Shown here piece by piece: positions 1-64,000 of a stretch of DNA of 64,000 bases. Position 1 is the stretch's first letter. The number at the start of each line of letters is the position of its first letter. Made by a program: the position numbers and the translations under genes. This DNA comes from Alphaproteobacteria bacterium (GTDB lineage: Bacteria > Pseudomonadota > Alphaproteobacteria > SP197): positions 160,001 through 224,000 of the forward strand of contig OZ245842.1 of assembly GCA_965228895.1 (NCBI GenBank), written 5' to 3'. The notes under the pieces are model-generated. The model was not told where the DNA came from. It searched no databases and saw only the letters and a program-made list of their open reading frames with translations.

Positions 1-519
1 TTCGGCGGTGCCGTACCCGGCATTGCGCTCCCATCCATAGGCGGGGAACGTCTCGGCCAGTGTCGCCATCAGCCGGTCGCGATGGACCTTGGCGACGATG
101 GAGGCCGCGGCGATCGAGGCGCTCAACCCGTCGCCCTTGATCACCGCCGTGGCGGGTATGGCGAGGTCGGGCAGGCGGTTGCCGTCGACCAGCGCATGGC
201 CGGGGGCCACCGGCAGATCGGCGACCGCGCGCCGCATGGCTTCCATGGCGGCGCCCAGGATGTTCAGCCGGTCGATATCGGCGACGTCGACGACGCCCAG
301 GCCGACCGCCGATGTCTCGCGGATCGCGATGTCCAGGCTCTCGCGCCTTTGCCGCGACAGTTTTTTCGAATCGTTAAGGCCTTCGGGAAGACGGGCAGTG
401 TCCAGGACTACCGCCGCCGCGACGACGGGTCCGGCCCATGGACCGCGCCCGACCTCGTCGACACCGGCGACCACGGGCGCGCCGCACGTGGTTTCAAATT
501 CAAGTGTCGGGCCGGTCAT
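1..519 (-). CDS. rnhB: Ribonuclease HII (3' end runs off the window)
   Basis: Not in the ORF track; hand translation from the ATG at 519 gives MTGPTLEFE...[21 protein letters not shown]...LNDSKKL...LVDGN...[22 protein letters not shown]...[13 protein letters not shown], the RNase HII motifs. Confidence 0.95.
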
Positions 520-1882
520 CGGTAAGAGTGTCTGAACCGTTGGTCTTGTCTTCCTTGGCCGCGTTGTGGTCGGCACGTTTGCGCTCCAGCCGGTTGCGCC
601 TGGTCTTGGCCCAGGCCGCGAAGCGCTGAGCGCGGCCTTTCGCCGTCTGCTCGGCGATCCTGAGCGCGGCGAGCTGGGCCGGGTAGAGCAGCATGACCAG
701 GTCATTCAGGTTGTCTGCGCCGGTCGCGGCGATGCGTTGCAGGCGTCGCGCGCTGTCGAACCAGATCGGGCTGACGACCAGACTGAGCGCGATGACCGCG
801 ATGAACATGCGGTAGCCGTCCGTGTCGATGGCGGCGACGGCAAGGCCGAGCGCGGCCAGCACGAACGTAAACTCGCCGATTTGGCCGAGCACCACGCCGC
901 CCAGCCAGGCGCGCGGCCACGGTTCTCCGAGCGCGCGCATGATGCCGACATTCATCGCCGATTTGCCGATCGTGACGACCAGCAGCAGCAACAGCACCTG
1001 GCCCAGGTTCTGCCAGATGAACTGGAGGTCCAGCAGCATGCCGATCGACAGGAAGAAGGCCATCAAGAGCACGCCCTGAATCGGCAGGGTAACCCGCTGC
1101 ATGGTCTTGCGGTCGGTGCTGTTGCCCAGCAGCAGCCCGGCCAGGAAGGCGCCATAGGCCGTCGACAGGCCGAACAGACCGCTGATCGCCGCCGCCGCGA
1201 AGCAGTAGCCGAGCGCTGCCAGGGTCACCAGATCGGCCTGGCCGTGGGTCAGGTTGCGAAACGGCAGGCGGACCCGGCCGCGTTTGCCCAGGAACCAGAC
1301 AAAAAACGCCAGGAAAGCGACCGCGCCGACCAGTGGAAGCAGGTCCGTAGGCTCGAACTCCTTGCCCGGCGCCAGCGTGGCGATGATCAGCATCATCGGC
1401 ACGATCGCGAGGTCCTGGGCGATCAGGATACCGACCGCGCGCCGGCCGGTCTCGCGACGCAGTTCGCCGACATCGTCCAGCATCTTGATGGCGACGGCGG
1501 TCGACGACAGCGACACGCCGAATCCGATCAGGACGGCGAGCTGCCACGGCCAGCCGAACAGCAAGGCGACGACGGCGACGACGGCAAGGCTGATGACAAT
1601 CTGGGCGGCCGTGCCCATGATGGCGAACTTGAGCACCGCGCGGAACGCCTGGATGCTGAGCTCCATGCCGATGGCGAACAGCAGCAGCAACACACCGAGC
1701 TCGGCCAGGAAGCCGATCTGCTCGCGGTCCTGGACCAGGCCGACGCCACTTGGACCCAGCACCACGCCGGCGACGATGTAACCGACGATGGCCGGTTGGC
1801 GCAGCCAGCCCAGCACCAGGCCGAAACCAAGCGCGACGGCGATAACAAGCGCGATCTCGGTCAGTTCGTGGCCGTGTTCCAT
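500..1882 (-). CDS. CPA2 (Kef-type) cation:proton antiporter without a C-terminal RCK/KTN domain
   Basis: Multi-pass hydrophobic protein with [55 protein letters not shown]; ends in a short basic tail. Overlaps the rnhB start by 20 nt. Confidence 0.9.
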
Positions 1883-1889
1883 GCTTCCG

Positions 1890-3110
1890 TCAGCGCGCCG
1901 CGTTCATGACTTGATTGCCCAGCTTTTTGACCGCCGCGGCGATCCGTTCGGGATCGTCATCGGCCAGGCACGTCACGCCGAAGATGATCATGCCGGTGCC
2001 CCGGCAGTCGGGATTGCTGTGAATGGCCGGCTCGCCGCGCTCCAACAAAAGCGCGACGTGGTCTGCGTTCGCCTTTTCCTCATCCACAATCAAGTGAACC
2101 GATGGCAGGTTGCCGCGCGCGGGGTCGAGGACGACGCGCGCACTAGCCCAGTCGAGACCGTCGAGCCCGGCGGCCAGACGATCCGCCAGCTCCTGCCAGT
2201 GGGCGGCACGGCCGCCGTCCGCCTCTTCGGCCAGTGCGAGTTCTAGGGCCGTCACCAGGCCGGCGATCTGTTCCTTGCCGACCTTGCACGCGCGACCGAT
2301 ACCGTGGCGGGGCAGGCCGGTGATCCGGTCGAGATCGATCAGGGAAGGTGGCGGCGACCAGGTGTGGCGGTCGACATCCATGTCGAGATGCTGCAGCGCG
2401 GCGCTCATGATGAGGTCGCGCCGGCCGGCCAACATGCCCGAGGCCTGAGGGCCGCCAATCGCCTTGCCGCCGCTGAAGACGACGAGGTCCGCCCCTTCCG
2501 CGATGAAGTGTTTGAGGTTGGAGAGTGGCGGCAGTTGAGCGGCCGCATCGACGATGACCGGCACGCCGTGATCGTGGGCGACCTTTACGACGTCGGCCAG
2601 GCGGGGTTGGCTGTCCGGCGTTACGACGTAATAGACCGCTGCCGTCTTGTCGGTCATCGCCGCCGCGTAGTCCCAGGGTTCGGCATCGCGCACGCCGGCC
2701 CCGGCGAACCTGTCGGGCAGGCCGACTTCGACCAGGCGGGCACCGGCTGCGCGAACCGCGTGGTCGTACATGTTGCGTTGGCTGCGTGCGACGACGACCT
2801 GGTTCTTGAGACCGCGGGTGTCGGGCAGGCGGCCCATGGCGCCGGCGTCGAGCCCGGCGATGGTCGCCGCCGTGGCCAGCAGCAGGCCGGCCGCGGCCCC
2901 GGATGTGACGTAACCGGCCTCGGCGCCGGTCGCCTCGGCGATGATTTTGCCGGCGGCGGCCTGAAGGTCGACGATCTCGACGCAGCGCGTGGAGGCTTCG
3001 GCCATGGCCGCGACGACTTCCGGGCGCATCAACCCGCCGCTCAAACGGGTCGCCGGCCCGTTGGCGTTGATGATGGTCTTGACGCCCAGACGGGCGAACA
3101 CATCGGACAC
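1890..3110 (-). CDS. SelA-like / DgaE-family PLP-dependent enzyme
   Basis: IINANGPATRLSG, VTSGAAAGL, VIVDAAAQ, VVFSGGKAIGGPQASG (PLP lysine), GIGRACKVGKE. At 406 aa it matches the SelA-like subfamily rather than true SelA. Confidence 0.85.
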   Translation of the reverse strand: MSDVFARLGVKTIINANGPATRLSGGLMRPEVVAAMAEASTRCVEIVDLQAAAGKIIAEATGAEAGYVTSGAAAGLLLATAATIAGLDAGAMGRLPDTRGLKNQVVVARSQRNMYDHAVRAAGARLVEVGLPDRFAGAGVRDAEPWDYAAAMTDKTAAVYYVVTPDSQPRLADVVKVAHDHGVPVIVDAAAQLPPLSNLKHFIAEGADLVVFSGGKAIGGPQASGMLAGRRDLIMSAALQHLDMDVDRHTWSPPPSLIDLDRITGLPRHGIGRACKVGKEQIAGLVTALELALAEEADGGRAAHWQELADRLAAGLDGLDWASARVVLDPARGNLPSVHLIVDEEKANADHVALLLERGEPAIHSNPDCRGTGMIIFGVTCLADDDPERIAAAVKKLGNQVMNAAR

Positions 3111-3129
3111 GATAGCTGGCTTCGCCCCC

Positions 3130-4395
3130 TTACCCCGAAAGCACCTTCCGCGCGGCCAACTCCCCGCTGCGCGCGGCCCCGTCCATGTTCGACGTCAGTA
3201 CGTAGTCGCCGCAAAAATGCAGCCCGCCGACAGACGCTTCCAGTGCCGCCTGATGTCGCATGCGACCGGGGCTATAGTGTGGCAGGGCATGGCGCCAACG
3301 TCTGTAGCCGACGCGTGCGATGCGGTCGGATAGCTGGGGAAAACGTTCGACGAGCGCGCGAACGGCGCCGGATTGGACGGTGGCCGGCGGATCGTCCCAT
3401 AGCGGCCGGGCGAAGACGTCGTGGACGTAGGAATGGAAACAGCCGCCTTCGGTATCCATGTCGCCCGGCGTGCGCAGCACGAAACCGTTTGAATTGTAGG
3501 TCTGGTCGGGGCGCGAGGGCACCAGCGGGTAGGGCGGGACAGTCTGCCCGGCGGCCGCAATCGAGATCGGTGTCGCAATGATGCGGCCATAGCGAATGGC
3601 ACTCAGCGCCTCGCGCTTCGTTTCCGGCAGGTTAGCGATCACGTTCAAGGCGACCGCCGCTGGCAAGGCGCAGACGACGTGGCGCGCCGTCGTTTCATAG
3701 ACACCGTCTCTCCTGATACCGGCGATGTGGTAGCCGCCCTGGATGGCGCTCACCGCCAGCACCTCGGTATCGGCGGTGAGCTTTGCGCCGCTGGCTTCAG
3801 CGAGTGCTTGGGTAAAGCGGTTCGTGCCGCCTTTGAAAACGGTGTCGCCGCGGTTGGAGCGTGCGACCGGTTGATCGGTGAAGGCGCTGGTTCGGTTGTC
3901 GCCCCAGATCAACATCAAACCATAGAGCGAGATTTCAATGGTCGAGCCGAAGATCAGCGAACCGCACCAGGTCTCGAAGAAGCTCTTCACGGCCTGCGGC
4001 GCGTCTTCCAGCCATTGGGCGACCGAGACCTGATCGAGTTCGGCGCTGTTGGGCGGCCGCCGACGTTCCTGTTCGTCCTCCAACCGGCCAATCCAGGTCT
4101 CGACGGCCGCCGGGTCATCGCTGGACGACGGATCGAAGGCGCGCAGATCGTTGCTGTGAAAGCCGCTGGGGATGAGCTCCAGACCCAGTTCGTCGGCCAG
4201 TTCGATGATCTTGATCTTGTCGTCACTGACATACTGGGCGGCGTAGTTGGCCCAGGTGCCGTCGTCGAAGGTCTCCGACAGGGTGCGCCCTCCGATATGG
4301 CTATCGGCCTCGATCACCTCGATGTCGAGATCACGCAGGTGATAGGCGGCGGTCAGGCCCGCGAGGCCCGATCCCAGCACAACGACATCACGCAT
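3130..4395 (-). CDS. FAD-dependent oxidoreductase, flavin amine oxidase / protoporphyrinogen oxidase family
   Basis: VVVLGSGLAGLTAA dinucleotide motif, EADSHIGGRT, C-terminal FCGDY...MDGAARSGELAA. Start moved to the ATG at 4395, which has a GGAGGGG RBS. Confidence 0.85.
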   Translation of the reverse strand: MRDVVVLGSGLAGLTAAYHLRDLDIEVIEADSHIGGRTLSETFDDGTWANYAAQYVSDDKIKIIELADELGLELIPSGFHSNDLRAFDPSSSDDPAAVETWIGRLEDEQERRRPPNSAELDQVSVAQWLEDAPQAVKSFFETWCGSLIFGSTIEISLYGLMLIWGDNRTSAFTDQPVARSNRGDTVFKGGTNRFTQALAEASGAKLTADTEVLAVSAIQGGYHIAGIRRDGVYETTARHVVCALPAAVALNVIANLPETKREALSAIRYGRIIATPISIAAAGQTVPPYPLVPSRPDQTYNSNGFVLRTPGDMDTEGGCFHSYVHDVFARPLWDDPPATVQSGAVRALVERFPQLSDRIARVGYRRWRHALPHYSPGRMRHQAALEASVGGLHFCGDYVLTSNMDGAARSGELAARKVLSG

Positions 4396-4493
4396 ACGTT
4401 CCCCTCCCTCGATCGACATATTCCATTCTAGCGATTGGGCCACCCGTGCCGATGGTGCATGTTTGTCGAGGTGAGCGATAGGAGGTCTCAACG

Positions 4494-5441
4494 ATGCCTG
4501 ATCCAATCAAGGTGGATTCCCATGTCCACCTGTTCCGTTCGAAAGAAGAGGGACAGGCCGACAAGGACGGTTACGAGATCTGGGAGTACGGCGAGAAGCC
4601 GCATGTCTGCTTCTCCGAAGCCTTCGGCACCGTCGACGAAGTGATGGCCGACCTGGCCGCAACGGGCATCTCCAAAGCCGTCGTGGTCAATTTGTTCGTC
4701 GGCGCGGCGGCGCGCGATGCCAAGCGGGCGGCACTGCCGGACTCGCTGAGCGGACGCGAGCGCGACCAGGCCTATGATCGTATTGAAGCCGAGCTTGTCG
4801 GCGAGCTCACCGCCTTCAACCAGTGGATCTGCGACGTCTCGCGCGCCCACGGCGAGATCGTCCCGTTTGTCGCCGCGGACATCACCGTTCTGCCCGCTGA
4901 CGCGTGTGCAGCCCATGTTCGCAGCATGGTCACCGAAAACGGCGCACGGGGCGTCAAATTACATGGCGCGTCCCAGGGCTTTTCGATGTCCGACGAACGG
5001 CTCTGGCCGACCTATGCGGTGTGTCAGGAACTGGGCGTCCCCGTCATCGGCCATTCCGGTCCCGACACGGACGGCGCCGGGTTTGCCGAACCGCGAGGCT
5101 TCGCCGGCATGCTGAAGTCGTTTCCCGACCTGACCGTCGTGCTGGCCCATATGGGCGGGGCGACCTGGGATCAGGCGCGCGAGATCGCGGAGACCTACCC
5201 CAATGCCTTCTTCGACTGTTGCGAGATTATCGAGTGGACAGAAGGCACCAACGCGCCGACCGAGGTCGAGCTTGCGCAACTGATCAAGGATGTCGGCCCG
5301 CACCGGGTGACGATGGGGTCGGACTATCCGTGGTACGACCTCGACCACACGGTCGAGCGGGTCATGGAGCTGCCATTGCTGTCGGCCGAGGAGAAAGAGG
5401 GCATCATCGGCGCCAACGCGATGGCGATCCTGAAGCTCTAA
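4494..5441 (+). CDS. Amidohydrolase_2 family metal-dependent hydrolase/decarboxylase
   Basis: VDSHVH, GVKLH, PVIGHSG, VLAHMG, MGSDYPW, GANA motifs; GGAGG RBS. Confidence 0.88.
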   Translation: MPDPIKVDSHVHLFRSKEEGQADKDGYEIWEYGEKPHVCFSEAFGTVDEVMADLAATGISKAVVVNLFVGAAARDAKRAALPDSLSGRERDQAYDRIEAELVGELTAFNQWICDVSRAHGEIVPFVAADITVLPADACAAHVRSMVTENGARGVKLHGASQGFSMSDERLWPTYAVCQELGVPVIGHSGPDTDGAGFAEPRGFAGMLKSFPDLTVVLAHMGGATWDQAREIAETYPNAFFDCCEIIEWTEGTNAPTEVELAQLIKDVGPHRVTMGSDYPWYDLDHTVERVMELPLLSAEEKEGIIGANAMAILKL

Positions 5442-5480
5442 CAGCGAGGCACCCGCCAGCCAGCCATTGATGGAGACGTC

Positions 5481-6206
5481 ATGATAGACCTTAAGGATGA
5501 CCTGATCGGCGACGCCGAGGATCTGGGCGAGGCCGACGAGATGGACGTTATCGACCGGCTGGCGCCGGTATCAGGCCTCACCGTCATCGATGTTGGTTGC
5601 GGAGGCGGACGCATCACGCGCCAACTGGCCGAACGCGGCGCCAACGCCGTGGGCGTCGAGCCCGACCCGATCCAGGCGGAGAAAAACCGGGCGGCCGAAG
5701 CGGTGCCCGGCCTGTCCTTTGTTGAGGCGCCGGGTCAGGCCTTGCCCATCGACGACAATTCCGTCGACGGCGTCTTCTTCAGTTACTCCCTGCACCATGT
5801 GCCCCGCGAACACATGGACGCGGCACTTGCCGAAGCCGCGCGGGTGCTCAAACCCCAGACCGGCTTTCTCTATGCCATGGAGCCCATGTTGGCGGGCGAT
5901 ATGGAGGCGGTTTATCGGTCGTTTCACGACGAATCCAACGCGCGCGCGCTGGCCTATGAGGCGCTGAAGCGAACGGCGGCGCCGCGCTTCGCCGAGGCGC
6001 AAGAATATCGCTACAGCGAGCCCGTCCCCTACGACAGTTTCGCGACCTTCGTCGACGGCGTGGCCGGCACCACCTACGAAGACTTTCCGCGCGAGCGTGT
6101 CGATACGCCCGAGGTTAGGGCGGCGTTCGAGGTCGGGCGGACCGACGACGGCTATGTCTTCACCCAGCACATCCGGATCAATCTCTACCGCGGCCCGCTC
6201 GCCTAG
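5481..6206 (+). CDS. Class I SAM-dependent methyltransferase
   Basis: VIDVGCGGG motif I, LPIDDNSVDGV, SLHHV, AARVLKP. Its TAG stop lies in the CTAG that begins the IS5 relic. Confidence 0.88.
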   Translation: MIDLKDDLIGDAEDLGEADEMDVIDRLAPVSGLTVIDVGCGGGRITRQLAERGANAVGVEPDPIQAEKNRAAEAVPGLSFVEAPGQALPIDDNSVDGVFFSYSLHHVPREHMDAALAEAARVLKPQTGFLYAMEPMLAGDMEAVYRSFHDESNARALAYEALKRTAAPRFAEAQEYRYSEPVPYDSFATFVDGVAGTTYEDFPRERVDTPEVRAAFEVGRTDDGYVFTQHIRINLYRGPLA

Positions 6207-6249
6207 GGTGCGAACTTATGAATTGCGGTTGGCGTCCGATGCGCTGTGA
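6203..6249 (+). mobile_element. Left end of an IS5-family (IS427-like) relic
   Basis: CTAGGGTGCGAACTTATGAA (6203-6222) is an imperfect inverted repeat (15/20) of TTAATGAGCCCGCGCCCTAG (9081-9100); both ends carry CTAG. Confidence 0.65.
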
Positions 6250-6322
6250 CTTCCGCTTCTGGGGAATCTCCAGACATCTTGATTGCGGCTCCGCATGTCT
6301 CAGGTTAGTCAAAAGCGAACAT
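6249..6322. repeat. Pair of degenerate 28-29 bp palindromic units 17 bp apart (left cassette boundary)
   Basis: ACTTCCGCTTCT-GGGGAA-TCTCCAGACAT (6249-6277), 17-nt spacer, ATGTCTCAGGT-TAGTCA-AAAGCGAACAT (6295-6322). Confidence 0.55.
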
Positions 6323-6371
6323 CTACAGCCAAATGACGACATCTGAGCTGTTAGAACTACGGCGTGCTTCG

Positions 6372-7229
6372 CTAACCGGCAAAGGTTCTCGGTTCCGGCC
6401 CAGAAAACGTCGTCCGATACATCTCCCTCCGAAATCCGCGATAGTCGTTGACGGCAAAATGTTGAGTGAACAAGTTGTCCCAAATTACCACCGCGCCGGC
6501 GCTCCAATCGAACCGGCACGAGAATTCCGGACGGGTCGAGTGGTGCTGGATTTGATCAAGCAGAGGTCGGCTTTCCGTTTCGCTCATTCCGTCCAGCCGC
6601 ACCACATAGAGCGGATTGAGAAACAGGGCCTTCCGGCCGGTTATCGGGTTGCGAATAACTGCCGGGTGCTTGCGTTCCTCATCCGCTTGCGGGTCGCCTC
6701 GACGCATTGAGATGGAGGTGCTATTGCGTTCCTCTATCGGTGGCGCCCATCTTACCCCATAGGGCTTGCCGACATGAATTGCATCGCGTCCGCGCAGCAA
6801 GGCCCTTAGCGGCACCGGCAGTGTCTCCCAAGCCATTGTCTGACTGGCCCAAAGGGTGTCTCCGCCGTAGGGCGGCACGTCGACCGCTGACAGAACGGAA
6901 CCGGCGGGCGGGCATTCAAGAAAGGAGAAATCCTGATGCCAGTCGCCGCCGAAAACACCGCCGCCTTCACTGGCTTCCTTCTGTACACGGATCACCTCGG
7001 GCTCATCCTTTACCGGTGAGACATACGGAAGCCGCAGCAAGGGCCCAAAGAGCCTTGTGAGGCGTTTCTGCTCCTCGATCGACAAGAACTGATCTCTGAA
7101 GAACAGCACGTGATATCGCGCCAGGACATTGCGCAATTCCGCGCCGAATTCGCGAGACAAGGTTCCTTTTAGATCGACTCCGGAGACTTCTGCACCAATT
7201 GCGGGCGTGAGTGGGAAACAGTCCAACAT
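6372..7229 (-). CDS. TauD/TfdA family Fe(II)/2-oxoglutarate dioxygenase
   Basis: PLTPAIGAEVSGVDL, VLFFRDQ, DWHQD (HxD), GGDTLWAS, HPAV, WDNLFTQH, R..YRTT. Confidence 0.93.
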   Translation of the reverse strand: MLDCFPLTPAIGAEVSGVDLKGTLSREFGAELRNVLARYHVLFFRDQFLSIEEQKRLTRLFGPLLRLPYVSPVKDEPEVIRVQKEASEGGGVFGGDWHQDFSFLECPPAGSVLSAVDVPPYGGDTLWASQTMAWETLPVPLRALLRGRDAIHVGKPYGVRWAPPIEERNSTSISMRRGDPQADEERKHPAVIRNPITGRKALFLNPLYVVRLDGMSETESRPLLDQIQHHSTRPEFSCRFDWSAGAVVIWDNLFTQHFAVNDYRGFRREMYRTTFSGPEPRTFAG

Positions 7230-7336
7230 TTTCTGTACTCGGCTTAGGGTGCCAATTGGTGACGGTCGGCAGAATCTGAGCAGAAGTTCAATGCTTCAGA
7301 GACTGCCGAACCAAGTCATGTGAGAGCACGTTGGCT

Positions 7337-7786
7337 TCAGTCAGCTTTGGCCGGTTCCTCGGACAATATGAAGTCCCTGGGACCGTGTTGATGGATGAGG
7401 ATCAGACAGTCCTGCGGCCCCTCGCAGCGATCGTCATGGTTCTCGCCACCGGACTGGAACGCATAACCTCCAGGTCCGAGTGGTCTATCGTCGTCCGCAC
7501 CATAGGTATGAACCCAGTTACCTTGTATCGTAACGCCGTGATAGTCGGCAGTATGGCTGTGTCTGGGAGCCGCGTGTCCGGCCTCGATCCTGACGATCAT
7601 CCCGTAATCGCCTTTCGTCCAGTCACCCCACAACAAAGCGAAGTGCAGTCCGGGACCGCCCTGCTGCCAGGCTAAATCTTCAAAAGCGCGGCTCGACCGC
7701 TGTTCGGCGAAAGCGGCGCTTGCCAGCATCACGCCGATGACGCTGGTAACTGCCGCAATGCGATAGACCTTGGAAATCAAGTTCAT
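7337..7786 (-). CDS. Exported cupin protein, DUF4437-like
   Basis: Signal peptide (...LASAAFA-EQ), LLWGD, cupin motifs PRHSHTADYHGVTIQG and LGPGGYAFQSGGENHDDRC. Confidence 0.75.
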   Translation of the reverse strand: MNLISKVYRIAAVTSVIGVMLASAAFAEQRSSRAFEDLAWQQGGPGLHFALLWGDWTKGDYGMIVRIEAGHAAPRHSHTADYHGVTIQGNWVHTYGADDDRPLGPGGYAFQSGGENHDDRCEGPQDCLILIHQHGPRDFILSEEPAKAD

Positions 7787-7912
7787 AGTCTTCTCCTCGA
7801 TGGTTGAGCGGCTGAGACATCAACCGTTCACTCTTGCGAGAAGCGATATGATCTGTTTCTGTGTTATGAAAAACATGTCGTAAAGCACAAGATTTGTGCG
7901 GATTATTCATAG

Positions 7913-8806
7913 ATGAGCGAGCTATCGAACCTGCAGCTTTTCGCTCGGGTGGTGGAGGAGGGAAGCTTCTCGGCAGCCGCCCGCTATCTCGGGGTAACAC
8001 CGTCCTCGGTCTCTCGCCAGATTTCGCAATTGGAGGGCGAACTGGGCGCGCGCCTGTTTCACCGCACGACGCGCAAACAGAGTCTGACCGAGGCGGGCGA
8101 GATCTATTATCGACACGCGCGCGGCATCGTCGCAGACCTCGAAGAGGCCCGACTGGCTGTCAGCCGGCTGTCAGACGTGCCTTCAGGCAATTTGCATCTG
8201 ACCGCGGAGGCAGACTTTGCAGTGGCAGTTCTCGGACCTCTGCTTCCGGAGTTCCTGGAGCGATACCCGGGGGTCCAGCTTCGATTGTCGTTGAGCTCCG
8301 GCATCGTTGATCTTGTCGACAGCGGGATCGATCTCGCCATACGGATCGGTCATCTCGACGATTCCACCCTTATAGCGCGGAAAATAGCCGAGAGCCGTTC
8401 CGTGATCTGCGCGAGCCCAGCGTATCTGGCAGTACGCGGCACGCCCGACCATCCCAGCAAACTGGTAAAGCACAGTTGTCTTTCATTCCGCTCCAGTTCT
8501 GCGAAAAACGTATGGAAGTTCGAGTTGTCCGAGGGTTCGCTGGAAGTTCCAATATCAGGCAGCCTCAGAGCAAACAGTCTGGTCCTGCTGCGAGATAGCG
8601 CCATGGCCGGGCTGGGCATTATCCTCATTCCATCCTGGGTGGTACGCGGTGAACTAAGGGACGGACGTCTGGTGCCCCTGCTTTCAGACTTTCCCCGAGC
8701 GTCAGCGAGCGCTCCCATCAACGCCGTCTATGCGCACAGGCGGCACTTGCCGCCAAAAGTCCGTGCCTTTGTTGACTTCCTCGCTGAGCGCATTGAACCG
8801 CTTTGA
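7913..8806 (+). CDS. LysR-family transcriptional regulator (CrgA/DmlR-like)
   Basis: HTH FARVVEEGSFSAAARYLGVTPSSVSRQISQLEGELGARLFHRTTR; DLAIRIG, CASPAYL, PKVRAFVDFL; divergent from the cupin and TauD genes. Confidence 0.96.
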   Translation: MSELSNLQLFARVVEEGSFSAAARYLGVTPSSVSRQISQLEGELGARLFHRTTRKQSLTEAGEIYYRHARGIVADLEEARLAVSRLSDVPSGNLHLTAEADFAVAVLGPLLPEFLERYPGVQLRLSLSSGIVDLVDSGIDLAIRIGHLDDSTLIARKIAESRSVICASPAYLAVRGTPDHPSKLVKHSCLSFRSSSAKNVWKFELSEGSLEVPISGSLRANSLVLLRDSAMAGLGIILIPSWVVRGELRDGRLVPLLSDFPRASASAPINAVYAHRRHLPPKVRAFVDFLAERIEPL

Positions 8807-8829
8807 AGCCCGCGAGCAGTTGTTGCTCG

Positions 8830-8937
8830 AAGTCGCTTCCGGGTCAAACTGCGACATTGTGCCAACACTCGCCAACGCCTGCTTTAGGGGGGACCTTCCG
8901 ACATAGAATGTCCGGTACTTAGTTGTAAGGCGGTCCT
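8830..8937. repeat. Three degenerate 28-30 bp palindromic units (right cassette boundary)
   Basis: AAGTCGCTTCC-GGGTCA-AACTGCGACAT (8830-8857), 17-nt spacer, ACGCCTGCTTT-AGGGGGG-ACCTTCCGACAT (8875-8904), then ATGTCCGGTAC-TTAGTTG-TAAGGCGGTCCT (8908-8937). Confidence 0.55.
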
Positions 8938-9100
8938 GTGATTCAAGCTCCGAAAGGAGCTGTGACAATGCGATTTCATCCGCATCAAACAGTGTAGTCG
9001 GATCGCCACACGGTACGACAAGCTGGCGGCGAACTTCCCGGCATTCATCAGGCTAGCCGCAATGAGGCTCTGGCTAGCCATTAATGAGCCCGCGCCCTAG
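8936..9100 (+). pseudogene. Internally deleted IS5-family transposase remnant plus right end
   Basis: Frame 8966-9100 reads QCDFIRIKQCSRIATRYDKLAANFPAFIRLAAMRLWLAINEPAP*, the characteristic IS5/IS427-type C-terminus (ATRYDK..N...F..LA....WL). The stop lies in the terminal repeat. An RBS (AAGGAG) and ATG (8968) sit just upstream, out of frame. Confidence 0.85.
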
Positions 9101-9115
9101 ATAGAAGGCGCACCT

Positions 9116-10195
9116 CTAAAGCAACGCCAACTGGTCGCTGTCGGCGATAGGACGGATGAACTGGCGAGTGTCGAGTACCCAGTTGCGGCGGTTCAGGCCC
9201 AGGCGGCGCGCGGCGATGCCAAAGCGCCGTGAGATCATGTCGGCGAACGGGCCGGTGCCGACCTGACGCTGACGCCATTTGGGATCGTAGTCGCGCCCGT
9301 TGCGGCAGTCCTGGATCAGGCTGATCACGCGCTTGGCGCGGTCGGGCTCATGGGTCTCCAGCCATTCGCGGAACAGGTCCTTGATCTCCAGCGGCAGGCG
9401 CAGCAGCACATAGCTCGCGCTGGTGGCGCCGGCATCGCGGGCGGCTTCCAGCACCGCCTCCATCTCCGCATCGTTCAGGCCGGGAATGATCGGCGCGAAC
9501 AGGACGCCCGTGTCGACGCCGGCCTCGGTCAGCCGCTTAACGGCGTCGAGCCGACGTTGCGGTGTCGAGGCGCGCGGCTCCATACGACGGGCGAGGTCGC
9601 GGTCAAGCGTGGTGATCGAAAGATAGGCGCGCGCCAGCTTGTCCTGGCCCATCGGCCCCAGAATGTCGGCGTCCCTCGCGATCAGCGCTGACTTGGTGAC
9701 GATGCCGACCGGATGGCGGCACTCCGACAAGACCTCCAGCACCGATCGCGTGATACGGTGCTGGCGCTCGATCGGCTGGTAGGGGTCGGTGTTGGTGCCC
9801 ATGGCGATGACCCGGGGCCTGTAGCCCGGCCGCGCCAGTTCGCTCCTCAAGAGCCGCGCGGCGTCCGGCTTGATAAGCAGCTTCGATTCGAAGTCCTGGC
9901 CTGGCGACAGGCCCAAAAAGGCATGGGTTGGGCGTGCGAAACAATAGACGCAACCGTGCTCGCAGCCCCGATAGGGGTTGATCGAGCGGTCGAATGGCAC
10001 GTCCGGTGACTGGTTGCGGGCGATGATTGTCTTGGTCGTGTCGACGGTGATCTCCGTCTTCAAGGGCGGCAGGTCCTCGTCCAGGCTGCCCCAGCCGTCG
10101 TCAAACGCCTCATAGGCGTGCCGTTCGAAGCGGCCGGCTTCGTTGCTGACCGTGCCCCGCCCCTTGCGCTGAAGGCGATAGTTTATCTGGGTCAT
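9116..10195 (-). CDS. PA0069-family radical SAM protein (spore photoproduct lyase-like)
   Basis: SINPYRGCEHGCVYCFARP (CxxxCxxC), GTNTDPYQPIE, IVTKS, MEPRAS, LLRLPLE. Start at the ATG at 10195 after a GGAGG RBS. Confidence 0.93.
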   Translation of the reverse strand: MTQINYRLQRKGRGTVSNEAGRFERHAYEAFDDGWGSLDEDLPPLKTEITVDTTKTIIARNQSPDVPFDRSINPYRGCEHGCVYCFARPTHAFLGLSPGQDFESKLLIKPDAARLLRSELARPGYRPRVIAMGTNTDPYQPIERQHRITRSVLEVLSECRHPVGIVTKSALIARDADILGPMGQDKLARAYLSITTLDRDLARRMEPRASTPQRRLDAVKRLTEAGVDTGVLFAPIIPGLNDAEMEAVLEAARDAGATSASYVLLRLPLEIKDLFREWLETHEPDRAKRVISLIQDCRNGRDYDPKWRQRQVGTGPFADMISRRFGIAARRLGLNRRNWVLDTRQFIRPIADSDQLALL

Positions 10196-10212
10196 GGCGT
10201 TCCTCCGGAGGA

Positions 10213-10227
10213 GAACATTATAGGAAC
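10213..10227 (-). promoter_or_regulatory. Alphaproteobacterial LexA (SOS) box GTTC-N7-GTTC
   Basis: + strand GAAC-ATTATAG-GAAC, an exact consensus match, about 18 nt upstream of the radical SAM start. Confidence 0.8.
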
Positions 10228-10273
10228 ATTCGATGGTTCGGCAAGGAAACATGACGGCGCGCCCGGAAGCCTT

Positions 10274-10966
10274 ATGATCCCGCCCATGCTCCGGCTCGCC
10301 GTCGTCATCCCCACGCTTAACGCCGCCGCCACGCTGCCCTCGGTGTTGGCGGCGCTGGTCTCAGGCGACGCCATCGAACGCGAGATGGTGGTGGTCGACG
10401 GCGGCTCTGACGACGGTACGCCGGCGCTGGCCGAGTCGTTGGGCGCGCGCGTTGTCACCGCGTCAAAAGGACGCGGCAGTCAACTCGCGGCCGGCGCAGC
10501 GGCGACATCGGCGCCGTGGCTGCTCTTTCTGCACGCCGACACACGGCTGCAGGCAGGTTGGTCTCGTGATGTCCTGGCATTTGCCAACGAGGCTGCCAAC
10601 CGGGGCAAGGCCGCGGTCTTCCGCTTCGCACTCGACGATCAAGCCCGTGGCGCTCGCCGCCTGGAGCGCCTGGTGGCCTGGCGCACGCGTGTCCTGGGCC
10701 TGCCTTACGGCGACCAGGGGTTTTTGATCTCGCGCGAGCTCTACAACGACATCGGTGGCTTCCGCGCCCTGCCGCTGATGGAAGACGTCGATATCGTCCG
10801 TCGTCTGGGGCGTGCCCGTCTCGTCAGCCTGCCGTCCGCAGCGATTACCAGCGCCAGACGTTACCAGGGCGGCGGTTATTTTCTGCGCAGTGCGCGCAAC
10901 GTGACCTGCCTCTGTCTCTACTTTCTCGGTGTGCCGCCGCGCTGGCTGGTCAGGTTCTACGGATGA
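10274..10966 (+). CDS. GT2 glycosyltransferase, TIGR04283-type
   Basis: VVIPTLNAA, VVDGGSDDGT, GRGSQLAAGA, LLFLHADT, LPYGDQG, PLMEDV, TSARRY. Confidence 0.9.
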   Translation: MIPPMLRLAVVIPTLNAAATLPSVLAALVSGDAIEREMVVVDGGSDDGTPALAESLGARVVTASKGRGSQLAAGAAATSAPWLLFLHADTRLQAGWSRDVLAFANEAANRGKAAVFRFALDDQARGARRLERLVAWRTRVLGLPYGDQGFLISRELYNDIGGFRALPLMEDVDIVRRLGRARLVSLPSAAITSARRYQGGGYFLRSARNVTCLCLYFLGVPPRWLVRFYG

Positions 10967-11568
10967 TCCCGCGCCATGTCGTCGTGTTTGCCCGCCAGCC
11001 GCGTTTCGGAACGGTCAAGACGCGGCTCGCCGCCGATATCGGGCCTGGCGCGGCGCTGGCCTTCTATCGCCGCACGCTCGCGCAGATGCTCAAGGGCCTG
11101 GGTCAGGACGGCCGCTGGACCACCTGGCTTGCTGTCACGCCGGCGACGGCGGCCAGACGACGCCGACCATGGCAGGCCGGTTTGCCTCTCATGGCCCAGG
11201 CTGAAGGCAATCTGGGGGACCGCATGGCGACGGTCTTCCGCGAGTTGCCGCCGGGACCGGCCATCATCGTCGGCAGTGACATTCCGGATCTGCGTCCGGC
11301 CCATGTCGCCGCCGCGTTCCGCCTGCTTGACGACAACGACGTCGTCTTCGGGCCGACGCCGGACGGCGGTTACTACCTGATCGGCCTGCGCCCGGAGCGG
11401 CGCGACGGACCGCTGTTCGAACGGGTCAGGTGGTCGACGCGCCATGCACTCGCCGACACACGCAAAAGCCTGCCGCGCGGCTGCCGCATCGCCCAGTTGT
11501 CGGAGCTGATGGATATCGACACCGGCGACGACTTCGCACGGTGGCGCCGTCGGTCGATCGGCGGTTAG
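10963..11568 (+). CDS. TIGR04282 / DUF2064 transferase
   Basis: FARQPRFGTVKTRLA, QAEGNLGDRM, IVGSDIP, VFGPTPDGGYYLIG, VRWST, DIDTGDD; ATGA coupling to the upstream gene. Confidence 0.9.
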   Translation: MIPRHVVVFARQPRFGTVKTRLAADIGPGAALAFYRRTLAQMLKGLGQDGRWTTWLAVTPATAARRRRPWQAGLPLMAQAEGNLGDRMATVFRELPPGPAIIVGSDIPDLRPAHVAAAFRLLDDNDVVFGPTPDGGYYLIGLRPERRDGPLFERVRWSTRHALADTRKSLPRGCRIAQLSELMDIDTGDDFARWRRRSIGG

Positions 11569-11610
11569 TCTGTCGCAGCAATTAACAACCCGAACGCGAA
11601 AGGCGGGGGC

Positions 11611-13059
11611 ATGACGGGAACGACGGTGATCCGCAAGGCCGACTGGCTGGTTGCCTGGGACCAGGCGACGGGGTCGCATGTCTATCTCCGCAATGCGGAT
11701 ATCGCCTTTGCCCACGGCAAGGTGAGCTTCGTGGGCTCGGGCTATGACGGTCCTGCCGACCAAGAGATCGACGGGCGCGACCGCATGGTCATGCCGGGCC
11801 TGATCAACATCCACACTCACGCGGGATGGGAGCCGGTCAGAAAGGGCATGACCGACGAGATCCGAAGCCCCGGTTTCTGGCACAGCTCGCTCTATGAGTA
11901 CCTGCCGCTGTTCCCGCTGGAGTCCCATGAGACCGCCGTGTGCATGCGTGTCGCCTACGCGGAAATGTTGAAGAGCGGCTGCACCACCATCGTCGATTTC
12001 GGCTTTCCGTTCGAAGGCTGGCTTGACCTGATGGGCGAAAGCGGCCTGCGTGTCGTTGCCGCACCCTGGTTCTTCGACGCCAGTTACCACACCAAGGACG
12101 GCCACAGCCTGACCTATGACTGGGACGAAGACGAGGGCCGGCGCCAGTTTGACGCCGGCATGCGTGCCATCGATCTGGCCAACCAGCATCCGTCCGGCCG
12201 TCTCTCCGGCATGGTCGCGCCGGGCCAGGCCGACTGCTGCACGCCGGAGAGGCTGCGCGACGCCTTCGATGTCGCCGAAGAACGCAACCTGCCCTACCAG
12301 CTCCATACCGCCGAGAGTGTGGTCGAGTTCCACGAAATGCAGCGCCGTCACGGCCTGACCTCGGTCGGCTGGCTTGACAAGCTCGGCATTCTTTCCGAGC
12401 GCACCATCCTGGGCCACGCGATCTTTCTGGATCATCACCCCTGGCTGCATTGGACCAGCCAGCGTGATCTCGCGCTGCTGGCCGAGCGTGGCGTGTCCGT
12501 CGCCCACTGTCCGACCGTCTTCATGCGCCGCGGCATCGCGCTCAACACGCTGGGCGGTTACCTCAAGGCAGGCGTCAACATGGGGATCGGCACCGATACC
12601 TATCCGCACAACATGCTGGACGAGCTGCGCCATGCCGGCACGATCGCACGCGCGGTGGCCGGCACGGTCGACGACCTCAACACGTCGGATGTGTTTAATG
12701 CCGTCACCATCGGCGGCGCCAAGGCGCTGATGCGTGACGACATCGGGCGCCTTGATGTCGGCGCGCGCGCCGATCTCGTTCTCGTCGACCTGAAGCACCC
12801 CGCCATGATGCCGGTGCGCGAACCCATTCGGAATCTGATTTTCGTCGCCAACGATCGCGCGGTCGCCGACGTCTTTGTCGACGGCCATCACGTGGTGCGC
12901 GGCGGCGAGGTGCTGACCATCGACCACCGGGCGGCGTGCGAAGAGCTGGCTGAGGTGCAGGCGCGCGCCATTGCCGATATTCCGAAGCGCGACTGGGCCG
13001 GGCGCCGGGCCGACGACCTGATGCCGCTTGTCTATCCGGTGTCCCAGGAGTCCATGTGA
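11611..13059 (+). CDS. Amidohydrolase, TRZ/ATZ chlorohydrolase / nucleoside deaminase family
   Basis: MPGLINIHTH, LKSGCTT, LHTAES, LGHAI, AHCP, GIGTD, IGRLDVGARADLV. Confidence 0.9.
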   Translation: MTGTTVIRKADWLVAWDQATGSHVYLRNADIAFAHGKVSFVGSGYDGPADQEIDGRDRMVMPGLINIHTHAGWEPVRKGMTDEIRSPGFWHSSLYEYLPLFPLESHETAVCMRVAYAEMLKSGCTTIVDFGFPFEGWLDLMGESGLRVVAAPWFFDASYHTKDGHSLTYDWDEDEGRRQFDAGMRAIDLANQHPSGRLSGMVAPGQADCCTPERLRDAFDVAEERNLPYQLHTAESVVEFHEMQRRHGLTSVGWLDKLGILSERTILGHAIFLDHHPWLHWTSQRDLALLAERGVSVAHCPTVFMRRGIALNTLGGYLKAGVNMGIGTDTYPHNMLDELRHAGTIARAVAGTVDDLNTSDVFNAVTIGGAKALMRDDIGRLDVGARADLVLVDLKHPAMMPVREPIRNLIFVANDRAVADVFVDGHHVVRGGEVLTIDHRAACEELAEVQARAIADIPKRDWAGRRADDLMPLVYPVSQESM

Positions 13060-14300
13060 GCGCCAACCAGCATCGCGAGCCCAAGCTCGACGGCGGCCAG
13101 GCATGGGTCATTGCCATCGCCTCGCTGCTGCTCGTCTCGTTCGGCATGGGCGGCATGATGAGCCTTTCGGTCAGTCTGAAAGACCTGTCGGCGGAGTTCG
13201 ACTGGCCGCGTTCGGTGCCGTCGCTCGCCTATGCGTTCTTCATGCTTGGCATCGGCAGCGCAGGCGTGATCATGGGCCGCTGGATGGACCGCGCGGGGAT
13301 CGGGCCGCCGCTTACGGTTGCTGCGCTGATTATCCCGTCGGCCGCGCTGACAATCGCCCATGTCACGACTGCCTGGCAGCTCTACATCGTCTATGGCGTG
13401 ATGTTCGGTTTCCTCGGCACCGGTGTGTTGTTCATTTGCCTGCTGACCCACGCGACCCGCTGGTTTAAGCGAAACCGTGGCTTGGCGGTCGCGATCGTCG
13501 CGTCTGGCCAGAGCGTCGGCGGCGCGGTCTGGCCGCGGCTGATCGAATACGGCAACGCGGAGATTGGTTGGCGCGCGACCTTCACCGTTTTCGGCTTTGG
13601 TGCGTTCGTCGTCATGCTGCCGCTGGTCTTCGTCATCAACCGAAAGCCACCGGTCGAGCCGGCCACAGCGAGCGCCTTGTTGCGCGGCAATGGCGGCATC
13701 ACCTTGCGCGACAATCTGCCGCAGATTGTTCTGAGCGCGGCGATCTTGTGCTGTTGCATCACCATGGCGATGCCGCTTCTGCACATGGCTGCCCATGTCA
13801 GCGATGTCGGCTACACCCTGCGTCAGGGTGCCGAAGTGCTGTCGTTCATTCTGATAGCCAGCTTTGTCGGCAGGATCGGCATGGGCTGGCTGACAGACCG
13901 CATCGGCGCGCTTAAGTCGATGCTGTTGGGATCATCTCTGCAGGCCGCCGGCACCGCCGTTTTCGTGGTGACCGACGGGATCTCCGGAATTTATGCGGGC
14001 GCGATCTTCTTTGGCCTTGGTTTCGGTGGTTTGGTGCCGATGTATGCGGTCGCCATCCGGGATATCTACCCCGCCAATCAGGCAGGCTGGCGCTTCGGGA
14101 CGATTTTCATCTTCGGCGCCTTGGGTATGGCGCTCGGCGGTCAAGTGGCGGGCGTCATCCACGACATGACCGACAGCTACAAACTCGCCTTTGCGCTGGG
14201 CGTTGTCTTCAACATCTTCAATCTGGCGCTTCTTGTCTGCGTTATGATGATGACGCGCCGGCCCAGACCGATCCTGACGTCGCCCCAGGCGATCAGGTAA
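13056..14300 (+). CDS. MFS transporter
   Basis: About 12 TM segments, GRWMDRAG, WFKRNRGLA, GWLTDRIG. Confidence 0.92.
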   Translation: MSANQHREPKLDGGQAWVIAIASLLLVSFGMGGMMSLSVSLKDLSAEFDWPRSVPSLAYAFFMLGIGSAGVIMGRWMDRAGIGPPLTVAALIIPSAALTIAHVTTAWQLYIVYGVMFGFLGTGVLFICLLTHATRWFKRNRGLAVAIVASGQSVGGAVWPRLIEYGNAEIGWRATFTVFGFGAFVVMLPLVFVINRKPPVEPATASALLRGNGGITLRDNLPQIVLSAAILCCCITMAMPLLHMAAHVSDVGYTLRQGAEVLSFILIASFVGRIGMGWLTDRIGALKSMLLGSSLQAAGTAVFVVTDGISGIYAGAIFFGLGFGGLVPMYAVAIRDIYPANQAGWRFGTIFIFGALGMALGGQVAGVIHDMTDSYKLAFALGVVFNIFNLALLVCVMMMTRRPRPILTSPQAIR

Positions 14301-15843
14301 CGAACCGGTCCCGAAGGTCCCGCCGCAACACCTTGCCTGGTCCGGACCGTGGCAGATCCTCGACAAACGTGACGGATCGTGGGCATTTGAAATGGCTCAA
14401 GTGCTCGCGGCAGTGCGCGACCAGAGCGTCTTGAAGCTTGTCATCGGGCTTGTGTCCGGGACGCAACATGACGACGGCCATGACTTCTTCGCCCCACTCG
14501 TCATGGGGCACGCCGATACAGGCCGCTTCGGCGACCGCCGGGTGATCGTGCAGCACGGCCTCGGCTTCCGCCGGGTAAATGTTGACGCCGCCTGAGATGA
14601 TGGTGTCCGCGTTGCGCCCGGTCAGGAAGAGATAGCCGTCCTCGTCCAGGTAGCCGAGGTCGCCCATGGTGAAATGATTGCCGGCCCGATTCTGCGCGGT
14701 TTTCTCCGGCGCCTTGAAGTACTCAAACCGGTCGTCTTCGGGCAGGAGCGTGAAGACACGACCGATCTCACCCGGCGGCAACGGTCGATCGTTTTCGTCC
14801 AGGATCGCCACATCGGTCTCGGGCACCTTGCGTCCGACTGTGCCGGGTCGCGCAAGCCAGTCTTCGGGCGTGGAAAAGATGACCGCACCCTCGGTGCCGC
14901 CGAAGAACTCGTAGAGGATCGGTCCCAGCCAGTCGATCATCCGGCGCTTGAGGTCGACCGAGCAGGGTGCCGAGCCGTGCAGCAGCCAGCGCAGGGACGA
15001 TAGATCGTAGGTCTCTCGGACGTCTTCGGGCAGCGCCAGCATGCGGTGGAACATGATCGGCACCATCTGGCTGTGTGTGATGCGCTCGCGTTCGATGACG
15101 CGCAGGACTTCCTCTGCATCGAACCGCTCCATGATGTAGATGCCGGCACCCTGGTTGAGGGGGAACAGCAGGTTCAAAAGCAGAGGTGCGGCGTGATAGA
15201 GCGGGCCGGGGCTCAACATCAGATCGTTGTCGTGGTCAAACGCGGTGGATTCCACGAGGACCGATGCCAAAGGCGCGCGCCGCAGCCCGGTCTTTCTGAC
15301 ACCCTTGGGCCGTCCGGTGGTGCCGGAGGTGTAGAGCATGCGCGAGCCGACGACGGGATCGTCGAGGTCTGAGTCGTCCTCGCCTGCCAGCGCCGCCGCG
15401 AAGTCGTCAAAGCCCTCGATACCGCCATCGATGGCGAGGCCGCTCTCGACGCGCGGCGCCATGGCGCATATGGCCTTCGTCGTGTCGGCAAAAGCGCGTT
15501 CACTGACCAGCAGCCGGGCTTCGCAATCATCCAGGATGTAGCCGGCCTCGTCGGCGTTCAGATGCCAGTTGATCGGCGTCAGCGTGACGCCGCAGCGCAT
15601 GGCGCCGAAGATGGCAATGGCGAACGCCGCGCGGTTGCCGACCAGAAGCGCCGCCGTGTCGCCGGCCTGAAGCCCACGCCGATGCAAAACGCGCGCAAAC
15701 TGGTTCGAGAGCCTGTTTAACTCTTCGAACGTCAGGGTGCCTCGGGGGCTAACGATGGCGCGCCGGTTGGGCGCCTCGCGGGCGGTGACCGCGATGTTCA
15801 TGCCAACTTCGTTGGCCTCATCCATGGTCAACGACGTCGGCAA
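14293..15843 (-). CDS. Acyl-CoA synthetase (AMP-binding)
   Basis: MLYTSGTTGRPKG, EFFGGTEG, TMGDLGYLDEDGYLFLTGR, IISGGVNIYPAE, LPRSGPGKVLR. Start is TTG 15843 or ATG 15825. Confidence 0.93.
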   Translation of the reverse strand: MPTSLTMDEANEVGMNIAVTAREAPNRRAIVSPRGTLTFEELNRLSNQFARVLHRRGLQAGDTAALLVGNRAAFAIAIFGAMRCGVTLTPINWHLNADEAGYILDDCEARLLVSERAFADTTKAICAMAPRVESGLAIDGGIEGFDDFAAALAGEDDSDLDDPVVGSRMLYTSGTTGRPKGVRKTGLRRAPLASVLVESTAFDHDNDLMLSPGPLYHAAPLLLNLLFPLNQGAGIYIMERFDAEEVLRVIERERITHSQMVPIMFHRMLALPEDVRETYDLSSLRWLLHGSAPCSVDLKRRMIDWLGPILYEFFGGTEGAVIFSTPEDWLARPGTVGRKVPETDVAILDENDRPLPPGEIGRVFTLLPEDDRFEYFKAPEKTAQNRAGNHFTMGDLGYLDEDGYLFLTGRNADTIISGGVNIYPAEAEAVLHDHPAVAEAACIGVPHDEWGEEVMAVVMLRPGHKPDDKLQDALVAHCREHLSHFKCPRSVTFVEDLPRSGPGKVLRRDLRDRFVT

Positions 15844-15844
15844 C

Positions 15845-16402
15845 TCAGCCCTTTTGGCGCGCCTTGGCCGGTCCGCCTTCGGTCAGGCGCGGCATCAGCT
15901 CTACGAAGTTGCACGGGCCGAAACGATAGTCCAACTGATGCACCAGGATGTCGTCCCAGGCGTCCTTGCAGGCGCCGGGCGAGCCGGGCAGGGCAAACAG
16001 GTAGGTACCGCCGGCGACGCCGGCCGTGGCGCGCGACTGGATGGTCGATGTGCCGATCTTCTGGAAGCTCAGCCACCGGAACAGTTCGCCGAACCCGGGG
16101 ATCGGTTTTTCGTAGAGGGTTTCGAAGGCTTCCGGCGTCACATCGCGTCCGGTCACGCCGGTGCCGCCGGTCGCAACCACGACATCGACCTCGGGATCCG
16201 CGATCCAGTGACCGACCGCGCTTTCGATCTGGTCGATCTCGTCGGTGACGATCCTGCGTTCGATGACGGTGTGCCCGGCCGCCTTGATGCGGTCGACCAG
16301 CACGTTGCCCGACTTGTCGTCAGCCTCGGTGCGCGTATCGGATACGGTCAGGACCGCAATGTTTACAGGTATGAAAGGCTTGCTGTCGTCAATACCCGGC
16401 AA
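15845..16402 (-). CDS. moaB: Molybdenum cofactor biosynthesis protein B
   Basis: [59 protein letters not shown]. Confidence 0.96.
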   Translation of the reverse strand: MPGIDDSKPFIPVNIAVLTVSDTRTEADDKSGNVLVDRIKAAGHTVIERRIVTDEIDQIESAVGHWIADPEVDVVVATGGTGVTGRDVTPEAFETLYEKPIPGFGELFRWLSFQKIGTSTIQSRATAGVAGGTYLFALPGSPGACKDAWDDILVHQLDYRFGPCNFVELMPRLTEGGPAKARQKG

Positions 16403-18344
16403 CGCGGATCAACTCCCCATCGTCATAAACGGGCCAGTGGCCCGAGGCCACCTTGGCCAGAGATGGGGTCATACCACCCAGACGCAAGCGGTACATCCAG
16501 TAGTTTGCCATGACCTTCTCGACGAACGAGCGCGTCTCGCGCACCGGGATGGTCTCCAGGAACAACAGCGGGTCGTCGATCGGACTGCTACGCTTCTGCC
16601 AGCGCTCCAGGTTGCCCGGGCCCGCGTTGTACGCCGCCAGCATATAGAACAGATTGCCGTCAACCGAACCCAACCCCATCAGGTGCTGGATGTAGTCCTG
16701 GGCCAGCGTCACCGACATGACGGGGTCGTCGAGCAGATGCCTATCGGCGCCGGCGAAGTCATAACCGTCGGCAATGTAGTCGGCGGTGGTCGGCATGATC
16801 TGCATCAGGCCACGGGCGCCGACATAGCTTTCCGCGGTCGCCTCATACCGCGATTCCTGGCGCATGATGGCAAAGACCAACGCGGGATCGACCTCGAAGC
16901 CATCGTCCGGCGTCCAGGGCGGCTCGGGATAGAGCGCGGCCTCGTAGCGGGTGGCGAAGTGCCGCTTCAGGTCGACGCCAAAACGGAACTGCGTCGCCGG
17001 CAGGTTGAGGGTGTCGGCGACCGTCAGCAGCGCGACCGCAAGACCGGGGTTCTGGGTTGCGGAGACCTGCTGGAACTCCAAATCGGCAATCTGCTGTTGG
17101 CCGGCCTGGGCCAACGCGACGGCCCGCTGAACCTCCGGCATCGCTGTCAGGGCCGAAAGCTCGCTGTCAGACAGGTGTGGCAGTCCATGATCGAAGACGA
17201 GCGGCTCGCCCAATGTCGCACGCGCCAGGATCCCATAAAAATCGTTGGGCCTTTCCGAGGCGATTCCCAGATAGAGCCGCACCTTGTCCGGTCGGCCGGT
17301 CATCAGGTTCAGCCGTGCAGCCCAATAGGCGCCCGAGGCAACCAGTTTGCTGGTGCGCGGATTGCCAGCGGCCAGGATCTCGAAGGCGCGCCGGGCGTTG
17401 TTAAGCTCGTCTGAGCGATAGGCGGCCATGCCCGCCGACCAACCGGCCAATGGCGCATCGGGGCCGGATCGCTCCAGGCTGGCCTGGCCCAGCTCCCATG
17501 CCTTGGCATCGTTGCCGTCCAGGAAATAGCTGTGGGCGATCTTGGCGCGAATCCTGTCGAAGGTGAGGGGATCGGCCAGGTCGGTAAACTCGGACCCGAA
17601 AAGGATCGCCTCGGCGGAACCGGGCCTGCCATCGCCCAGGCGATCGCGGACCTGGGCGATCAGGTCACGCAGCCGCTGACGCTCCCATGATTCCAGATGC
17701 GACCAGTCGGTCTCGTCGGCGCGCTCGTAACTTGGCTCAAGCGATGTCTCGGTGTCGAAGTCGTCGAGATAGCCGTCGCGCGGCTCTGCCGGGGTGTCGG
17801 CGCCGGCCGGTTGGCGTGCCAAGGCCAGTTGATAGATCCGCTGGGCCTGCGGATGGTCGGCATAGCGCACGAGCCAACCGGAAAGCTCGTCGAAACTGGA
17901 ATGCCAGTCGGTGGGATGCAGATACCGTTCGGCAAGCACGTGGCCCATCAGAATCGGGTCGTCGAGCTGTTCGATCAGCCGGTCGGCGGCTTGCCAATCG
18001 GCTTCGCGCTGAAGCTTGAAGATGCGGCGGTAAAGGCCCGCATCACGCTGGCTCAAGACCGACAGCTCCGTGAGATACGGCAGATCCGGCTTTGTGACGG
18101 GAACGGGAGCCGCCACGAGAGGCACCAGATCGTGATCGTACACAACGTTCGCGGGGTCGCCGGGGAAGCTGGCGGCAAACGAGATGCCGCGGTCCGGGCG
18201 TTCCTGAGGAATAGGCGGCAGCGGTTGCTCTGCTGAGACCGCCGTCGAACTCGCGACGACACCCAGCAGCAGCGATGCTGCAAGCACACAAATCCTGCCT
18301 CGGCCATGCCGGCTTACCGCCGACGGCCACGATGCTCGACTCAT
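16389..18344 (-). CDS. Soluble lytic transglycosylase (Slt-like)
   Basis: AIMRQES (catalytic Glu), GARGLMQIMP, AAYNAGPG, IPVRETRSFV; N-terminal signal segment. Start set at MSRASW. Confidence 0.92.
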   Translation of the reverse strand: MSRASWPSAVSRHGRGRICVLAASLLLGVVASSTAVSAEQPLPPIPQERPDRGISFAASFPGDPANVVYDHDLVPLVAAPVPVTKPDLPYLTELSVLSQRDAGLYRRIFKLQREADWQAADRLIEQLDDPILMGHVLAERYLHPTDWHSSFDELSGWLVRYADHPQAQRIYQLALARQPAGADTPAEPRDGYLDDFDTETSLEPSYERADETDWSHLESWERQRLRDLIAQVRDRLGDGRPGSAEAILFGSEFTDLADPLTFDRIRAKIAHSYFLDGNDAKAWELGQASLERSGPDAPLAGWSAGMAAYRSDELNNARRAFEILAAGNPRTSKLVASGAYWAARLNLMTGRPDKVRLYLGIASERPNDFYGILARATLGEPLVFDHGLPHLSDSELSALTAMPEVQRAVALAQAGQQQIADLEFQQVSATQNPGLAVALLTVADTLNLPATQFRFGVDLKRHFATRYEAALYPEPPWTPDDGFEVDPALVFAIMRQESRYEATAESYVGARGLMQIMPTTADYIADGYDFAGADRHLLDDPVMSVTLAQDYIQHLMGLGSVDGNLFYMLAAYNAGPGNLERWQKRSSPIDDPLLFLETIPVRETRSFVEKVMANYWMYRLRLGGMTPSLAKVASGHWPVYDDGELIRVAGY

Positions 18345-18443
18345 GTTTGTCCCCCCAAGCACAGTCGTTATAGACAGACCTGCTCGCTGCAAACAAGTCG
18401 GGGCGCAGGACTCTACGTTTGCCGCGCCTTTGTGCCAGGGGAA

Positions 18444-19271
18444 TTAAGTATAAGATTCCAGACGTCGGCGAATCGCCTGCAGGTCACGCCAACATTCGCG
18501 CTTGCGGGCGGGCTGTCGGAGCAGGAAGGCGGGATGGAAAATTGCGGTCGCCGGAATCTCGCGGCCGTCGCTCGCTGTGTAAGTGAACCAGCGCCCGCGC
18601 AACCGGGTGATGCCCTCGCTTCGTCCCAGCATCGCCTTTGCCGCGCTGCCGCCGACATAGATCAGGATCTCCGGCTTTATGATCTCGACCATGCGTTCGA
18701 CGAACGGCAAACAGGTAGAGATTTCCTCGGCTGTAGGCGTCCTGTTGCCCGGCGGACGCCAGAACAGCATGTTGCTGATCAGGACTTTCGAACGGTCGAG
18801 ATCGATGGCGGCGAGCATCTTGTCCAGCAGTTGCCCGGCCGGTCCGACGAAGGGTTTGCCCTGCCGATCCTCCTGGGCGCCGGGCGCCTCGCCGATCAAC
18901 AGAATGCGTGCCCGCGTGTTCCCGTCATAGACGCAGGTCGTTGTTGCCGTCCGCTTGAGCGCACAGCCATCGAAACTTTCGATAGCCGTATGTAGTGCCT
19001 CCATAGTAGTAGCAGATTCCGCGACCTCCTTGGCGCTTGCCACGGCCTGGGAGGCCGGAGGGGGTGGAGGCGGCGCCGAATCGATTCGTTTGGCCATGGA
19101 AAGAGCGGCCGTTTCGGATGCCGCGATGGGCATCGGGGGAGCCTGATCGAGACGGTTAACGGGGCTCTCGGCGATGGCTTCGTCAATGCCGTGATCAGCG
19201 TACCACCTCAAGATCGATGCCATGGTTTGCGGGTCAGCGCTCATGGACTGAACGTTAACACGACCCATCAT
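18444..19271 (-). CDS. Uracil-DNA glycosylase family 4
   Basis: IGEAPGAQEDRQGKPFVGPAGQLL, WRPPGNRTP, FHPAFLLR. Confidence 0.95.
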   Translation of the reverse strand: MMGRVNVQSMSADPQTMASILRWYADHGIDEAIAESPVNRLDQAPPMPIAASETAALSMAKRIDSAPPPPPPASQAVASAKEVAESATTMEALHTAIESFDGCALKRTATTTCVYDGNTRARILLIGEAPGAQEDRQGKPFVGPAGQLLDKMLAAIDLDRSKVLISNMLFWRPPGNRTPTAEEISTCLPFVERMVEIIKPEILIYVGGSAAKAMLGRSEGITRLRGRWFTYTASDGREIPATAIFHPAFLLRQPARKRECWRDLQAIRRRLESYT

Positions 19272-19350
19272 TGAGTTGGGACCCCGCGTCGGATAAGAGA
19301 CGGTGCGGACGGGGAAGCCGGTTCACAAGAGATTATTCAGGAGCGGTGCG

Positions 19351-20991
19351 ATGGAAGCCCAAGAGCGGGAAAGCATGGAATTCGATGTGGTGATCGTGGG
19401 CGCCGGTCCGGCCGGACTGGCGGCATCGATCAGGCTGCGTCAACTCGCCGCGGAAAACGACCAGGAGATTTCGGTCTGTGTGATTGAAAAGGGTTCGGAA
19501 GTCGGCGCCCACATTCTGTCCGGCGCGGTGCTCGAACCACGCAGCCTGAACGAGCTGATCCCCGACTGGCAGGAAAAGGGCGCGCCGCTCAACACACCGG
19601 CGGCCGAAGACCGTTTCCTGTTCCTGACCGAAAAGGGTTCGCACCGGTTGCCGACCCCGCCGCAGATGAACAACCACGGCAACTACATCGTCAGCCTGGG
19701 TAACGTCTGCCGTTGGCTGGGTGAACAGGCCGAAGGGCTGGGCGTGGAGATCTTCCCCGGTTTCGCCGCCGCCGAGGTCCTCTATCACGAGGACGGCAGC
19801 GTCAAGGGCGTGGCCACCGGTGATATGGGCATCGGCAAGGACGGCGAGAAGAAAGCGCACTACGAGCCGGGCATCGAGCTTCACGCCAAACAGACCTTCT
19901 TCGCCGAGGGCTGCCGGGGCTCGCTCTCAGGCGCGCTGATGGAGAAGTTCAATCTGCGTGACGGCGTGGATCCGCAGACGTACGGCATCGGCATCAAAGA
20001 GCTGTGGGAGATCGATCCGGCCAAGCACGAGAAGGGCAAGATCACGCACACCATCGGCTGGCCGATGGATAGCAAGACCTATGGCGGTTCCTTTCTTTAT
20101 CACCTCGACGACAATCTGGTGTCGGTCGGCTTCGTCATCGGGCTGGACTATGAAAACCCCTACCTCTCGCCGTTCGAGGAGTTCCAGCGCTTCAAGACCC
20201 ACCCCGACATCCGGCCGATCTTCGAAGGCGGCAAGCGTCTGGCCTATGGCGCCCGTGCGATCAACGAAGGCGGTTTGCAGTCGATCCCCAAGCTGACCTT
20301 CCCCGGCGGCCTGCTGATCGGCTGCTCGGCGGGTTTCGTCAACGTGCCGAAGATCAAGGGCAGCCACACGGCCATGAAGACCGGCATGACGGCAGCCGAG
20401 GCCGTCTTCGAGTGGCTGGCCGCCGGTGCGTCCGGGCGCGAAGTGACGTCCTATCCCGAGCGGCTGAAGAAAACCTGGGTGTGGGATGAGCTCCACCGCG
20501 TCCGCAACATCCGGCCCAGCTTCCACCGCGGTCTGTGGGGCGGTCTGGCCTATTCCGGCGTCGACACGTATCTCTTCCGCGGCAAGGCGCCCTGGACCTT
20601 CCACAACAAGGCCGATCACAGCGCGCTGAAGCCAAAGGCCCAGTTTTCGCCGATCGACTACCCCAAACCCGATGGCGAGGTCAGCTTTGACCGCAACAGC
20701 TCGGTCTTCCTGTCGAACACCAACCACGAAGAAGACCAGCCAGCCCATTTGACGCTGAAAGACGCCTCGGTGCCGATTGCCGTCAATCTGGCGACCTATG
20801 ATGCGCCGGAACAGCGCTATTGCCCGGCCGGGGTCTATGAGATTGTCGAGGGTGATGACGGCAAGCCGCAGCTGCAGATCAACGCGCAGAACTGTGTCCA
20901 CTGCAAAACCTGCGATATCAAAGACCCGACGCAAAATATCGTCTGGGTAACGCCGGAGGGTGGTGGCGGCCCCAACTATCCCAATATGTAA
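19351..20991 (+). CDS. Electron transfer flavoprotein-ubiquinone oxidoreductase
   Basis: [76 protein letters not shown]. Confidence 0.98.
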
Positions 20992-21054
20992 CCGGGCTGA
21001 GTGTAACCGGGGTCACTGGCTCTGACGGCCATGTGACCAAGGGGGCTTTGTAAC

Positions 21055-21089
21055 AAACGGCTGATTGGACTAGCATATCAGCCGTTTTT
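21055..21089 (+). terminator. Probable intrinsic terminator after ETF-QO
   Basis: Perfect 11-bp inverted repeat AAACGGCTGAT / ATCAGCCGTTT ending in a T run. Confidence 0.55.
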
Positions 21090-21125
21090 CGCGGCTGGAG
21101 ACTGCCGGTGATTCTAGAATTTTCG

Positions 21126-22895
21126 ATGTGTTCCCGCCTGCTCGGCGGCTTCGGTGTGGCCGTTCTGCTGGCTGCTTGCACCGACGATGCGCCCAGTGGC
21201 GGTGACGCCCTCGTACAGTCTGCGAGCCCGACGACCGTGGCTCAGGCCAACGAGCCGCTGGAGCTGATCTCCGCCGAAAGCGACAACGAGGAGATTCAGC
21301 CCAGCGCGTCCGGCAGCTATCTCTCCGCCCTTGTTGCCGCCAACAACCGCGACATGGGCTCGGCCGCCGATTTTTTCCTGATGACGCTGGATACCGATCC
21401 GGACAATCCGGAGCTTCTGCGCCAGGCCCATCTTGCCTTGGTGATGGACGGCCGGGTTGGCGAAGCGGTGCCGATCGCCCGTCGACTGGAGGCCATCGCG
21501 CCCGGCGACCCGATTTCCAACATGACTCTGTTCGTCGCAGCCATGAACGACGGCAATCTGGATCTGGCGTCGGATCATCTCGGTGATCTGCCGTTACAAA
21601 GTTACAACACACTCGTCGTGCCGCTGGTCGAGGCCTGGATCGAGGTTGGCCGCGGCAACACGGAAGCCGCTCTGGCGGCCATCGCCGCCGGACTGAGCGA
21701 TGACGGTTTCGAAAGCTTTCGCGCGTACCACATCGCGTTGATCGAAGACCTTGCCGGCAATGCGGAGGCCGCCGACCGCGCCTATGCCCTGGCGCTGCAG
21801 TCCCAGGAGGGCGGTTCCTATCGCGTGGTTCGTGCCTACGGCAACTTCCTGCGCCGCGAAGGCAGGGTCGAGGAGGCCAAGGCCGTCTATGACAACTTCT
21901 TGGCGGTCAACCCCGGCACCGTCTGGCTGGATGACGTGCTGGCGGAGGTCGAGGCTGGAACCGTGCCCGAGCGCGAGGTCAACTCACCGATCAAAGGCCT
22001 CTCTGAGATTCTCTTCGGCGTCGCCAGCGTCGCGGATGCCGGCAGCGGTGGCGGGACCTCGCTAATTTATGCACGGTTAGCTTCCTACGTCGATCCCGAC
22101 AGCGCGATCATCCACCTTCTGATCGGCGACCTTCTGGAGATCGATGATCGCCCGCTCGAGGCGGTGGAGGCCTATGAAAAGATCCCGACCAGCTCGCCGT
22201 TGTATTGGTCGGCCCGTCTACGCACCGCCGTCAATCTTGACCGTGCCGGTGAGACGGGCAGGGCGATCGATATGCTCGCGGTCATGGTCGATGAGCAGCC
22301 CGACCGGTCCGACACGCTTGTTACCATGGGTGATCTCCTGCGCGTTCAAGAACGTTGGGAGGAGGCGGTTGCCGCCTATGATCAGGCGGTTGAGAGGCTC
22401 GGCGGCGTGGCCATGGCGAACTGGCGACTGCTCTACGTGCGCGGTATTGCGCTGGAGCGCTCCGGCGATTGGCCGCGTGCTGAGGAAAACTTCCTGGCCG
22501 CGTTGGAGGTCAACCCCGAGAGCCCCTATGTGCTGAACTATCTGGGCTACACCTGGGTCGACCAGGGCGTCCATTTGGACGAAGCGCTTCAGATGATCGA
22601 AACCGCCGTCGAACAGCGGCCTCAGGACGGTTACATCGTCGACAGCCTGGGCTGGGCGCTTTACCGGCTCGACGACTTCGAGGGTGCGGTGCGCTATCTG
22701 GAACGCGCCGTTGAGCTGGAGCCCGGCGATCCCGTGATCAACGACCACCTGGGCGATGCCTATTGGAAGGTCGGCCGGTACAACGAGGCGACGTTCCAGT
22801 GGAAACGCGCAATGTCCCTGGCCGATGAGGGCGATGCCGACCTGATCGCGGTGATCGAGGACAAACTGGACGACGGTCTGGATGCCGGAGGCTGA
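21126..22895 (+). CDS. TPR-repeat (lipo)protein
   Basis: Lipobox-like VLLAAC; C-terminal TPRs VLNYLGYTW, GYIVDSLGWALY, INDHLGDAYWKVGR..EA.FQW; typical position upstream of ispE. Confidence 0.9.
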   Translation: MCSRLLGGFGVAVLLAACTDDAPSGGDALVQSASPTTVAQANEPLELISAESDNEEIQPSASGSYLSALVAANNRDMGSAADFFLMTLDTDPDNPELLRQAHLALVMDGRVGEAVPIARRLEAIAPGDPISNMTLFVAAMNDGNLDLASDHLGDLPLQSYNTLVVPLVEAWIEVGRGNTEAALAAIAAGLSDDGFESFRAYHIALIEDLAGNAEAADRAYALALQSQEGGSYRVVRAYGNFLRREGRVEEAKAVYDNFLAVNPGTVWLDDVLAEVEAGTVPEREVNSPIKGLSEILFGVASVADAGSGGGTSLIYARLASYVDPDSAIIHLLIGDLLEIDDRPLEAVEAYEKIPTSSPLYWSARLRTAVNLDRAGETGRAIDMLAVMVDEQPDRSDTLVTMGDLLRVQERWEEAVAAYDQAVERLGGVAMANWRLLYVRGIALERSGDWPRAEENFLAALEVNPESPYVLNYLGYTWVDQGVHLDEALQMIETAVEQRPQDGYIVDSLGWALYRLDDFEGAVRYLERAVELEPGDPVINDHLGDAYWKVGRYNEATFQWKRAMSLADEGDADLIAVIEDKLDDGLDAGG

Positions 22896-23811
22896 CGGCG
22901 AACGATCTCCGATTGCGATCACCGCCCCGGCCAAGGTTAACCTCTACCTCCACGTTACGGACCGTCGCGCCGACGGCTTGCACGAGCTCGACAGTCTGTT
23001 CGTGCGTGTCGACGCCTGCGACCAGATCACGGGCGAGGCGGCCGAAACGCTGACGCTCGAAGTTCGCGGGCCGTTTGCCGAGGCCCTGACGGCCCAAAAT
23101 GCTGACGACAATCTGGTCCTGAAGGCCGCGCGCCTGCTGGCCCAAGAGGCCGACGTCACCGCCGGCGCCGCGCTGGTTCTGGAAAAGCATCTCCCCGTCG
23201 CGGCCGGAATCGGCGGCGGTTCGGCCGACGCCGCTGCGACGCTGCGCCTCCTCGTTGACTTATGGTCGCTTGATTTTGGGCCGGCCCGTTTGGCGGCGAT
23301 CGCCGCGCGCCTGGGTGCGGATGTGCCGCCATGCCTGCACCACGTGCCGCTGGCGGTTTCCGGCACCGGCGATATCGTTGAACCTTCGCCGCGCCTGCCC
23401 GCCGCCTGGTTGGTGCTGGTCAATCCGGGCGTTGACGTGCTGACGGCGCGCGTCTTTGCTGCGCGATCCGGCGGTTTCAGCGGCGCCCAACCGTTGACGC
23501 GAGAGCCACGCAATGTCGCGGACCTCGCCCATGAACTCGGCCTTCGGCGCAACGACCTGGAAACCCCAGCGATCGCATTGGCGCCGGTGATTGCCGACGT
23601 GTTGGGCGAACTGCGCCAACTCGCCGGCATCCTGCTGGCCCGGATGTCCGGCAGCGGCGCGACCTGTTTCGGCCTCGCGGCCTCTGCTGCCGACGCTGAG
23701 AGGAGCGCGGCCGCCCTGGCCAAGGCGCATCCGGACTGGTGGGTTTGCGCCGCCGCCGTGTTGCAAGACGGTGATGCTAATCCGCTTCCCATCAGGCGCG
23801 GGAATCGTTAG
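22882..23811 (+). CDS. ispE: 4-diphosphocytidyl-2-C-methyl-D-erythritol kinase
   Basis: APAKVNLYLHV, KHLPVAAGIGGGSADAAA, LGADVP, NDLE, RMSGSGATCF. Confidence 0.97.
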   Translation: MPEADGERSPIAITAPAKVNLYLHVTDRRADGLHELDSLFVRVDACDQITGEAAETLTLEVRGPFAEALTAQNADDNLVLKAARLLAQEADVTAGAALVLEKHLPVAAGIGGGSADAAATLRLLVDLWSLDFGPARLAAIAARLGADVPPCLHHVPLAVSGTGDIVEPSPRLPAAWLVLVNPGVDVLTARVFAARSGGFSGAQPLTREPRNVADLAHELGLRRNDLETPAIALAPVIADVLGELRQLAGILLARMSGSGATCFGLAASAADAERSAAALAKAHPDWWVCAAAVLQDGDANPLPIRRGNR

Positions 23812-23819
23812 GTAGCGCC

Positions 23820-25163
23820 ATGTCTAAAGAGTTTGATGTCGCGGCCTGGCAGGACCGCCTGGCGCGTCGCGAGGCGAGGATTGGCGTTATCGGCCTGGGC
23901 TATGTCGGGCTGCCGCTCGTTCTGGCCTTCCACGACGCCGGTTTCCCGGTTCTCGGCTTCGATACCGATGAGGCGAAGGTCCGCCAGCTCGACGAGGGCC
24001 AGAGCTACATTCGCCATATCGCCGGTGACGCTATCGCCGGATTGGCGGGTTCGGACCGTTTTCACGGCACCACCGACGTCGCAGAGCTTGCCGATACCGA
24101 CGCGATCCTGATCTGTGTCCCCACGCCGCTGACCCGCTACCGCGACCCCGACCTCTCCTATGTCGAGGGCACGGCGCGCGCCATCGCGCCGCATGTGCGC
24201 GCCGGCCAGATCGTCATCTTGGAGTCGACGACCTATCCGGGCACGACCGACGAGGTCCTGAAGCCGATCCTGGAAGCTGGCGGCCTGACCGCCGGGCGCG
24301 ATTTCCTGATCGCTTATTCGCCGGAGCGCGAAGATCCCGGCAACCCGACCTATGGCACGACCGAGATCCCGAAGGTTGTCGGCGGCGACGATGCGGCGGC
24401 GACAGCGATTGCCTGCAGTCTCTACGACACCATCACCAGCGGTGGCACGGTGGCGGTGGGTTCGGCGGCGACGGCGGAGGCGGTCAAGCTCACCGAAAAC
24501 ATCTTTCGCGCGGTCAATATCGCGCTCGTGAACGAGTTGAAGGTCGTTTACGACAAGATGGGCATCGACATCTGGGAAGTCATCGACGCCGCCAAGACCA
24601 AACCCTTCGGCTTCATGCCGTTCTATCCGGGTCCGGGCCTGGGCGGTCACTGCATCCCGATCGATCCCTTCTACCTGACCTGGAAGGCCAGGGAGTTCGA
24701 GACACCGACCCGCTTTGTCGAGCTGGCGGGCGAGATCAACAGCGCCATGCCGGCCCACGTGGTCTCCCGCCTGGCCGAAGCGCTGAACGACCGCTTCGGC
24801 AAGGGGCTCAACGGTAGCCGCGTCCTGATGATGGGCATGGCGTACAAGAAAGACGTCGACGACATCCGCGAAAGCCCGTCGCTCAAGCTGATGGCGCTGC
24901 TGGAAGAGCGTGGCGCGGATGTGAGCTTCTACGATCCCTTCATCCCGGTTATCTCGACGGGACGCGAGCACGCCGCGTTGTCCGGCCGCAAGAGCGTCAC
25001 CTGGCAGGATGTCCTGGCCGGCGGCCACGATGCCGCGTTCATCGTGACCGACCACAGCGACGTCGATTATCAGGCGCTCGTCTCCGCGAGCCCCCTGGTC
25101 GTCGACACGCGCAACGCGACGCGCGAGGTCGCGGAACACCGCGATCGCATCGTGCGCGCCTGA
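23820..25163 (+). CDS. Nucleotide-sugar dehydrogenase (UDP-GlcNAc/UDP-ManNAc type)
   Basis: GLGYVGLP, ICVPTP, LESTTYPGTT, SPEREDPGN, KLTENIFRAVN, GPGLGGHCIPIDP, YKKDVDDIRESP. Confidence 0.95.
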   Translation: MSKEFDVAAWQDRLARREARIGVIGLGYVGLPLVLAFHDAGFPVLGFDTDEAKVRQLDEGQSYIRHIAGDAIAGLAGSDRFHGTTDVAELADTDAILICVPTPLTRYRDPDLSYVEGTARAIAPHVRAGQIVILESTTYPGTTDEVLKPILEAGGLTAGRDFLIAYSPEREDPGNPTYGTTEIPKVVGGDDAAATAIACSLYDTITSGGTVAVGSAATAEAVKLTENIFRAVNIALVNELKVVYDKMGIDIWEVIDAAKTKPFGFMPFYPGPGLGGHCIPIDPFYLTWKAREFETPTRFVELAGEINSAMPAHVVSRLAEALNDRFGKGLNGSRVLMMGMAYKKDVDDIRESPSLKLMALLEERGADVSFYDPFIPVISTGREHAALSGRKSVTWQDVLAGGHDAAFIVTDHSDVDYQALVSASPLVVDTRNATREVAEHRDRIVRA

Positions 25164-25250
25164 TGTGTGTCACCCGACCTAACCTAGACCGACTTGCACG
25201 GTCTGACTTGCGCACGGGCGCGCTTTCTGGTTTGAAAGCGCCGTCTCTGC

Positions 25251-25324
25251 TGGGGCGTAGCCAAGCGGTAAGGCAACGGGTTTTGATCCCGTGATCCCTG
25301 GTTCGAATCCAGGCGCCCCAGCCA
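25251..25324 (+). tRNA. tRNA-Gln (anticodon TTG)
   Basis: Acceptor stem TGGGGCG/CGCCCCA, anticodon arm ACGGG-TTTTGAT-CCCGT, T arm CCTGG-TTCGAAT-CCAGG, encoded CCA. Confidence 0.97.
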
Positions 25325-25515
25325 ACCTTGTCACTGTCGATAAGCCTAGCAATTTCCGAAGGTTATTGAACTTCGGGTGATATTCTGATCTTTAGATCGT
25401 TGTCGAGCGATGGGCAGGCAGGCGTCGCCTAGGGGCACCCCATCTCAAATCGAGACGTGCGCCGGCGTTTGCGTTCCCTTGATGTCACGTTAGGGAAATA
25501 CTGAGGCCGCACGCC

Positions 25516-26760
25516 ATGGCGCTTCGCAAATCGCTTTTGTGCACGAACTTCTTCGCTGCCGATGCCAGCGGCGGCTTGGGCCCGTATCTCGGCATCTATC
25601 TGCTTTCGGTGCTCGGCTGGCATGCCGGTTCGATCGGCATCGCTCTGGCGCTGGGCACGATCGTCCAAGTCATCGTGCAGACACCTGCCGGCGCGCTGAT
25701 CGATCGGGTTCATTGGAAACGCCTGCTGTTGGGGTTGTGCGGCGGTGCCATTGGCGTCGCGACGGTCGCTGTTCCGATCATCGGCACGGAAGCCGTGGTC
25801 TATGCCTCGCAGATCGTGGTCGGCATTGCAGCGGCGTTTATCGGACCCTGCATCGCGGCCATGACGCTGGGCCTGGTGGGCCCCGACAACTTCACCCGCC
25901 AGGCCAGCGCCAACGCCATGGCCAACCACACCGGCAACGTCGTCTCGGCGACCCTGGCCGCCGCCATCGCGCTTTATATCGCCGACTATCTTGGCGAAGG
26001 TCTCGACAAGGCCGGCGTGTTCTATCTCGTCGGCATCATGGCGGTCGGCATGATCATCTCGATCGCCTCCATCCCGGGCCGGGAGATTGATCATGACGTC
26101 GCACGCGGCGGCATAGCCGACGAAGGGGCCGGCGAAAAGAAACCGTCGGGTTTCAAGACACTGCTCGAGGACCGCAGTCTCTTGATCTTCGCGCTCTGCA
26201 TCGTGCTCTTCCATTTCGCCAACGCGGCCATGCTGCCGCTGGTCAGTCAGAAGCTGGCTGAAGGCAGCGATGCCGAGCACGGCATAGCGTTTGCCTCCGC
26301 CTGTATCATCGCGGCCCAATTCGTCATGGGCATCATGGCGTGGCTGTGTGGCAGAACGGCGGACACCTGGGGCCGAAAGCCGCTTTTCATCATCGCCTTT
26401 GCGGTCATGCCGATCCGCGGACTGTTGTTCAGCATGGGCGATGATCCTGTCTTTCTGGTCGCCGTGCAGGCGCTGGATGGTGTCGCAAACGGCGTCTTCG
26501 GCGTCATGTTCTTGCTAATCGTCGCCGATCTGACACGCGGCACCGGCCGCTTCAACGTCGCGCAGGGCGCCTTGACCACGCTGGTTGGTATCGGTGCATC
26601 ACTCAGCAACCTGATCGCCGAGGAACTTGTCGAGTTGTTCAGCTACAACGTCAGTTTCCTGTTCCTCGCCTGTGTCGCGATCATCGGCCTCGTCATCTTC
26701 GTCTTCTTCATGCCGGAGACGGCGCCGCACAAACAAAAGGATGCGGTCGCTAGTCCATGA
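25516..26760 (+). CDS. MFS transporter
   Basis: NFFAADASGGLGPYL, GALIDR, FHFANAAMLPL, ADTWGRKP, DLTRGTGRFN. Confidence 0.92.
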   Translation: MALRKSLLCTNFFAADASGGLGPYLGIYLLSVLGWHAGSIGIALALGTIVQVIVQTPAGALIDRVHWKRLLLGLCGGAIGVATVAVPIIGTEAVVYASQIVVGIAAAFIGPCIAAMTLGLVGPDNFTRQASANAMANHTGNVVSATLAAAIALYIADYLGEGLDKAGVFYLVGIMAVGMIISIASIPGREIDHDVARGGIADEGAGEKKPSGFKTLLEDRSLLIFALCIVLFHFANAAMLPLVSQKLAEGSDAEHGIAFASACIIAAQFVMGIMAWLCGRTADTWGRKPLFIIAFAVMPIRGLLFSMGDDPVFLVAVQALDGVANGVFGVMFLLIVADLTRGTGRFNVAQGALTTLVGIGASLSNLIAEELVELFSYNVSFLFLACVAIIGLVIFVFFMPETAPHKQKDAVASP

Positions 26761-26814
26761 TCCGCTTATGCGGAATCGGCACCGGCCCGGTGATGCCACT
26801 AAACCGGGAATGCG

Positions 26815-28056
26815 CTAGTCCATGAGCCAGACGATCCAGCCATAGGCGATGATCATCGAAACGACGGTGACCGGCAGATTGATTAATGTGAACTGCCAGA
26901 AGGTGAAGGGTTTCTGGCCGAACTTCTCGGTCTGCTGAACAACGATGACATTGCTCGCTGCGCTGATGATGAAAAGGTTGCCGGCTAGCGTACTCATGGC
27001 CGCTAGCAGGATCAGCTCCGGCGTCTCCGGTTCATGCAGCAGACCCAGATAGATCTCGACCGTCGGTACGTTGGAGAAGAGCTGGCTGGCGCCGAAACCG
27101 ACGGCCGTGATGACGTTGGGATCGTCCAGGTGTTCCATCAGCGGGCCCAGCGTGTTCTCGACATCGCCGGAGGCCAGCACCGAACCGGTGACCACGAACA
27201 TGGCAACAAAGAAGATCAGCGTCGCCCAATCGACCTCGGTGAAGAGCTTCAGGCGGTGGTTGCTGAACAGATAGATCGGCAGGCACGCGATCAGGCCGAG
27301 CCAGCCGAGCTCGATCGCCATGTCGGGCACAACCTCGCGCATCACCGCGTCGGCACCGATCAGGACGACCAGGAGAGCCGCCGAAGCATAGGCCGGCCAC
27401 GTCTGATGGGTTGTTGCAGGTTCCGGCGCTTGCCAGCCCGAGGTGTCGATTTCCGGCTCGCGGGAAAGACACAGCGCCAGCCAGGCAAACGCAAAGACCA
27501 TGGCGACGACGGTCGGCACGATCAGCCAGGTGACGAAGGCGACGAACGGGTTTGTGAAGCCGGGCTCGGCCGCGATCAGGATGTTCTGGGGATTGCCGAT
27601 CGGCGTCAGCATGCTGCCGATAGTGACGGCCGCGCACAGTGCGATCAGGAAGACCGTCGGACGGACGCGAAACGCCTGGGCCAGGGTCAGCGCCACCGCC
27701 GTCCCGATGACGGCGGCAGCGTCGTTGGTATAGATCGCCGCACCCAGCCCGGTCAGCACCATAAAGCCGGCCAAGGCCGCCGGTTTGCCGTGGCGGTGCG
27801 CGGCGAGCCAAGCGCTCAGTCGGTGCGGCGCACCGCCGTGATAGAGCGCGATGCCGATCGAAAACACGCCGAACAGATAGGCGATGATGTTCCAGTCGAT
27901 ATAGCCGAAGGCGCCGACCGGGCTGACCTGGCCCGTCGCCACGATGACGACGGCGCCGGCCAGCATGACGTGCCAGATCCTGAGCCAGGAAGGCAGCCAC
28001 TGACGAACGGCAATGATCGTGAAGATCAGTATCGCGACAAGGGTACTGACCGACAT
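26815..28056 (-). CDS. ArsB/NhaD (IT superfamily) anion permease
   Basis: TNDAA, GSMLTPIGNPQN, VDWATLIFF, SQLFSNVP, STLAGNL...AASNVIV. Confidence 0.88.
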   Translation of the reverse strand: MSVSTLVAILIFTIIAVRQWLPSWLRIWHVMLAGAVVIVATGQVSPVGAFGYIDWNIIAYLFGVFSIGIALYHGGAPHRLSAWLAAHRHGKPAALAGFMVLTGLGAAIYTNDAAAVIGTAVALTLAQAFRVRPTVFLIALCAAVTIGSMLTPIGNPQNILIAAEPGFTNPFVAFVTWLIVPTVVAMVFAFAWLALCLSREPEIDTSGWQAPEPATTHQTWPAYASAALLVVLIGADAVMREVVPDMAIELGWLGLIACLPIYLFSNHRLKLFTEVDWATLIFFVAMFVVTGSVLASGDVENTLGPLMEHLDDPNVITAVGFGASQLFSNVPTVEIYLGLLHEPETPELILLAAMSTLAGNLFIISAASNVIVVQQTEKFGQKPFTFWQFTLINLPVTVVSMIIAYGWIVWLMD

Positions 28057-28202
28057 AAACGGCAATCTCGCAACACGCTAAGACGATGCGGGCGCGCCCC
28101 AACCCACGAGGCTGCTATATCACATAATGATGCTGGAAGCGCGTCGCGATGGACCCAGAGGCAGCAAGACGGTGTCGAGGAGGTCCGGTCCAACGCGACC
28201 GA

Positions 28203-28982
28203 TCATCTCTTCAGCGTGTCATCGTAGCCAAAGAGCGTAAAGTCTTTCTGATAGAGGCTGCGGACGATGTCCTCACACTCGTTGTTATAGTAATTCAGTA
28301 AATAATTTTGTGCATTTGATTTATGTTGTCGAACCTCTTGTTGAAATTCATATCTCTGTCCGGGAAACACCGCAGCCGATACCTGGGCCAAATCGTTCTC
28401 TAAGGTTTCCGTCTTTCCAACAAAGTCCAGGTTATTGAAACCAATCAGACGCGCGTATCTCTCCTGGGGGATCCAGTGGGGATCATCATGTAGTCCACCA
28501 TTCTTCAGGTATCGACAGAATGTATCGAAGCTTATCTCGGCTCCGTCACGCAAGCCGAGACACTCCCGGACAAGGTTCTTGAACTCTGGAGGTCGAGGTT
28601 TGCCGTCGAATACGATCTTGTCCAAGTATGCCGATAGAACCCGGCCGAACGGCTCACGTACGACGATGAACTTGAAGTAGTCGGCCTTGGCCCTTCTCGC
28701 CTCCTTGAATGTCAGCTCGCGAGGGTCATGAAAACTCTGCTTGGCGTGACCACCGCTATCAGGCAGGCGTCCGTGAATCATCCAATAGAGCGTGTAGGCG
28801 ACCGTTGTGTTCGCAGCCTTCGGGATGCGGACATAGATGAATTGGTGCTCGTGATTGATCGCGACTCTGGAATCAATATGTCGAAGATGAAAACTCCAAC
28901 TCTCTGGCGCGGAGATGTAAAATGGCCGCAGGCACCACATGGCCGAACGCACTGAGGATTTTGCCCGTCGCCACGCCCTCAT
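28203..28982 (-). CDS. Sulfotransferase family 2 (HNK-1 / chondroitin sulfotransferase type)
   Basis: 5'-PSB motif YVRIPKAANT, 3'-PB motif VVREPFGRVLSAY, HWIPQ, DFVGKTE, LYQKDFTLFGY; visibly AT-richer than the flanks; ATG at 28982 with a GGAG RBS. Confidence 0.88.
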   Translation of the reverse strand: MRAWRRAKSSVRSAMWCLRPFYISAPESWSFHLRHIDSRVAINHEHQFIYVRIPKAANTTVAYTLYWMIHGRLPDSGGHAKQSFHDPRELTFKEARRAKADYFKFIVVREPFGRVLSAYLDKIVFDGKPRPPEFKNLVRECLGLRDGAEISFDTFCRYLKNGGLHDDPHWIPQERYARLIGFNNLDFVGKTETLENDLAQVSAAVFPGQRYEFQQEVRQHKSNAQNYLLNYYNNECEDIVRSLYQKDFTLFGYDDTLKR

Positions 28983-29470
28983 ACAGTTATCTCCGTTGCT
29001 TGATTGTGTTGCTGTTGTCGATGGCGGGTGACGTCCCAAATGGAATAGTCTCGATCGTAAACCAGGACAACTTGAACCCACAAACAGCAACACAGAACTT
29101 TGCGTGATCAAGAGCAAGTCAGGCCAGTAGAAGAATCCGTCATTTTTTATTGCTTTGGCCGATTGGAATGGTGGATTGCGGTGGGTGCGCGGTTCATCGA
29201 GACGGCGCTCTCGGGCGTTCACGGACGATATTCAAGCGCTGCGTGAGACCGGTTCGATACAATCGATGATGGTGCCGACTGCGTTAATCCGGGAGTGCGC
29301 GGTCACGGTGATGAACGCCTTGCGGTATTTTTGGATGCAAACCGTCGCTTCCTGACCCGTGGCCTTGTCCTATCACAGTCTCTAGTGTTGAGGTGTCACG
29401 AGATAGACGGACGTCACCCGGACAGGTTAGGAATCCCCGGATAAAGGCTCGCGTCGAAGGAGACAGCTTG

Positions 29471-31756
29471 ATGCCGCTTGATAACGAACTCACCCCGCGC
29501 CGATCATTCGACAAGGTTGGCACCCGTCCTCTGCGCCCTGACGGCGTCGATAAGGTCACCGGCCGTGCCCGTTATGGCGCCGATGTCGCCGATGCCAACA
29601 TGCTGGTCGGTATGGTCCTGCGCAGCCCGCATGCGCACGCCCGTATCGTCTCGATCAACACCAAGAAGGCAAAGAAGTTGGCGGGTGTGAAAGCGGTGGT
29701 TACCCGAGACGATTTCCCGCACCTGAAAGGCGATCAGACGATCAAGGGCGAGGAAGAGGAGAACATGTGGGACGTCGCGCAGAACGTCATGGCGCGCGAC
29801 AAGGTGCTCTACGAAGGCCACGCGGTTGCCGCCGTGGCCGCGACCAGCAAGGCGGCCGCCCGCGAGGCGCTGCGGCTGATCAAGGTCAAGTACGAGATCC
29901 TGCCGCACGTCACCGATGTCGACGCTGCGATGCAGGCTGACGCCCCGCTGCTGCATGACGATATGTTCACCGCCGGCATGGAGCCTGCGCCCAAGAAACC
30001 CTCCAACATCGCCGAGTACTCCGAGATCGCCATGGGCGATGTCGAAAAGGGTTTCGCCGAGGCCGATGTGGTCATCGAACGCTCGTTCCGCACCGAAGCC
30101 GCCCATCAAGGCTATATCGAGCCCCATGCCTGTTTCGCCTCGGTCTCCGAGGACGGTTTGGCCGAGCTTTGGTGCTGCACCCAGGGCCACTACACCGTGC
30201 GCGCCATGTGCGCGGCGATCCTGGGCTGGGATCTCGCCAGCCTGCGCGTGACCTCGTCGGAGATTGGCGGCGGTTTCGGTGGCAAGACAACGGTGTTCCT
30301 GGAGCCGGTCGCGCTGGCGCTGGCCAAGAAGGCGCATCGTCCGGTCAAGATGGTGATGAGCCGTGACGAGGTGCTGCGCGCGTCGGGCCCGACGTCCAGC
30401 ACCAGCATGACCATGAAAATCGGCGTCACCCGCGACGGCCGTATCACGGCGGGTGAGGGTGTCTACAAGTTCCAGGGCGGCGCCTTCGCCGGTTCGCCGG
30501 TGCCTTATGGCGCGGCCTGCGCCTTCGCGCCTTATGACACACCCAACGTTATGCTGCGCTGCTACGACGTTGTTACCAACCGGCCCAAGCAGGCGGCCTA
30601 CCGCGCACCGGGCGCGCCCATGGCGGCCCTGCCGGTCGAGGCGCTGCTGGATGAACTGGCCGAGGCGATCGGCATGAATCCGATCGAGCTGAGGCGCAAG
30701 AACGCGGTGAAGGAAGGTTCGTCATCGGCCTATGGACCGACCTTCGGGCCGATCGGCATGATTGAGAGCCTCGACGCGGTCCAGAACCATGAGGCGCTGA
30801 AGACGCCGCTGAAGGCCAATCAGGGGCGCGGCATCGCGTCCGGTTTCTGGCCCAACTATGGCGGCCAGACCTGCGTCACCCTCAACATCAATACCGACGG
30901 TACCGCGCTGTTGTCCCTGGGCACGCCAGACATCGGCGGCAGCCGCGCCTCCATGTGCCTGATGGCCGCCGAAGAACTCGGCGTCGCTTATGAGAACATC
31001 AAGGCGATCATCGCCGACACCAGCGCGCTCGGGCACAACGACACCACGGGCGGCAGCCGCGTGACCCATTCGGCCGGTATGGCGACGATCGACGCCGCCC
31101 AGGACGCCATCGCCAAGATGCGCGAGCGCGCCGCCCAGATCTGGGGCATCGATGCCGACGCGGTCGTCTGGCGCGACGGCGCGGCCCATCCCTCCGGCCA
31201 CAACGCCGGCGATTTCGAGCCGATGAGCCTGGCCGAACTCGCCGCCATGGCGCCCCAGACCGGCGGCCCGATCGCCGGTCACGCGGAGATCAACGCCGAG
31301 GGCGCGGGCAACAGCTTCAGCACCCATTTGGTCGATGTCGAGGTCGACCCGGAAACCGGCCACGTAACGATCCTGCGCTATCTGGTGGTGCAGGACGCCG
31401 GCAAGGCGATCCATCCGGACTATGTGGAAGGCCAGTATCAGGGCGGCGCGGTCCAGGGCATCGGTTGGGCGCTCAACGAAGAGTACGTCTATGGTGAGGA
31501 CGGGCGGCTACAGAACCCGAGCTTCCTGGACTACCGCATTCCCGTCTGCTCGGACGTGCCGATGATCGACACGGTGATCGTCGAGGTGCCGAACCCCGGT
31601 CATCCCTACGGCGTGCGCGGTGTCGGCGAGACGCCGATCGTGCCACCGCTTGCCGCCGTCACCAACGCGGTGTCGCGGGCGATCGGCGAGCGCCTGAGCG
31701 ATATCCCGATGTCGCCGCCCAAGATCCTGGCCGCGATCGAGGCGGCCAAGGGCTAA
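29471..31756 (+). CDS. Xanthine dehydrogenase/CoxL-family molybdopterin-binding subunit
   Basis: DKVTGRARY, LRSPHAHA, QGYIEP, IGGGFGGK, AYRAPG, VEVDPETG, GGAVQGIGWAL, GVRGVGE. Confidence 0.95.
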   Translation: MPLDNELTPRRSFDKVGTRPLRPDGVDKVTGRARYGADVADANMLVGMVLRSPHAHARIVSINTKKAKKLAGVKAVVTRDDFPHLKGDQTIKGEEEENMWDVAQNVMARDKVLYEGHAVAAVAATSKAAAREALRLIKVKYEILPHVTDVDAAMQADAPLLHDDMFTAGMEPAPKKPSNIAEYSEIAMGDVEKGFAEADVVIERSFRTEAAHQGYIEPHACFASVSEDGLAELWCCTQGHYTVRAMCAAILGWDLASLRVTSSEIGGGFGGKTTVFLEPVALALAKKAHRPVKMVMSRDEVLRASGPTSSTSMTMKIGVTRDGRITAGEGVYKFQGGAFAGSPVPYGAACAFAPYDTPNVMLRCYDVVTNRPKQAAYRAPGAPMAALPVEALLDELAEAIGMNPIELRRKNAVKEGSSSAYGPTFGPIGMIESLDAVQNHEALKTPLKANQGRGIASGFWPNYGGQTCVTLNINTDGTALLSLGTPDIGGSRASMCLMAAEELGVAYENIKAIIADTSALGHNDTTGGSRVTHSAGMATIDAAQDAIAKMRERAAQIWGIDADAVVWRDGAAHPSGHNAGDFEPMSLAELAAMAPQTGGPIAGHAEINAEGAGNSFSTHLVDVEVDPETGHVTILRYLVVQDAGKAIHPDYVEGQYQGGAVQGIGWALNEEYVYGEDGRLQNPSFLDYRIPVCSDVPMIDTVIVEVPNPGHPYGVRGVGETPIVPPLAAVTNAVSRAIGERLSDIPMSPPKILAAIEAAKG

Positions 31757-31760
31757 GACC

Positions 31761-32006
31761 TTGGTCGAGGTCCGGCTCGGCGCGACGCTGCGGTCGAAGG
31801 CCGGCGGCCGCGCCTCATTCGAGGTCGAAGCCGGCACCATCATGCAGGTATTGCGCGAGCTCGGCGAACGCTACCCCGAGCTCCAGCCGATCCTGGACAA
31901 GGGCGTCGCCGTTGCCATCGACGGCCAGCTCTACCGCAACGCCCAACTGCAACAGGTGCCCGAAGGCGCAGAGGTCTATTTGATGCCCCGCGTGGCGGGG
32001 GGATGA
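31761..32006 (+). CDS. MoaD/ThiS sulfur-carrier family protein
   Basis: 81-aa ubiquitin-like protein ending PRVAGG (C-terminal di-glycine). Confidence 0.88.
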   Translation: MVEVRLGATLRSKAGGRASFEVEAGTIMQVLRELGERYPELQPILDKGVAVAIDGQLYRNAQLQQVPEGAEVYLMPRVAGG

Positions 32007-32059
32007 CGCAGGCAGCTTTCTTCTGACTTCGGCTGGCAGCCGCAGGCAATCTCCCTGGA

Positions 32060-32302
32060 CTAGGGTGCCGCGCTCAACCAGGCGTGTGTTTCGTCGTCCA
32101 GGCGCACCAGGCGGCGGCCGGACGGGCCGGTGACGATGACCGCGACAGGTCGCTTGGCGGCCATCAGCCAGGGTCCGCAGAGTGTGGTGCCGGCCGCGCA
32201 TTCCTCCAGAACGACCGGCGTGAAGACGAGATCGCCAACTGACAGCGATGGTCCGCGGCGCAATCGTCTGTGCGCGTTGCCTAGTTTCGATTCAGAAGCC
32301 AT
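32060..32302 (-). CDS. Small protein resembling a truncated YtfJ paralog
   Basis: GPSLSVGDLVFTPVV and KRPVAVIV echo GEPTTHNGVTIIPLV and IRPVAVII of the upstream YtfJ-like protein; GGAGG RBS; overlaps the upstream gene. Confidence 0.55.
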   Translation of the reverse strand: MASESKLGNAHRRLRRGPSLSVGDLVFTPVVLEECAAGTTLCGPWLMAAKRPVAVIVTGPSGRRLVRLDDETHAWLSAAP

Positions 32303-32838
32303 CGCCGCACCTCCGGCGAGAAGGCGAACGCGGCCATCGGTGACAGAAGCGTTATCGGAACAATGCGGATTTCGCCCGTTCCCACACCTTCAAAGTAGGG
32401 ACCTGCGAAGTCGGGTGTCAGGGCAACGCGCGTTCGCGGCAGCGCGTTCGCCATGGCCACGACGGGCGCCGTATAGCCGGCCAGTTCCCCGGTCGAAGCG
32501 GGATCGTCGGTTCCGACGGTGAGGTCGAGCTCGACGCGGCGGATTTGGATACGACCAAGGAGGTCGCCGAAAAGATCCAAACCGCGCCATAAAACGTCCG
32601 AACTCGGCTTTCTGCCCCGTCGCTTCTTCTTTCCGGGCGTTCGCTTTTGTGGGGCGGACGGCTCCTTATCGCCCCTAGACGTCCGAACGCGAACAAGGCC
32701 AAAGAGCCAACCGATCTCAAGCGTCAGACGCAGACGTTTTTGCGCCTCCAGATGTGCGGTGACGTCGACGGGCACGGCAAGCGCAACGATCGTGACGCCG
32801 ACAAGTCCCAGCACAGTCCACAGCAGGACCTCAAGCAT
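32281..32838 (-). CDS. DUF2953 (YtfI-like) membrane-anchored protein
   Basis: N-terminal TM helix, basic linker KKKRRGRK, GTDDPASTGELAG and TPDF motifs typical of DUF2953. Confidence 0.75.
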   Translation of the reverse strand: MLEVLLWTVLGLVGVTIVALAVPVDVTAHLEAQKRLRLTLEIGWLFGLVRVRTSRGDKEPSAPQKRTPGKKKRRGRKPSSDVLWRGLDLFGDLLGRIQIRRVELDLTVGTDDPASTGELAGYTAPVVAMANALPRTRVALTPDFAGPYFEGVGTGEIRIVPITLLSPMAAFAFSPEVRRWLLNRN

Positions 32839-32856
32839 GCGGATTCACCCGGCGTG

Positions 32857-33222
32857 CTAGGTTCCCTCCGTTGTTCCGGGCTCGTCCTTGGACTTGCGCG
32901 TGCTCTCGACGACCTTGCCGACGGCTTCGCCCAGCGTCTCAACAATTGTCGCTCTGCTATCCCGGATCGACTGGATACGGCTGCCGTTCTCATCGATGAT
33001 TATCACGGCCACTGGGCGGATACCGCCGCCACCGCCGGTACCGGTTCCCGTGGAATCGTCCTTGCGCTTGGACCCGCCAGCGCCGAAACCAAAGCCGAAG
33101 CTGACAAGCGGGATGATGGTCACACCGTTATGGGTCGTGGGTTCGCCGATAACGTTCTGCACCTTCAGGAGCTTGTCGAGCTCGCCCACCGACTGCTTCA
33201 AGAGAGCATCTACGTCTGCCAT
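32857..33222 (-). CDS. GerW/YtfJ family protein
   Basis: NVIGEP...TIIPLVSFGFGFGAGG...GTGGGGGIRPVAVIII; ATG at 33222 with a GGGGAGG RBS. Confidence 0.88.
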   Translation of the reverse strand: MADVDALLKQSVGELDKLLKVQNVIGEPTTHNGVTIIPLVSFGFGFGAGGSKRKDDSTGTGTGGGGGIRPVAVIIIDENGSRIQSIRDSRATIVETLGEAVGKVVESTRKSKDEPGTTEGT

Positions 33223-33278
33223 GGGACCTCCCCGGTTCTGTGCCCTCGACTTGGTAGGCGACCTGGAGGCAAGCCACA

Positions 33279-33292
33279 TTGACCTGCGTCAA
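33279..33292. promoter_or_regulatory. FNR/FixK-type box TTGAC-N4-GTCAA
   Basis: TTGACCTGCGTCAA with perfectly symmetric half-sites, centred about 63 nt upstream of the ytfJ-like start. Confidence 0.6.
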
Positions 33293-33324
33293 GTGGCATT
33301 GCGCGGCAAACAAGCTGTCTTGAC

Positions 33325-34212
33325 TCAGACCACCTTTTGCAGGGCCTCGATGTGGTCGACGCGGATACCGCAGCAGCCGCCGATGACCTGAACGCCACGA
33401 CCGAGCCAGCGCTGGGCATTCGCGGCGTAGTCGTCCGGTGTGATGGTGCCGTCGAAGACCCATTTACCGTCAATTTCGTCACCCGTGTGGGCATAGACGC
33501 CGACGGGTCCGTTCCAATGCTCATCGACAACGTCGAGGCAGGCGTCGATGTGTTTGACCTCGGTGTGCATGATGTTGATCAGCGGGACGCCCTTGTCCTT
33601 GAGCACGGCGAGCACATCGGCTAGCGGACCGCCTTTCCACAAACACACGGTGCCGGTGTCGTCGGGCTCGCAGGTCAGGCCGACCCAGACCGGCAGGCCG
33701 CTTGACCGGGCCGCATCGAGCGTGACCAGCATCTGCTCGCTGTCGATCATCATCTCCAGCATCAGGAGGTCGGCGCCGGCATCCGCCATGATCGCCGCCT
33801 GTTGGGCGGCGTTCTCGCTCAGAACATCGAGCGTTGGCGGATTATCCGTCCACGTCCAGTACGAGATGCCGCCGGCGACCAGGACGTCCGGCGTTGCCAA
33901 ACGCTCGCGCGCCTCGATGGCAAGCTCCACGGCACGCCTGTTGTAGTCCTCGAACTGGTCGGCGACGCCGGCGTCTTCCAACGCGTGACGATGCGTCGCG
34001 AACGTGTTGGAAATGACGATCTGGGCGCCGTGGCGGATGTAGTCTTCGTGGATGCCGCGCACGATGTCCGGGTGGCTCAGCGTACCGCCGCCGTTCCAGG
34101 CGTTTTCCAGATGCGGCACGCCGCGCCGATCGACCTCGGTGCCGGTCGCCCCGTCGATCAGGATGCGCTCGCCGTTCTGGATGCGGCGCATCAGGTTGTC
34201 ATAGCGGTTCAT
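33325..34212 (-). CDS. Homocysteine S-methyltransferase family protein
   Basis: ILIDGATGTE, HEDYIRHGA, GADLLMLEMM, IGGCCGI (Zn ligands). Start at MNRYDN. Confidence 0.9.
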   Translation of the reverse strand: MNRYDNLMRRIQNGERILIDGATGTEVDRRGVPHLENAWNGGGTLSHPDIVRGIHEDYIRHGAQIVISNTFATHRHALEDAGVADQFEDYNRRAVELAIEARERLATPDVLVAGGISYWTWTDNPPTLDVLSENAAQQAAIMADAGADLLMLEMMIDSEQMLVTLDAARSSGLPVWVGLTCEPDDTGTVCLWKGGPLADVLAVLKDKGVPLINIMHTEVKHIDACLDVVDEHWNGPVGVYAHTGDEIDGKWVFDGTITPDDYAANAQRWLGRGVQVIGGCCGIRVDHIEALQKVV

Positions 34213-34250
34213 GATCGAAGTCCTCGTGATGTGGTCTGTCGGCAGTTGTT

Positions 34251-36029
34251 TTAGTCGAGCAAGCCGGCGGCCTTTAGGCCGGAAAGTGAATGCTCGGCGA
34301 GCTCCGGGCGGTTGCCGGCGAGGTTTTCGATTTGCGCCGCCAGGTGCTGCGGCGTCATGGCGGGATTGGCGCGCAGCGCGCGGTCCATCGCCTGCTTGGC
34401 CTCGTCGTAGCGGCCGAGCTGGCCGAGCGCGTTGGCAAGCGTCACCCAGGCGCCGGCATAGCCAGGCTGGGCCTCGACGCTTTTGCGCGCGAACGTGACC
34501 GCTTCCTCGGCCCGGTTGTCGCGTGCGCAGGCATTGGCCTTGAAGTAGTGCCAATAGGGCACCATCGGATGGTTTGGCGCGGCGGCCAGGATGCGGTCGA
34601 GGACAGCGTGGCCCTCCTGCAACTCGTCGCCCGTGCCGCCATAGGCGAGCGTGCGGCCAAGCCTTCCCCAACTATGGAAATCGAACGGCGCGATCGCGAC
34701 CGCGCGGCGTAGCGCTCTGACGGCCTTGTCGTGTTCGCCGCAATTGCTCAACACGTTGCCCAGCGCGCGCAGGACAACGGGGTCGTCGGCCGACAACTCG
34801 CTCGCCCGCTCGACGGCGGCCAGCGCTGCCGCACGGTCCTCGTCGGGCCTGTCGCTCAAGCCGTTCATGACGCGCTGCATCAGGACCGACGCCAGGCTTG
34901 CATGGGCGCCGGCATAGTTCGGATCGATGGCGATGGCTTCTTGCGCAAAGGCAAGCGCGTCGTCGCCGGCATTGCGATTGATCGGCAGGTTCTGGGCCCT
35001 TGCCTTCTGCACGAGGCCCCAGGCGTCCAGGCTCTCGGTCGGCCGGCGCCGGGCGCGCTGCCATTCGGCGCGCAGAAATTCGCCGCCGAAGGCGATGACG
35101 ATGGATTCGGCGATCTCCTCCTGCACGGCAAAGAGGTCGTCGAGTTGGCGCTGATAGGTCTCCGACCACAACTGGCTGCGGTCGGCGGCGTCGGACAGTT
35201 CGGCGGTGACGCGTATGCGGTCGCCGGCGCGCCGCACGCTGCCGGTCAGCACATAACGAAGCTGCAGGTCGCGGACCACCTGCCACATATCCTCGCTGCG
35301 GCCGCGATGCGCGAAGGTCGCGGGTCTTGAGGCGACGCGCAGGTCGTTGATCTTCGACAGCATGCCGATGATTTCCATCGCGATCCCGTCGGCCAGATAC
35401 GCATCGTCGGGGTCCGGCGACAGGCTTTCAAAGGGAAAGACGGCGATAGACCCGCGCGCCTCTTCGAGACGAGGCGGCGCCGGTTGATCGGACGGCGCAC
35501 GGCTAGACGGCGCGGCCTTGCTGGAGATCCGGTAGGCGTGAATGGGTTCGGCGATGTTCTTGACCGTCTGCTCGCCCAGATCGACATGGTCGAGATCCAG
35601 ACGGTTCTTGATCTGCTCGAACACCGCGCGCGAGGCGCAGATGCCGCCGGGTTCGGCGAGACCTTCCAGGCGCGAGGCGACGTTGACGCCGTCGCCGTGA
35701 ATGTCCTCGTCTTCGATGATCACATCGCCCAGGTTGATACCGATACGGAACTGCAGCGACTGGTCGCGTGCCTTGTCCTGTTCGCGTTCGCTGACGCCTT
35801 TTTGCCAGGCGACCGCGCATTCGACCGCCTCGACAACGCTTTGGAACTCCAGCAGCAGCCCGTCGCCCATCAGCTTGACGATGCGGCCCTTGTGCTGGGC
35901 GATGATCGGCTCCAGGAAGTCATGGCGCAGCGTCTTCAAATGCGCGTGCGTGCCGACCTCATCCGCGCCCATCAGGCGCGAATAGCCGACCACGTCCGCT
36001 GCAAGTATGGCCGCCAGGCGTCGCTGCAT
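34251..36029 (-). CDS. Class III adenylate/guanylate cyclase with TolB-like and TPR domains
   Basis: RRLAAILAADVVGYSRLM, KLMGDG, FRIGINLGDV, GDGVNVASRL, SIAVFPF, YVLTGSVRRAGDRIRV, C-terminal TPRs. Confidence 0.95.
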   Translation of the reverse strand: MQRRLAAILAADVVGYSRLMGADEVGTHAHLKTLRHDFLEPIIAQHKGRIVKLMGDGLLLEFQSVVEAVECAVAWQKGVSEREQDKARDQSLQFRIGINLGDVIIEDEDIHGDGVNVASRLEGLAEPGGICASRAVFEQIKNRLDLDHVDLGEQTVKNIAEPIHAYRISSKAAPSSRAPSDQPAPPRLEEARGSIAVFPFESLSPDPDDAYLADGIAMEIIGMLSKINDLRVASRPATFAHRGRSEDMWQVVRDLQLRYVLTGSVRRAGDRIRVTAELSDAADRSQLWSETYQRQLDDLFAVQEEIAESIVIAFGGEFLRAEWQRARRRPTESLDAWGLVQKARAQNLPINRNAGDDALAFAQEAIAIDPNYAGAHASLASVLMQRVMNGLSDRPDEDRAAALAAVERASELSADDPVVLRALGNVLSNCGEHDKAVRALRRAVAIAPFDFHSWGRLGRTLAYGGTGDELQEGHAVLDRILAAAPNHPMVPYWHYFKANACARDNRAEEAVTFARKSVEAQPGYAGAWVTLANALGQLGRYDEAKQAMDRALRANPAMTPQHLAAQIENLAGNRPELAEHSLSGLKAAGLLD

Positions 36030-36114
36030 GCCCTGCCTCCCTAAAGACAGAGACTAACGATCTAGGGCCTCGGAATCTATGTCACTGACAAGACGTTCGC
36101 ATGCCCAAGTCGGG

Positions 36115-36750
36115 TCATGATCCGCAGAAATTGGCTGTCAGCAGGCGGTCATAAAGCCGCGTCATCTCGCGCTCGCCGACAGTCGTTACCGGGACTCCGA
36201 GATGGTTGAGCAACGAATCAACGAAATCATGCCAGCCGACGGCAACGCCGACCCAATGGGTGCCGGGTCCGCCGGGCTGCCACGCGCCTGTGTCGCCGTC
36301 CTTACCATCGGGCGCCGTCGCGCCCGGCGCCATACGGTCGACCAGTCGAAAATGTGTGCCGTTATCGATGGCCTCGATCTCGAAACGAGTTCGGCCGCCG
36401 TGATCGGCCGCGAACTCAATTGCGGAGCCGGGAGCAAGCGCCGCGATTGTGCCATCCCAACCATCTTTGAACGAAAATCGGCCGTCGACACGGGCGTCCA
36501 TGGTCGTTTCCATGAACCACGCCGACAGCTCAGCGGGATCGCTGATAGCGGACCAGACGCGCGCGCGATCAACAGGCAGCTCGCGGCGGAACGTCAGCGT
36601 GCCGGGGTCGGTGAGTTCTCCCAGTAAGGGCGAAAAGGCCACCAGCGCAGACCAGTTCTCGAAGCCGTACTCGCGTGCGACCTCATCGTCTTCACGTCGC
36701 AACATTTCGGCTTCGTCGCGGAGTAGGTTGTTAAGAGCGGTACCGGTCAC
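36115..36750 (-). CDS. SRPBCC/AHSA1 domain protein
   Basis: LTFRRELP...RVWSAISDPAELSAWF, GWHDFVDSL. Confidence 0.75.
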   Translation of the reverse strand: MTGTALNNLLRDEAEMLRREDDEVAREYGFENWSALVAFSPLLGELTDPGTLTFRRELPVDRARVWSAISDPAELSAWFMETTMDARVDGRFSFKDGWDGTIAALAPGSAIEFAADHGGRTRFEIEAIDNGTHFRLVDRMAPGATAPDGKDGDTGAWQPGGPGTHWVGVAVGWHDFVDSLLNHLGVPVTTVGEREMTRLYDRLLTANFCGS

Positions 36751-36757
36751 GGGGTGC

Positions 36758-38488
36758 CTAAAACGGCTTCACCGCATCGGCGATGCGGGCGAGTTTGAGG
36801 GCGTCGTAGCGTTCGTCGGTATCCGGCAAATCGTGGGCCAGACGGAAAGCGGTCATGCCGTTGGGCAGGGGCTGGATGATGTTGCCGCCGTAGCCGCGCA
36901 TGGTCGCCAGGCGCATGAAACCGCGTTCCCGGCTCGCGTAACCCTGCATCCAATAGGCCAGGTGATAGGTAATATCGCCGTCGGTGGTCGTGTGGCCGGT
37001 GGGCAACCCCTTGTCGGGCGAGGGATCGAGCGCCTCGCGGACGAGCGACGGGTCGAGCAACTGCTCGCCATCGTGCACGCCGCCGTCATCCAACAGCCGG
37101 CCAAGCTTGGCAATGTCGTCGAGGCCGAGGAAAAAACCGAACGCTGTCACTGGTACACCCAACGAGCCGTCGGGTTCCAAGGTGCGGTTCGTGTCGGCGC
37201 CGCGAATGCCGATGGGCCGGTAGACCTCGTCGGCAACCATGGCGAAGAGATCGGCGTCGGGACTCCGATGCCGCTTCCAGACGGCGTCCATGGCGACGCC
37301 GGCCATAAAGAGGTCCTGATCGCGGTAACGGGCGACCTCGCCGGGTCCCCATGGATAGCTCGGGCAGGCGAAGGCGGCGGCCAGCTTGTCGTTGCGGCTC
37401 TTGGCGGCGTACCAGGCCTGATAGGCGCGATAGCAGGGCTCGCCCGTGCCGCCGATGTGTTCGGGCCCGGTCAGGTTGTCGGCGTGGATATCCAGGACGT
37501 CACGGCTTGGCGAGGCCGTGCCGATGCCGCTTGCCATGTTCAGGCAATCCCTGATCGTCACATGCAGCCAGCCGTCGTGAACGGCCGGCACCTCGACCAC
37601 ATCGCCGACAAGCGTGTTGCCGACGTCAGGTCCCAGATGATGCGCCAGCCGCATCAAGGCCGTCGTACCGAACGCCGCCTTGGTCGCCGACCACAGGCCG
37701 AACCGCATGGCGCGCGGGAAGGGGGCGGTGCCATGCTCGACCCGCATGGATGTGGCGTAAATGACATCGCCGATCACCAGGCCGGCAACGATCTCGCTGT
37801 CGGCGCCCGGTCCCTCGCCGAGCGCATCGATCAGGTCGCGGCCGCAGTGCACCGCGAGTTCGTCGATCGGGCGAATGGCGTATTCCTCGCTGCGATCGGC
37901 CGCGTGATCGCGGGCAGCCATGTCGCTCTCGGCCGGTCCGCCGGTTCCGATGCGGACGGGGACACGCCCCCAAAGTTCGAACGTATTGGGCAGGTGGTCA
38001 GGCTGGGTATTGGTGATCTTCTGAACGGCAAGCGGCGTGATCGTCGTGTCGTCAAAAAGGAAACACGCCAGGCCGTGATGGGTTTCGTTCTCGCGCTCGT
38101 TGGAGAGCTGAAACGGAAACGATGCGCGCAGCAGCCCGCCGTCGCCCGGTTCCGACCACACATGACCGGCCCCCGCCGCCAGGTCCCAATAGCTGTCACC
38201 GGCTGAACGCCGCAATCCCCGTCTATTGGGGATCAGCGCGCCGTCCTTTGTCGTGAAGCCGATCGAGAGAGAGGGGAAGAGGCGGGGATCGCCGCCCAAA
38301 AGCGTTTGGTCGTTGAGCGCGGGGCAGTCGCTCGTCAGTGATGCTTCGTCGATGTGCAGCGTGCCGGCAAAGCCGCTGCGCGCCTTTGTTGCATCCGGAC
38401 CGGGGGTAAAAGCGGCATTGGCGACGGGACCGCTCATGGTCTCGCCGTCGCGCATCATCTGCGCTGTTAATGCGGTACGCTCTGCCAT
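36758..38488 (-). CDS. Serine hydrolase, beta-lactamase/AmpC-like family
   Basis: WSATK (SxxK), VTIRDCLNMASG, PWGPGEVARYRD, DIAKLG, MRGYGG. Confidence 0.8.
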   Translation of the reverse strand: MAERTALTAQMMRDGETMSGPVANAAFTPGPDATKARSGFAGTLHIDEASLTSDCPALNDQTLLGGDPRLFPSLSIGFTTKDGALIPNRRGLRRSAGDSYWDLAAGAGHVWSEPGDGGLLRASFPFQLSNERENETHHGLACFLFDDTTITPLAVQKITNTQPDHLPNTFELWGRVPVRIGTGGPAESDMAARDHAADRSEEYAIRPIDELAVHCGRDLIDALGEGPGADSEIVAGLVIGDVIYATSMRVEHGTAPFPRAMRFGLWSATKAAFGTTALMRLAHHLGPDVGNTLVGDVVEVPAVHDGWLHVTIRDCLNMASGIGTASPSRDVLDIHADNLTGPEHIGGTGEPCYRAYQAWYAAKSRNDKLAAAFACPSYPWGPGEVARYRDQDLFMAGVAMDAVWKRHRSPDADLFAMVADEVYRPIGIRGADTNRTLEPDGSLGVPVTAFGFFLGLDDIAKLGRLLDDGGVHDGEQLLDPSLVREALDPSPDKGLPTGHTTTDGDITYHLAYWMQGYASRERGFMRLATMRGYGGNIIQPLPNGMTAFRLAHDLPDTDERYDALKLARIADAVKPF

Positions 38489-38575
38489 CGAACCCCCTTA
38501 CGCCTGGACGAGCCGTGCGTGCCATCGGATCATAGGGCCGGGACCAACACAACCGCGCCGCGCCTCAGGAGAACA

Positions 38576-39439
38576 ATGACAACACCCATTCTGGTCATCG
38601 GGGCGACCGGCCATGTCGGCCGCGAAGTCGTCAATCAATTGAAAGCGGCCGGCATGCCCATGCGCATCATGACCCGGGACGCCAGCCGGGCGGCGGATCT
38701 GGGTCTTGCCGCCGACATGGTGGTCCAAGGCGATCTGCGCGAGCCCGGTTCGCTGGGTGACGCTGTTGCCGGGATCGAAAAGGCTTACTACGCGACACCC
38801 GATCCGGAAGACAACGTGGTCATGCTGGAGAACTTTCTGGCTGCCGGCAAACCGGCCGGTCTGCAGCATGTGGTCCGGCTCTCGGCGCGTTCCGCCGACA
38901 TTACCTCATCGGACGATCTGGCGCGCCGCCATGGCCTCGCCGAACAGGCATTGGAAAACGCCGGTCTCGCCTGGACCCATATCCGGCCCAGTTGGTTCAT
39001 GCAGATGATGGTTGAGTATGCGCCCGGCGGTCGCATGGCGTTGCCGGGTGGCGAGGGTCGGATCGGCTGGATCGATACCCGCGATGTCGCCGCCATGGCA
39101 GTGAAGGCGTTGACCGAGAGCGTGCACGAGGGCAAGTGCTACACGATCAGCGGGCCGGAGGCGCTCTCCTACGGCGATCTCGCCCGTTTGATGTCTGACG
39201 CGACCGGCCGCGACTTCGTCTACGAGGACATGACGCCGGAAGCCTATCGCGAGCAGCAACTCGCCGCCGGCGACGAGGATTGGTACGTCGATCTCGTGCT
39301 GCAGCTCTACGCGAACATACGGGCCGGACGTTATGCCTATCTGACCGACGAGTTCGAAGCGGTCATGGGCCGACCGGCGACGACCTTCGCTCAGTTCGCC
39401 AAGGATTGCGCCGCGGATCTGGTCAAGCAGCTCGATTGA
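38576..39439 (+). CDS. NmrA-like NAD(P)H-binding atypical SDR
   Basis: ILVIGATGHVG, HIRPSWFMQ, IDTRDVA, YTISGPEALS; ATG at 38576 after AGGAG. Confidence 0.9.
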   Translation: MTTPILVIGATGHVGREVVNQLKAAGMPMRIMTRDASRAADLGLAADMVVQGDLREPGSLGDAVAGIEKAYYATPDPEDNVVMLENFLAAGKPAGLQHVVRLSARSADITSSDDLARRHGLAEQALENAGLAWTHIRPSWFMQMMVEYAPGGRMALPGGEGRIGWIDTRDVAAMAVKALTESVHEGKCYTISGPEALSYGDLARLMSDATGRDFVYEDMTPEAYREQQLAAGDEDWYVDLVLQLYANIRAGRYAYLTDEFEAVMGRPATTFAQFAKDCAADLVKQLD

Positions 39440-40898
39440 CCGGTCGCACGCCCGACGTCAGGGATACTCGCAAAGCCTCCTCAAGGCTCGGGCAACGGAA
39501 CCCGAAACCTGCGTCGCACAGCCGAATGGGCTGAATGCGCTTGCTGGCGAGCAGCAGTTCCTGGCCCATCTCGCCGAACACCAGGCGAATCAGCCGGGCT
39601 GGTATGGCGAACAGGCATGGGCGCCCCAACTGGCGGGCCAGTGCCGCGGAGAACTGGGCATTGCGGACGGGCACCGGGGCGACGGCGTTGAACGGGCCTC
39701 TGAGGTCGTCGCGCGCAATCAGGAAGGCGATCATGGCGATGACGTCGTCCAGGTGAACCCAGGACATCCATTGCCGGCCAGAGCCCAGGCGCGCGCCCAG
39801 ACCGAACTCGAAGGGCGGCATCATCATGCCGAGCGGACCGCCATGGGCGGCGAGCACCAATCCCAGCCGCAGTTGCACAACGCGCACGCCGAAGCGGCAT
39901 GCCTTGCGCGATTCGGCTTCGCAGGCCGCGCACATGGCGTTGGAGAAGCCGGGTTCGGGTTTGGTGTTTTCGGTCACCGGCCGTTCGCTATCGCAGCCGT
40001 AGTAGCCGATCGCCGAGGCGCTAATCAGAACCTCCGGTTTGGCTTCAAGGCGGCCGATGAAAGCAACCAGCGCCCGCGTCGTATCGATCCGGCTGGCGCG
40101 CAGCAGCGCCTTGCGTTTGGCGGTCCAGCGGCGTGTTGCGACCGGCGCCCCCGCCAGATGGACGATCGCGTCAAAGACCTCGTCATCGCCGAAACTGTCG
40201 AGATCGGTCGTGATGCGCACCGGCAGCGGCAGGTCGCGCGCCTTGCGGGCGTCGCGGGTCAGAACCGTCACGTGATGGCCGGATTCGACCAGCGCAGCGG
40301 CCAGGCGTCGTCCGATGAAGCCGGTGCCGCCGGTGATCAGAATCCGTTTGGTGCCGCTGAGGTAGTCGGTAATCAGATCGGCGGCCGGATCGGTGGCCGG
40401 AGGGGCCTGGTCGACGGCGTGACTGCGCGCGGCATCGCGGAGGGTCCAGAAGGCAACGCCGGCAGCAAAGACAGTCATCACAGCCGACCAGGCGCCGCGC
40501 TGGACCAGGACAAGCGCGGTGGGTTCATGGGCCCAGGCGACGAGATAGGGCGCGAACAGCGCCAGAAAGGCGCCGTAGCTGACCGCAAGCACGGTGTGGA
40601 GGATCCGCTCGCTCTCTGGCAGCAGACGCGTGCGGTCTTCAATCACGAAGTCGCTAAGCGTGATGGCGATTTCGATCAGCAGCAGACCGGCAAACGCGAT
40701 TGCCAACAGGCCATGGGGTTCGGCCCAGGCCAGCACCAGGAAGATGACCGCATAGATGCCGTTGCGCGCCGCGTGCAGCCTGAGCTCCGTCGATGCCGTC
40801 TTCTTCCACGTCAGGCGCTCGGTCAATTCGTGGTGATAAGCCAGATCAAAGGCGCCGATCAGCGCCTGGGCGGTGGCCACGATCATCAGGGCTTCCAT
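39423..40898 (-). CDS. TIGR01777-family epimerase/oxidoreductase with an N-terminal membrane domain
   Basis: N-terminal GAFDLAYHHE...DFVIEDRTRLLPESERILH membrane module; ILITGGTGFIG, HLAGA, SASAIGYYG, GSGRQWMSWVHLDD, PFNAVAP. Confidence 0.9.
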   Translation of the reverse strand: MEALMIVATAQALIGAFDLAYHHELTERLTWKKTASTELRLHAARNGIYAVIFLVLAWAEPHGLLAIAFAGLLLIEIAITLSDFVIEDRTRLLPESERILHTVLAVSYGAFLALFAPYLVAWAHEPTALVLVQRGAWSAVMTVFAAGVAFWTLRDAARSHAVDQAPPATDPAADLITDYLSGTKRILITGGTGFIGRRLAAALVESGHHVTVLTRDARKARDLPLPVRITTDLDSFGDDEVFDAIVHLAGAPVATRRWTAKRKALLRASRIDTTRALVAFIGRLEAKPEVLISASAIGYYGCDSERPVTENTKPEPGFSNAMCAACEAESRKACRFGVRVVQLRLGLVLAAHGGPLGMMMPPFEFGLGARLGSGRQWMSWVHLDDVIAMIAFLIARDDLRGPFNAVAPVPVRNAQFSAALARQLGRPCLFAIPARLIRLVFGEMGQELLLASKRIQPIRLCDAGFGFRCPSLEEALRVSLTSGVRPVNRAA

Positions 40899-41581
40899 GG
40901 GGCATCCTCCCGTTCGAAAAAATCACCTTCCTGGAACACCAACTCACCAAACCAGCGATGGCGGATCTGAAGCGTGAAACGAAACCGGCCGCCGCCGAGC
41001 TCACGGTGAGTGACGTGGGTGTTGCCAGGCGACAGAAGATCGGGCAGGGGCAGACGCAGCGGGCCGCAATGCCAGGCGTAGCCGCTGCTGATGAAATGCA
41101 GCGCGTGCTTTTCCGCCTTGAGATCGAGCCGCATGACAAAACCGCGGCCCAGGCACTCGAGCAGGCCGTCGCGCGGGTCGAAGCGTTTGACGCTGGTCAC
41201 GACAAAGCGCCGGCCGGCGGGGAACAGGTAGGCGCGGTTCCAGATGCCGGCGGCGCTTCCGGTATCGCCCTCGACGTCGATCATGGTGACGATGTCGTTG
41301 CCGGTCTTCGGGCACAGCGACGTGCCGAACAGGCGCGCCAGAAGGGCCAGTGCACGGCCGGCGCGTGACAGACGGACCGTTCCCATTAGGCCATAGAAAC
41401 CGCGTTTCGTGCTGTCATCGCCGAAGCGGGCGCGGATGGCGTGGTCCAGGCGCAACCAGGCGCGCTCACCCAGGAGCGAACGGTAGGTCGGCGCCGGTTC
41501 ATGGCTGCGCTGGATCGGGCGCGCCGTTGGCGCAAGCGCCACTCCGACCGTCGGAAGTTTCAGGAAATTTTGAAAGAACAT
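40886..41581 (-). CDS. DUF4166 domain protein
   Basis: W.RL..AIRARF, WNRAYLF, LLECLGRGF, LPLPDLLSPG, F.L.IRHRWFGELVFQEG.F; start uncertain. Confidence 0.8.
   Translation of the reverse strand: MFFQNFLKLPTVGVALAPTARPIQRSHEPAPTYRSLLGERAWLRLDHAIRARFGDDSTKRGFYGLMGTVRLSRAGRALALLARLFGTSLCPKTGNDIVTMIDVEGDTGSAAGIWNRAYLFPAGRRFVVTSVKRFDPRDGLLECLGRGFVMRLDLKAEKHALHFISSGYAWHCGPLRLPLPDLLSPGNTHVTHRELGGGRFRFTLQIRHRWFGELVFQEGDFFEREDAPWKP
41558..41575. promoter_or_regulatory. Second copy of the GbsR-type operator
   Basis: TTTCAG-GAAATT-TTGAAA, one mismatch to the half-sites of the palindrome at 42131-42150. Confidence 0.5.
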
Positions 41582-41596
41582 CTCAAAAAATCTCCC

Positions 41597-42118
41597 CTAT
41601 GAGGCGAACTTCGCAACCCGAGCACCCATGGCCATCAGCTTGCGCAGGACCGGGCGGGGAATGCGGCTGACCTGCTGATACCAACTGGTCATGTTGGTGA
41701 CGAAGTCGTGCATGGCGGCAATGCGGTCGGCGACCCCGGGGTCGATTGTCTTGTCGGCCGCGGCCTCGTCGCGGCAGCGCGCCAGGGTCTGCAAGAGCGG
41801 ATCGATCTCGCGCTCCTTACGCCCCTCGACGATCCGGGTCATCATCTCCCAGACGTCCTTTTCGGCGGTGAAGTGGTCGCGGCGGTCGCCCAGAACGTGG
41901 GTCAGTTCGATCAGGCGCCAGCCCTGCAGCTCTTTCAGGCACATGCTGACATTCGATCGGGCGATCGAGAGGGTTTCGGTGATCTCGTCGGCATGCAGGG
42001 GATCGTTTGCGAGATAAAGCAAGGCGTGCACCTGGGCGACCGAGCGGCTGACCCCCCAGCGCGAGCCCATCTCACCCCAATGCAGGATGAACTGTTCCAT
42101 GGCGCCGTTGAGTTTCAT
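41597..42118 (-). CDS. GbsR/MarR-family transcriptional regulator
   Basis: FILHWGEMGSRWGVSRSVAQVHALLYL, ARSNVSMCLKELQGW, GDRRDHF, RKEREIDP. Confidence 0.92.
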   Translation of the reverse strand: MKLNGAMEQFILHWGEMGSRWGVSRSVAQVHALLYLANDPLHADEITETLSIARSNVSMCLKELQGWRLIELTHVLGDRRDHFTAEKDVWEMMTRIVEGRKEREIDPLLQTLARCRDEAAADKTIDPGVADRIAAMHDFVTNMTSWYQQVSRIPRPVLRKLMAMGARVAKFAS

Positions 42119-42130
42119 GTAATCACCGTT

Positions 42131-42150
42131 ATTTCAGAAAAAACTGAAAT
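42131..42150. promoter_or_regulatory. Palindromic operator, likely autoregulatory
   Basis: ATTTCAG-AAAAAA-CTGAAAT perfect 7-6-7 inverted repeat 12 nt upstream of the regulator start. Confidence 0.7.
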
Positions 42151-42212
42151 GAATGTAAGGTGTGGCGGACCATGAGTCAAGTTTGGAGGCGATTCCGCCG
42201 GAATAGGCGGTC

Positions 42213-42950
42213 TCAGTAGGCTGGCAGGGACACGCTGACGACGGTTGCCGTCTGGTCGGAGCCGTAGCGCAGCGGCGGTCCGCCTGGCAGAAAGAACAGG
42301 TCGCCGGCGGCGCCTTCAAGGCGCGTCCCCTCTGTCTCCAGCCAGAACCCGTCGTCCAAGGGCACGACGACCGCATCGATAGCCGCCGTGTCGTCGATGG
42401 CCGACTTGTTGAAGGCGGCATAGCCGATAGTCAGGCGGAAACCGTCCTGCGGGCCTGTTGTTTTGGCCATGGCGGTGCGTCCAGCAATCGACGTCGAGTC
42501 GCTGTAGTCGGCGTCAGACCGGTGAAACAGCATCACGCCGTCGAGTGATCCCAAATCATCGACCGCGCTCAGATCCTTGATGTCTTCGCCGGCTTTCCAG
42601 CCGACGATCTCCGGCCAGTTGACCGGAAAGGTCGCGTAGAAGAACCGGGACGGCGCCGTTGCGGCATAGGCGGCCCTGCCGCCCTTGGGGATGGCGACGA
42701 TGTCGCCGGTACGCAGCGCATCGGATCCGTTGGCCGTCTCCCAGGTCAAGTTATCGTCGAGCGCGACGCACAAGGCCTCGTAGTCGCAGCGATAGGCGAA
42801 CGGTCCGCCCTCGACGGTGCATAAGCCGGCGGCCATGGTTTCGCTGTTGGCCTGGGTCACGATATCGGCGACGTCGAGTTTGCCGGGCGGTCCGCCATAG
42901 GCTTCGAAGCGCGCCGTCGCGATGGACTGATGGAGGACGCGCTTCACCAC
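42213..42950 (-). CDS. Tandem EutQ-like cupin protein
   Basis: ETMAAGL...PFAYRCDYE...GDIVAIPKG...FFYATFPVNW, followed by a second degenerate copy (LTIGY...AAGDLFFLPGG..LRY..VSLP). GTG start at 42950 inferred. Confidence 0.65.
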   Translation of the reverse strand: MVKRVLHQSIATARFEAYGGPPGKLDVADIVTQANSETMAAGLCTVEGGPFAYRCDYEALCVALDDNLTWETANGSDALRTGDIVAIPKGGRAAYAATAPSRFFYATFPVNWPEIVGWKAGEDIKDLSAVDDLGSLDGVMLFHRSDADYSDSTSIAGRTAMAKTTGPQDGFRLTIGYAAFNKSAIDDTAAIDAVVVPLDDGFWLETEGTRLEGAAGDLFFLPGGPPLRYGSDQTATVVSVSLPAY

Positions 42951-42954
42951 GCCG

Positions 42955-43371
42955 TCAGGCTTCGTCGGACTGGGGCAGAACGTTATCCAGATGCAGCCAG
43001 TTGAGCTTGGAGCCGACGAAGATGTGCCGCTCGCTCTCGCCGGCGCCGGGGTGGACGCCATCATCCAGGGTGCCTGGCGTGAACCAGCGCGACTGCGGTT
43101 CGTCGGCAACGTCGATTGTCATCTGGCAGCCGCAGGTCTTGCAGAAGAAACGGCTGACGCCGTCGGAACTATCGAAGCGCGTCAGGTTGTCTTCGCCTTT
43201 GACGTAGACGACGGATTCGATGGGCGCGATGGCAAGCGTGGCAAACGCCGCGCCGTGAACCTTCCGGCACATGGAACAGTGACAATGATAGAGGTCCGTC
43301 GTCGGTGCGCGAACCTCATAACGCACGGCGCCACATTGGCAGCCGCCCTGAAGCGGTAACGATGATTCCAT
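42955..43371 (-). CDS. GFA / CENP-V family Zn protein
   Basis: GGCQCGAVRY, CHCSMCRK, FCKTCG, HIFVGSK; ATG at 43371 after GGAG. Confidence 0.92.
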   Translation of the reverse strand: MESSLPLQGGCQCGAVRYEVRAPTTDLYHCHCSMCRKVHGAAFATLAIAPIESVVYVKGEDNLTRFDSSDGVSRFFCKTCGCQMTIDVADEPQSRWFTPGTLDDGVHPGAGESERHIFVGSKLNWLHLDNVLPQSDEA

Positions 43372-43402
43372 TCTGGTCTCTCCGGGTTTGATCGATGTTG
43401 GT

Positions 43403-43831
43403 CTAACCGTCGCCGAACTCGATAATCTTCGGCAACGTGTCATTGGGTTCATACCAGCCGTTACGCGACTCCCAGAAGATGTGCCGGAAGTTGGCGCTTT
43501 CGGCCCCTGGATCGGCGCCGTCATCCAGGCTGCCCGCCGCATACCAGATGTCGTCGGACTGTTCGGCGTTGTCCTCGTAAACCCGACTGCCGCATGTCGC
43601 GCAGAAGAAACGATGAATGCGCTCTGAGCTGTCATAACGTGTCACGTTGTCGGCGCCTTGGGTGACGACGAACGCATCGCGTGGCACGACCACATAGGTC
43701 GGCATCAAGGCGCCCTGCAGCTTGCGGCAAATCGAGCAGTGACAGTGATAGACGTCGTCGGCCGGGGCGTTCACCTGGAAGCGCACGGCGCCGCACAGAC
43801 AGCCGCCGGTCAGTGGCTTGAAGTCCGCCAT
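43403..43831 (-). CDS. GFA / CENP-V family Zn protein
   Basis: GGCLCGAVRF, CHCSICRK, FCATCG, HIFWESR. Confidence 0.92.
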   Translation of the reverse strand: MADFKPLTGGCLCGAVRFQVNAPADDVYHCHCSICRKLQGALMPTYVVVPRDAFVVTQGADNVTRYDSSERIHRFFCATCGSRVYEDNAEQSDDIWYAAGSLDDGADPGAESANFRHIFWESRNGWYEPNDTLPKIIEFGDG

Positions 43832-43834
43832 GAC

Positions 43835-44281
43835 TTAACCCTCACCGTAGCCGGTGTGCTTGGGCAGGTCGTCGCCCGGGTCATACCAGCTTACGCGTGA
43901 TTCCCAGAAGATATGCCGCTCCTTGTCGGCAGCGTGGCCGGGCGACTGGCCGGCATCAAGCGAGCCGAGGTTGATGAAGAACTCGTTGGGCCAGTCGTCG
44001 ACCAAGGTGAAGAGCTGACCGCCACATACACGGCAGAACTGCCGGTGCGTGCCCGGCGTGCTCTCAAAGTCGACCAGGTCGGCCTTGCCGCTGACCAGGG
44101 TGAAGGCGTCCACCGGTACAATGCCCGCACTGGCAAAGAGTGAACCGTGGGTCTTGCGACACAATGAGCAATTGCAGTGCATGACCTGCTCCATCGCTTG
44201 GCTCACCTCATAGCGCACGCCACCGCATTGGCAGCCGCCGGTTCGCAGTTGGGTTGTCACAATCGGGTGCTCCTCATTCAC
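43835..44281 (-). CDS. GFA / CENP-V family Zn protein
   Basis: GGCQCGGVRY, CNCSLCRK, FCRVCG, HIFWESR. Confidence 0.92.
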   Translation of the reverse strand: MNEEHPIVTTQLRTGGCQCGGVRYEVSQAMEQVMHCNCSLCRKTHGSLFASAGIVPVDAFTLVSGKADLVDFESTPGTHRQFCRVCGGQLFTLVDDWPNEFFINLGSLDAGQSPGHAADKERHIFWESRVSWYDPGDDLPKHTGYGEG

Positions 44282-45921
44282 GAAAACAGTGGTGGGCGCA
44301 GGACGCCTAGATCGAGGTTGCGCTCCATCGCCATGGCCAGCTCGATCAAGCGGCCGTCATCATAGAGCTTGCCCCACAGCACCGAACAGTGGGGCAAGTC
44401 GTGGGTCGCCTTCGATCGGGCGGCAGCTGGCGCGTAGCTGTCATTCTTACGCGGCGCGACACCGGACGGCACGGCAATCGCCGGATGGCCCGTGCAGTTG
44501 GTGATGGTCAGAAGCGGCGTGCCTTCGGGCGGCGCCAACAGCGCATCGACCTGATCGTAGATATCGGCCATCGCTTCCATCGTGAGACGGCGCAGGCGCT
44601 CGGCCTGGATCAGGTCGACGGCTGAGATGAACCGCGCCTTGCGGAACTCGTTGGGCCAAGAAATGTCCGTTTGTTCCGGCAACTGCCGATCGCGTCCCGA
44701 CAACGTCAGATCTTCGAAGGCGGCAGCCGCCTCGGCGAACAGGATGGTTTCGAGGGAGTCATAAGGCAGCGGCGGAAGTTTGACTTTTTTGGTCCGGCAC
44801 CCCGCGCGCTTCAGCGCCTGAAGTGCTGCCCGGTCGCCGTCCGTGCCGACAGGCGGTTCGAGCCATTGGGGGTCATAGCCGATCACGGCACCCTCGACCG
44901 ATGCCTGCCCGTCGAAGCAAAACGGGATGTCGGTCGAGCCGGGATCATCGGCGTCATGACTGTTGAGCGCTTTGAGGATCAGCGCGGTATCCTCGACACC
45001 GCGGGTGAGCGGCCCGAGTTTGTCGAGTGACCAGCACAGCGCCATGGCGCCCGTCCGCGGCACGCGGCCAAAGGTCGGTCTGAGGCCCACCGTACCGCAG
45101 CGGTCGGCCGGGCTGATGATCGATCCCAGCGTCTCCGAACCGATGGCGAAACCGACACAGCCCGCAGCGACCGCCGCGCCCGAACCGGCGCTGGATCCCG
45201 ATGAGCCTTCGTCCAGGTTCCAGGGGTTGCGGGTTCGCCCGCCATGCCATACGTCGCCATAGGCCAACGCGCCGAGCGAGAGTTTGCCGGCAAGAACAGC
45301 ACCAGCCTCGTGCAGCAGACGCACCACGGCGGCGTCCTCTTCGGGCCGGCGGTCGACATAGGGCGGCGCGCCCCAGGTCGTCGCAACACCGCGCGTATCC
45401 AGCAGGTCCTTGGCGCCCCATGGAATGCCGTGCAGGGGACCGCGTCTGACACCCTTGGCAAGTTCGCGGTCGGCGTGGCGCGCCTGGGCCAAGGCGCTGT
45501 CTTCCATCAGCGTGACGACAGCGTGCAATTGCCCGTCAAAACGTTTCAGCCGGTCGAGATAGAGCCGGGTGAGGTCGACGCTGCTGATCTGCTTGCGTGC
45601 CAACCATCGGCTGAGCATGGTGACCGGTGCAAAGGCAATGTCGGTTTCGTCCGCCGGCAGTTTTCCGGCGCGCACGGACGAGCGGCGAAAACGCGCGCGC
45701 TCGGGAACCGGCGTGTCCGGCAGCAGTGGGTCGAACGTACAGGCCGGACTGAGCGAGTTGCCCAAGTCGACCTGACGCTGTGCCAGGGTTCGGTTGAGTT
45801 GCACGTCGAACGAGCGGACAAGCTGGTCGCGTTCGCTGGGCCGGTAACGGACGCCGGCAAGCTTCTCGGCCGCCGCGACATCGTCGACGTTGATCTTCGT
45901 GCGCCTGCGCCTTGATACCAT
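44278..45921 (-). CDS. Amidase signature family enzyme
   Basis: GPLHGIPWGAKD, GSSGSSAGS, IGSETLGSIISP, GLRPTFGRV, SLDKLGP; ATG at 45921 with AAGGAG. Confidence 0.93.
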   Translation of the reverse strand: MVSRRRRTKINVDDVAAAEKLAGVRYRPSERDQLVRSFDVQLNRTLAQRQVDLGNSLSPACTFDPLLPDTPVPERARFRRSSVRAGKLPADETDIAFAPVTMLSRWLARKQISSVDLTRLYLDRLKRFDGQLHAVVTLMEDSALAQARHADRELAKGVRRGPLHGIPWGAKDLLDTRGVATTWGAPPYVDRRPEEDAAVVRLLHEAGAVLAGKLSLGALAYGDVWHGGRTRNPWNLDEGSSGSSAGSGAAVAAGCVGFAIGSETLGSIISPADRCGTVGLRPTFGRVPRTGAMALCWSLDKLGPLTRGVEDTALILKALNSHDADDPGSTDIPFCFDGQASVEGAVIGYDPQWLEPPVGTDGDRAALQALKRAGCRTKKVKLPPLPYDSLETILFAEAAAAFEDLTLSGRDRQLPEQTDISWPNEFRKARFISAVDLIQAERLRRLTMEAMADIYDQVDALLAPPEGTPLLTITNCTGHPAIAVPSGVAPRKNDSYAPAAARSKATHDLPHCSVLWGKLYDDGRLIELAMAMERNLDLGVLRPPLFS

Positions 45922-46088
45922 GGGGTCGGGCTCCTTCGAGGTGACAGGCGATGATGGCGTGATGGCGTCAGGCAATCAAACGTCGAGGTGATGACTAGCC
46001 ACGTGGTGATCACACACGGTTTTGCGCGACTTTGCCCTAGACCGGTGCTGTTGGATAATGCGCCGTATCGCGCAAGAAAGGATCGCAG

Positions 46089-47063
46089 ATGCTGAAGTTC
46101 TATGCCGTTGACGGCGAAACCCTCCGGGTGAGTGATTTTCCGGGTGGCTCCGTCGCGCCGGAAGGCCCGATCTGGTTCGATCTGCTCAATCCGACTCACG
46201 ATGAGCGCGATACGGTTGCTGCCGCCGTCAATGCGCCGGTTCCGACACGCGAGGAGATGGAGGAGATCGAGGTCTCAAGCCGGCTTCGCGACGATGACGG
46301 TGTGCTCTATCTGACCGCCACCGTCATCAGCGGCGCCGACACCCAGGATGTCAGCAGCAGCGCCATCACCTTCATGGTGGCGAACCACCGATTGGTCACC
46401 ATCCGTTATCAGGACCCCAAGCCGTTCTCCGTGGTGTCCGACAGGCTATCGCGCCTGCATGCGGCAAGTCTTTCAGGCGAACTGATCCTGATTACCTTGC
46501 TGGATGCGGTCATCGACCGACTGGCCGATGTTCTCGAACGCCAGGGCGCCGACATCGAGGCGATCTCGCGCGATATCTTTCACTATGACAGCGACGGCAA
46601 GCCGGAGGGTCATGAGTTCGATGACCTGATCCGGCGTATCGGCAGGGCCGGCGATATGACGGCGCGGGTCCGCGAAAGTCTGGTCAGTATCGCGCGCCTG
46701 CTGCTCTTCGTTATCAACAGCCCGCAGGTGCGCGGCAAGCATGTCGGGCGCGAGCGGTTCAAGACCTTGCACCGCGACGTGACGTCACTGGCCGACCACG
46801 CGACGTTCCTGGCCAACAAGACGAACTTCCTGCTCGACGCGACGCTCGGCATGATCAACATCGAGCAGACGGGCATCATCAAGATCTTTTCGGTCGCCGC
46901 CGTCGTGCTGCTGCCGCCAACCGTGATCGCGTCGATCTACGGCATGAACTTCGAGGTCATGCCGGAGCTCGACTGGGATTTCGGCTATCCCTTCGCGCTC
47001 CTGCTGATGGTGATTTCCGCCGTGCTCCCCTACCTCTGGTTCAAGCGCAAGGGTTGGCTCTAG
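46089..47063 (+). CDS. corA: Magnesium/cobalt transporter CorA
   Basis: IEVSSRL, FLLDATLGMINIEQ, PPTVIASIYGMNF (GMN motif), MPEL, WFKRKGWL. Confidence 0.95.
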   Translation: MLKFYAVDGETLRVSDFPGGSVAPEGPIWFDLLNPTHDERDTVAAAVNAPVPTREEMEEIEVSSRLRDDDGVLYLTATVISGADTQDVSSSAITFMVANHRLVTIRYQDPKPFSVVSDRLSRLHAASLSGELILITLLDAVIDRLADVLERQGADIEAISRDIFHYDSDGKPEGHEFDDLIRRIGRAGDMTARVRESLVSIARLLLFVINSPQVRGKHVGRERFKTLHRDVTSLADHATFLANKTNFLLDATLGMINIEQTGIIKIFSVAAVVLLPPTVIASIYGMNFEVMPELDWDFGYPFALLLMVISAVLPYLWFKRKGWL

Positions 47064-47199
47064 AGCAGATCCTGTTTTGATGGATTCGCTTCGCGATGAC
47101 ATCAAGACAGGTGAATCCGCTCTACTCATCGATAAAGAGCGGATTCACATGGTTAGATGGGACCCTCAAGCGGTCCCATCTAACCATGATCCGCTCTAG
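47060..47199. repeat. 140-bp double-hairpin intergenic repeat (MITE/RIME-like), copy 1
   Basis: Ends CTAGAGCAGATC / GATCCGCTCTAG (11/12 inverted), two internal hairpins; highly similar to 61087-61226. Confidence 0.88.
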
Positions 47200-47205
47200 G
47201 CTTGT

Positions 47206-47880
47206 TCAGCCGCGCAGTTCCCAGGCGCGGTTCAAGAGGTCGTGCATGGGGCCGCGCCGGTGGCCAATCTTGTCGAGCGACGCCACGGTCTTGATCAGAT
47301 AATCGATGCACGGTCCGGCCGGGCCCTCGGCCAGGGCGATATGACGCGCCACGTCCTCGTCGTCGAGGCGGCCGGCATAACGTTCCATCTGCGGGTTGAT
47401 GGTAAAGACGATGGCCTGGACCGCGCCCTCATGGGTCTCCGCGTCAACCCAGCGCGGAATGTACGCATTGGACAACATTTCGCGGCGCCATACCCGGTCG
47501 GTTGCCTGTTCGATGTTCTCCGGCGCGATCGCCAGGGCCATGCCACGGCACGAGCCGCCGGGTTCCAGGCCCAGCATCAGGCCCGGTCGTTCCGGTGTGC
47601 CGCGGCCCAGGACGGTCCACAGACAGAAACGCCGGTGCCAGCCACGCACCAGGGCGGCGCGTGTTTCGGCGACGGTAAAATCGGGGTTCCACATCAAGGA
47701 GCCGTAACCGAACACCCAGACCGGTTCTCCCGGCTTGGCCGATCTCAAGAGGTCATGACGGGTTGCATCACGCTCCTCATCGCCCATCAAGTCGATGAGG
47801 CCGTCGTCAGAGGCCCGCTGAATGATCTCCGCAATCTCGGGCGTCCAGTAGTGGTCCGGGTTGATACGTTGCCGGGACAT
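47206..47880 (-). CDS. chaC: ChaC-family gamma-glutamylcyclotransferase
   Basis: WVFGYGSLMWNP, GWHRRFC, RGTPERPGL, WRREM, G.C.DYL. Confidence 0.9.
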   Translation of the reverse strand: MSRQRINPDHYWTPEIAEIIQRASDDGLIDLMGDEERDATRHDLLRSAKPGEPVWVFGYGSLMWNPDFTVAETRAALVRGWHRRFCLWTVLGRGTPERPGLMLGLEPGGSCRGMALAIAPENIEQATDRVWRREMLSNAYIPRWVDAETHEGAVQAIVFTINPQMERYAGRLDDEDVARHIALAEGPAGPCIDYLIKTVASLDKIGHRRGPMHDLLNRAWELRG

Positions 47881-47887
47881 GCTGCGT

Positions 47888-49381
47888 CTAAACCTCGATC
47901 GCGTCGAAGGGATAGAGCGGGCGGCGGATGTTCTTGAACGTCAGCCGGCTCGAATCGGGCGAGGCCAACGCGCCGGAATCGCAGACAATGACCTTGTCGG
48001 CGATCGGTTCGTAGGCGGCGCGGAAATGCTGCATCGACTTCAGCGCCACCGTACGCTTCTCGCGTGGGTCGATCCCATTCGTCAGGAACTGCTGCATATC
48101 GGTGATTTGGATGAGATTGGTGACGACCAGAACATCGATGCCGCCGACCCGCAACACAGCGCTGGGACCGAAGTGCTTGGTCATGCCCGCCCACATCGGT
48201 CCGTCGCAAATGTATGTGCCGTCGCCGGTGTGCACGACGCTGCCTGTAAGTTCCAAGGGCGGACCACCAAAACGGGGGTCGACCTTGCCGCCGACGTCCA
48301 ACGTCACCGTGGCGCCAGGGCCAGCCTGAACCAGGGCGGCGGCCGCCTCGCCGTCACGCACGGCGCCGAAGCAGGCATCCTGTAATCGGGCATCCAGCAT
48401 CGCCTTGAGCAAATTCGTCGCATCGCCATAGGCGCCGGCGCCGGGATTGTCGGCGTAATCAGCGATGACCAGCGGCTTGCCGTTGTAGTTGTGCTGGCGC
48501 GCGATGTCGGCGGCTTGGCCAGACGTCAGATAGGTGTTGGTGACCTCGTCGCGACGTTGCCAGATGTCGTCCATCAACGCTTCGGCCATCGCCTGATAGC
48601 GCGGATCGTCGCCGTCGCCGGTCACCAAGACCGTGGGGCCGACGTCGAAAATGTCGGAGTGATGGAAGCCCGCGTTGATCGATGTGTTGAGCACGCCCGC
48701 CTCCGCCTCGAAGCCGCGCGCCTTGGCTTGCAGGTCGATCATCGGTCCGGCATCGGTGCGCCCGCCGTCGGCGCCTTCGAACAACGGGCGGCGCGCCAGG
48801 AACGTCCTGGGCCGGATCTCGCCGGCCATGGCGCGTTGCAGCAGGTCACCCGCCTGGCGACCACGTTCGGCCATGTCGATATGCGGATAGGTCTTATAGC
48901 TGCACACGATGTTGGCGAGGTCGGCCACATCCGGCCCGACATTGGCATGCAGGTCGAAGGTGACGGCGACCGGGATGTCGTTGCCGATGATGGCGCGCAC
49001 GCGTTTCAGGAGTTCGGTTTCCGCGTCCTCGTAGCTCTCGGTCACCATGGCGCCATGCAGGGCGAGCAGCACGCCGTCGACATCGCGATTGGCCTCAAGC
49101 CTATCGAGGATCAAACCGCCAAGTTCTTCGAAAGCGTCGTCCGTCACCTTGCCGCACGGGTTGGCGAAGGCGGCGACGGTATGGATGAGCTCCCAGTCAT
49201 GGGCCTCGGCCGCGGCTATGAAACCGGCAGTCTCGCTGTTGGTGCCGGTCATCTCCCGAACGATTTCCTCGGCGCCGCGAAAGCAGAACATCTTTTCGAA
49301 GGCCGGAATGTCGGCGGGTTGGACCGAAAAGGTGTTGGTCTCGTGCATGAGCTGGCCGGCCAGCACGCGAAACTTCATCAA
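47888..49381 (-). CDS. M81 (MlrC-like) metallopeptidase
   Basis: HETNTFS, LALHGAM, DLHAN, YKTYPHID, DNPGAG, LKSMQHFRA, RRPLYPFD. Confidence 0.92.
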   Translation of the reverse strand: MMKFRVLAGQLMHETNTFSVQPADIPAFEKMFCFRGAEEIVREMTGTNSETAGFIAAAEAHDWELIHTVAAFANPCGKVTDDAFEELGGLILDRLEANRDVDGVLLALHGAMVTESYEDAETELLKRVRAIIGNDIPVAVTFDLHANVGPDVADLANIVCSYKTYPHIDMAERGRQAGDLLQRAMAGEIRPRTFLARRPLFEGADGGRTDAGPMIDLQAKARGFEAEAGVLNTSINAGFHHSDIFDVGPTVLVTGDGDDPRYQAMAEALMDDIWQRRDEVTNTYLTSGQAADIARQHNYNGKPLVIADYADNPGAGAYGDATNLLKAMLDARLQDACFGAVRDGEAAAALVQAGPGATVTLDVGGKVDPRFGGPPLELTGSVVHTGDGTYICDGPMWAGMTKHFGPSAVLRVGGIDVLVVTNLIQITDMQQFLTNGIDPREKRTVALKSMQHFRAAYEPIADKVIVCDSGALASPDSSRLTFKNIRRPLYPFDAIEV

Positions 49382-49387
49382 CTTCTC

Positions 49388-50299
49388 CTAACTGCTCTTG
49401 AGACTGCGCCAGTATTCGCGGGCGAACGCGGCATAACCGGGGATCAGCGCTTCATGCCGTGGTGCGATCTTGTGATAGGCGGCCGCCAGCGCATGGAACG
49501 GCACCGACGGAAACGTGTGATGCTCGGTATGATGGGGCATCTGCCAGGAGAGCCAACGTATCACGCCGTTGGTTTTCATGGTGCGGGTGTTCGCCAGCAT
49601 GTCGGCGGTGAATGGCAGCAGCGTGTGCTCGGCGAGCAGGTAGAACCTGAGAAACGGCATGCCGAGTACCAGCGGCAGCACCCAATAGAGGATCGGCGCC
49701 CATGAACCGGCGCTGATGGCGACCAGCGCGATGACGGCGTAGCCGGCGAGGAACAGCCGTGATTCGTGGATAACCGACTGCTTGCCGTCGTCGGGAATGT
49801 AGGGCTCGGTGACCCTGCCCAACGCGTGGCTCACGACGACCTTCGCCATCACCCACCAATAGCTTTTTATTCCCGTCAGATACCAGAGCAGTGCGCCGCG
49901 CGTGCGTGGCTTCGGCTCGCCGAGTTCCGGATCCTTGCCCTCGATCTGGGTTTCCCGATGGTGCTCGAAATGGAAGAACCTGAAGTAGGCAGGCGGCAGC
50001 ATGATGGCGAAACCGAAGACATAGGCGACCGTCTCGTTCAGCCAGCGGGACTTGAACGCCGTGCGGTGGATAACCTCGTGCAGCGGACAAAACAGAAAGG
50101 CGAGCAGGATGCCATGAATGATCATGGCGGGGACTAGAAGCCACCAGTAGGGCATCACCCACCAGATCAGCGTGCCCGTCACCAGGATGGCGAGCAGATG
50201 GCTGAACAACTGCGCCAGACCTTTCGCATCCGAACGCTCCGACAGCCGGCGCACGTCGGTGAACGAGCAGATGTCACGCCTGGCGATAAATCCTTCCAT
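49388..50299 (-). CDS. Membrane fatty-acid-desaturase family di-iron oxygenase (MocD-like)
   Basis: His boxes HEVIH, HFEHH, HTEHH plus AEH; ATG at 50299 after GAGGAG. Confidence 0.9.
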   Translation of the reverse strand: MEGFIARRDICSFTDVRRLSERSDAKGLAQLFSHLLAILVTGTLIWWVMPYWWLLVPAMIIHGILLAFLFCPLHEVIHRTAFKSRWLNETVAYVFGFAIMLPPAYFRFFHFEHHRETQIEGKDPELGEPKPRTRGALLWYLTGIKSYWWVMAKVVVSHALGRVTEPYIPDDGKQSVIHESRLFLAGYAVIALVAISAGSWAPILYWVLPLVLGMPFLRFYLLAEHTLLPFTADMLANTRTMKTNGVIRWLSWQMPHHTEHHTFPSVPFHALAAAYHKIAPRHEALIPGYAAFAREYWRSLKSS

Positions 50300-50435
50300 G
50301 TCTCCTCGGGTCAATGCGATCGGGGGCGCTATCCTGCGACGGCCCGCGCGGCCGTTCAATGACGATGACCCCATGACCCGTCCGGAGAGACGGCGTATCG
50401 TTCTGGCCCTGTGAACGCACGGAAGGGAGAGCGTC

Positions 50436-52220
50436 ATGGCCGAACGCCGCATAAAGCCGGAAGACCTGCGTAGCCGTCACTGGTTCGACGACCCCGATCA
50501 TCCGGACTCCGTCGCCATCCATGTCGAGCGTTACCTGAACTACGGCCTGACCCGCGAGGAACTGCAGTCGGGCCGGCCGATCATTGGGATCGCCCAGACC
50601 GGCAGCGATCTGTCGCCGTGCAACCGTCACCATGTGCAGCTCGCCGCGCGCGTACGCGACGGCATCCGCGATGCCGGCGGCGTGCCATTCGAGTTTCCCG
50701 TGCACCCGATCCAGGAGACGGGCAGACGTCCGACCGCGATGCTCGACCGCAACCTCGCCTACCTCGGTCTGGTCGAGATCCTGCACGGCTATCCGTTCGA
50801 CGGCGTGGTGCTGACCATTGGTTGCGACAAAACCACGCCGGCGGCGCTGATGGCCGCCGCCACGGTCGACCTTCCGGCCATCGCGCTCTCAGGCGGGCCG
50901 ATGCTGGATGCCTGGTGGGAGGGGCAGCTTGCCGGCTCCGGTATGGTGAAGTGGGAGGCCCGGAAACTGCTCGCGACCGGCGCGATCGACTATGACGGCT
51001 TCATCGACCGCGCCTGTCAGGCGGCGTCCTCGGCCGGCCACTGCAACACCATGGGTACGGCGCTCACCATGAACAGCCTGACCGAGGTGCTGGGCCTGTC
51101 GCTGCCCGGATGCGCGGCAATCCCGGCGCCCTATGCCGCCCGCGGCGCCATCGCCTATCTGACCGGCCGGCGCATTGTCGACATGGTGTGGGAAGATTTG
51201 AAACCCAGTGACATCCTGTCGCGTGGCTCGTTTCTGAACGCGATCCGCGTCAATGCCGCGATTGGCGGGTCGACCAACGCGCCTATCCATCTGCAGGCGA
51301 TCGCCCGTCATGCCGGTATCGAGCTGGAACTCAAGGATTGGGAAACCTACGGCTACGACATTCCGCTGCTGGTCGACTGCCAGCCGGCCGGCCGCTATCT
51401 GGGTGAAGCCTATAACCGCGCCGGCGGCGTGCCCGTGGTGGCAAAGGCTTTGGATGAAGAGGGCCTGATCGACCGTGATGCCCTGACCGTCACGGGCACG
51501 ACGCTCGCGGACAACGTGGCGGGCGCAGCGGCGCCCGACGGCGACGTCATCCGCGCGTTTGCCAACCCTTTGAAGGAGAAGGCGGGATTTTTGGTGCTCT
51601 CCGGCAACCTGTTTGACGCGGCGATCATGAAGACGTCGGTCATCTCAGACGACTTCCGCCGCGCCTATCTGGAAGTGCCCGGCCACGAGAACCGCATCGA
51701 AGGCAAGGCTGTGGTGTTCGATGGCGCCGAAGATTATCGCGCGCGCATCAACGATCCGGCGCTAGAGATCGACAAGCATTCGATCCTGGTGGTGCGTGGC
51801 GCCGGGCCGGTCGGGCATCCCGGTGCGGCAGAGGTCGTCAACATGCAGCCGCCTGATCGCTTAATCCGGGACGGCATCCGCGAGTTGCCGACCATCGGCG
51901 ACGGCCGCCAGTCGGGCACCAGCAACGCGCCGTCAATTCTGAACGCGTCGCCAGAGTCAGCGGTGGGCGGTGGCTTGGCGATGCTCCAGACCGGCGACCC
52001 TCTGGTCATCGACCTGGATGAACGCACCGCCAATGCGGACGTGCCGACCGAGGAGTGGGAGAAACGCAAAACCGAGATGGCGTTCGAGGTGCCGGAAAGC
52101 CAGACGCCGTGGCAGGAGCTTTTCCGAGAAAAGGTCGGGCCGCTCAGCACCGGCATGTGTTTCGACTTCGCCGTCGCCTACGACAAGGTGCGGCGTCACC
52201 TGCCGCGCAACTCCCATTAA
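50436..52220 (+). CDS. IlvD/Edd-family sugar-acid dehydratase (xylonate/arabinonate type)
   Basis: RSRHWFD, IIGIAQTGSDLSPCN, GCDKTTP, GHCNTMGTA, GGSTNA, GDGRQSGTS, C-terminal RNSH. Confidence 0.93.
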   Translation: MAERRIKPEDLRSRHWFDDPDHPDSVAIHVERYLNYGLTREELQSGRPIIGIAQTGSDLSPCNRHHVQLAARVRDGIRDAGGVPFEFPVHPIQETGRRPTAMLDRNLAYLGLVEILHGYPFDGVVLTIGCDKTTPAALMAAATVDLPAIALSGGPMLDAWWEGQLAGSGMVKWEARKLLATGAIDYDGFIDRACQAASSAGHCNTMGTALTMNSLTEVLGLSLPGCAAIPAPYAARGAIAYLTGRRIVDMVWEDLKPSDILSRGSFLNAIRVNAAIGGSTNAPIHLQAIARHAGIELELKDWETYGYDIPLLVDCQPAGRYLGEAYNRAGGVPVVAKALDEEGLIDRDALTVTGTTLADNVAGAAAPDGDVIRAFANPLKEKAGFLVLSGNLFDAAIMKTSVISDDFRRAYLEVPGHENRIEGKAVVFDGAEDYRARINDPALEIDKHSILVVRGAGPVGHPGAAEVVNMQPPDRLIRDGIRELPTIGDGRQSGTSNAPSILNASPESAVGGGLAMLQTGDPLVIDLDERTANADVPTEEWEKRKTEMAFEVPESQTPWQELFREKVGPLSTGMCFDFAVAYDKVRRHLPRNSH

Positions 52221-52275
52221 TGCCTCCAAGGCTGTGCCACGGCACTGGCCGGGCGATGCGACCAAACAAACGCTG

Positions 52276-53580
52276 CTAGAACGCGTTGATGCTGACCGTC
52301 GAGCAGGGGACGCCGGGGAAGCGACTCAGCGCTTCGTGTTTGAGGCCTATCGAGACGGCCAGCAGGTAGAGGCTTCGCGTGAAGGCGTGTTGTTGGGCAG
52401 TAGCAATGGTGTAGGCATCCGCGCCGTCGCCGGACGCCGATGCGGCGACCAGGATGTTGACGACGTCCATGGGATCGGGCCGGCCGTTCGCATCGTCGCT
52501 GATCAGACGAAGCGCCAAACCCACGTCGTGGCAGGCGATTAGCGGCGCGATATCCGGCCGGGCGAGGCCGCCGTCCAGGTGCGGTCCGGCATCATAACTC
52601 TCCAGCGCCGCGCGCGCGGCAGCGGTATCGCCCAGCATCGCATATCCTTGGGCGAGCCTCAGATGCGCTGCCGGGTTGCCCGCCGCGCCATCGCCGTTTT
52701 CCAGGGCTTCAGCCGCCGCGCGTAAGATCGCGCGGGCGCGGGCCTCGTCGCCTTGCCGTCGATAGGCATCGGCCAGCGATATCCGACCCAGCAGAGGCAG
52801 CCAGCCGGGCAAATCGTCGGCAAGGGTCGCCGTCATGTCGTGGTCGCCGGCCGCGGCGATGCCTTCGACCATGGCAAGCCGGGCGAAGGCCGCATCCGTC
52901 TCGGTCAGGCTGGCGGCCGCCACTTCCGCATCGTCGCTGTAGCCGGCGGCGGCCCACATGGCGAAGAGTGAGCCAAGCTGACGTGTGCGTTCCCACATGT
53001 CGCCTTCCATATCGTTGTGCACGATGTCCCAGGCGAGCGCGAACATGGCGCGCGCGCGTTCATCGTCACCGGTCTGGGCCAGCATGCGTGCTGAAACGAT
53101 CAAGGCGTCCGTCCGGATCTCCAGATCGCTGATCGCCAGGGCATCGGGCAGAGCGGCCGTGTCATCGGCAGAGAGAGGATCGGTGGAGAGCCATGACGAG
53201 GACCGGTAGAGGCCATCGGTCGGGTTGCCCCACAGCGCATAGGCGTCGCCTTCGGTTTCCTGAAGCCAGCCGGCAATCGACTGGAACGCGGCGTCCGGCT
53301 GACCGACCGCCGACTGAAAGCGGGGCATCAGGAAGAACGGCGCGAAGGCTTCCGACGTCAGATTGCCACCGGCCGCCAGTTCGTCCTGATAGGCGAGCAG
53401 GCTCTCGTTGAAGTCGATCCAGACCCTGCATGCCAACCCGCTCACCTCGACGCCCTGGCATAAAACGAACTGGCCGCCGGTGAGGCTATCGGCACCGGTT
53501 TCCTGAGCCTGCGTTGATGCCGGCGCGGTGGCCAACCAGACGAAGAACGCGACGAACAGGACCAAGCCGGGACGCCTCAT
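52276..53580 (-). CDS. Hypothetical exported protein, Ala-rich helical repeats
   Basis: Signal peptide MRRPGLVLFVAFFVWLATAPASTQA; TPR-like helices; fills the gap between recognised genes. Confidence 0.6.
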   Translation of the reverse strand: MRRPGLVLFVAFFVWLATAPASTQAQETGADSLTGGQFVLCQGVEVSGLACRVWIDFNESLLAYQDELAAGGNLTSEAFAPFFLMPRFQSAVGQPDAAFQSIAGWLQETEGDAYALWGNPTDGLYRSSSWLSTDPLSADDTAALPDALAISDLEIRTDALIVSARMLAQTGDDERARAMFALAWDIVHNDMEGDMWERTRQLGSLFAMWAAAGYSDDAEVAAASLTETDAAFARLAMVEGIAAAGDHDMTATLADDLPGWLPLLGRISLADAYRRQGDEARARAILRAAAEALENGDGAAGNPAAHLRLAQGYAMLGDTAAARAALESYDAGPHLDGGLARPDIAPLIACHDVGLALRLISDDANGRPDPMDVVNILVAASASGDGADAYTIATAQQHAFTRSLYLLAVSIGLKHEALSRFPGVPCSTVSINAF

Positions 53581-53639
53581 GACAGGTCAGGCCGCACGCA
53601 GACTTGAGTGCGCCTTCTGTGTTCGGCTACAAGCGCCAT

Positions 53640-54518
53640 GTGCCCGATCTCTCCCCACCCAGCTACCCGGATATTCGCTTGTCCACCTTATCAGGCTTCG
53701 TCTGGCCCGAGGGCAAGTCATGCGGCGTGACGATCGGCTGGCATGTGGATGGCGAGGCGGGGCCGATTGGTTGGGACCGTGGCGCGGTCGAGCACGTGAC
53801 GGCCATGTCCGAGGCAGCGTATGGCATCACCACCGCCATGCCGCGCATCCTCGCGCTGCACCGGGATCTTGAGATCCCGGCGACGTTCTTTGTGCCGGCC
53901 CACGTCGCCGAGCGCCATCCCGCGATGATCGATGCGATCCTGGCCGGCGGTCATGAGATCGCCCATCACGGCTACATGCACGAGAACCTGTTCGGCATGG
54001 CGGCCGAGGACCAGCGCGCGGTGTTCGCCCGTGCCACAGAGGTTCTGGAGCGTCTAACGGGTCGCGCGCCGCGCGGCTGGAGCGCGCCGGGCTGGGGTGT
54101 CGATGCGCGTACGCTGGAGATGATGGCCGAACTGGGTTTCGCCTATGACGCCAGCCTTATGGAGTATGACGTCCCGCATCTGGTCGAAACGGCCAAGGGT
54201 CCGCTGATCGAGCTGCCGACCAGCCTGGTGCTGGACGATTGGGCGCTCTTCGGCGGGTCGCTTTATCCGACCGGCAGCGCTGTCACGGCGCCCGCCGAGG
54301 ACGCGCGGCGCATCTGGCTGGAGGAGTTCGTGGGTCTGCGCCGCTATGGCGGTCTGTTCCACACCACCTTTCATCCCAACCTGATGGGACGGCCCGGACG
54401 CCTGGTCATGCTGGAGCAGCTCTTCACCGAGATGCGGGCCTACGATGACGTGTGGTGGGGCACCTGCGAAGTGGCTGCCGACCATGCGTCGACCTTCGCG
54501 GTGGGGGGGCGGTTGTGA
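53640..54518 (+). CDS. Polysaccharide deacetylase (CE4, PuuE/HpPgdA-like)
   Basis: WPEGKSCGV, ATFFVPA, GHEIAHHGYMHE, LIELP...LDDW, TFHP..MGRPGR; start uncertain (53604 or 53640). Confidence 0.88.
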   Translation: MPDLSPPSYPDIRLSTLSGFVWPEGKSCGVTIGWHVDGEAGPIGWDRGAVEHVTAMSEAAYGITTAMPRILALHRDLEIPATFFVPAHVAERHPAMIDAILAGGHEIAHHGYMHENLFGMAAEDQRAVFARATEVLERLTGRAPRGWSAPGWGVDARTLEMMAELGFAYDASLMEYDVPHLVETAKGPLIELPTSLVLDDWALFGGSLYPTGSAVTAPAEDARRIWLEEFVGLRRYGGLFHTTFHPNLMGRPGRLVMLEQLFTEMRAYDDVWWGTCEVAADHASTFAVGGRL

Positions 54519-54976
54519 GCGACTCACCCATCGATGGCCTCGTCGACTTTCTGGTCGAGGCGCGCCGCCAGACCTATGCCATCCCCCACGGCGAGAAGCT
54601 GGCCGACGGCACCGAGCAGATGGTTTGGGATCGCGGCATCTGGTCCTACCGCGACCGGTACGCCGGCCAAAACCCTTATGGCGGACATGAGCTCGTCTGG
54701 TGTGACGGCCGCGTCGTCTGGATGAAGAACTACATGGCGACCGTCCTGACCGACCATCCGCCGATGGGCGAGATCTATGCGTTCCAGCGCACGGTCCTTG
54801 GCGACCCCGACCCCGATCACCTGATGCGCGGACCGGCGTCATACGTCGAAGGGCCCTTCGTCTATCGCAACACGGTCGACGGTGACATCTTCCAGTTCAG
54901 CGGCGTCGAGACGATCAGCCACGACGGTATCGACGTCTACCGGATGATCTTCCACGGCGGCTTGATCGGAACCTGA
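54515..54976 (+). CDS. DUF5680 domain protein
   Basis: FLVEARRQTYA, YRDRYAG, GHELVW, WMKNY, RGP, G.ETI, FHGGLI; GTGA coupling to the deacetylase. Confidence 0.75.
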   Translation: MSDSPIDGLVDFLVEARRQTYAIPHGEKLADGTEQMVWDRGIWSYRDRYAGQNPYGGHELVWCDGRVVWMKNYMATVLTDHPPMGEIYAFQRTVLGDPDPDHLMRGPASYVEGPFVYRNTVDGDIFQFSGVETISHDGIDVYRMIFHGGLIGT

Positions 54977-54985
54977 AGAGCGCCG

Positions 54986-55879
54986 CTAGGAAAACCGGTC
55001 GTCGACAATCGTCTCCACTGCCACTTGCTGAGCGATCAATCCGAATCGGGCATAGGTCGCGATGTTCTCCCGCCAACGTTCCCGATTGATGAGGCAAGCC
55101 TGCTCCGGTCCTTTTCGGCCGAACACGAGCGGCGCCATCATGTCGAGCACCCGGCGGTTCTCGGCGACATCGGGTCGCCCGACGCAAGTCTCCGCAATCA
55201 AGGCGGCTGCCTCGTTTCGTTGGGCCAGAGCCTGCCGCCACCCCTCGGCGGTCGCCGCCAGGAATCGCCGCAGAACACCGCCATGCGTTTCCAAACACGC
55301 GGCTGTCGTGACGATTACCTGCGACTGCGGGACGAGCGAGGGATGGCGCAGCGGTATCAGGCGTGGTCGATAGCCCTGCCGCTCCAGGGCGACGGCCTCG
55401 GTGATCGCGTAACCCTGCACCGCGTCGAAACGCCCGGCTATCAGGTCGTCCAGCGACCAGCCGGTGACGGTGACGTCGACAGCATCGATGTCAACGCCAT
55501 GGAGGCGCAACAGGATGCGCAGCAGGTGCTCGCCGTCACGGTGCATGGCGATGCGGTAGCCCGCGAGATCGCCGATGGCCTCGATCCCGCTTTTGCCTTT
55601 GGTCATCAAGACCAAGGGCGTTTCCTGCAGCATGGCACCGATCGCGCGCGCGGGCTTGCCATCGGCGCCGTGCTTGACCACGAGATTGTCTTCGCAGCAG
55701 CCGGCCGAGCACGGGTCGTCGGCAATCAAGTCGAGAACGGAACGCTCGGGGTGGCGGTCCGGGGCGACCAGATCGACATCCAGACCGGCAGCGCGATAAA
55801 GACCGTGACCGCGTGCCCAGACCGGACCGGCGAACTGGCAGTCCAATCGCCAATCCAAATAGAAACGGAAAGGGGTCAC
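54986..55879 (-). CDS. NMT1/THI5-like substrate-binding fold protein, no signal peptide
   Basis: LDW...QFAG...A...GLY..AGLDV.L, IGAMLQETP, LIAGRFDAVQGY...E, FLAATAEGW. Confidence 0.82.
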   Translation of the reverse strand: MTPFRFYLDWRLDCQFAGPVWARGHGLYRAAGLDVDLVAPDRHPERSVLDLIADDPCSAGCCEDNLVVKHGADGKPARAIGAMLQETPLVLMTKGKSGIEAIGDLAGYRIAMHRDGEHLLRILLRLHGVDIDAVDVTVTGWSLDDLIAGRFDAVQGYAITEAVALERQGYRPRLIPLRHPSLVPQSQVIVTTAACLETHGGVLRRFLAATAEGWRQALAQRNEAAALIAETCVGRPDVAENRRVLDMMAPLVFGRKGPEQACLINRERWRENIATYARFGLIAQQVAVETIVDDRFS

Positions 55880-55888
55880 GGCTGCCGT

Positions 55889-56239
55889 TCAGCCATCAAC
55901 CCGCTCGAAGTAGACACCGAGAAACTCAAAGTCGTCGGACGGCTGGTGAAAGTAATCCAGGTGATCGGCGCGAAACGCCTCCAGGCCGACCGTGCCCGAG
56001 ACGGCGGGGTCGCGCCGCCACAGCCGCTCGGGTATGGCGTCCCAGCGGACCAGTTCAATGCCTGTCAGGCGCACACGACACCGCGTCGTGCCGTCGCGGT
56101 CGACAACGTCATAGGTGGCGCCGACGTGGAGCGCGGTGTTGTCCGCATCAAGCCCCTCACTCCATGCGACAAACCGTACGGTCGCCGTCTTGCTGCCGTC
56201 GATGATCTGGTCGATCAGTTCCGATTGGAACCACTGCAT
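55889..56239 (-). CDS. ASCH domain protein
   Basis: Real gene is the 3' part of ORF 55889-57019: MQWFQSELIDQIIDGSKTATVR (GxKxxTxR), VVDRDG..RCRVRLT. Confidence 0.78.
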   Translation of the reverse strand: MQWFQSELIDQIIDGSKTATVRFVAWSEGLDADNTALHVGATYDVVDRDGTTRCRVRLTGIELVRWDAIPERLWRRDPAVSGTVGLEAFRADHLDYFHQPSDDFEFLGVYFERVDG

Positions 56240-56265
56240 GCGATGGGCGGTTATGGTTTGGCTCC

Positions 56266-58515
56266 TCAGAACGGCGCGGGATCGCAAAAGCGTTTGACCA
56301 CGTTGCGCGTGATGGTCGCGACGTTGTTGTCGAAGTTCCGGCACGGCAGGGCCGAGACCCAGGCGATGGAGCCGGTCGAGAAGACGGCGCCGCCGTTGTC
56401 GGTCTCGAAGAACACCATGTCGGCGTGGACGCGCGGCTGGACCGAGCCGTAGATCATCGGATGCATGTGGCCGAGCTCCTCGTTCACCATCAAGACGGTG
56501 TCGGAGTGATCGAAAGAGCTGGCCAGCACCAGAGCGTGTGGCGGGGTGCCGCGCAGGGGGTCGGCGCAGTCGAGTTCCCAGCCCGCCGCGCCGCCGCCCA
56601 GCAAGCCGAAATCGCCGACCAGTTCGTCGTCGCCCAGGCCATCGAAGATCCAAGCGGCGCGCGGATCGTGGCTGTCCGGCTGGCGCTTGTAGGGGCTCGA
56701 CCAGTCGAAACCCTGAGCGATAAAACCGACGCCGACGACCGACTGGGGCGTGCGGCCGCCGCGCCACCACAGGCCGCCGAGTTCGCCGGTGAAGCTCATG
56801 TGGTATTCGCCGGGTTCGGCGATCCAGGAGCGCGAGCCGTCCTCGGCGCGGCGCATTTCCATGACCCCCGGCTTGTCGTCGCGGAAGGCGACGCGCCAAT
56901 AGAACCCATTGCCGCCCATGTACATCAGCCGGCCGCCTTGGCGGGTATAGCCCTGAATACCGTCCAGCATGCGGGTCGAATAGTATTCGGGGTGGCTCAT
57001 GGTCATGACGCAGGGCCATTGGGCGAGCAGGTCGGCGCCTTCGCGGTCCAGGTCTTCGTCGCTCACCATGTCATAGGCGATGCCTTCGTGCTCGAGCCAG
57101 GCAATCAGATGCATGTCGGCGCTCATCTGCCACAGCGAATTGTGCTGCGGACTAAGATTGGCGATGGGTCTGAGGCGCGAGCTGTAGTGCGGGCCCGTGT
57201 CGTCGGCGTGCAGGCCATACATGCTGACGCCGATCTCCGGATGTTCCTGCTGATAGAGATCGTCGGGACCCAGACGCGGCGACTTGTTGAACTGAAAGTC
57301 GTACTCCGCCGAGGCGATCTGCTCGTCCAGATTGGCGTAGGCCAGATAACTCGCGGTCGGTACGAGCACGCAGAGCGGTGCCGTCGTCTTGCCTGCCGGC
57401 GGGCGCACGACAAACGGCACAAACTCCGGCGCGCTATCCTCCGGTTCCAGTTTGGCGGCATAGAGACCGCTCTTGGTGTTTTCCGGAATCGTCACCTCGA
57501 AGTCCGGCCGCCACCCGCAATCGTAGATCGCGTCCTCGGTAAAGTGCATCGCGCCCCACTGCTCCGGCGCCTTCGTCCAGTTGAACTCGCTGGCGTCCCA
57601 GTTGTGCCCACGAACCGCTCGGATCGGCATGTTGACGGCTTCGCCATCCAGCTTGTTGCTGGACATATCGACCAGCCGGTCGCTCCCGATGTCCTGGCTG
57701 AAGTCCCAGGCGAGCACAATATGCCTGGCCAGTTTCTTCGGCAGGGCGCCAGTTAAGAGTTCGGCACTCTCATCGTCGTCGAGCAGGCGATTGATGAGAA
57801 CGGGGCGCTCGATCTTTCCGTTGACGTGACCGCCGGGAAACCACGTGCCGTGCTCGGTCTGGTTATTGTAGGCACCGACCATGAAGGCCGCTTCCTTGTT
57901 ATGGATGTCGCCCATGTCGGATGCGGTGGCGGTTGCTTCGGAGCGGGGTGGAATGGTCGGCACGGGATCGATCATGCGCTGGACGATCTTGAGCTCCTTG
58001 GTCGCCGCATCGTAGCTGCCGTTCAGCAGATACCATTGGCGCGCGATAAGCGGCTCTGGTGCGACAGCGCGGGCGGTGCGGTGATCGTTGCCGTCGCCGA
58101 CAAAAAAGCAGGCGTGTCCGTCGCCGTCCGTGAACAGGCCCCAACCGAACTCGTTGCTTTCGTCAAACTTGGAGACGATGGATCTCCATGGCCGCTTCGG
58201 CGTCGTCGGCCAGAACAAACACTGCAGCGAAAAACTGTCGAGCTTGTCGAACGCCTTGTCATGGCCAATCGCGCCATAGGCGCCGGGCCATATCGGCTGG
58301 TGGCGCGCCGCGTGGGTGCCGTTGGCCGGCACATCCAGTACCTCGTCGCGGTAACCGGGGCCGCCCGGCTGGTCGTCGCCTGACAGCAGCCGGACGATCG
58401 TCGCGTTGTAGCTTGATGTTCCATCGTCGGCGCTCGCCATGAAACGGATGGTGTCGCCCGGCGCAACGGAGATCTCATCCGCATAGGCCGCCAGTTTCTT
58501 CTTCAGCATTGTCAT
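56266..58515 (-). CDS. N,N-dimethylformamidase beta-subunit family protein
   Basis: PTASYLAYAN, SMYGLH, YSSRLRP, SHPEYYS, YMGGNGFYW, GAAGWELD, VHADMVFFET..GGAVFSTGSI; LamG-like N-terminal insert. Confidence 0.9.
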   Translation of the reverse strand: MTMLKKKLAAYADEISVAPGDTIRFMASADDGTSSYNATIVRLLSGDDQPGGPGYRDEVLDVPANGTHAARHQPIWPGAYGAIGHDKAFDKLDSFSLQCLFWPTTPKRPWRSIVSKFDESNEFGWGLFTDGDGHACFFVGDGNDHRTARAVAPEPLIARQWYLLNGSYDAATKELKIVQRMIDPVPTIPPRSEATATASDMGDIHNKEAAFMVGAYNNQTEHGTWFPGGHVNGKIERPVLINRLLDDDESAELLTGALPKKLARHIVLAWDFSQDIGSDRLVDMSSNKLDGEAVNMPIRAVRGHNWDASEFNWTKAPEQWGAMHFTEDAIYDCGWRPDFEVTIPENTKSGLYAAKLEPEDSAPEFVPFVVRPPAGKTTAPLCVLVPTASYLAYANLDEQIASAEYDFQFNKSPRLGPDDLYQQEHPEIGVSMYGLHADDTGPHYSSRLRPIANLSPQHNSLWQMSADMHLIAWLEHEGIAYDMVSDEDLDREGADLLAQWPCVMTMSHPEYYSTRMLDGIQGYTRQGGRLMYMGGNGFYWRVAFRDDKPGVMEMRRAEDGSRSWIAEPGEYHMSFTGELGGLWWRGGRTPQSVVGVGFIAQGFDWSSPYKRQPDSHDPRAAWIFDGLGDDELVGDFGLLGGGAAGWELDCADPLRGTPPHALVLASSFDHSDTVLMVNEELGHMHPMIYGSVQPRVHADMVFFETDNGGAVFSTGSIAWVSALPCRNFDNNVATITRNVVKRFCDPAPF

Positions 58516-58988
58516 TCTCCCCCAAGCGCCACCGTGCGCCGTTTGCCGAGCGTATCGTCTGCCAAGCGTGCAACAGCCCAACGATGAGCCTCATCGCTCA
58601 ATGCCGCTGTCGCATCATCAAGGTTGAGCCATAGACACGCATGGTCGTGTTCTACCGGTTGACCGCCGTGATCCTCGACCGTGGCCACAAAGTAGGATCC
58701 CGTCTTGTTGAGCCACGCTTGGCCGTCACGGCTGACGATCAACTGATTGGCGTGGCACAGCAGACTTGCGGTTACAACGACAAGGCCGGTTTCTTCAGCG
58801 ACTTCGCGGCGCATGGCTTGTTCTGGTTCTTCTCCTGGGTCGATGCCGCCGCCTGGCAGCATGACACATTCCGGCGTTTCGCAGATCAGCAGACGGCCTT
58901 GCGCATCGCGCAACAGGCCATAGGCGCTGGGCCGTGTCCGAACCTTGCTGCCCTTTGGTGCCGTGCCGAATTGCGGGACGCCCGTCAT
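58512..58988 (-). CDS. NUDIX hydrolase
   Basis: Nudix box LPGGGIDPGEEPEQAMRREVAEETG; RPSAYG. Confidence 0.92.
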   Translation of the reverse strand: MTGVPQFGTAPKGSKVRTRPSAYGLLRDAQGRLLICETPECVMLPGGGIDPGEEPEQAMRREVAEETGLVVVTASLLCHANQLIVSRDGQAWLNKTGSYFVATVEDHGGQPVEHDHACLWLNLDDATAALSDEAHRWAVARLADDTLGKRRTVALGGE

Positions 58989-59086
58989 GGCGACAACCTA
59001 GCCGATGCCAGGCATTCATAAGAACCCCTCACGTCTGCCATGAGGAATCCATAGCTTGCCCCAATTTGGGAAATCTCTAAACCAGC

Positions 59087-60289
59087 ATGATGAGTACGGT
59101 TGCTCTGACATCAGGCCAGCGCGCCCGCGGCATTGTCGCCTGTATCGCGGCGACGACCACCGTGACGGTGACGATGGGAATCAGCTACCCGTTCCTGGCG
59201 TTAAGCCTGGAGCATCAGGGCGTCTCGCCGTTGCTCAACGGGCTGAACGCATCGGTGCAGATGCTGGCCGTCATGTTCCTGGCTTTCCTGGCCCCCAGAC
59301 TTATCCGGCGTTTCGGCGTCAAACACGTTATCGCCGCCGGTATGGTTGGCATGGCTGTCTCCTTGGCGCTGCTGCCGGTCTTCCCGTCGGTATGGCTGTG
59401 GTTTCCCATCCGTTTTCTGTTGGGCCTTTCGGCCGAGCTCGCGTTCACCGCCGGTGACGTCTGGATCAACCAATTGGCGGACGAACGGCGGCGCGGCCGT
59501 CTCATCGGCATCGCCGGCATGTTCCAACACGGCGGGTTTGGCCTCGGCCCGGTGCTGCTGGTGGTGCTGGGCACGGAGACATGGACGGCGCTCTATATCG
59601 GCGTCGCGATCGTGCTGACAGGTTTGGTGCCCTTGGCTATCGCCGGCGGTGCACAGGTCGTGCTGGAAGGCGACCATCGCGCCCGCATCATTCATTTCTT
59701 CACCATCGCGCCGTCGCTGATGATGGCGGGACTGATGTTCGGCCTGATCGATAGCGCCACCTTGTCGCTGCTGCCGGTCTACGGTCTTCGCATGGGCGTT
59801 GCCGACGGTATGGCCGAACTGATGCTGTCGATCTTTGTCGTCGGTTCGATTTTGGCGCAGATCCCGGTCGGTTTTCTGGCCGACCGTGTCGAAACGCGTC
59901 GGCTGATGGCGGCGTGCACGTTTGTGACGTTGGGCACCATCGCGGTGCTGCCGTTCCTGGTGACCGATCCCGTCTTGATCTATCCGACCTTACTGTTGAT
60001 GGGCGCGTCGCTGGGCAGCTTCTACACCATCGCGCTCACCGCCATGGGACGGCGTTTTCGCAGTGCCCAACTGGTTGGGGCGACCACGAGTTTCATGTTT
60101 TTGTGGGCCATCGGCAGCGTCATCGGACCGGGTATCAGCGGTGGCGCGATGAATGCGCTGGGACCTGTCGGGATGCCGATCGTTGGCGTTGTCTTCTGTG
60201 TCGTCTTCCTGGGCGTGCTGCTGCGGCGCATTTCCAGCGCACCGCCACTGGTCGTTAGGGAAAAACCGGACACCGACGCTTTCGACTGA
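59087..60289 (+). CDS. MFS transporter (YcaD-like)
   Basis: WINQLADERRRGR, LLPVYG, QIPVGFLADR; about 12 TM segments. Confidence 0.9.
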   Translation: MMSTVALTSGQRARGIVACIAATTTVTVTMGISYPFLALSLEHQGVSPLLNGLNASVQMLAVMFLAFLAPRLIRRFGVKHVIAAGMVGMAVSLALLPVFPSVWLWFPIRFLLGLSAELAFTAGDVWINQLADERRRGRLIGIAGMFQHGGFGLGPVLLVVLGTETWTALYIGVAIVLTGLVPLAIAGGAQVVLEGDHRARIIHFFTIAPSLMMAGLMFGLIDSATLSLLPVYGLRMGVADGMAELMLSIFVVGSILAQIPVGFLADRVETRRLMAACTFVTLGTIAVLPFLVTDPVLIYPTLLLMGASLGSFYTIALTAMGRRFRSAQLVGATTSFMFLWAIGSVIGPGISGGAMNALGPVGMPIVGVVFCVVFLGVLLRRISSAPPLVVREKPDTDAFD

Positions 60290-60294
60290 CCAGC

Positions 60295-61077
60295 CTAGCT
60301 CACGTCCTTGCCGTCGACCGTCAGTCGTCCGACCTTCTCGGGATAGAAACACAGATGACCGGTAATGCGGCCGACTTCGTCGAGTGGATCCGGATAAAAC
60401 CAGACGGCATCGTCGATCCGGGTATCGCCGATTTTGACGTGGTGATAGCGCGCGGTGCCCTTGTAAGGGCAGCGCGTCTCCGTCGCCGATGGGATCAGAA
60501 GGTCCTGACGCACATCGTCTAAGGGAATGTAGTAGCGAGGCGGCAGGCCGGTTTCGAACAGGAAGAGCGCGCGTGTCGTTTCGGCGATGGTTTCGCCGGC
60601 GGCTTCGACGCGAACCGGGCGGGAACTCGCGACGATGTCGATACGCGCCTTGGGATCACGGGCGTGGACGAAGACCTCATCGTCCTCTTCGTACCAGTGG
60701 TCGAGTTGGTCCCAATAGAACGCCAGATAGTCCTTGATCGGGCCGCACTCGTCGAATGGCGTCTCGTAGGTCCAAACCGCGTTCTCCGCCACGCGGTCGC
60801 CGTGCACGAGATTGTAGTAAGAGGCGTCGCCCTTGAACGGACAGTGGGTCGTGTGGTCGCTGCGTGTCATCAGTGCCATGTCTGCATCGCCGCGCGGTAC
60901 GTAGTAGACGGGTAGATGTTTGGTTTCACGCAGGATGACGGCATCGAGTGTGTCGAACACGGTACGCCCGGCGAATGTCGCGCGCAGACGTTTGTCGCAA
61001 GGCAGGAGCTCGATTTCATAAGTCGGGTGCAACTGGAATCCGGGCGCCGGATTGGCGATGCGTGACAATTCGGTCAT
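60295..61077 (-). CDS. Tandem DUF427 domain protein
   Basis: Two repeats: E...PVYYVP...THCPFKGDASY...AVWTY and ETGLPPRYYIP...TRCPYKGTA...AVWFY. Confidence 0.9.
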   Translation of the reverse strand: MTELSRIANPAPGFQLHPTYEIELLPCDKRLRATFAGRTVFDTLDAVILRETKHLPVYYVPRGDADMALMTRSDHTTHCPFKGDASYYNLVHGDRVAENAVWTYETPFDECGPIKDYLAFYWDQLDHWYEEDDEVFVHARDPKARIDIVASSRPVRVEAAGETIAETTRALFLFETGLPPRYYIPLDDVRQDLLIPSATETRCPYKGTARYHHVKIGDTRIDDAVWFYPDPLDEVGRITGHLCFYPEKVGRLTVDGKDVS

Positions 61078-61086
61078 AGCGTTCTC

Positions 61087-61226
61087 CCGGAGCAGATCCT
61101 GGTTTGATGGAATCGCTTTGCGATTCCATTAAGGCAGATGAATCTGCTCTATTCATAGATAGAGAGCGGATTCACATGGTTAGGTGGAACCGCTTAACGG
61201 TTCCACCTAACCATGACCCGCTCTAG
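61087..61226. repeat. 140-bp double-hairpin intergenic repeat, copy 2
   Basis: CCGGAGCAGATC...GACCCGCTCTAG; same length and layout as 47060-47199. Confidence 0.88.
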
Positions 61227-61277
61227 GCGTTAGGGTCTATATTGGCGTGACCGGCACGAGACAAAAGGGGCAGGCGC

Positions 61278-62261
61278 ATGGCCAACGATCGAGATCACGA
61301 TGTTCGCGAAGAGTTGATGCCGTCAGGCGAGATCTATCGCCCGCGCTATTCCGGTGTCGCGACCTTCATGCGCCGCCCCCTGCGTGACGACGGCAACTGG
61401 GACGGCATCGACATCGGGTTGATCGGCGTGCCGTTCGACGGCGGCGTCACCAACCGACCGGGCGCGCGCCATGGGCCGCGCGGCTTGCGCGAGCAATCGA
61501 CCCTGATGGGCCATACCAACCATCAGACGGGCATTCAGCCCTATCACATCGCGGAATCGGCGGATCTGGGCGACGTTTTGATCGAGGGCGTCTATAACCT
61601 TGAGCGCGCGATGGACGACATCGAAGCGTTTTACAAGAAGGTGCACGAAGCGGGCATCCTGCCGCTGACCGCCGGCGGCGATCATTCGATCACGCTGCCG
61701 ATCATGAAGGCGATTGCCGCCGACCGTCCGGTCGGCCTGATCCATTTCGACGCTCATTGCGATACCGGGCCTGAGTTGTTCGGCCACAAGCACCATCACG
61801 GCGGCCCGTTCCGTGTCGCGGTCGATGACGGCGTGCTGGATCCCAAACGCACGATCCAGATCGGCATTCGCGGTCCGGCCGAGCCTTTGTGGGCCTTCAG
61901 CTACGAATCCGGCATGACCGTCATCCACATCGAGGACCTCTATGCCATGGGGATCGACGCGGTCATCGCTCGGGCGCGTGAGGTCGTCGGCGACGGCCCG
62001 ACCTATATCAGCTTCGATGTCGACGGGCTGGATCCGGTCTATGCCCCAGGCACAGGCACGCCGGAAGTCGGCGGGTTCACGACATTCGAGGCGCAGCAGA
62101 TGCTGCGTGGCCTGCGTGGTCTCGACATCATCGGCGGCGATGTGGTCGAAGTCTCGCCGCCGTTTGATCCGTCCGGCCAGACCGCGCTGACCGGTGCCCA
62201 GATGATGTGGGAAATTCTGTGCCTGATGGGCGAGAACGTCGCGGCGAAGAAGGGCGGCTAA
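61278..62261 (+). CDS. speB: Agmatinase / guanidino-acid ureohydrolase
   Basis: GVPFDGG..NRPGARHGP, GGDHSIT, HFDAHCD, HHGGPF, SFDVDGLDP..APGTGTPE, DVVEVSP; exact substrate uncertain. Confidence 0.85.
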   Translation: MANDRDHDVREELMPSGEIYRPRYSGVATFMRRPLRDDGNWDGIDIGLIGVPFDGGVTNRPGARHGPRGLREQSTLMGHTNHQTGIQPYHIAESADLGDVLIEGVYNLERAMDDIEAFYKKVHEAGILPLTAGGDHSITLPIMKAIAADRPVGLIHFDAHCDTGPELFGHKHHHGGPFRVAVDDGVLDPKRTIQIGIRGPAEPLWAFSYESGMTVIHIEDLYAMGIDAVIARAREVVGDGPTYISFDVDGLDPVYAPGTGTPEVGGFTTFEAQQMLRGLRGLDIIGGDVVEVSPPFDPSGQTALTGAQMMWEILCLMGENVAAKKGG

Positions 62262-62914
62262 TCCAGCTCGTCCTCGGCAACGGTCCAGGGTTCCTGGCGC
62301 GCGGCATCGCTCCAGGTCTGCATCGCCGGCAACGCCATGATGGCGTCGACATAAGCGGACGAGACGGGGTCGAGGTCGACGCCATAGGTGACGAGGCGGC
62401 TGGCGACCGGTGCGTACATGGCATCGGCGGCCGAGAAGGCGCCGAACAGAAAATCGCCATCGTTGCCGTAGTCGCCGCGGCACCGGTTCCACCGTTCCTG
62501 GATCTGCAGGATGTCCTTAAGCGCGCCAGGCGTATGGCCGCGTCCGGGCAGTGACTTCCTGATGTTCATCGGCATCGCCGAACGCAACTCGTCGAAGCCC
62601 GCATGCATTTCACAGGCAACGCTGCGCGCGACGGCGCGTGCTTCGAAGTCGTCCGGCCAGATGGCGGCCTGGGGATGACGGTCCGTGGCGTACTCGATGA
62701 TCGCCAAGGTTTCCCAGACCGTCAGGTTGCCGTCGACCAGGCACGGCACCTTGCGCGACGGCGAGACCGCCGCGATCGCGGCGTCCCACTTGTTATCGAA
62801 CAAGGGGATCAGCCTCTCCTCGAACGGCAGGCCGAAATGCTCGAAGACCAGCCACGGCCTGAGCGACCACGAGGAATAGTTCTTGTTGCCGATGTAGAGG
62901 ATTGGTGTGGTCAT
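62258..62914 (-). CDS. Glutathione S-transferase family protein
   Basis: IGNKNYSSWSLRPWL, SPSRKVP, WETLAI, EMHAGF, FSAADAMYAPV. Confidence 0.93.
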   Translation of the reverse strand: MTTPILYIGNKNYSSWSLRPWLVFEHFGLPFEERLIPLFDNKWDAAIAAVSPSRKVPCLVDGNLTVWETLAIIEYATDRHPQAAIWPDDFEARAVARSVACEMHAGFDELRSAMPMNIRKSLPGRGHTPGALKDILQIQERWNRCRGDYGNDGDFLFGAFSAADAMYAPVASRLVTYGVDLDPVSSAYVDAIMALPAMQTWSDAARQEPWTVAEDELD

Positions 62915-62927
62915 GCAGCCAGGTCCC

Positions 62928-63030
62928 GAGCAATTCCCAAAGGGTTGGGAATTGCTCCGATCATTTGATGTAGAGCGGATTCACGCGATGTGATCGATCC
63001 GCTTTGTGGGTCGGTCACATCGCGATCCGC
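62928..63030. repeat. Divergent third member of the double-hairpin repeat family
   Basis: GAGCAATTCCCAA-AGGG-TTGGGAATTGCTC hairpin, TCAT..GAT spacer, then AGAGCGGATTCAC-[different stem]-GATCCGC. Confidence 0.7.
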
Positions 63031-64000
63031 ATTACGTGCGGCGGATCGGCTTGAAGCGCTTCGCGGATCAAGCGCTGGAAAAAGATGGTGCCGGGCTCCT
63101 TTTCTGGCGACAGCTTGCCGGATTGGTAGATCCCGGCCTCCAGGTTCATCTGCACCTTCAGACAAACGCCCATGTCTTCGTGCATGATGGCAATCGAATC
63201 CTCGATGTACGTTCGGCCATAGGCTTCCTCGCCTTCCGGGAACCAGTACCAGGAACGGATGGTCAAAGCGCCGGCACGATCCGGTTCGACCTGCTCGATA
63301 TTCAGCGCGCGGTCGGAATAGTGCAGCAGCAGCCCGGGGAACTTGTAGATCCACAAACCCTTGTTGGCGCGCGTGTCGGATTCGCCGCCATAGTCGACGT
63401 GAAAACCGACAAAACCGCCGTTCTCGTACGGCCGGATCTCGGCGCCCGACACCGCCTTGTTGAGCGCGCCGTGGACGAAGGGCAGGTGGTAACCCTCGCA
63501 CGAGTTGTCGCCGTACGCCTTCCAGTCGCAGGCGCCGTCCACGCTTGTCTTATCCAGGAAGACGAAGCTCTTTGCCGCCGGGTAGTCGTCGGCCAGGCGC
63601 CCGACATCGCCCATCCAGGCGGCGAGGTCCGGCGCAGCCTCTTCCAGGCAGACAAAGACAAGGCCTCGCCAAGTTTCGACGCGCACGGGGAAAAGCCCGA
63701 ACTTCGATTTGTCGAGGGCGCCGGACTCGGGAAACCCCGGCGCCGTTCTCAGACTGCCGTCGAAACCGTAGATCCAACCATGGTACTGGCAGCGCAACGC
63801 CTGGGAGCGTCCGCCGTCGTCCGTGAAAAGCGGTCCGGCGCGATGGCGGCAGACATTGTGGAAGGCGCGCAAGCCACCCTCGCGATCACGCACCACAAAG
63901 ACCGGCCAGCCCGTCACGTTGGCGGTGACATAGTCGCCTGCCTGCGCCAATTGTTGCTCGCGGCCAACCAGCCACCAATTGCGCGCGAAGATCATCTGGC
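63015..64000 (-). CDS. Rieske oxygenase alpha subunit (choline monooxygenase-like); 5' end outside the window
   Basis: NVCRHR and CQYHGW (Rieske ligands), DNSCEGYHLPFVH (mononuclear Fe), EDMGVC..VQ. Confidence 0.93.
   Translation of the reverse strand, partial: QMIFARNWWLVGREQQLAQAGDYVTANVTGWPVFVVRDREGGLRAFHNVCRHRAGPLFTDDGGRSQALRCQYHGWIYGFDGSLRTAPGFPESGALDKSKFGLFPVRVETWRGLVFVCLEEAAPDLAAWMGDVGRLADDYPAAKSFVFLDKTSVDGACDWKAYGDNSCEGYHLPFVHGALNKAVSGAEIRPYENGGFVGFHVDYGGESDTRANKGLWIYKFPGLLLHYSDRALNIEQVEPDRAGALTIRSWYWFPEGEEAYGRTYIEDSIAIMHEDMGVCLKVQMNLEAGIYQSGKLSPEKEPGTIFFQRLIREALQADPPHVMRIAM

Follow-up and report, generated by a model that had tools for sequence, protein, structure and literature searches.

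A candidate mobile-insertion-cassette-like unit: TauD, cupin and LysR genes inside an internally deleted IS427-group relic

IS200/IS605-type non-autonomous elements are associated with palindromes, have no terminal inverted repeats and carry no enzyme. Integrase-less islands, or cis-mobilisable elements, have short direct repeats at their junctions, lack an integrase and are foreign in base composition. Mobile insertion cassettes (MICs), along with IS copies that hold passenger genes, are described in a passage of PMC3129680 as recognised IS derivatives that can be activated by a cognate transposase. According to an excerpt of PMC6449649, dif and pdif sites span 28 bp, and the inner parts of their arms form a highly conserved palindrome. 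Here, we analyse a block of three genes that lies within the remains of an insertion sequence in the window, by which we mean the whole 64-kb stretch of DNA that was studied (Table 1). Our main reading, to which we assign a probability of about 0.5, is that a foreign TauD-cupin-LysR segment is embedded in an IS427-group (IS5-family) element that is internally deleted and devoid of a transposase, and that the whole was moved as an MIC-like unit.

Table 1. Coordinates of the features at the locus, in window positions.
Feature	Coordinates	Strand	Content or basis
IS relic, left part	6203-6249	+	CTAG, left inverted repeat, 5' leader to CTGTGA
Direct repeat CTGTGA, left copy	6244-6249	.	Sequence reading
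Inserted block	6250-8935		2.69 kb; TauD, cupin and LysR genes
Left end of the block (3' flank of TauD)	6250-6371	.	Proposed units 6249-6277 and 6295-6322
TauD/TfdA-family alpha-ketoglutarate dioxygenase gene	6372-7229	-	Pfam PF02668, E 1.5e-58; GC3 0.64
Cupin gene (ChrR-like Cupin_7 / DUF4437)	7337-7786	-	Pfam PF12973, E 1.4e-12
LysR-type regulator gene	7913-8806	+	Pfam PF00126 and PF03466
Right end of the block (3' flank of LysR)	8807-8935	.	Proposed units 8830-8857, 8875-8904 and 8908-8937
Direct repeat CTGTGA, right copy	8936-8941	.	Sequence reading
IS relic, right part	8942-9100	+	Rest of 5' leader, start codon, 43 codons, inverted repeat, CTAG

The relic is located between convergent methyltransferase and radical-SAM genes and retains both terminal inverted repeats (6203-6228 on the left, 9075-9100 on the right). 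The tetranucleotide CTAG is present at 6203-6206, where it overlaps the methyltransferase stop codon, and at 9097-9100. The left end and the reverse-complemented right end agree at 18/26 positions, as do the two ends of an intact 829-bp IS from Blastomonas (18/26), and the inverted repeat formed with 9077-9100 is 24 nt long and 75% complementary. CTAG was found on both sides of all three elements for which both ends were located (those in the window, Blastomonas and M. loti), and the left ends of the IS copies in Ensifer and Agrobacterium were looked for and not found. As CTAG is itself the palindromic target, finding it on either side argues less strongly for a fresh duplication than finding an arbitrary repeat would. 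The transposase gene is for the most part deleted; its last 43 codons remain, with an open frame at 8969-9097 that ends in a stop codon at 9098-9100. In a BLAST search against plasmids, an IS5-family transposase gene from an Ensifer plasmid matched 8984-9100 at 72.7%, and a relative is annotated as an IS427-family transposase. The relic measures about 206 bp without the block, and the whole unit, 6203-9100, measures 2,898 bp.

We compared the flanks of the block to intact elements of the same group by pairwise alignment. The segment 6201-6249 can be aligned to the left terminus of the Blastomonas IS, with the alignment ending exactly at a TTCTGA of that IS, and the sequence from 8936 aligns from the same TTCTGA onward into TTCAGG; both copies of CTGTGA thereby align to the single TTCTGA of the intact element. 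The IS from Ensifer is continuous across the site of the block in the same manner, and the 3' 125 nt of the relic align with all four of the intact ISs. In these four IS427-group (IS5-family) elements, the flanks of the block correspond to one contiguous IS with a single copy of the repeat site, and the pattern around the inner block, with CTGTGA at both junctions and one homologous site in the intact ISs, is that of a target-site duplication. The initial annotation had reported CTGTGA as a direct repeat at both ends of the block and had suggested that removal of the block rejoins the halves of an IS5 relic, and both statements were borne out, the latter by the continuity of the Blastomonas and Ensifer ISs. 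The alignments support the view that the block is a discrete insertion into the IS relic, with a 6-bp direct repeat on either side. In an unscored inspection by eye of the four half-sites that surround CTGTGA, agreement of at least three of them was seen in 4/11 columns as compared to about 2 expected, and a convincing common recombinase arm motif could not be discerned.

All three genes that had been claimed as cargo were identified with Pfam, with the LysR gene oriented divergently from the cupin-TauD pair. The cupin, which had been described as exported, has a hydrophobic, signal-like N-terminus as judged by eye from the translation. The lower GC content noted earlier was confirmed in 400-nt windows, with values of 0.535-0.608 across 6201-9200 as compared to 0.64-0.72 on either side, and the recommended analysis of codon usage yielded GC3 values of 0.64-0.66 in the block versus 0.80 and 0.84 in the adjoining genes. 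Because of this dip in GC content and the lower GC3 than in the neighbours, the TauD-cupin-LysR segment is a candidate for horizontally acquired DNA, which forms part of the joint explanation given above and shares its probability. The left end of the block contains a small hairpin (6258-6274) and three copies of ACATCT, and the right end contains a small hairpin at 8898-8915. As previously stated, no transposase or recombinase domain was detected in the block with Pfam, nor was one identified among all 57 ORFs scanned in the window, including the other 54. Since the block carries no enzyme, any mobility would need an enzyme acting in trans.

Searches of the 64-kb window with four pieces revealed no second copy of the end and flank sequences, the relic, the block or the 2.9-kb unit. 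The whole region matched 11 plasmid records in BLAST, consisting of one IS match and ten short fragments of LysR genes. The left end of the block gave no match in the plasmid collection, and the 10 records obtained with the right end all had E values of at least 1, so that none was significant. No related block was found on plasmids with tblastn, where the best identities were 44.4% for TauD and 32.4% for the cupin. Among the matches listed, the closest other TauD proteins are 79% and 73% identical, the former on a metagenome contig of 2,702 nt, and the closest cupin relatives are 83% identical and, on a metagenome contig of 18,770 nt, 87% identical. One TauD match and one cupin match (P0062 and P0254) are both located on contigs of 4378 nt, which is perhaps the same contig, length being a crude proxy for identity. 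A second coincidence in size, at 1105 nt, was discarded, as such a contig is too short for both the TauD and the cupin gene.

A profile search of genome contigs with TauD, in which the alignment was built from 29 of the 120 listed hits, yielded 79 loci with 39-74% identity, and neighbours were counted at E <= 1e-8 and more than 80 aligned residues. The cupin gene adjoins the TauD gene in a single locus (L029, 26% identity), and LysR is present in three loci (L056, L068 and L069; 29-40% identity) and adjacent in none; the TauD-cupin-LysR arrangement was not found in any of the 79 loci. Six-frame peptides from the block ends produced only noise (E >= 0.08) against 80 loci, namely these 79 and the Ensifer locus L001, and some of these hits derived from TauD codons included in the query. 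A look-up of protein clusters showed that identical versions of all three block proteins are present on 2 contigs. As identical copies on 2 contigs were likewise seen for two housekeeping proteins of no relation to the block, the clusters provide no presence/absence evidence for it. In a relative of about 99%, represented by a contig of 2.75 Mb, the flank proteins are 95.6-100% identical.

Since the relic keeps both inverted repeats and CTAG and has lost its transposase, the 2.9-kb unit is built like an MIC. Judged from its sequence, 6203-9100 has the anatomy of this class of elements, with the ends of a known IS family surrounding unrelated passenger genes and no transposase. An MIC is a more likely vehicle than the palindromic units of the initial annotation, and it is the IS427-type inverted repeats, located outside the coordinates originally assigned to the element, that would plausibly serve an enzyme acting in trans. 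The three genes entered the IS in a single event between CTGTGA and TTCAAG, probably the earlier step, which left 6 bp repeated on both sides and may have taken place elsewhere or in a resident relic at the present site. The composite 2.9-kb unit most likely would have reached the CTAG between the methyltransferase and radical-SAM genes whole, moved by a related IS427-group transposase supplied in trans. Arrival as a whole unit would explain the presence of foreign genes inside a 206-bp IS remnant without an appeal to chance. As for the inner step, we weakly favour a one-off crossover of circular DNA at the 6-bp identity, which might have been illegitimate or mediated by an unlinked recombinase, because the block ends are without inverted repeats, symmetric arms and significant structure; classical cut-or-copy transposition is ranked lower for this step. 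Against the MIC-like reading, there is no second 2.9-kb unit in the 64-kb window, no close relative in the plasmid collection and no intact IS427-group transposase in the 64-kb window.

The order of events may have been different, such that the IS landed at CTAG and decayed and the block then integrated into the resident 206-bp relic, in which case the genes would have moved without any contribution of the IS ends. The anatomy of the element fits that order equally well, as does the finding of no other composite copy in the 64-kb window and the plasmid collection, but a 206-bp target in a 5.5-Mb contig is an unlikely chance landing unless this IS sequence is targeted, of which no sign was seen, and we regard insertion in place as rather unlikely. 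Alternatively, the block could be an MIC in its own right, as a non-autonomous DDE-type transposon with a 6-bp duplication, a transposase in trans and very degenerate terminal repeats that would carry GACAT-type transposase binding sites. Such an element would account for the direct repeat exactly at the junctions and for several features of the block ends, which are not wholly featureless in the placement and local density of GACAT/ATGTC. At either end, GACAT occupies positions 24-28 as counted from the repeat. The anchored match of the ends is 13/28, which is equalled by about 2% (2.2%) of random pairs, and both ends contain three copies of GACAT/ATGTC in 125 nt, as densely as 0.39% of the windows, corresponding to 6 regions of the 64 kb. 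However, terminal inverted repeats were not found in 6250-8935: the outermost 20 nt match at 6/20 positions, where chance gives 5.4, and when the ends were aligned with gaps in inverted orientation, their similarity was equalled by 171/1000 shuffles. Moreover, no further copies were seen in the 64-kb window or the 79 loci, neither end had a significant match in the plasmid collection, and terminal repeats decayed to randomness are not expected in an element in which the genes and the direct repeat are intact. A DDE-type transposon is thus unlikely. We consider it very unlikely that the block is a non-autonomous site-specific element, the circle of which is integrated by an unlinked recombinase through crossover in the 6-bp core CTGTGA, with the conserved, near-palindromic CTGATTCAG of the IS427-group leader as its target. 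Resident ISs would then serve as landing pads and onward vehicles, and the binding sites would include the GACAT found 24-28 nt away from either junction.

The initial annotation had instead interpreted five units of dif-like 11-6-11 geometry at the block ends as recognition sites of an enzyme acting in trans, which would be a tyrosine recombinase or HUH nuclease, and hence as an undescribed cassette system. A 6-bp repeat without terminal inverted repeats would fit a crossover in a 6-bp overlap region, and the absence of an enzyme from the block and the local enrichment of GACAT/ATGTC are also in line with this proposal, but the units do not stand out as palindromes. Their arms pair at only 4, 5, 6, 4 and 5 of 11 positions, and the fractions of same-length windows in the 64 kb that pair as well are 0.34, 0.15, 0.05, 0.34 and 0.15, respectively. 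Exact inverted arms at the block ends are only 6-mers, and the best 11-N-11 palindrome at each end (8/11) equals the modal best of 400 random 128-nt stretches. The z-scores for folding (-1.07 and -0.30 for the left end, -0.18 and +0.26 for the right end) are no better than those of shuffles, and the direct similarity of the two ends was equalled by 141/1000 shuffles. The recurring letters of the units are the outer ATGT/ACAT only, unlike the inner conservation of dif sites, and the inner-arm palindrome typical of dif and pdif is lacking (4-6/11, equalled by 5-34% of windows). Nor could the two classes of units in mirrored order be recovered, since the left unit A aligns best with the right unit B, and the exact spacing of 17 nt in both pairs hangs on the right side on a start at 8875, which has no ATGTC. 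The recommended model of the units recovered its own training copies and one hit at E 1.8 in the window and had no hits in 934,661 nt around the 79 TauD relatives; there are thus no copies beyond the five in the window and none in the 79 loci. Likewise, no Rfam covariance model matched 6000-9300 at E <= 1 on either strand. With the three-gene arrangement also missing from all 79 loci, we judge a dif-like cassette system to be highly improbable: the need for an enzyme in trans for any mobility is supported, and the role of the units as its recognition sites is not. The units could also be REP/BIME-type intergenic repeats or transcription terminators of the donor genome that were carried along with the genes. 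Consistent with this, both ends are 3' flanks of genes that read outward, the hairpin at 6258-6274 is terminator-like, and a short hairpin of CGAGCA/TGCTCG closely follows LysR at 8813-8829. However, the former hairpin is on the plus strand, whereas TauD is read on the minus strand, the overall fold energies do not exceed those of shuffles, and the 5 terminator-like structures in 6100-9200 compare to 2.9 +/- 2.0 in shuffles. REP-type repeats are strong palindromes, which the units are not, and the lack of copies in the window beyond the five also speaks against such repeats; this origin is quite unlikely. The proposed palindromic units are ordinary 3'-flank sequence in the joint explanation, at the probability given for that explanation as a whole.

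If the MIC-like reading is true, the island to be annotated is 6203-9100 rather than 6244-8941, and the locus represents one more IS remnant carrying passenger genes, with no new mechanism involved. It would also exemplify the way in which genes of accessory metabolism, here those for an alpha-ketoglutarate dioxygenase and its regulator, are packaged for movement. The inner junction, a clean 6-bp repeat without terminal repeats or an enzyme, stands apart from this and would matter only if further cases show that the same IS motif is struck repeatedly.

Among the described systems, the block resembles the pdif modules of Acinetobacter and other Xer-exploiting elements, in so far as an excerpt on these describes gene modules without a recombinase, bounded by short sites and served by a host enzyme in trans. 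In contrast to dif and pdif sites, the units of this block are no more palindromic than chance would give, and the letters that recur in them are the outer ones only. The strong palindromes in many copies that characterise REP and BIME repeats were not seen in the window. Like IS200/IS605-type elements, the block has no terminal inverted repeats, no enzyme and small hairpins near both ends, but the hairpin at 6258-6274 has no sequence relationship to that at 8898-8915 and the folds are not significant, whereas such elements have a pair of similar subterminal hairpins on one strand. The block shares direct repeats at the junctions, the lack of an integrase and a foreign composition with integrase-less islands; its repeat is, however, merely 6 bp, and its half-sites have no convincing common arm motif by eye. 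The relic alone, with about 206 bp, both ends, a leader, a start codon and 43 codons, is similar to MITE-like internal-deletion derivatives of IS5-family (IS427-group) elements, from which it differs by holding a 2.69-kb insertion and by having no other copies in the window. Passenger genes inside a transposase-less IS are an already known way of gene travel, and with MICs and transporter ISs the unit 6203-9100 has in common the terminal repeats of an IS family, the target of that family on both sides, the passengers and the lack of a transposase. It differs from these in that one copy was seen in the window and none in the plasmid collection, and in that its passengers are bounded by a separate inner 6-bp repeat, which would be the record of a distinct, earlier event.

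The stretch between the two copies of CTGTGA, hereafter referred to as the block (window positions 6250-8935), contains three intact genes, as identified from the sequence and a domain scan. These encode a TauD/TfdA dioxygenase, a cupin with a hydrophobic, signal-peptide-like N-terminus (judged by eye) and a LysR regulator. The GC content in 400-nt windows was 0.535-0.608 over positions 6201-9200, as compared to 0.64-0.72 on both sides, and the GC3 values of the block genes were 0.64-0.66, as compared to 0.80 in the left-hand neighbour (methyltransferase) and 0.84 in the right-hand one (radical-SAM). The block is thus real and represents compositionally foreign DNA, in agreement with the initial annotation, which had also correctly placed the direct repeat. 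No transposase, integrase or recombinase domain was found in the 57 ORFs scanned in the window (5 full-length genes plus 40 and 12 ORFs), confirming that the block carries no such enzyme of its own.

Features of the block, its neighbourhood and other parts of the window
Feature	Position	Strand	Remarks
SAM methyltransferase gene	5481-6206		convergent with radical-SAM gene
Direct repeat CTGTGA	6244-6249 and 8936-8941		read from sequence
TauD/TfdA dioxygenase	6372-7229	minus	PF02668, E 1.5e-58
Cupin, 149 residues	7337-7786	minus	PF12973
LysR regulator	7913-8806	plus	divergent
Radical-SAM gene	9116-10252		convergent with methyltransferase gene
Family-2 glycosyltransferase gene	10118-10966		after radical-SAM gene
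DUF2064 gene	10963-11568		after family-2 glycosyltransferase gene
tRNA-Gln (TTG)	25251-25324	plus	sole tRNA gene of the window
Sulfotransferase-family gene	28203-29222	minus	PF03567

A BLAST search of positions 6100-9200 against a plasmid collection yielded 11 records, of which 10 were short matches to the LysR gene. The remaining record was an IS5-family transposase gene on an Ensifer plasmid, which matched window positions 8984-9100 at 72.7%. With this Ensifer IS as the query, 343 records were recovered, including one from Agrobacterium with an IS427-family annotation. We compared the flanks of the block to four intact IS relatives, and positions 8975-9100 align with the final ~125 nt of all four, through a common ...ATGAG...CCTAG terminus. 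On the left side, positions 6201-6249 align to the Blastomonas IS at its left end, exactly as far as the TTCTGA of that element; the alignment resumes at position 8936, running from this TTCTGA into TTCAGG. The Ensifer leader is likewise continuous (88% over 25 nt, positions 8938-8960). Since the intact ISs are continuous here, the uninterrupted IS held a single copy of the CTGTGA site. With the junction set by homology, six letters would agree by chance in about 1 in 4096 cases, and, judging from these alignments, the block and the 6-bp repeat are inserted within the IS. The suggestion that removal of the block rejoins an IS5 relic is thereby borne out. Of the relic's transposase gene, ~630 bp are missing; its start codon and final 43 codons are still present, as is the leader. 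The entry point adjoins a short, near-palindromic CTGATTCAG-like motif (positions 8936-8950), which is conserved immediately before the transposase start codon in three of the four intact relatives (IS sequences L081, L082 and L083); the fourth relative and the window carry a variant of it.

The ends of the IS, at positions 6203 and 9100, fall outside the coordinates of the initial annotation and are intact. They form a 24-nt inverted repeat (6203-6226 and 9077-9100) with 75% complementarity, and match at 18 of 26 positions when extended to 26 nt, which is the value for the intact 829-bp Blastomonas element. CTAG flanks both sides in all three elements for which both ends were located (window, Blastomonas, M. 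loti); for the Ensifer and Agrobacterium copies, no left end was found. In the window, the left CTAG overlaps the methyltransferase stop codon, and 16 nt separate the right CTAG from the end of the radical-SAM gene.

The island splits this convergent gene pair. The DUF2064 protein shares a protein cluster with one that NCBI names as a TIGR04282 arsenosugar-biosynthesis glycosyltransferase, and the insertion is possibly located within a gene cluster of the arsenosugar type, where it breaks no reading frame. The sulfotransferase gene has the lowest GC3 of the window (0.57 versus about 0.8 in its neighbours) and is possibly another gene of foreign origin. The short border sequences that were read showed neither an IS remnant nor a repeat. 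No island or integrase was identified beside the tRNA-Gln gene among the ORFs scanned. Two adjacent genes for glutathione-dependent formaldehyde-activating (GFA) domain proteins, with an amidase gene alongside, are located at 43403-44281 on the minus strand.

Five degenerate 11-6-11 palindromes (6249-6277, 6295-6322, 8830-8857, 8875-8904 and 8908-8937) had been proposed at the block borders as recognition sites of a new cassette system. Their arms pair at only 4, 5, 6, 4 and 5 of 11 positions, which is equalled by fractions of 0.34, 0.15, 0.05, 0.34 and 0.15 of the same-length windows in the 64 kb. The best palindrome in either block end (6250-6371 and 8807-8935) pairs at 8 of 11 positions, the modal best score in 400 random 128-nt stretches, and exact inverted arms are 6-mers at the longest. 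The ends fold no better than shuffled sequences (z-scores of -1.07, -0.18, -0.30 and +0.26 for the two ends on either strand; 200 shuffles each), and their best local alignment to each other was equalled by 141 (direct) and 171 (inverted) of 1000 shuffles. The direct comparison pairs the left unit A with the right unit B, and the mirrored A-B...B-A order is therefore unstable. The 17-nt spacing of both pairs is arithmetically correct for the boundaries chosen, but the right-hand value holds only if a unit begins at 8875, where there is no ATGTC word. A sequence model built from the five units and run unfiltered across the window recovered its training copies and one extra match (E 1.8), and gave no match at E <= 10 in 934,661 nt from 79 loci around TauD relatives. 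No Rfam family matched. Against the plasmid collection, the left end had no match and the right end only matches at E >= 1. The units are thus not supported as recognition sites by pairing, folding, end similarity or the model scan.

Each block end contains three GACAT or ATGTC words per 125 nt, a density reached by 0.39% of windows, in six regions of the 64 kb. The four regions outside the block are 4291-4446, 23778-23944, 48851-48997 and 62000-62141. Counted from the repeat, GACAT occupies positions 24-28 of each end, which raises the anchored inverted comparison of the ends to 13/28, a score reached by 2.2% of random pairs; the outermost 20 nt match at 6/20. The GACAT signal is suggestive at most, once the freedom to choose word and length is taken into account. 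Three direct copies of ACATCT are present in the 122-nt left end (6274-6279, 6318-6323 and 6339-6344; 44 and 21 nt apart), along with a fourth, inverted GACAT-type word at 6295-6299, while the right end has no ACATCT.

Among the matches listed, the exact TauD protein has no cluster mates, and the nearest other proteins share 79% and 73% identity with it. The nearest representative of the cupin is 83% identical, and two full-length members of its cluster are identical at 123/149 and 129/149 positions. A search with an alignment of 29 of the 120 TauD matches listed identified 79 loci in genome contigs, with 39-74% identity. With tblastn hits retained at E <= 1e-8 and >80 residues, a cupin adjoins TauD in one of the 79 loci (26% identity), a LysR is present in three and adjacent in none, and the TauD-cupin-LysR arrangement was recovered from none. 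The block ends had no match in these loci either, and there is therefore no sign of a circulating cassette within the sequences searched. The longest contig listed is 4,378 nt for each of two metagenome-derived proteins, P0062 (TauD, 67% identical) and P0254 (cupin, 60%); they may share one contig, possibly the sole place that pairs relatives of two block genes. In cluster look-ups, the three exact block proteins occur on two contigs, and a relative with a 2.75-Mb contig has flank proteins that are 95.6-100% identical. Identical copies on two contigs are also seen for two unrelated housekeeping proteins, so this relative probably carries the block too, and the two contigs of the block proteins provide no presence/absence evidence.

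Taken together, a foreign three-gene segment has been inserted precisely, with a 6-bp repeat, in the leader of an IS that has intact ends, no transposase and CTAG on either side. We suggest that relic and block arrived at this chromosomal CTAG as a single unit, moved in trans by an IS427-group transposase, since foreign DNA would otherwise have entered a 206-bp remnant in a 5.5-Mb contig either by chance or through an unknown targeting mechanism. The block ends have no terminal inverted repeats, symmetric arms or structure, which argues against ordinary DDE transposition as the inner event. A candidate for that event is a single crossover with a circular DNA at six identical bases, which may have been illegitimate or driven by an unlinked recombinase. 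This crossover is the weakest part of the account.

Thus, of the original observation, the block with its composition, the repeat and the interrupted IS are confirmed, and the palindromic units and their architecture are not; of the interpretation, a discrete insertion without its own enzyme is supported, and the recognition units and new cassette system are not. In dif and pdif sites, the conserved palindrome is made up of the inner arm portions (PMC6449649), whereas only the outer ATGT/ACAT letters recur in the block units. Mobile insertion cassettes and transporter ISs are recognised IS derivatives that can be activated in trans by a cognate transposase (PMC3129680). The 2,898-bp unit at 6203-9100, with IS ends and passenger genes and no transposase, has the same anatomy, and the element is best filed as an IS427-group derivative with passenger genes, of a kind already known.
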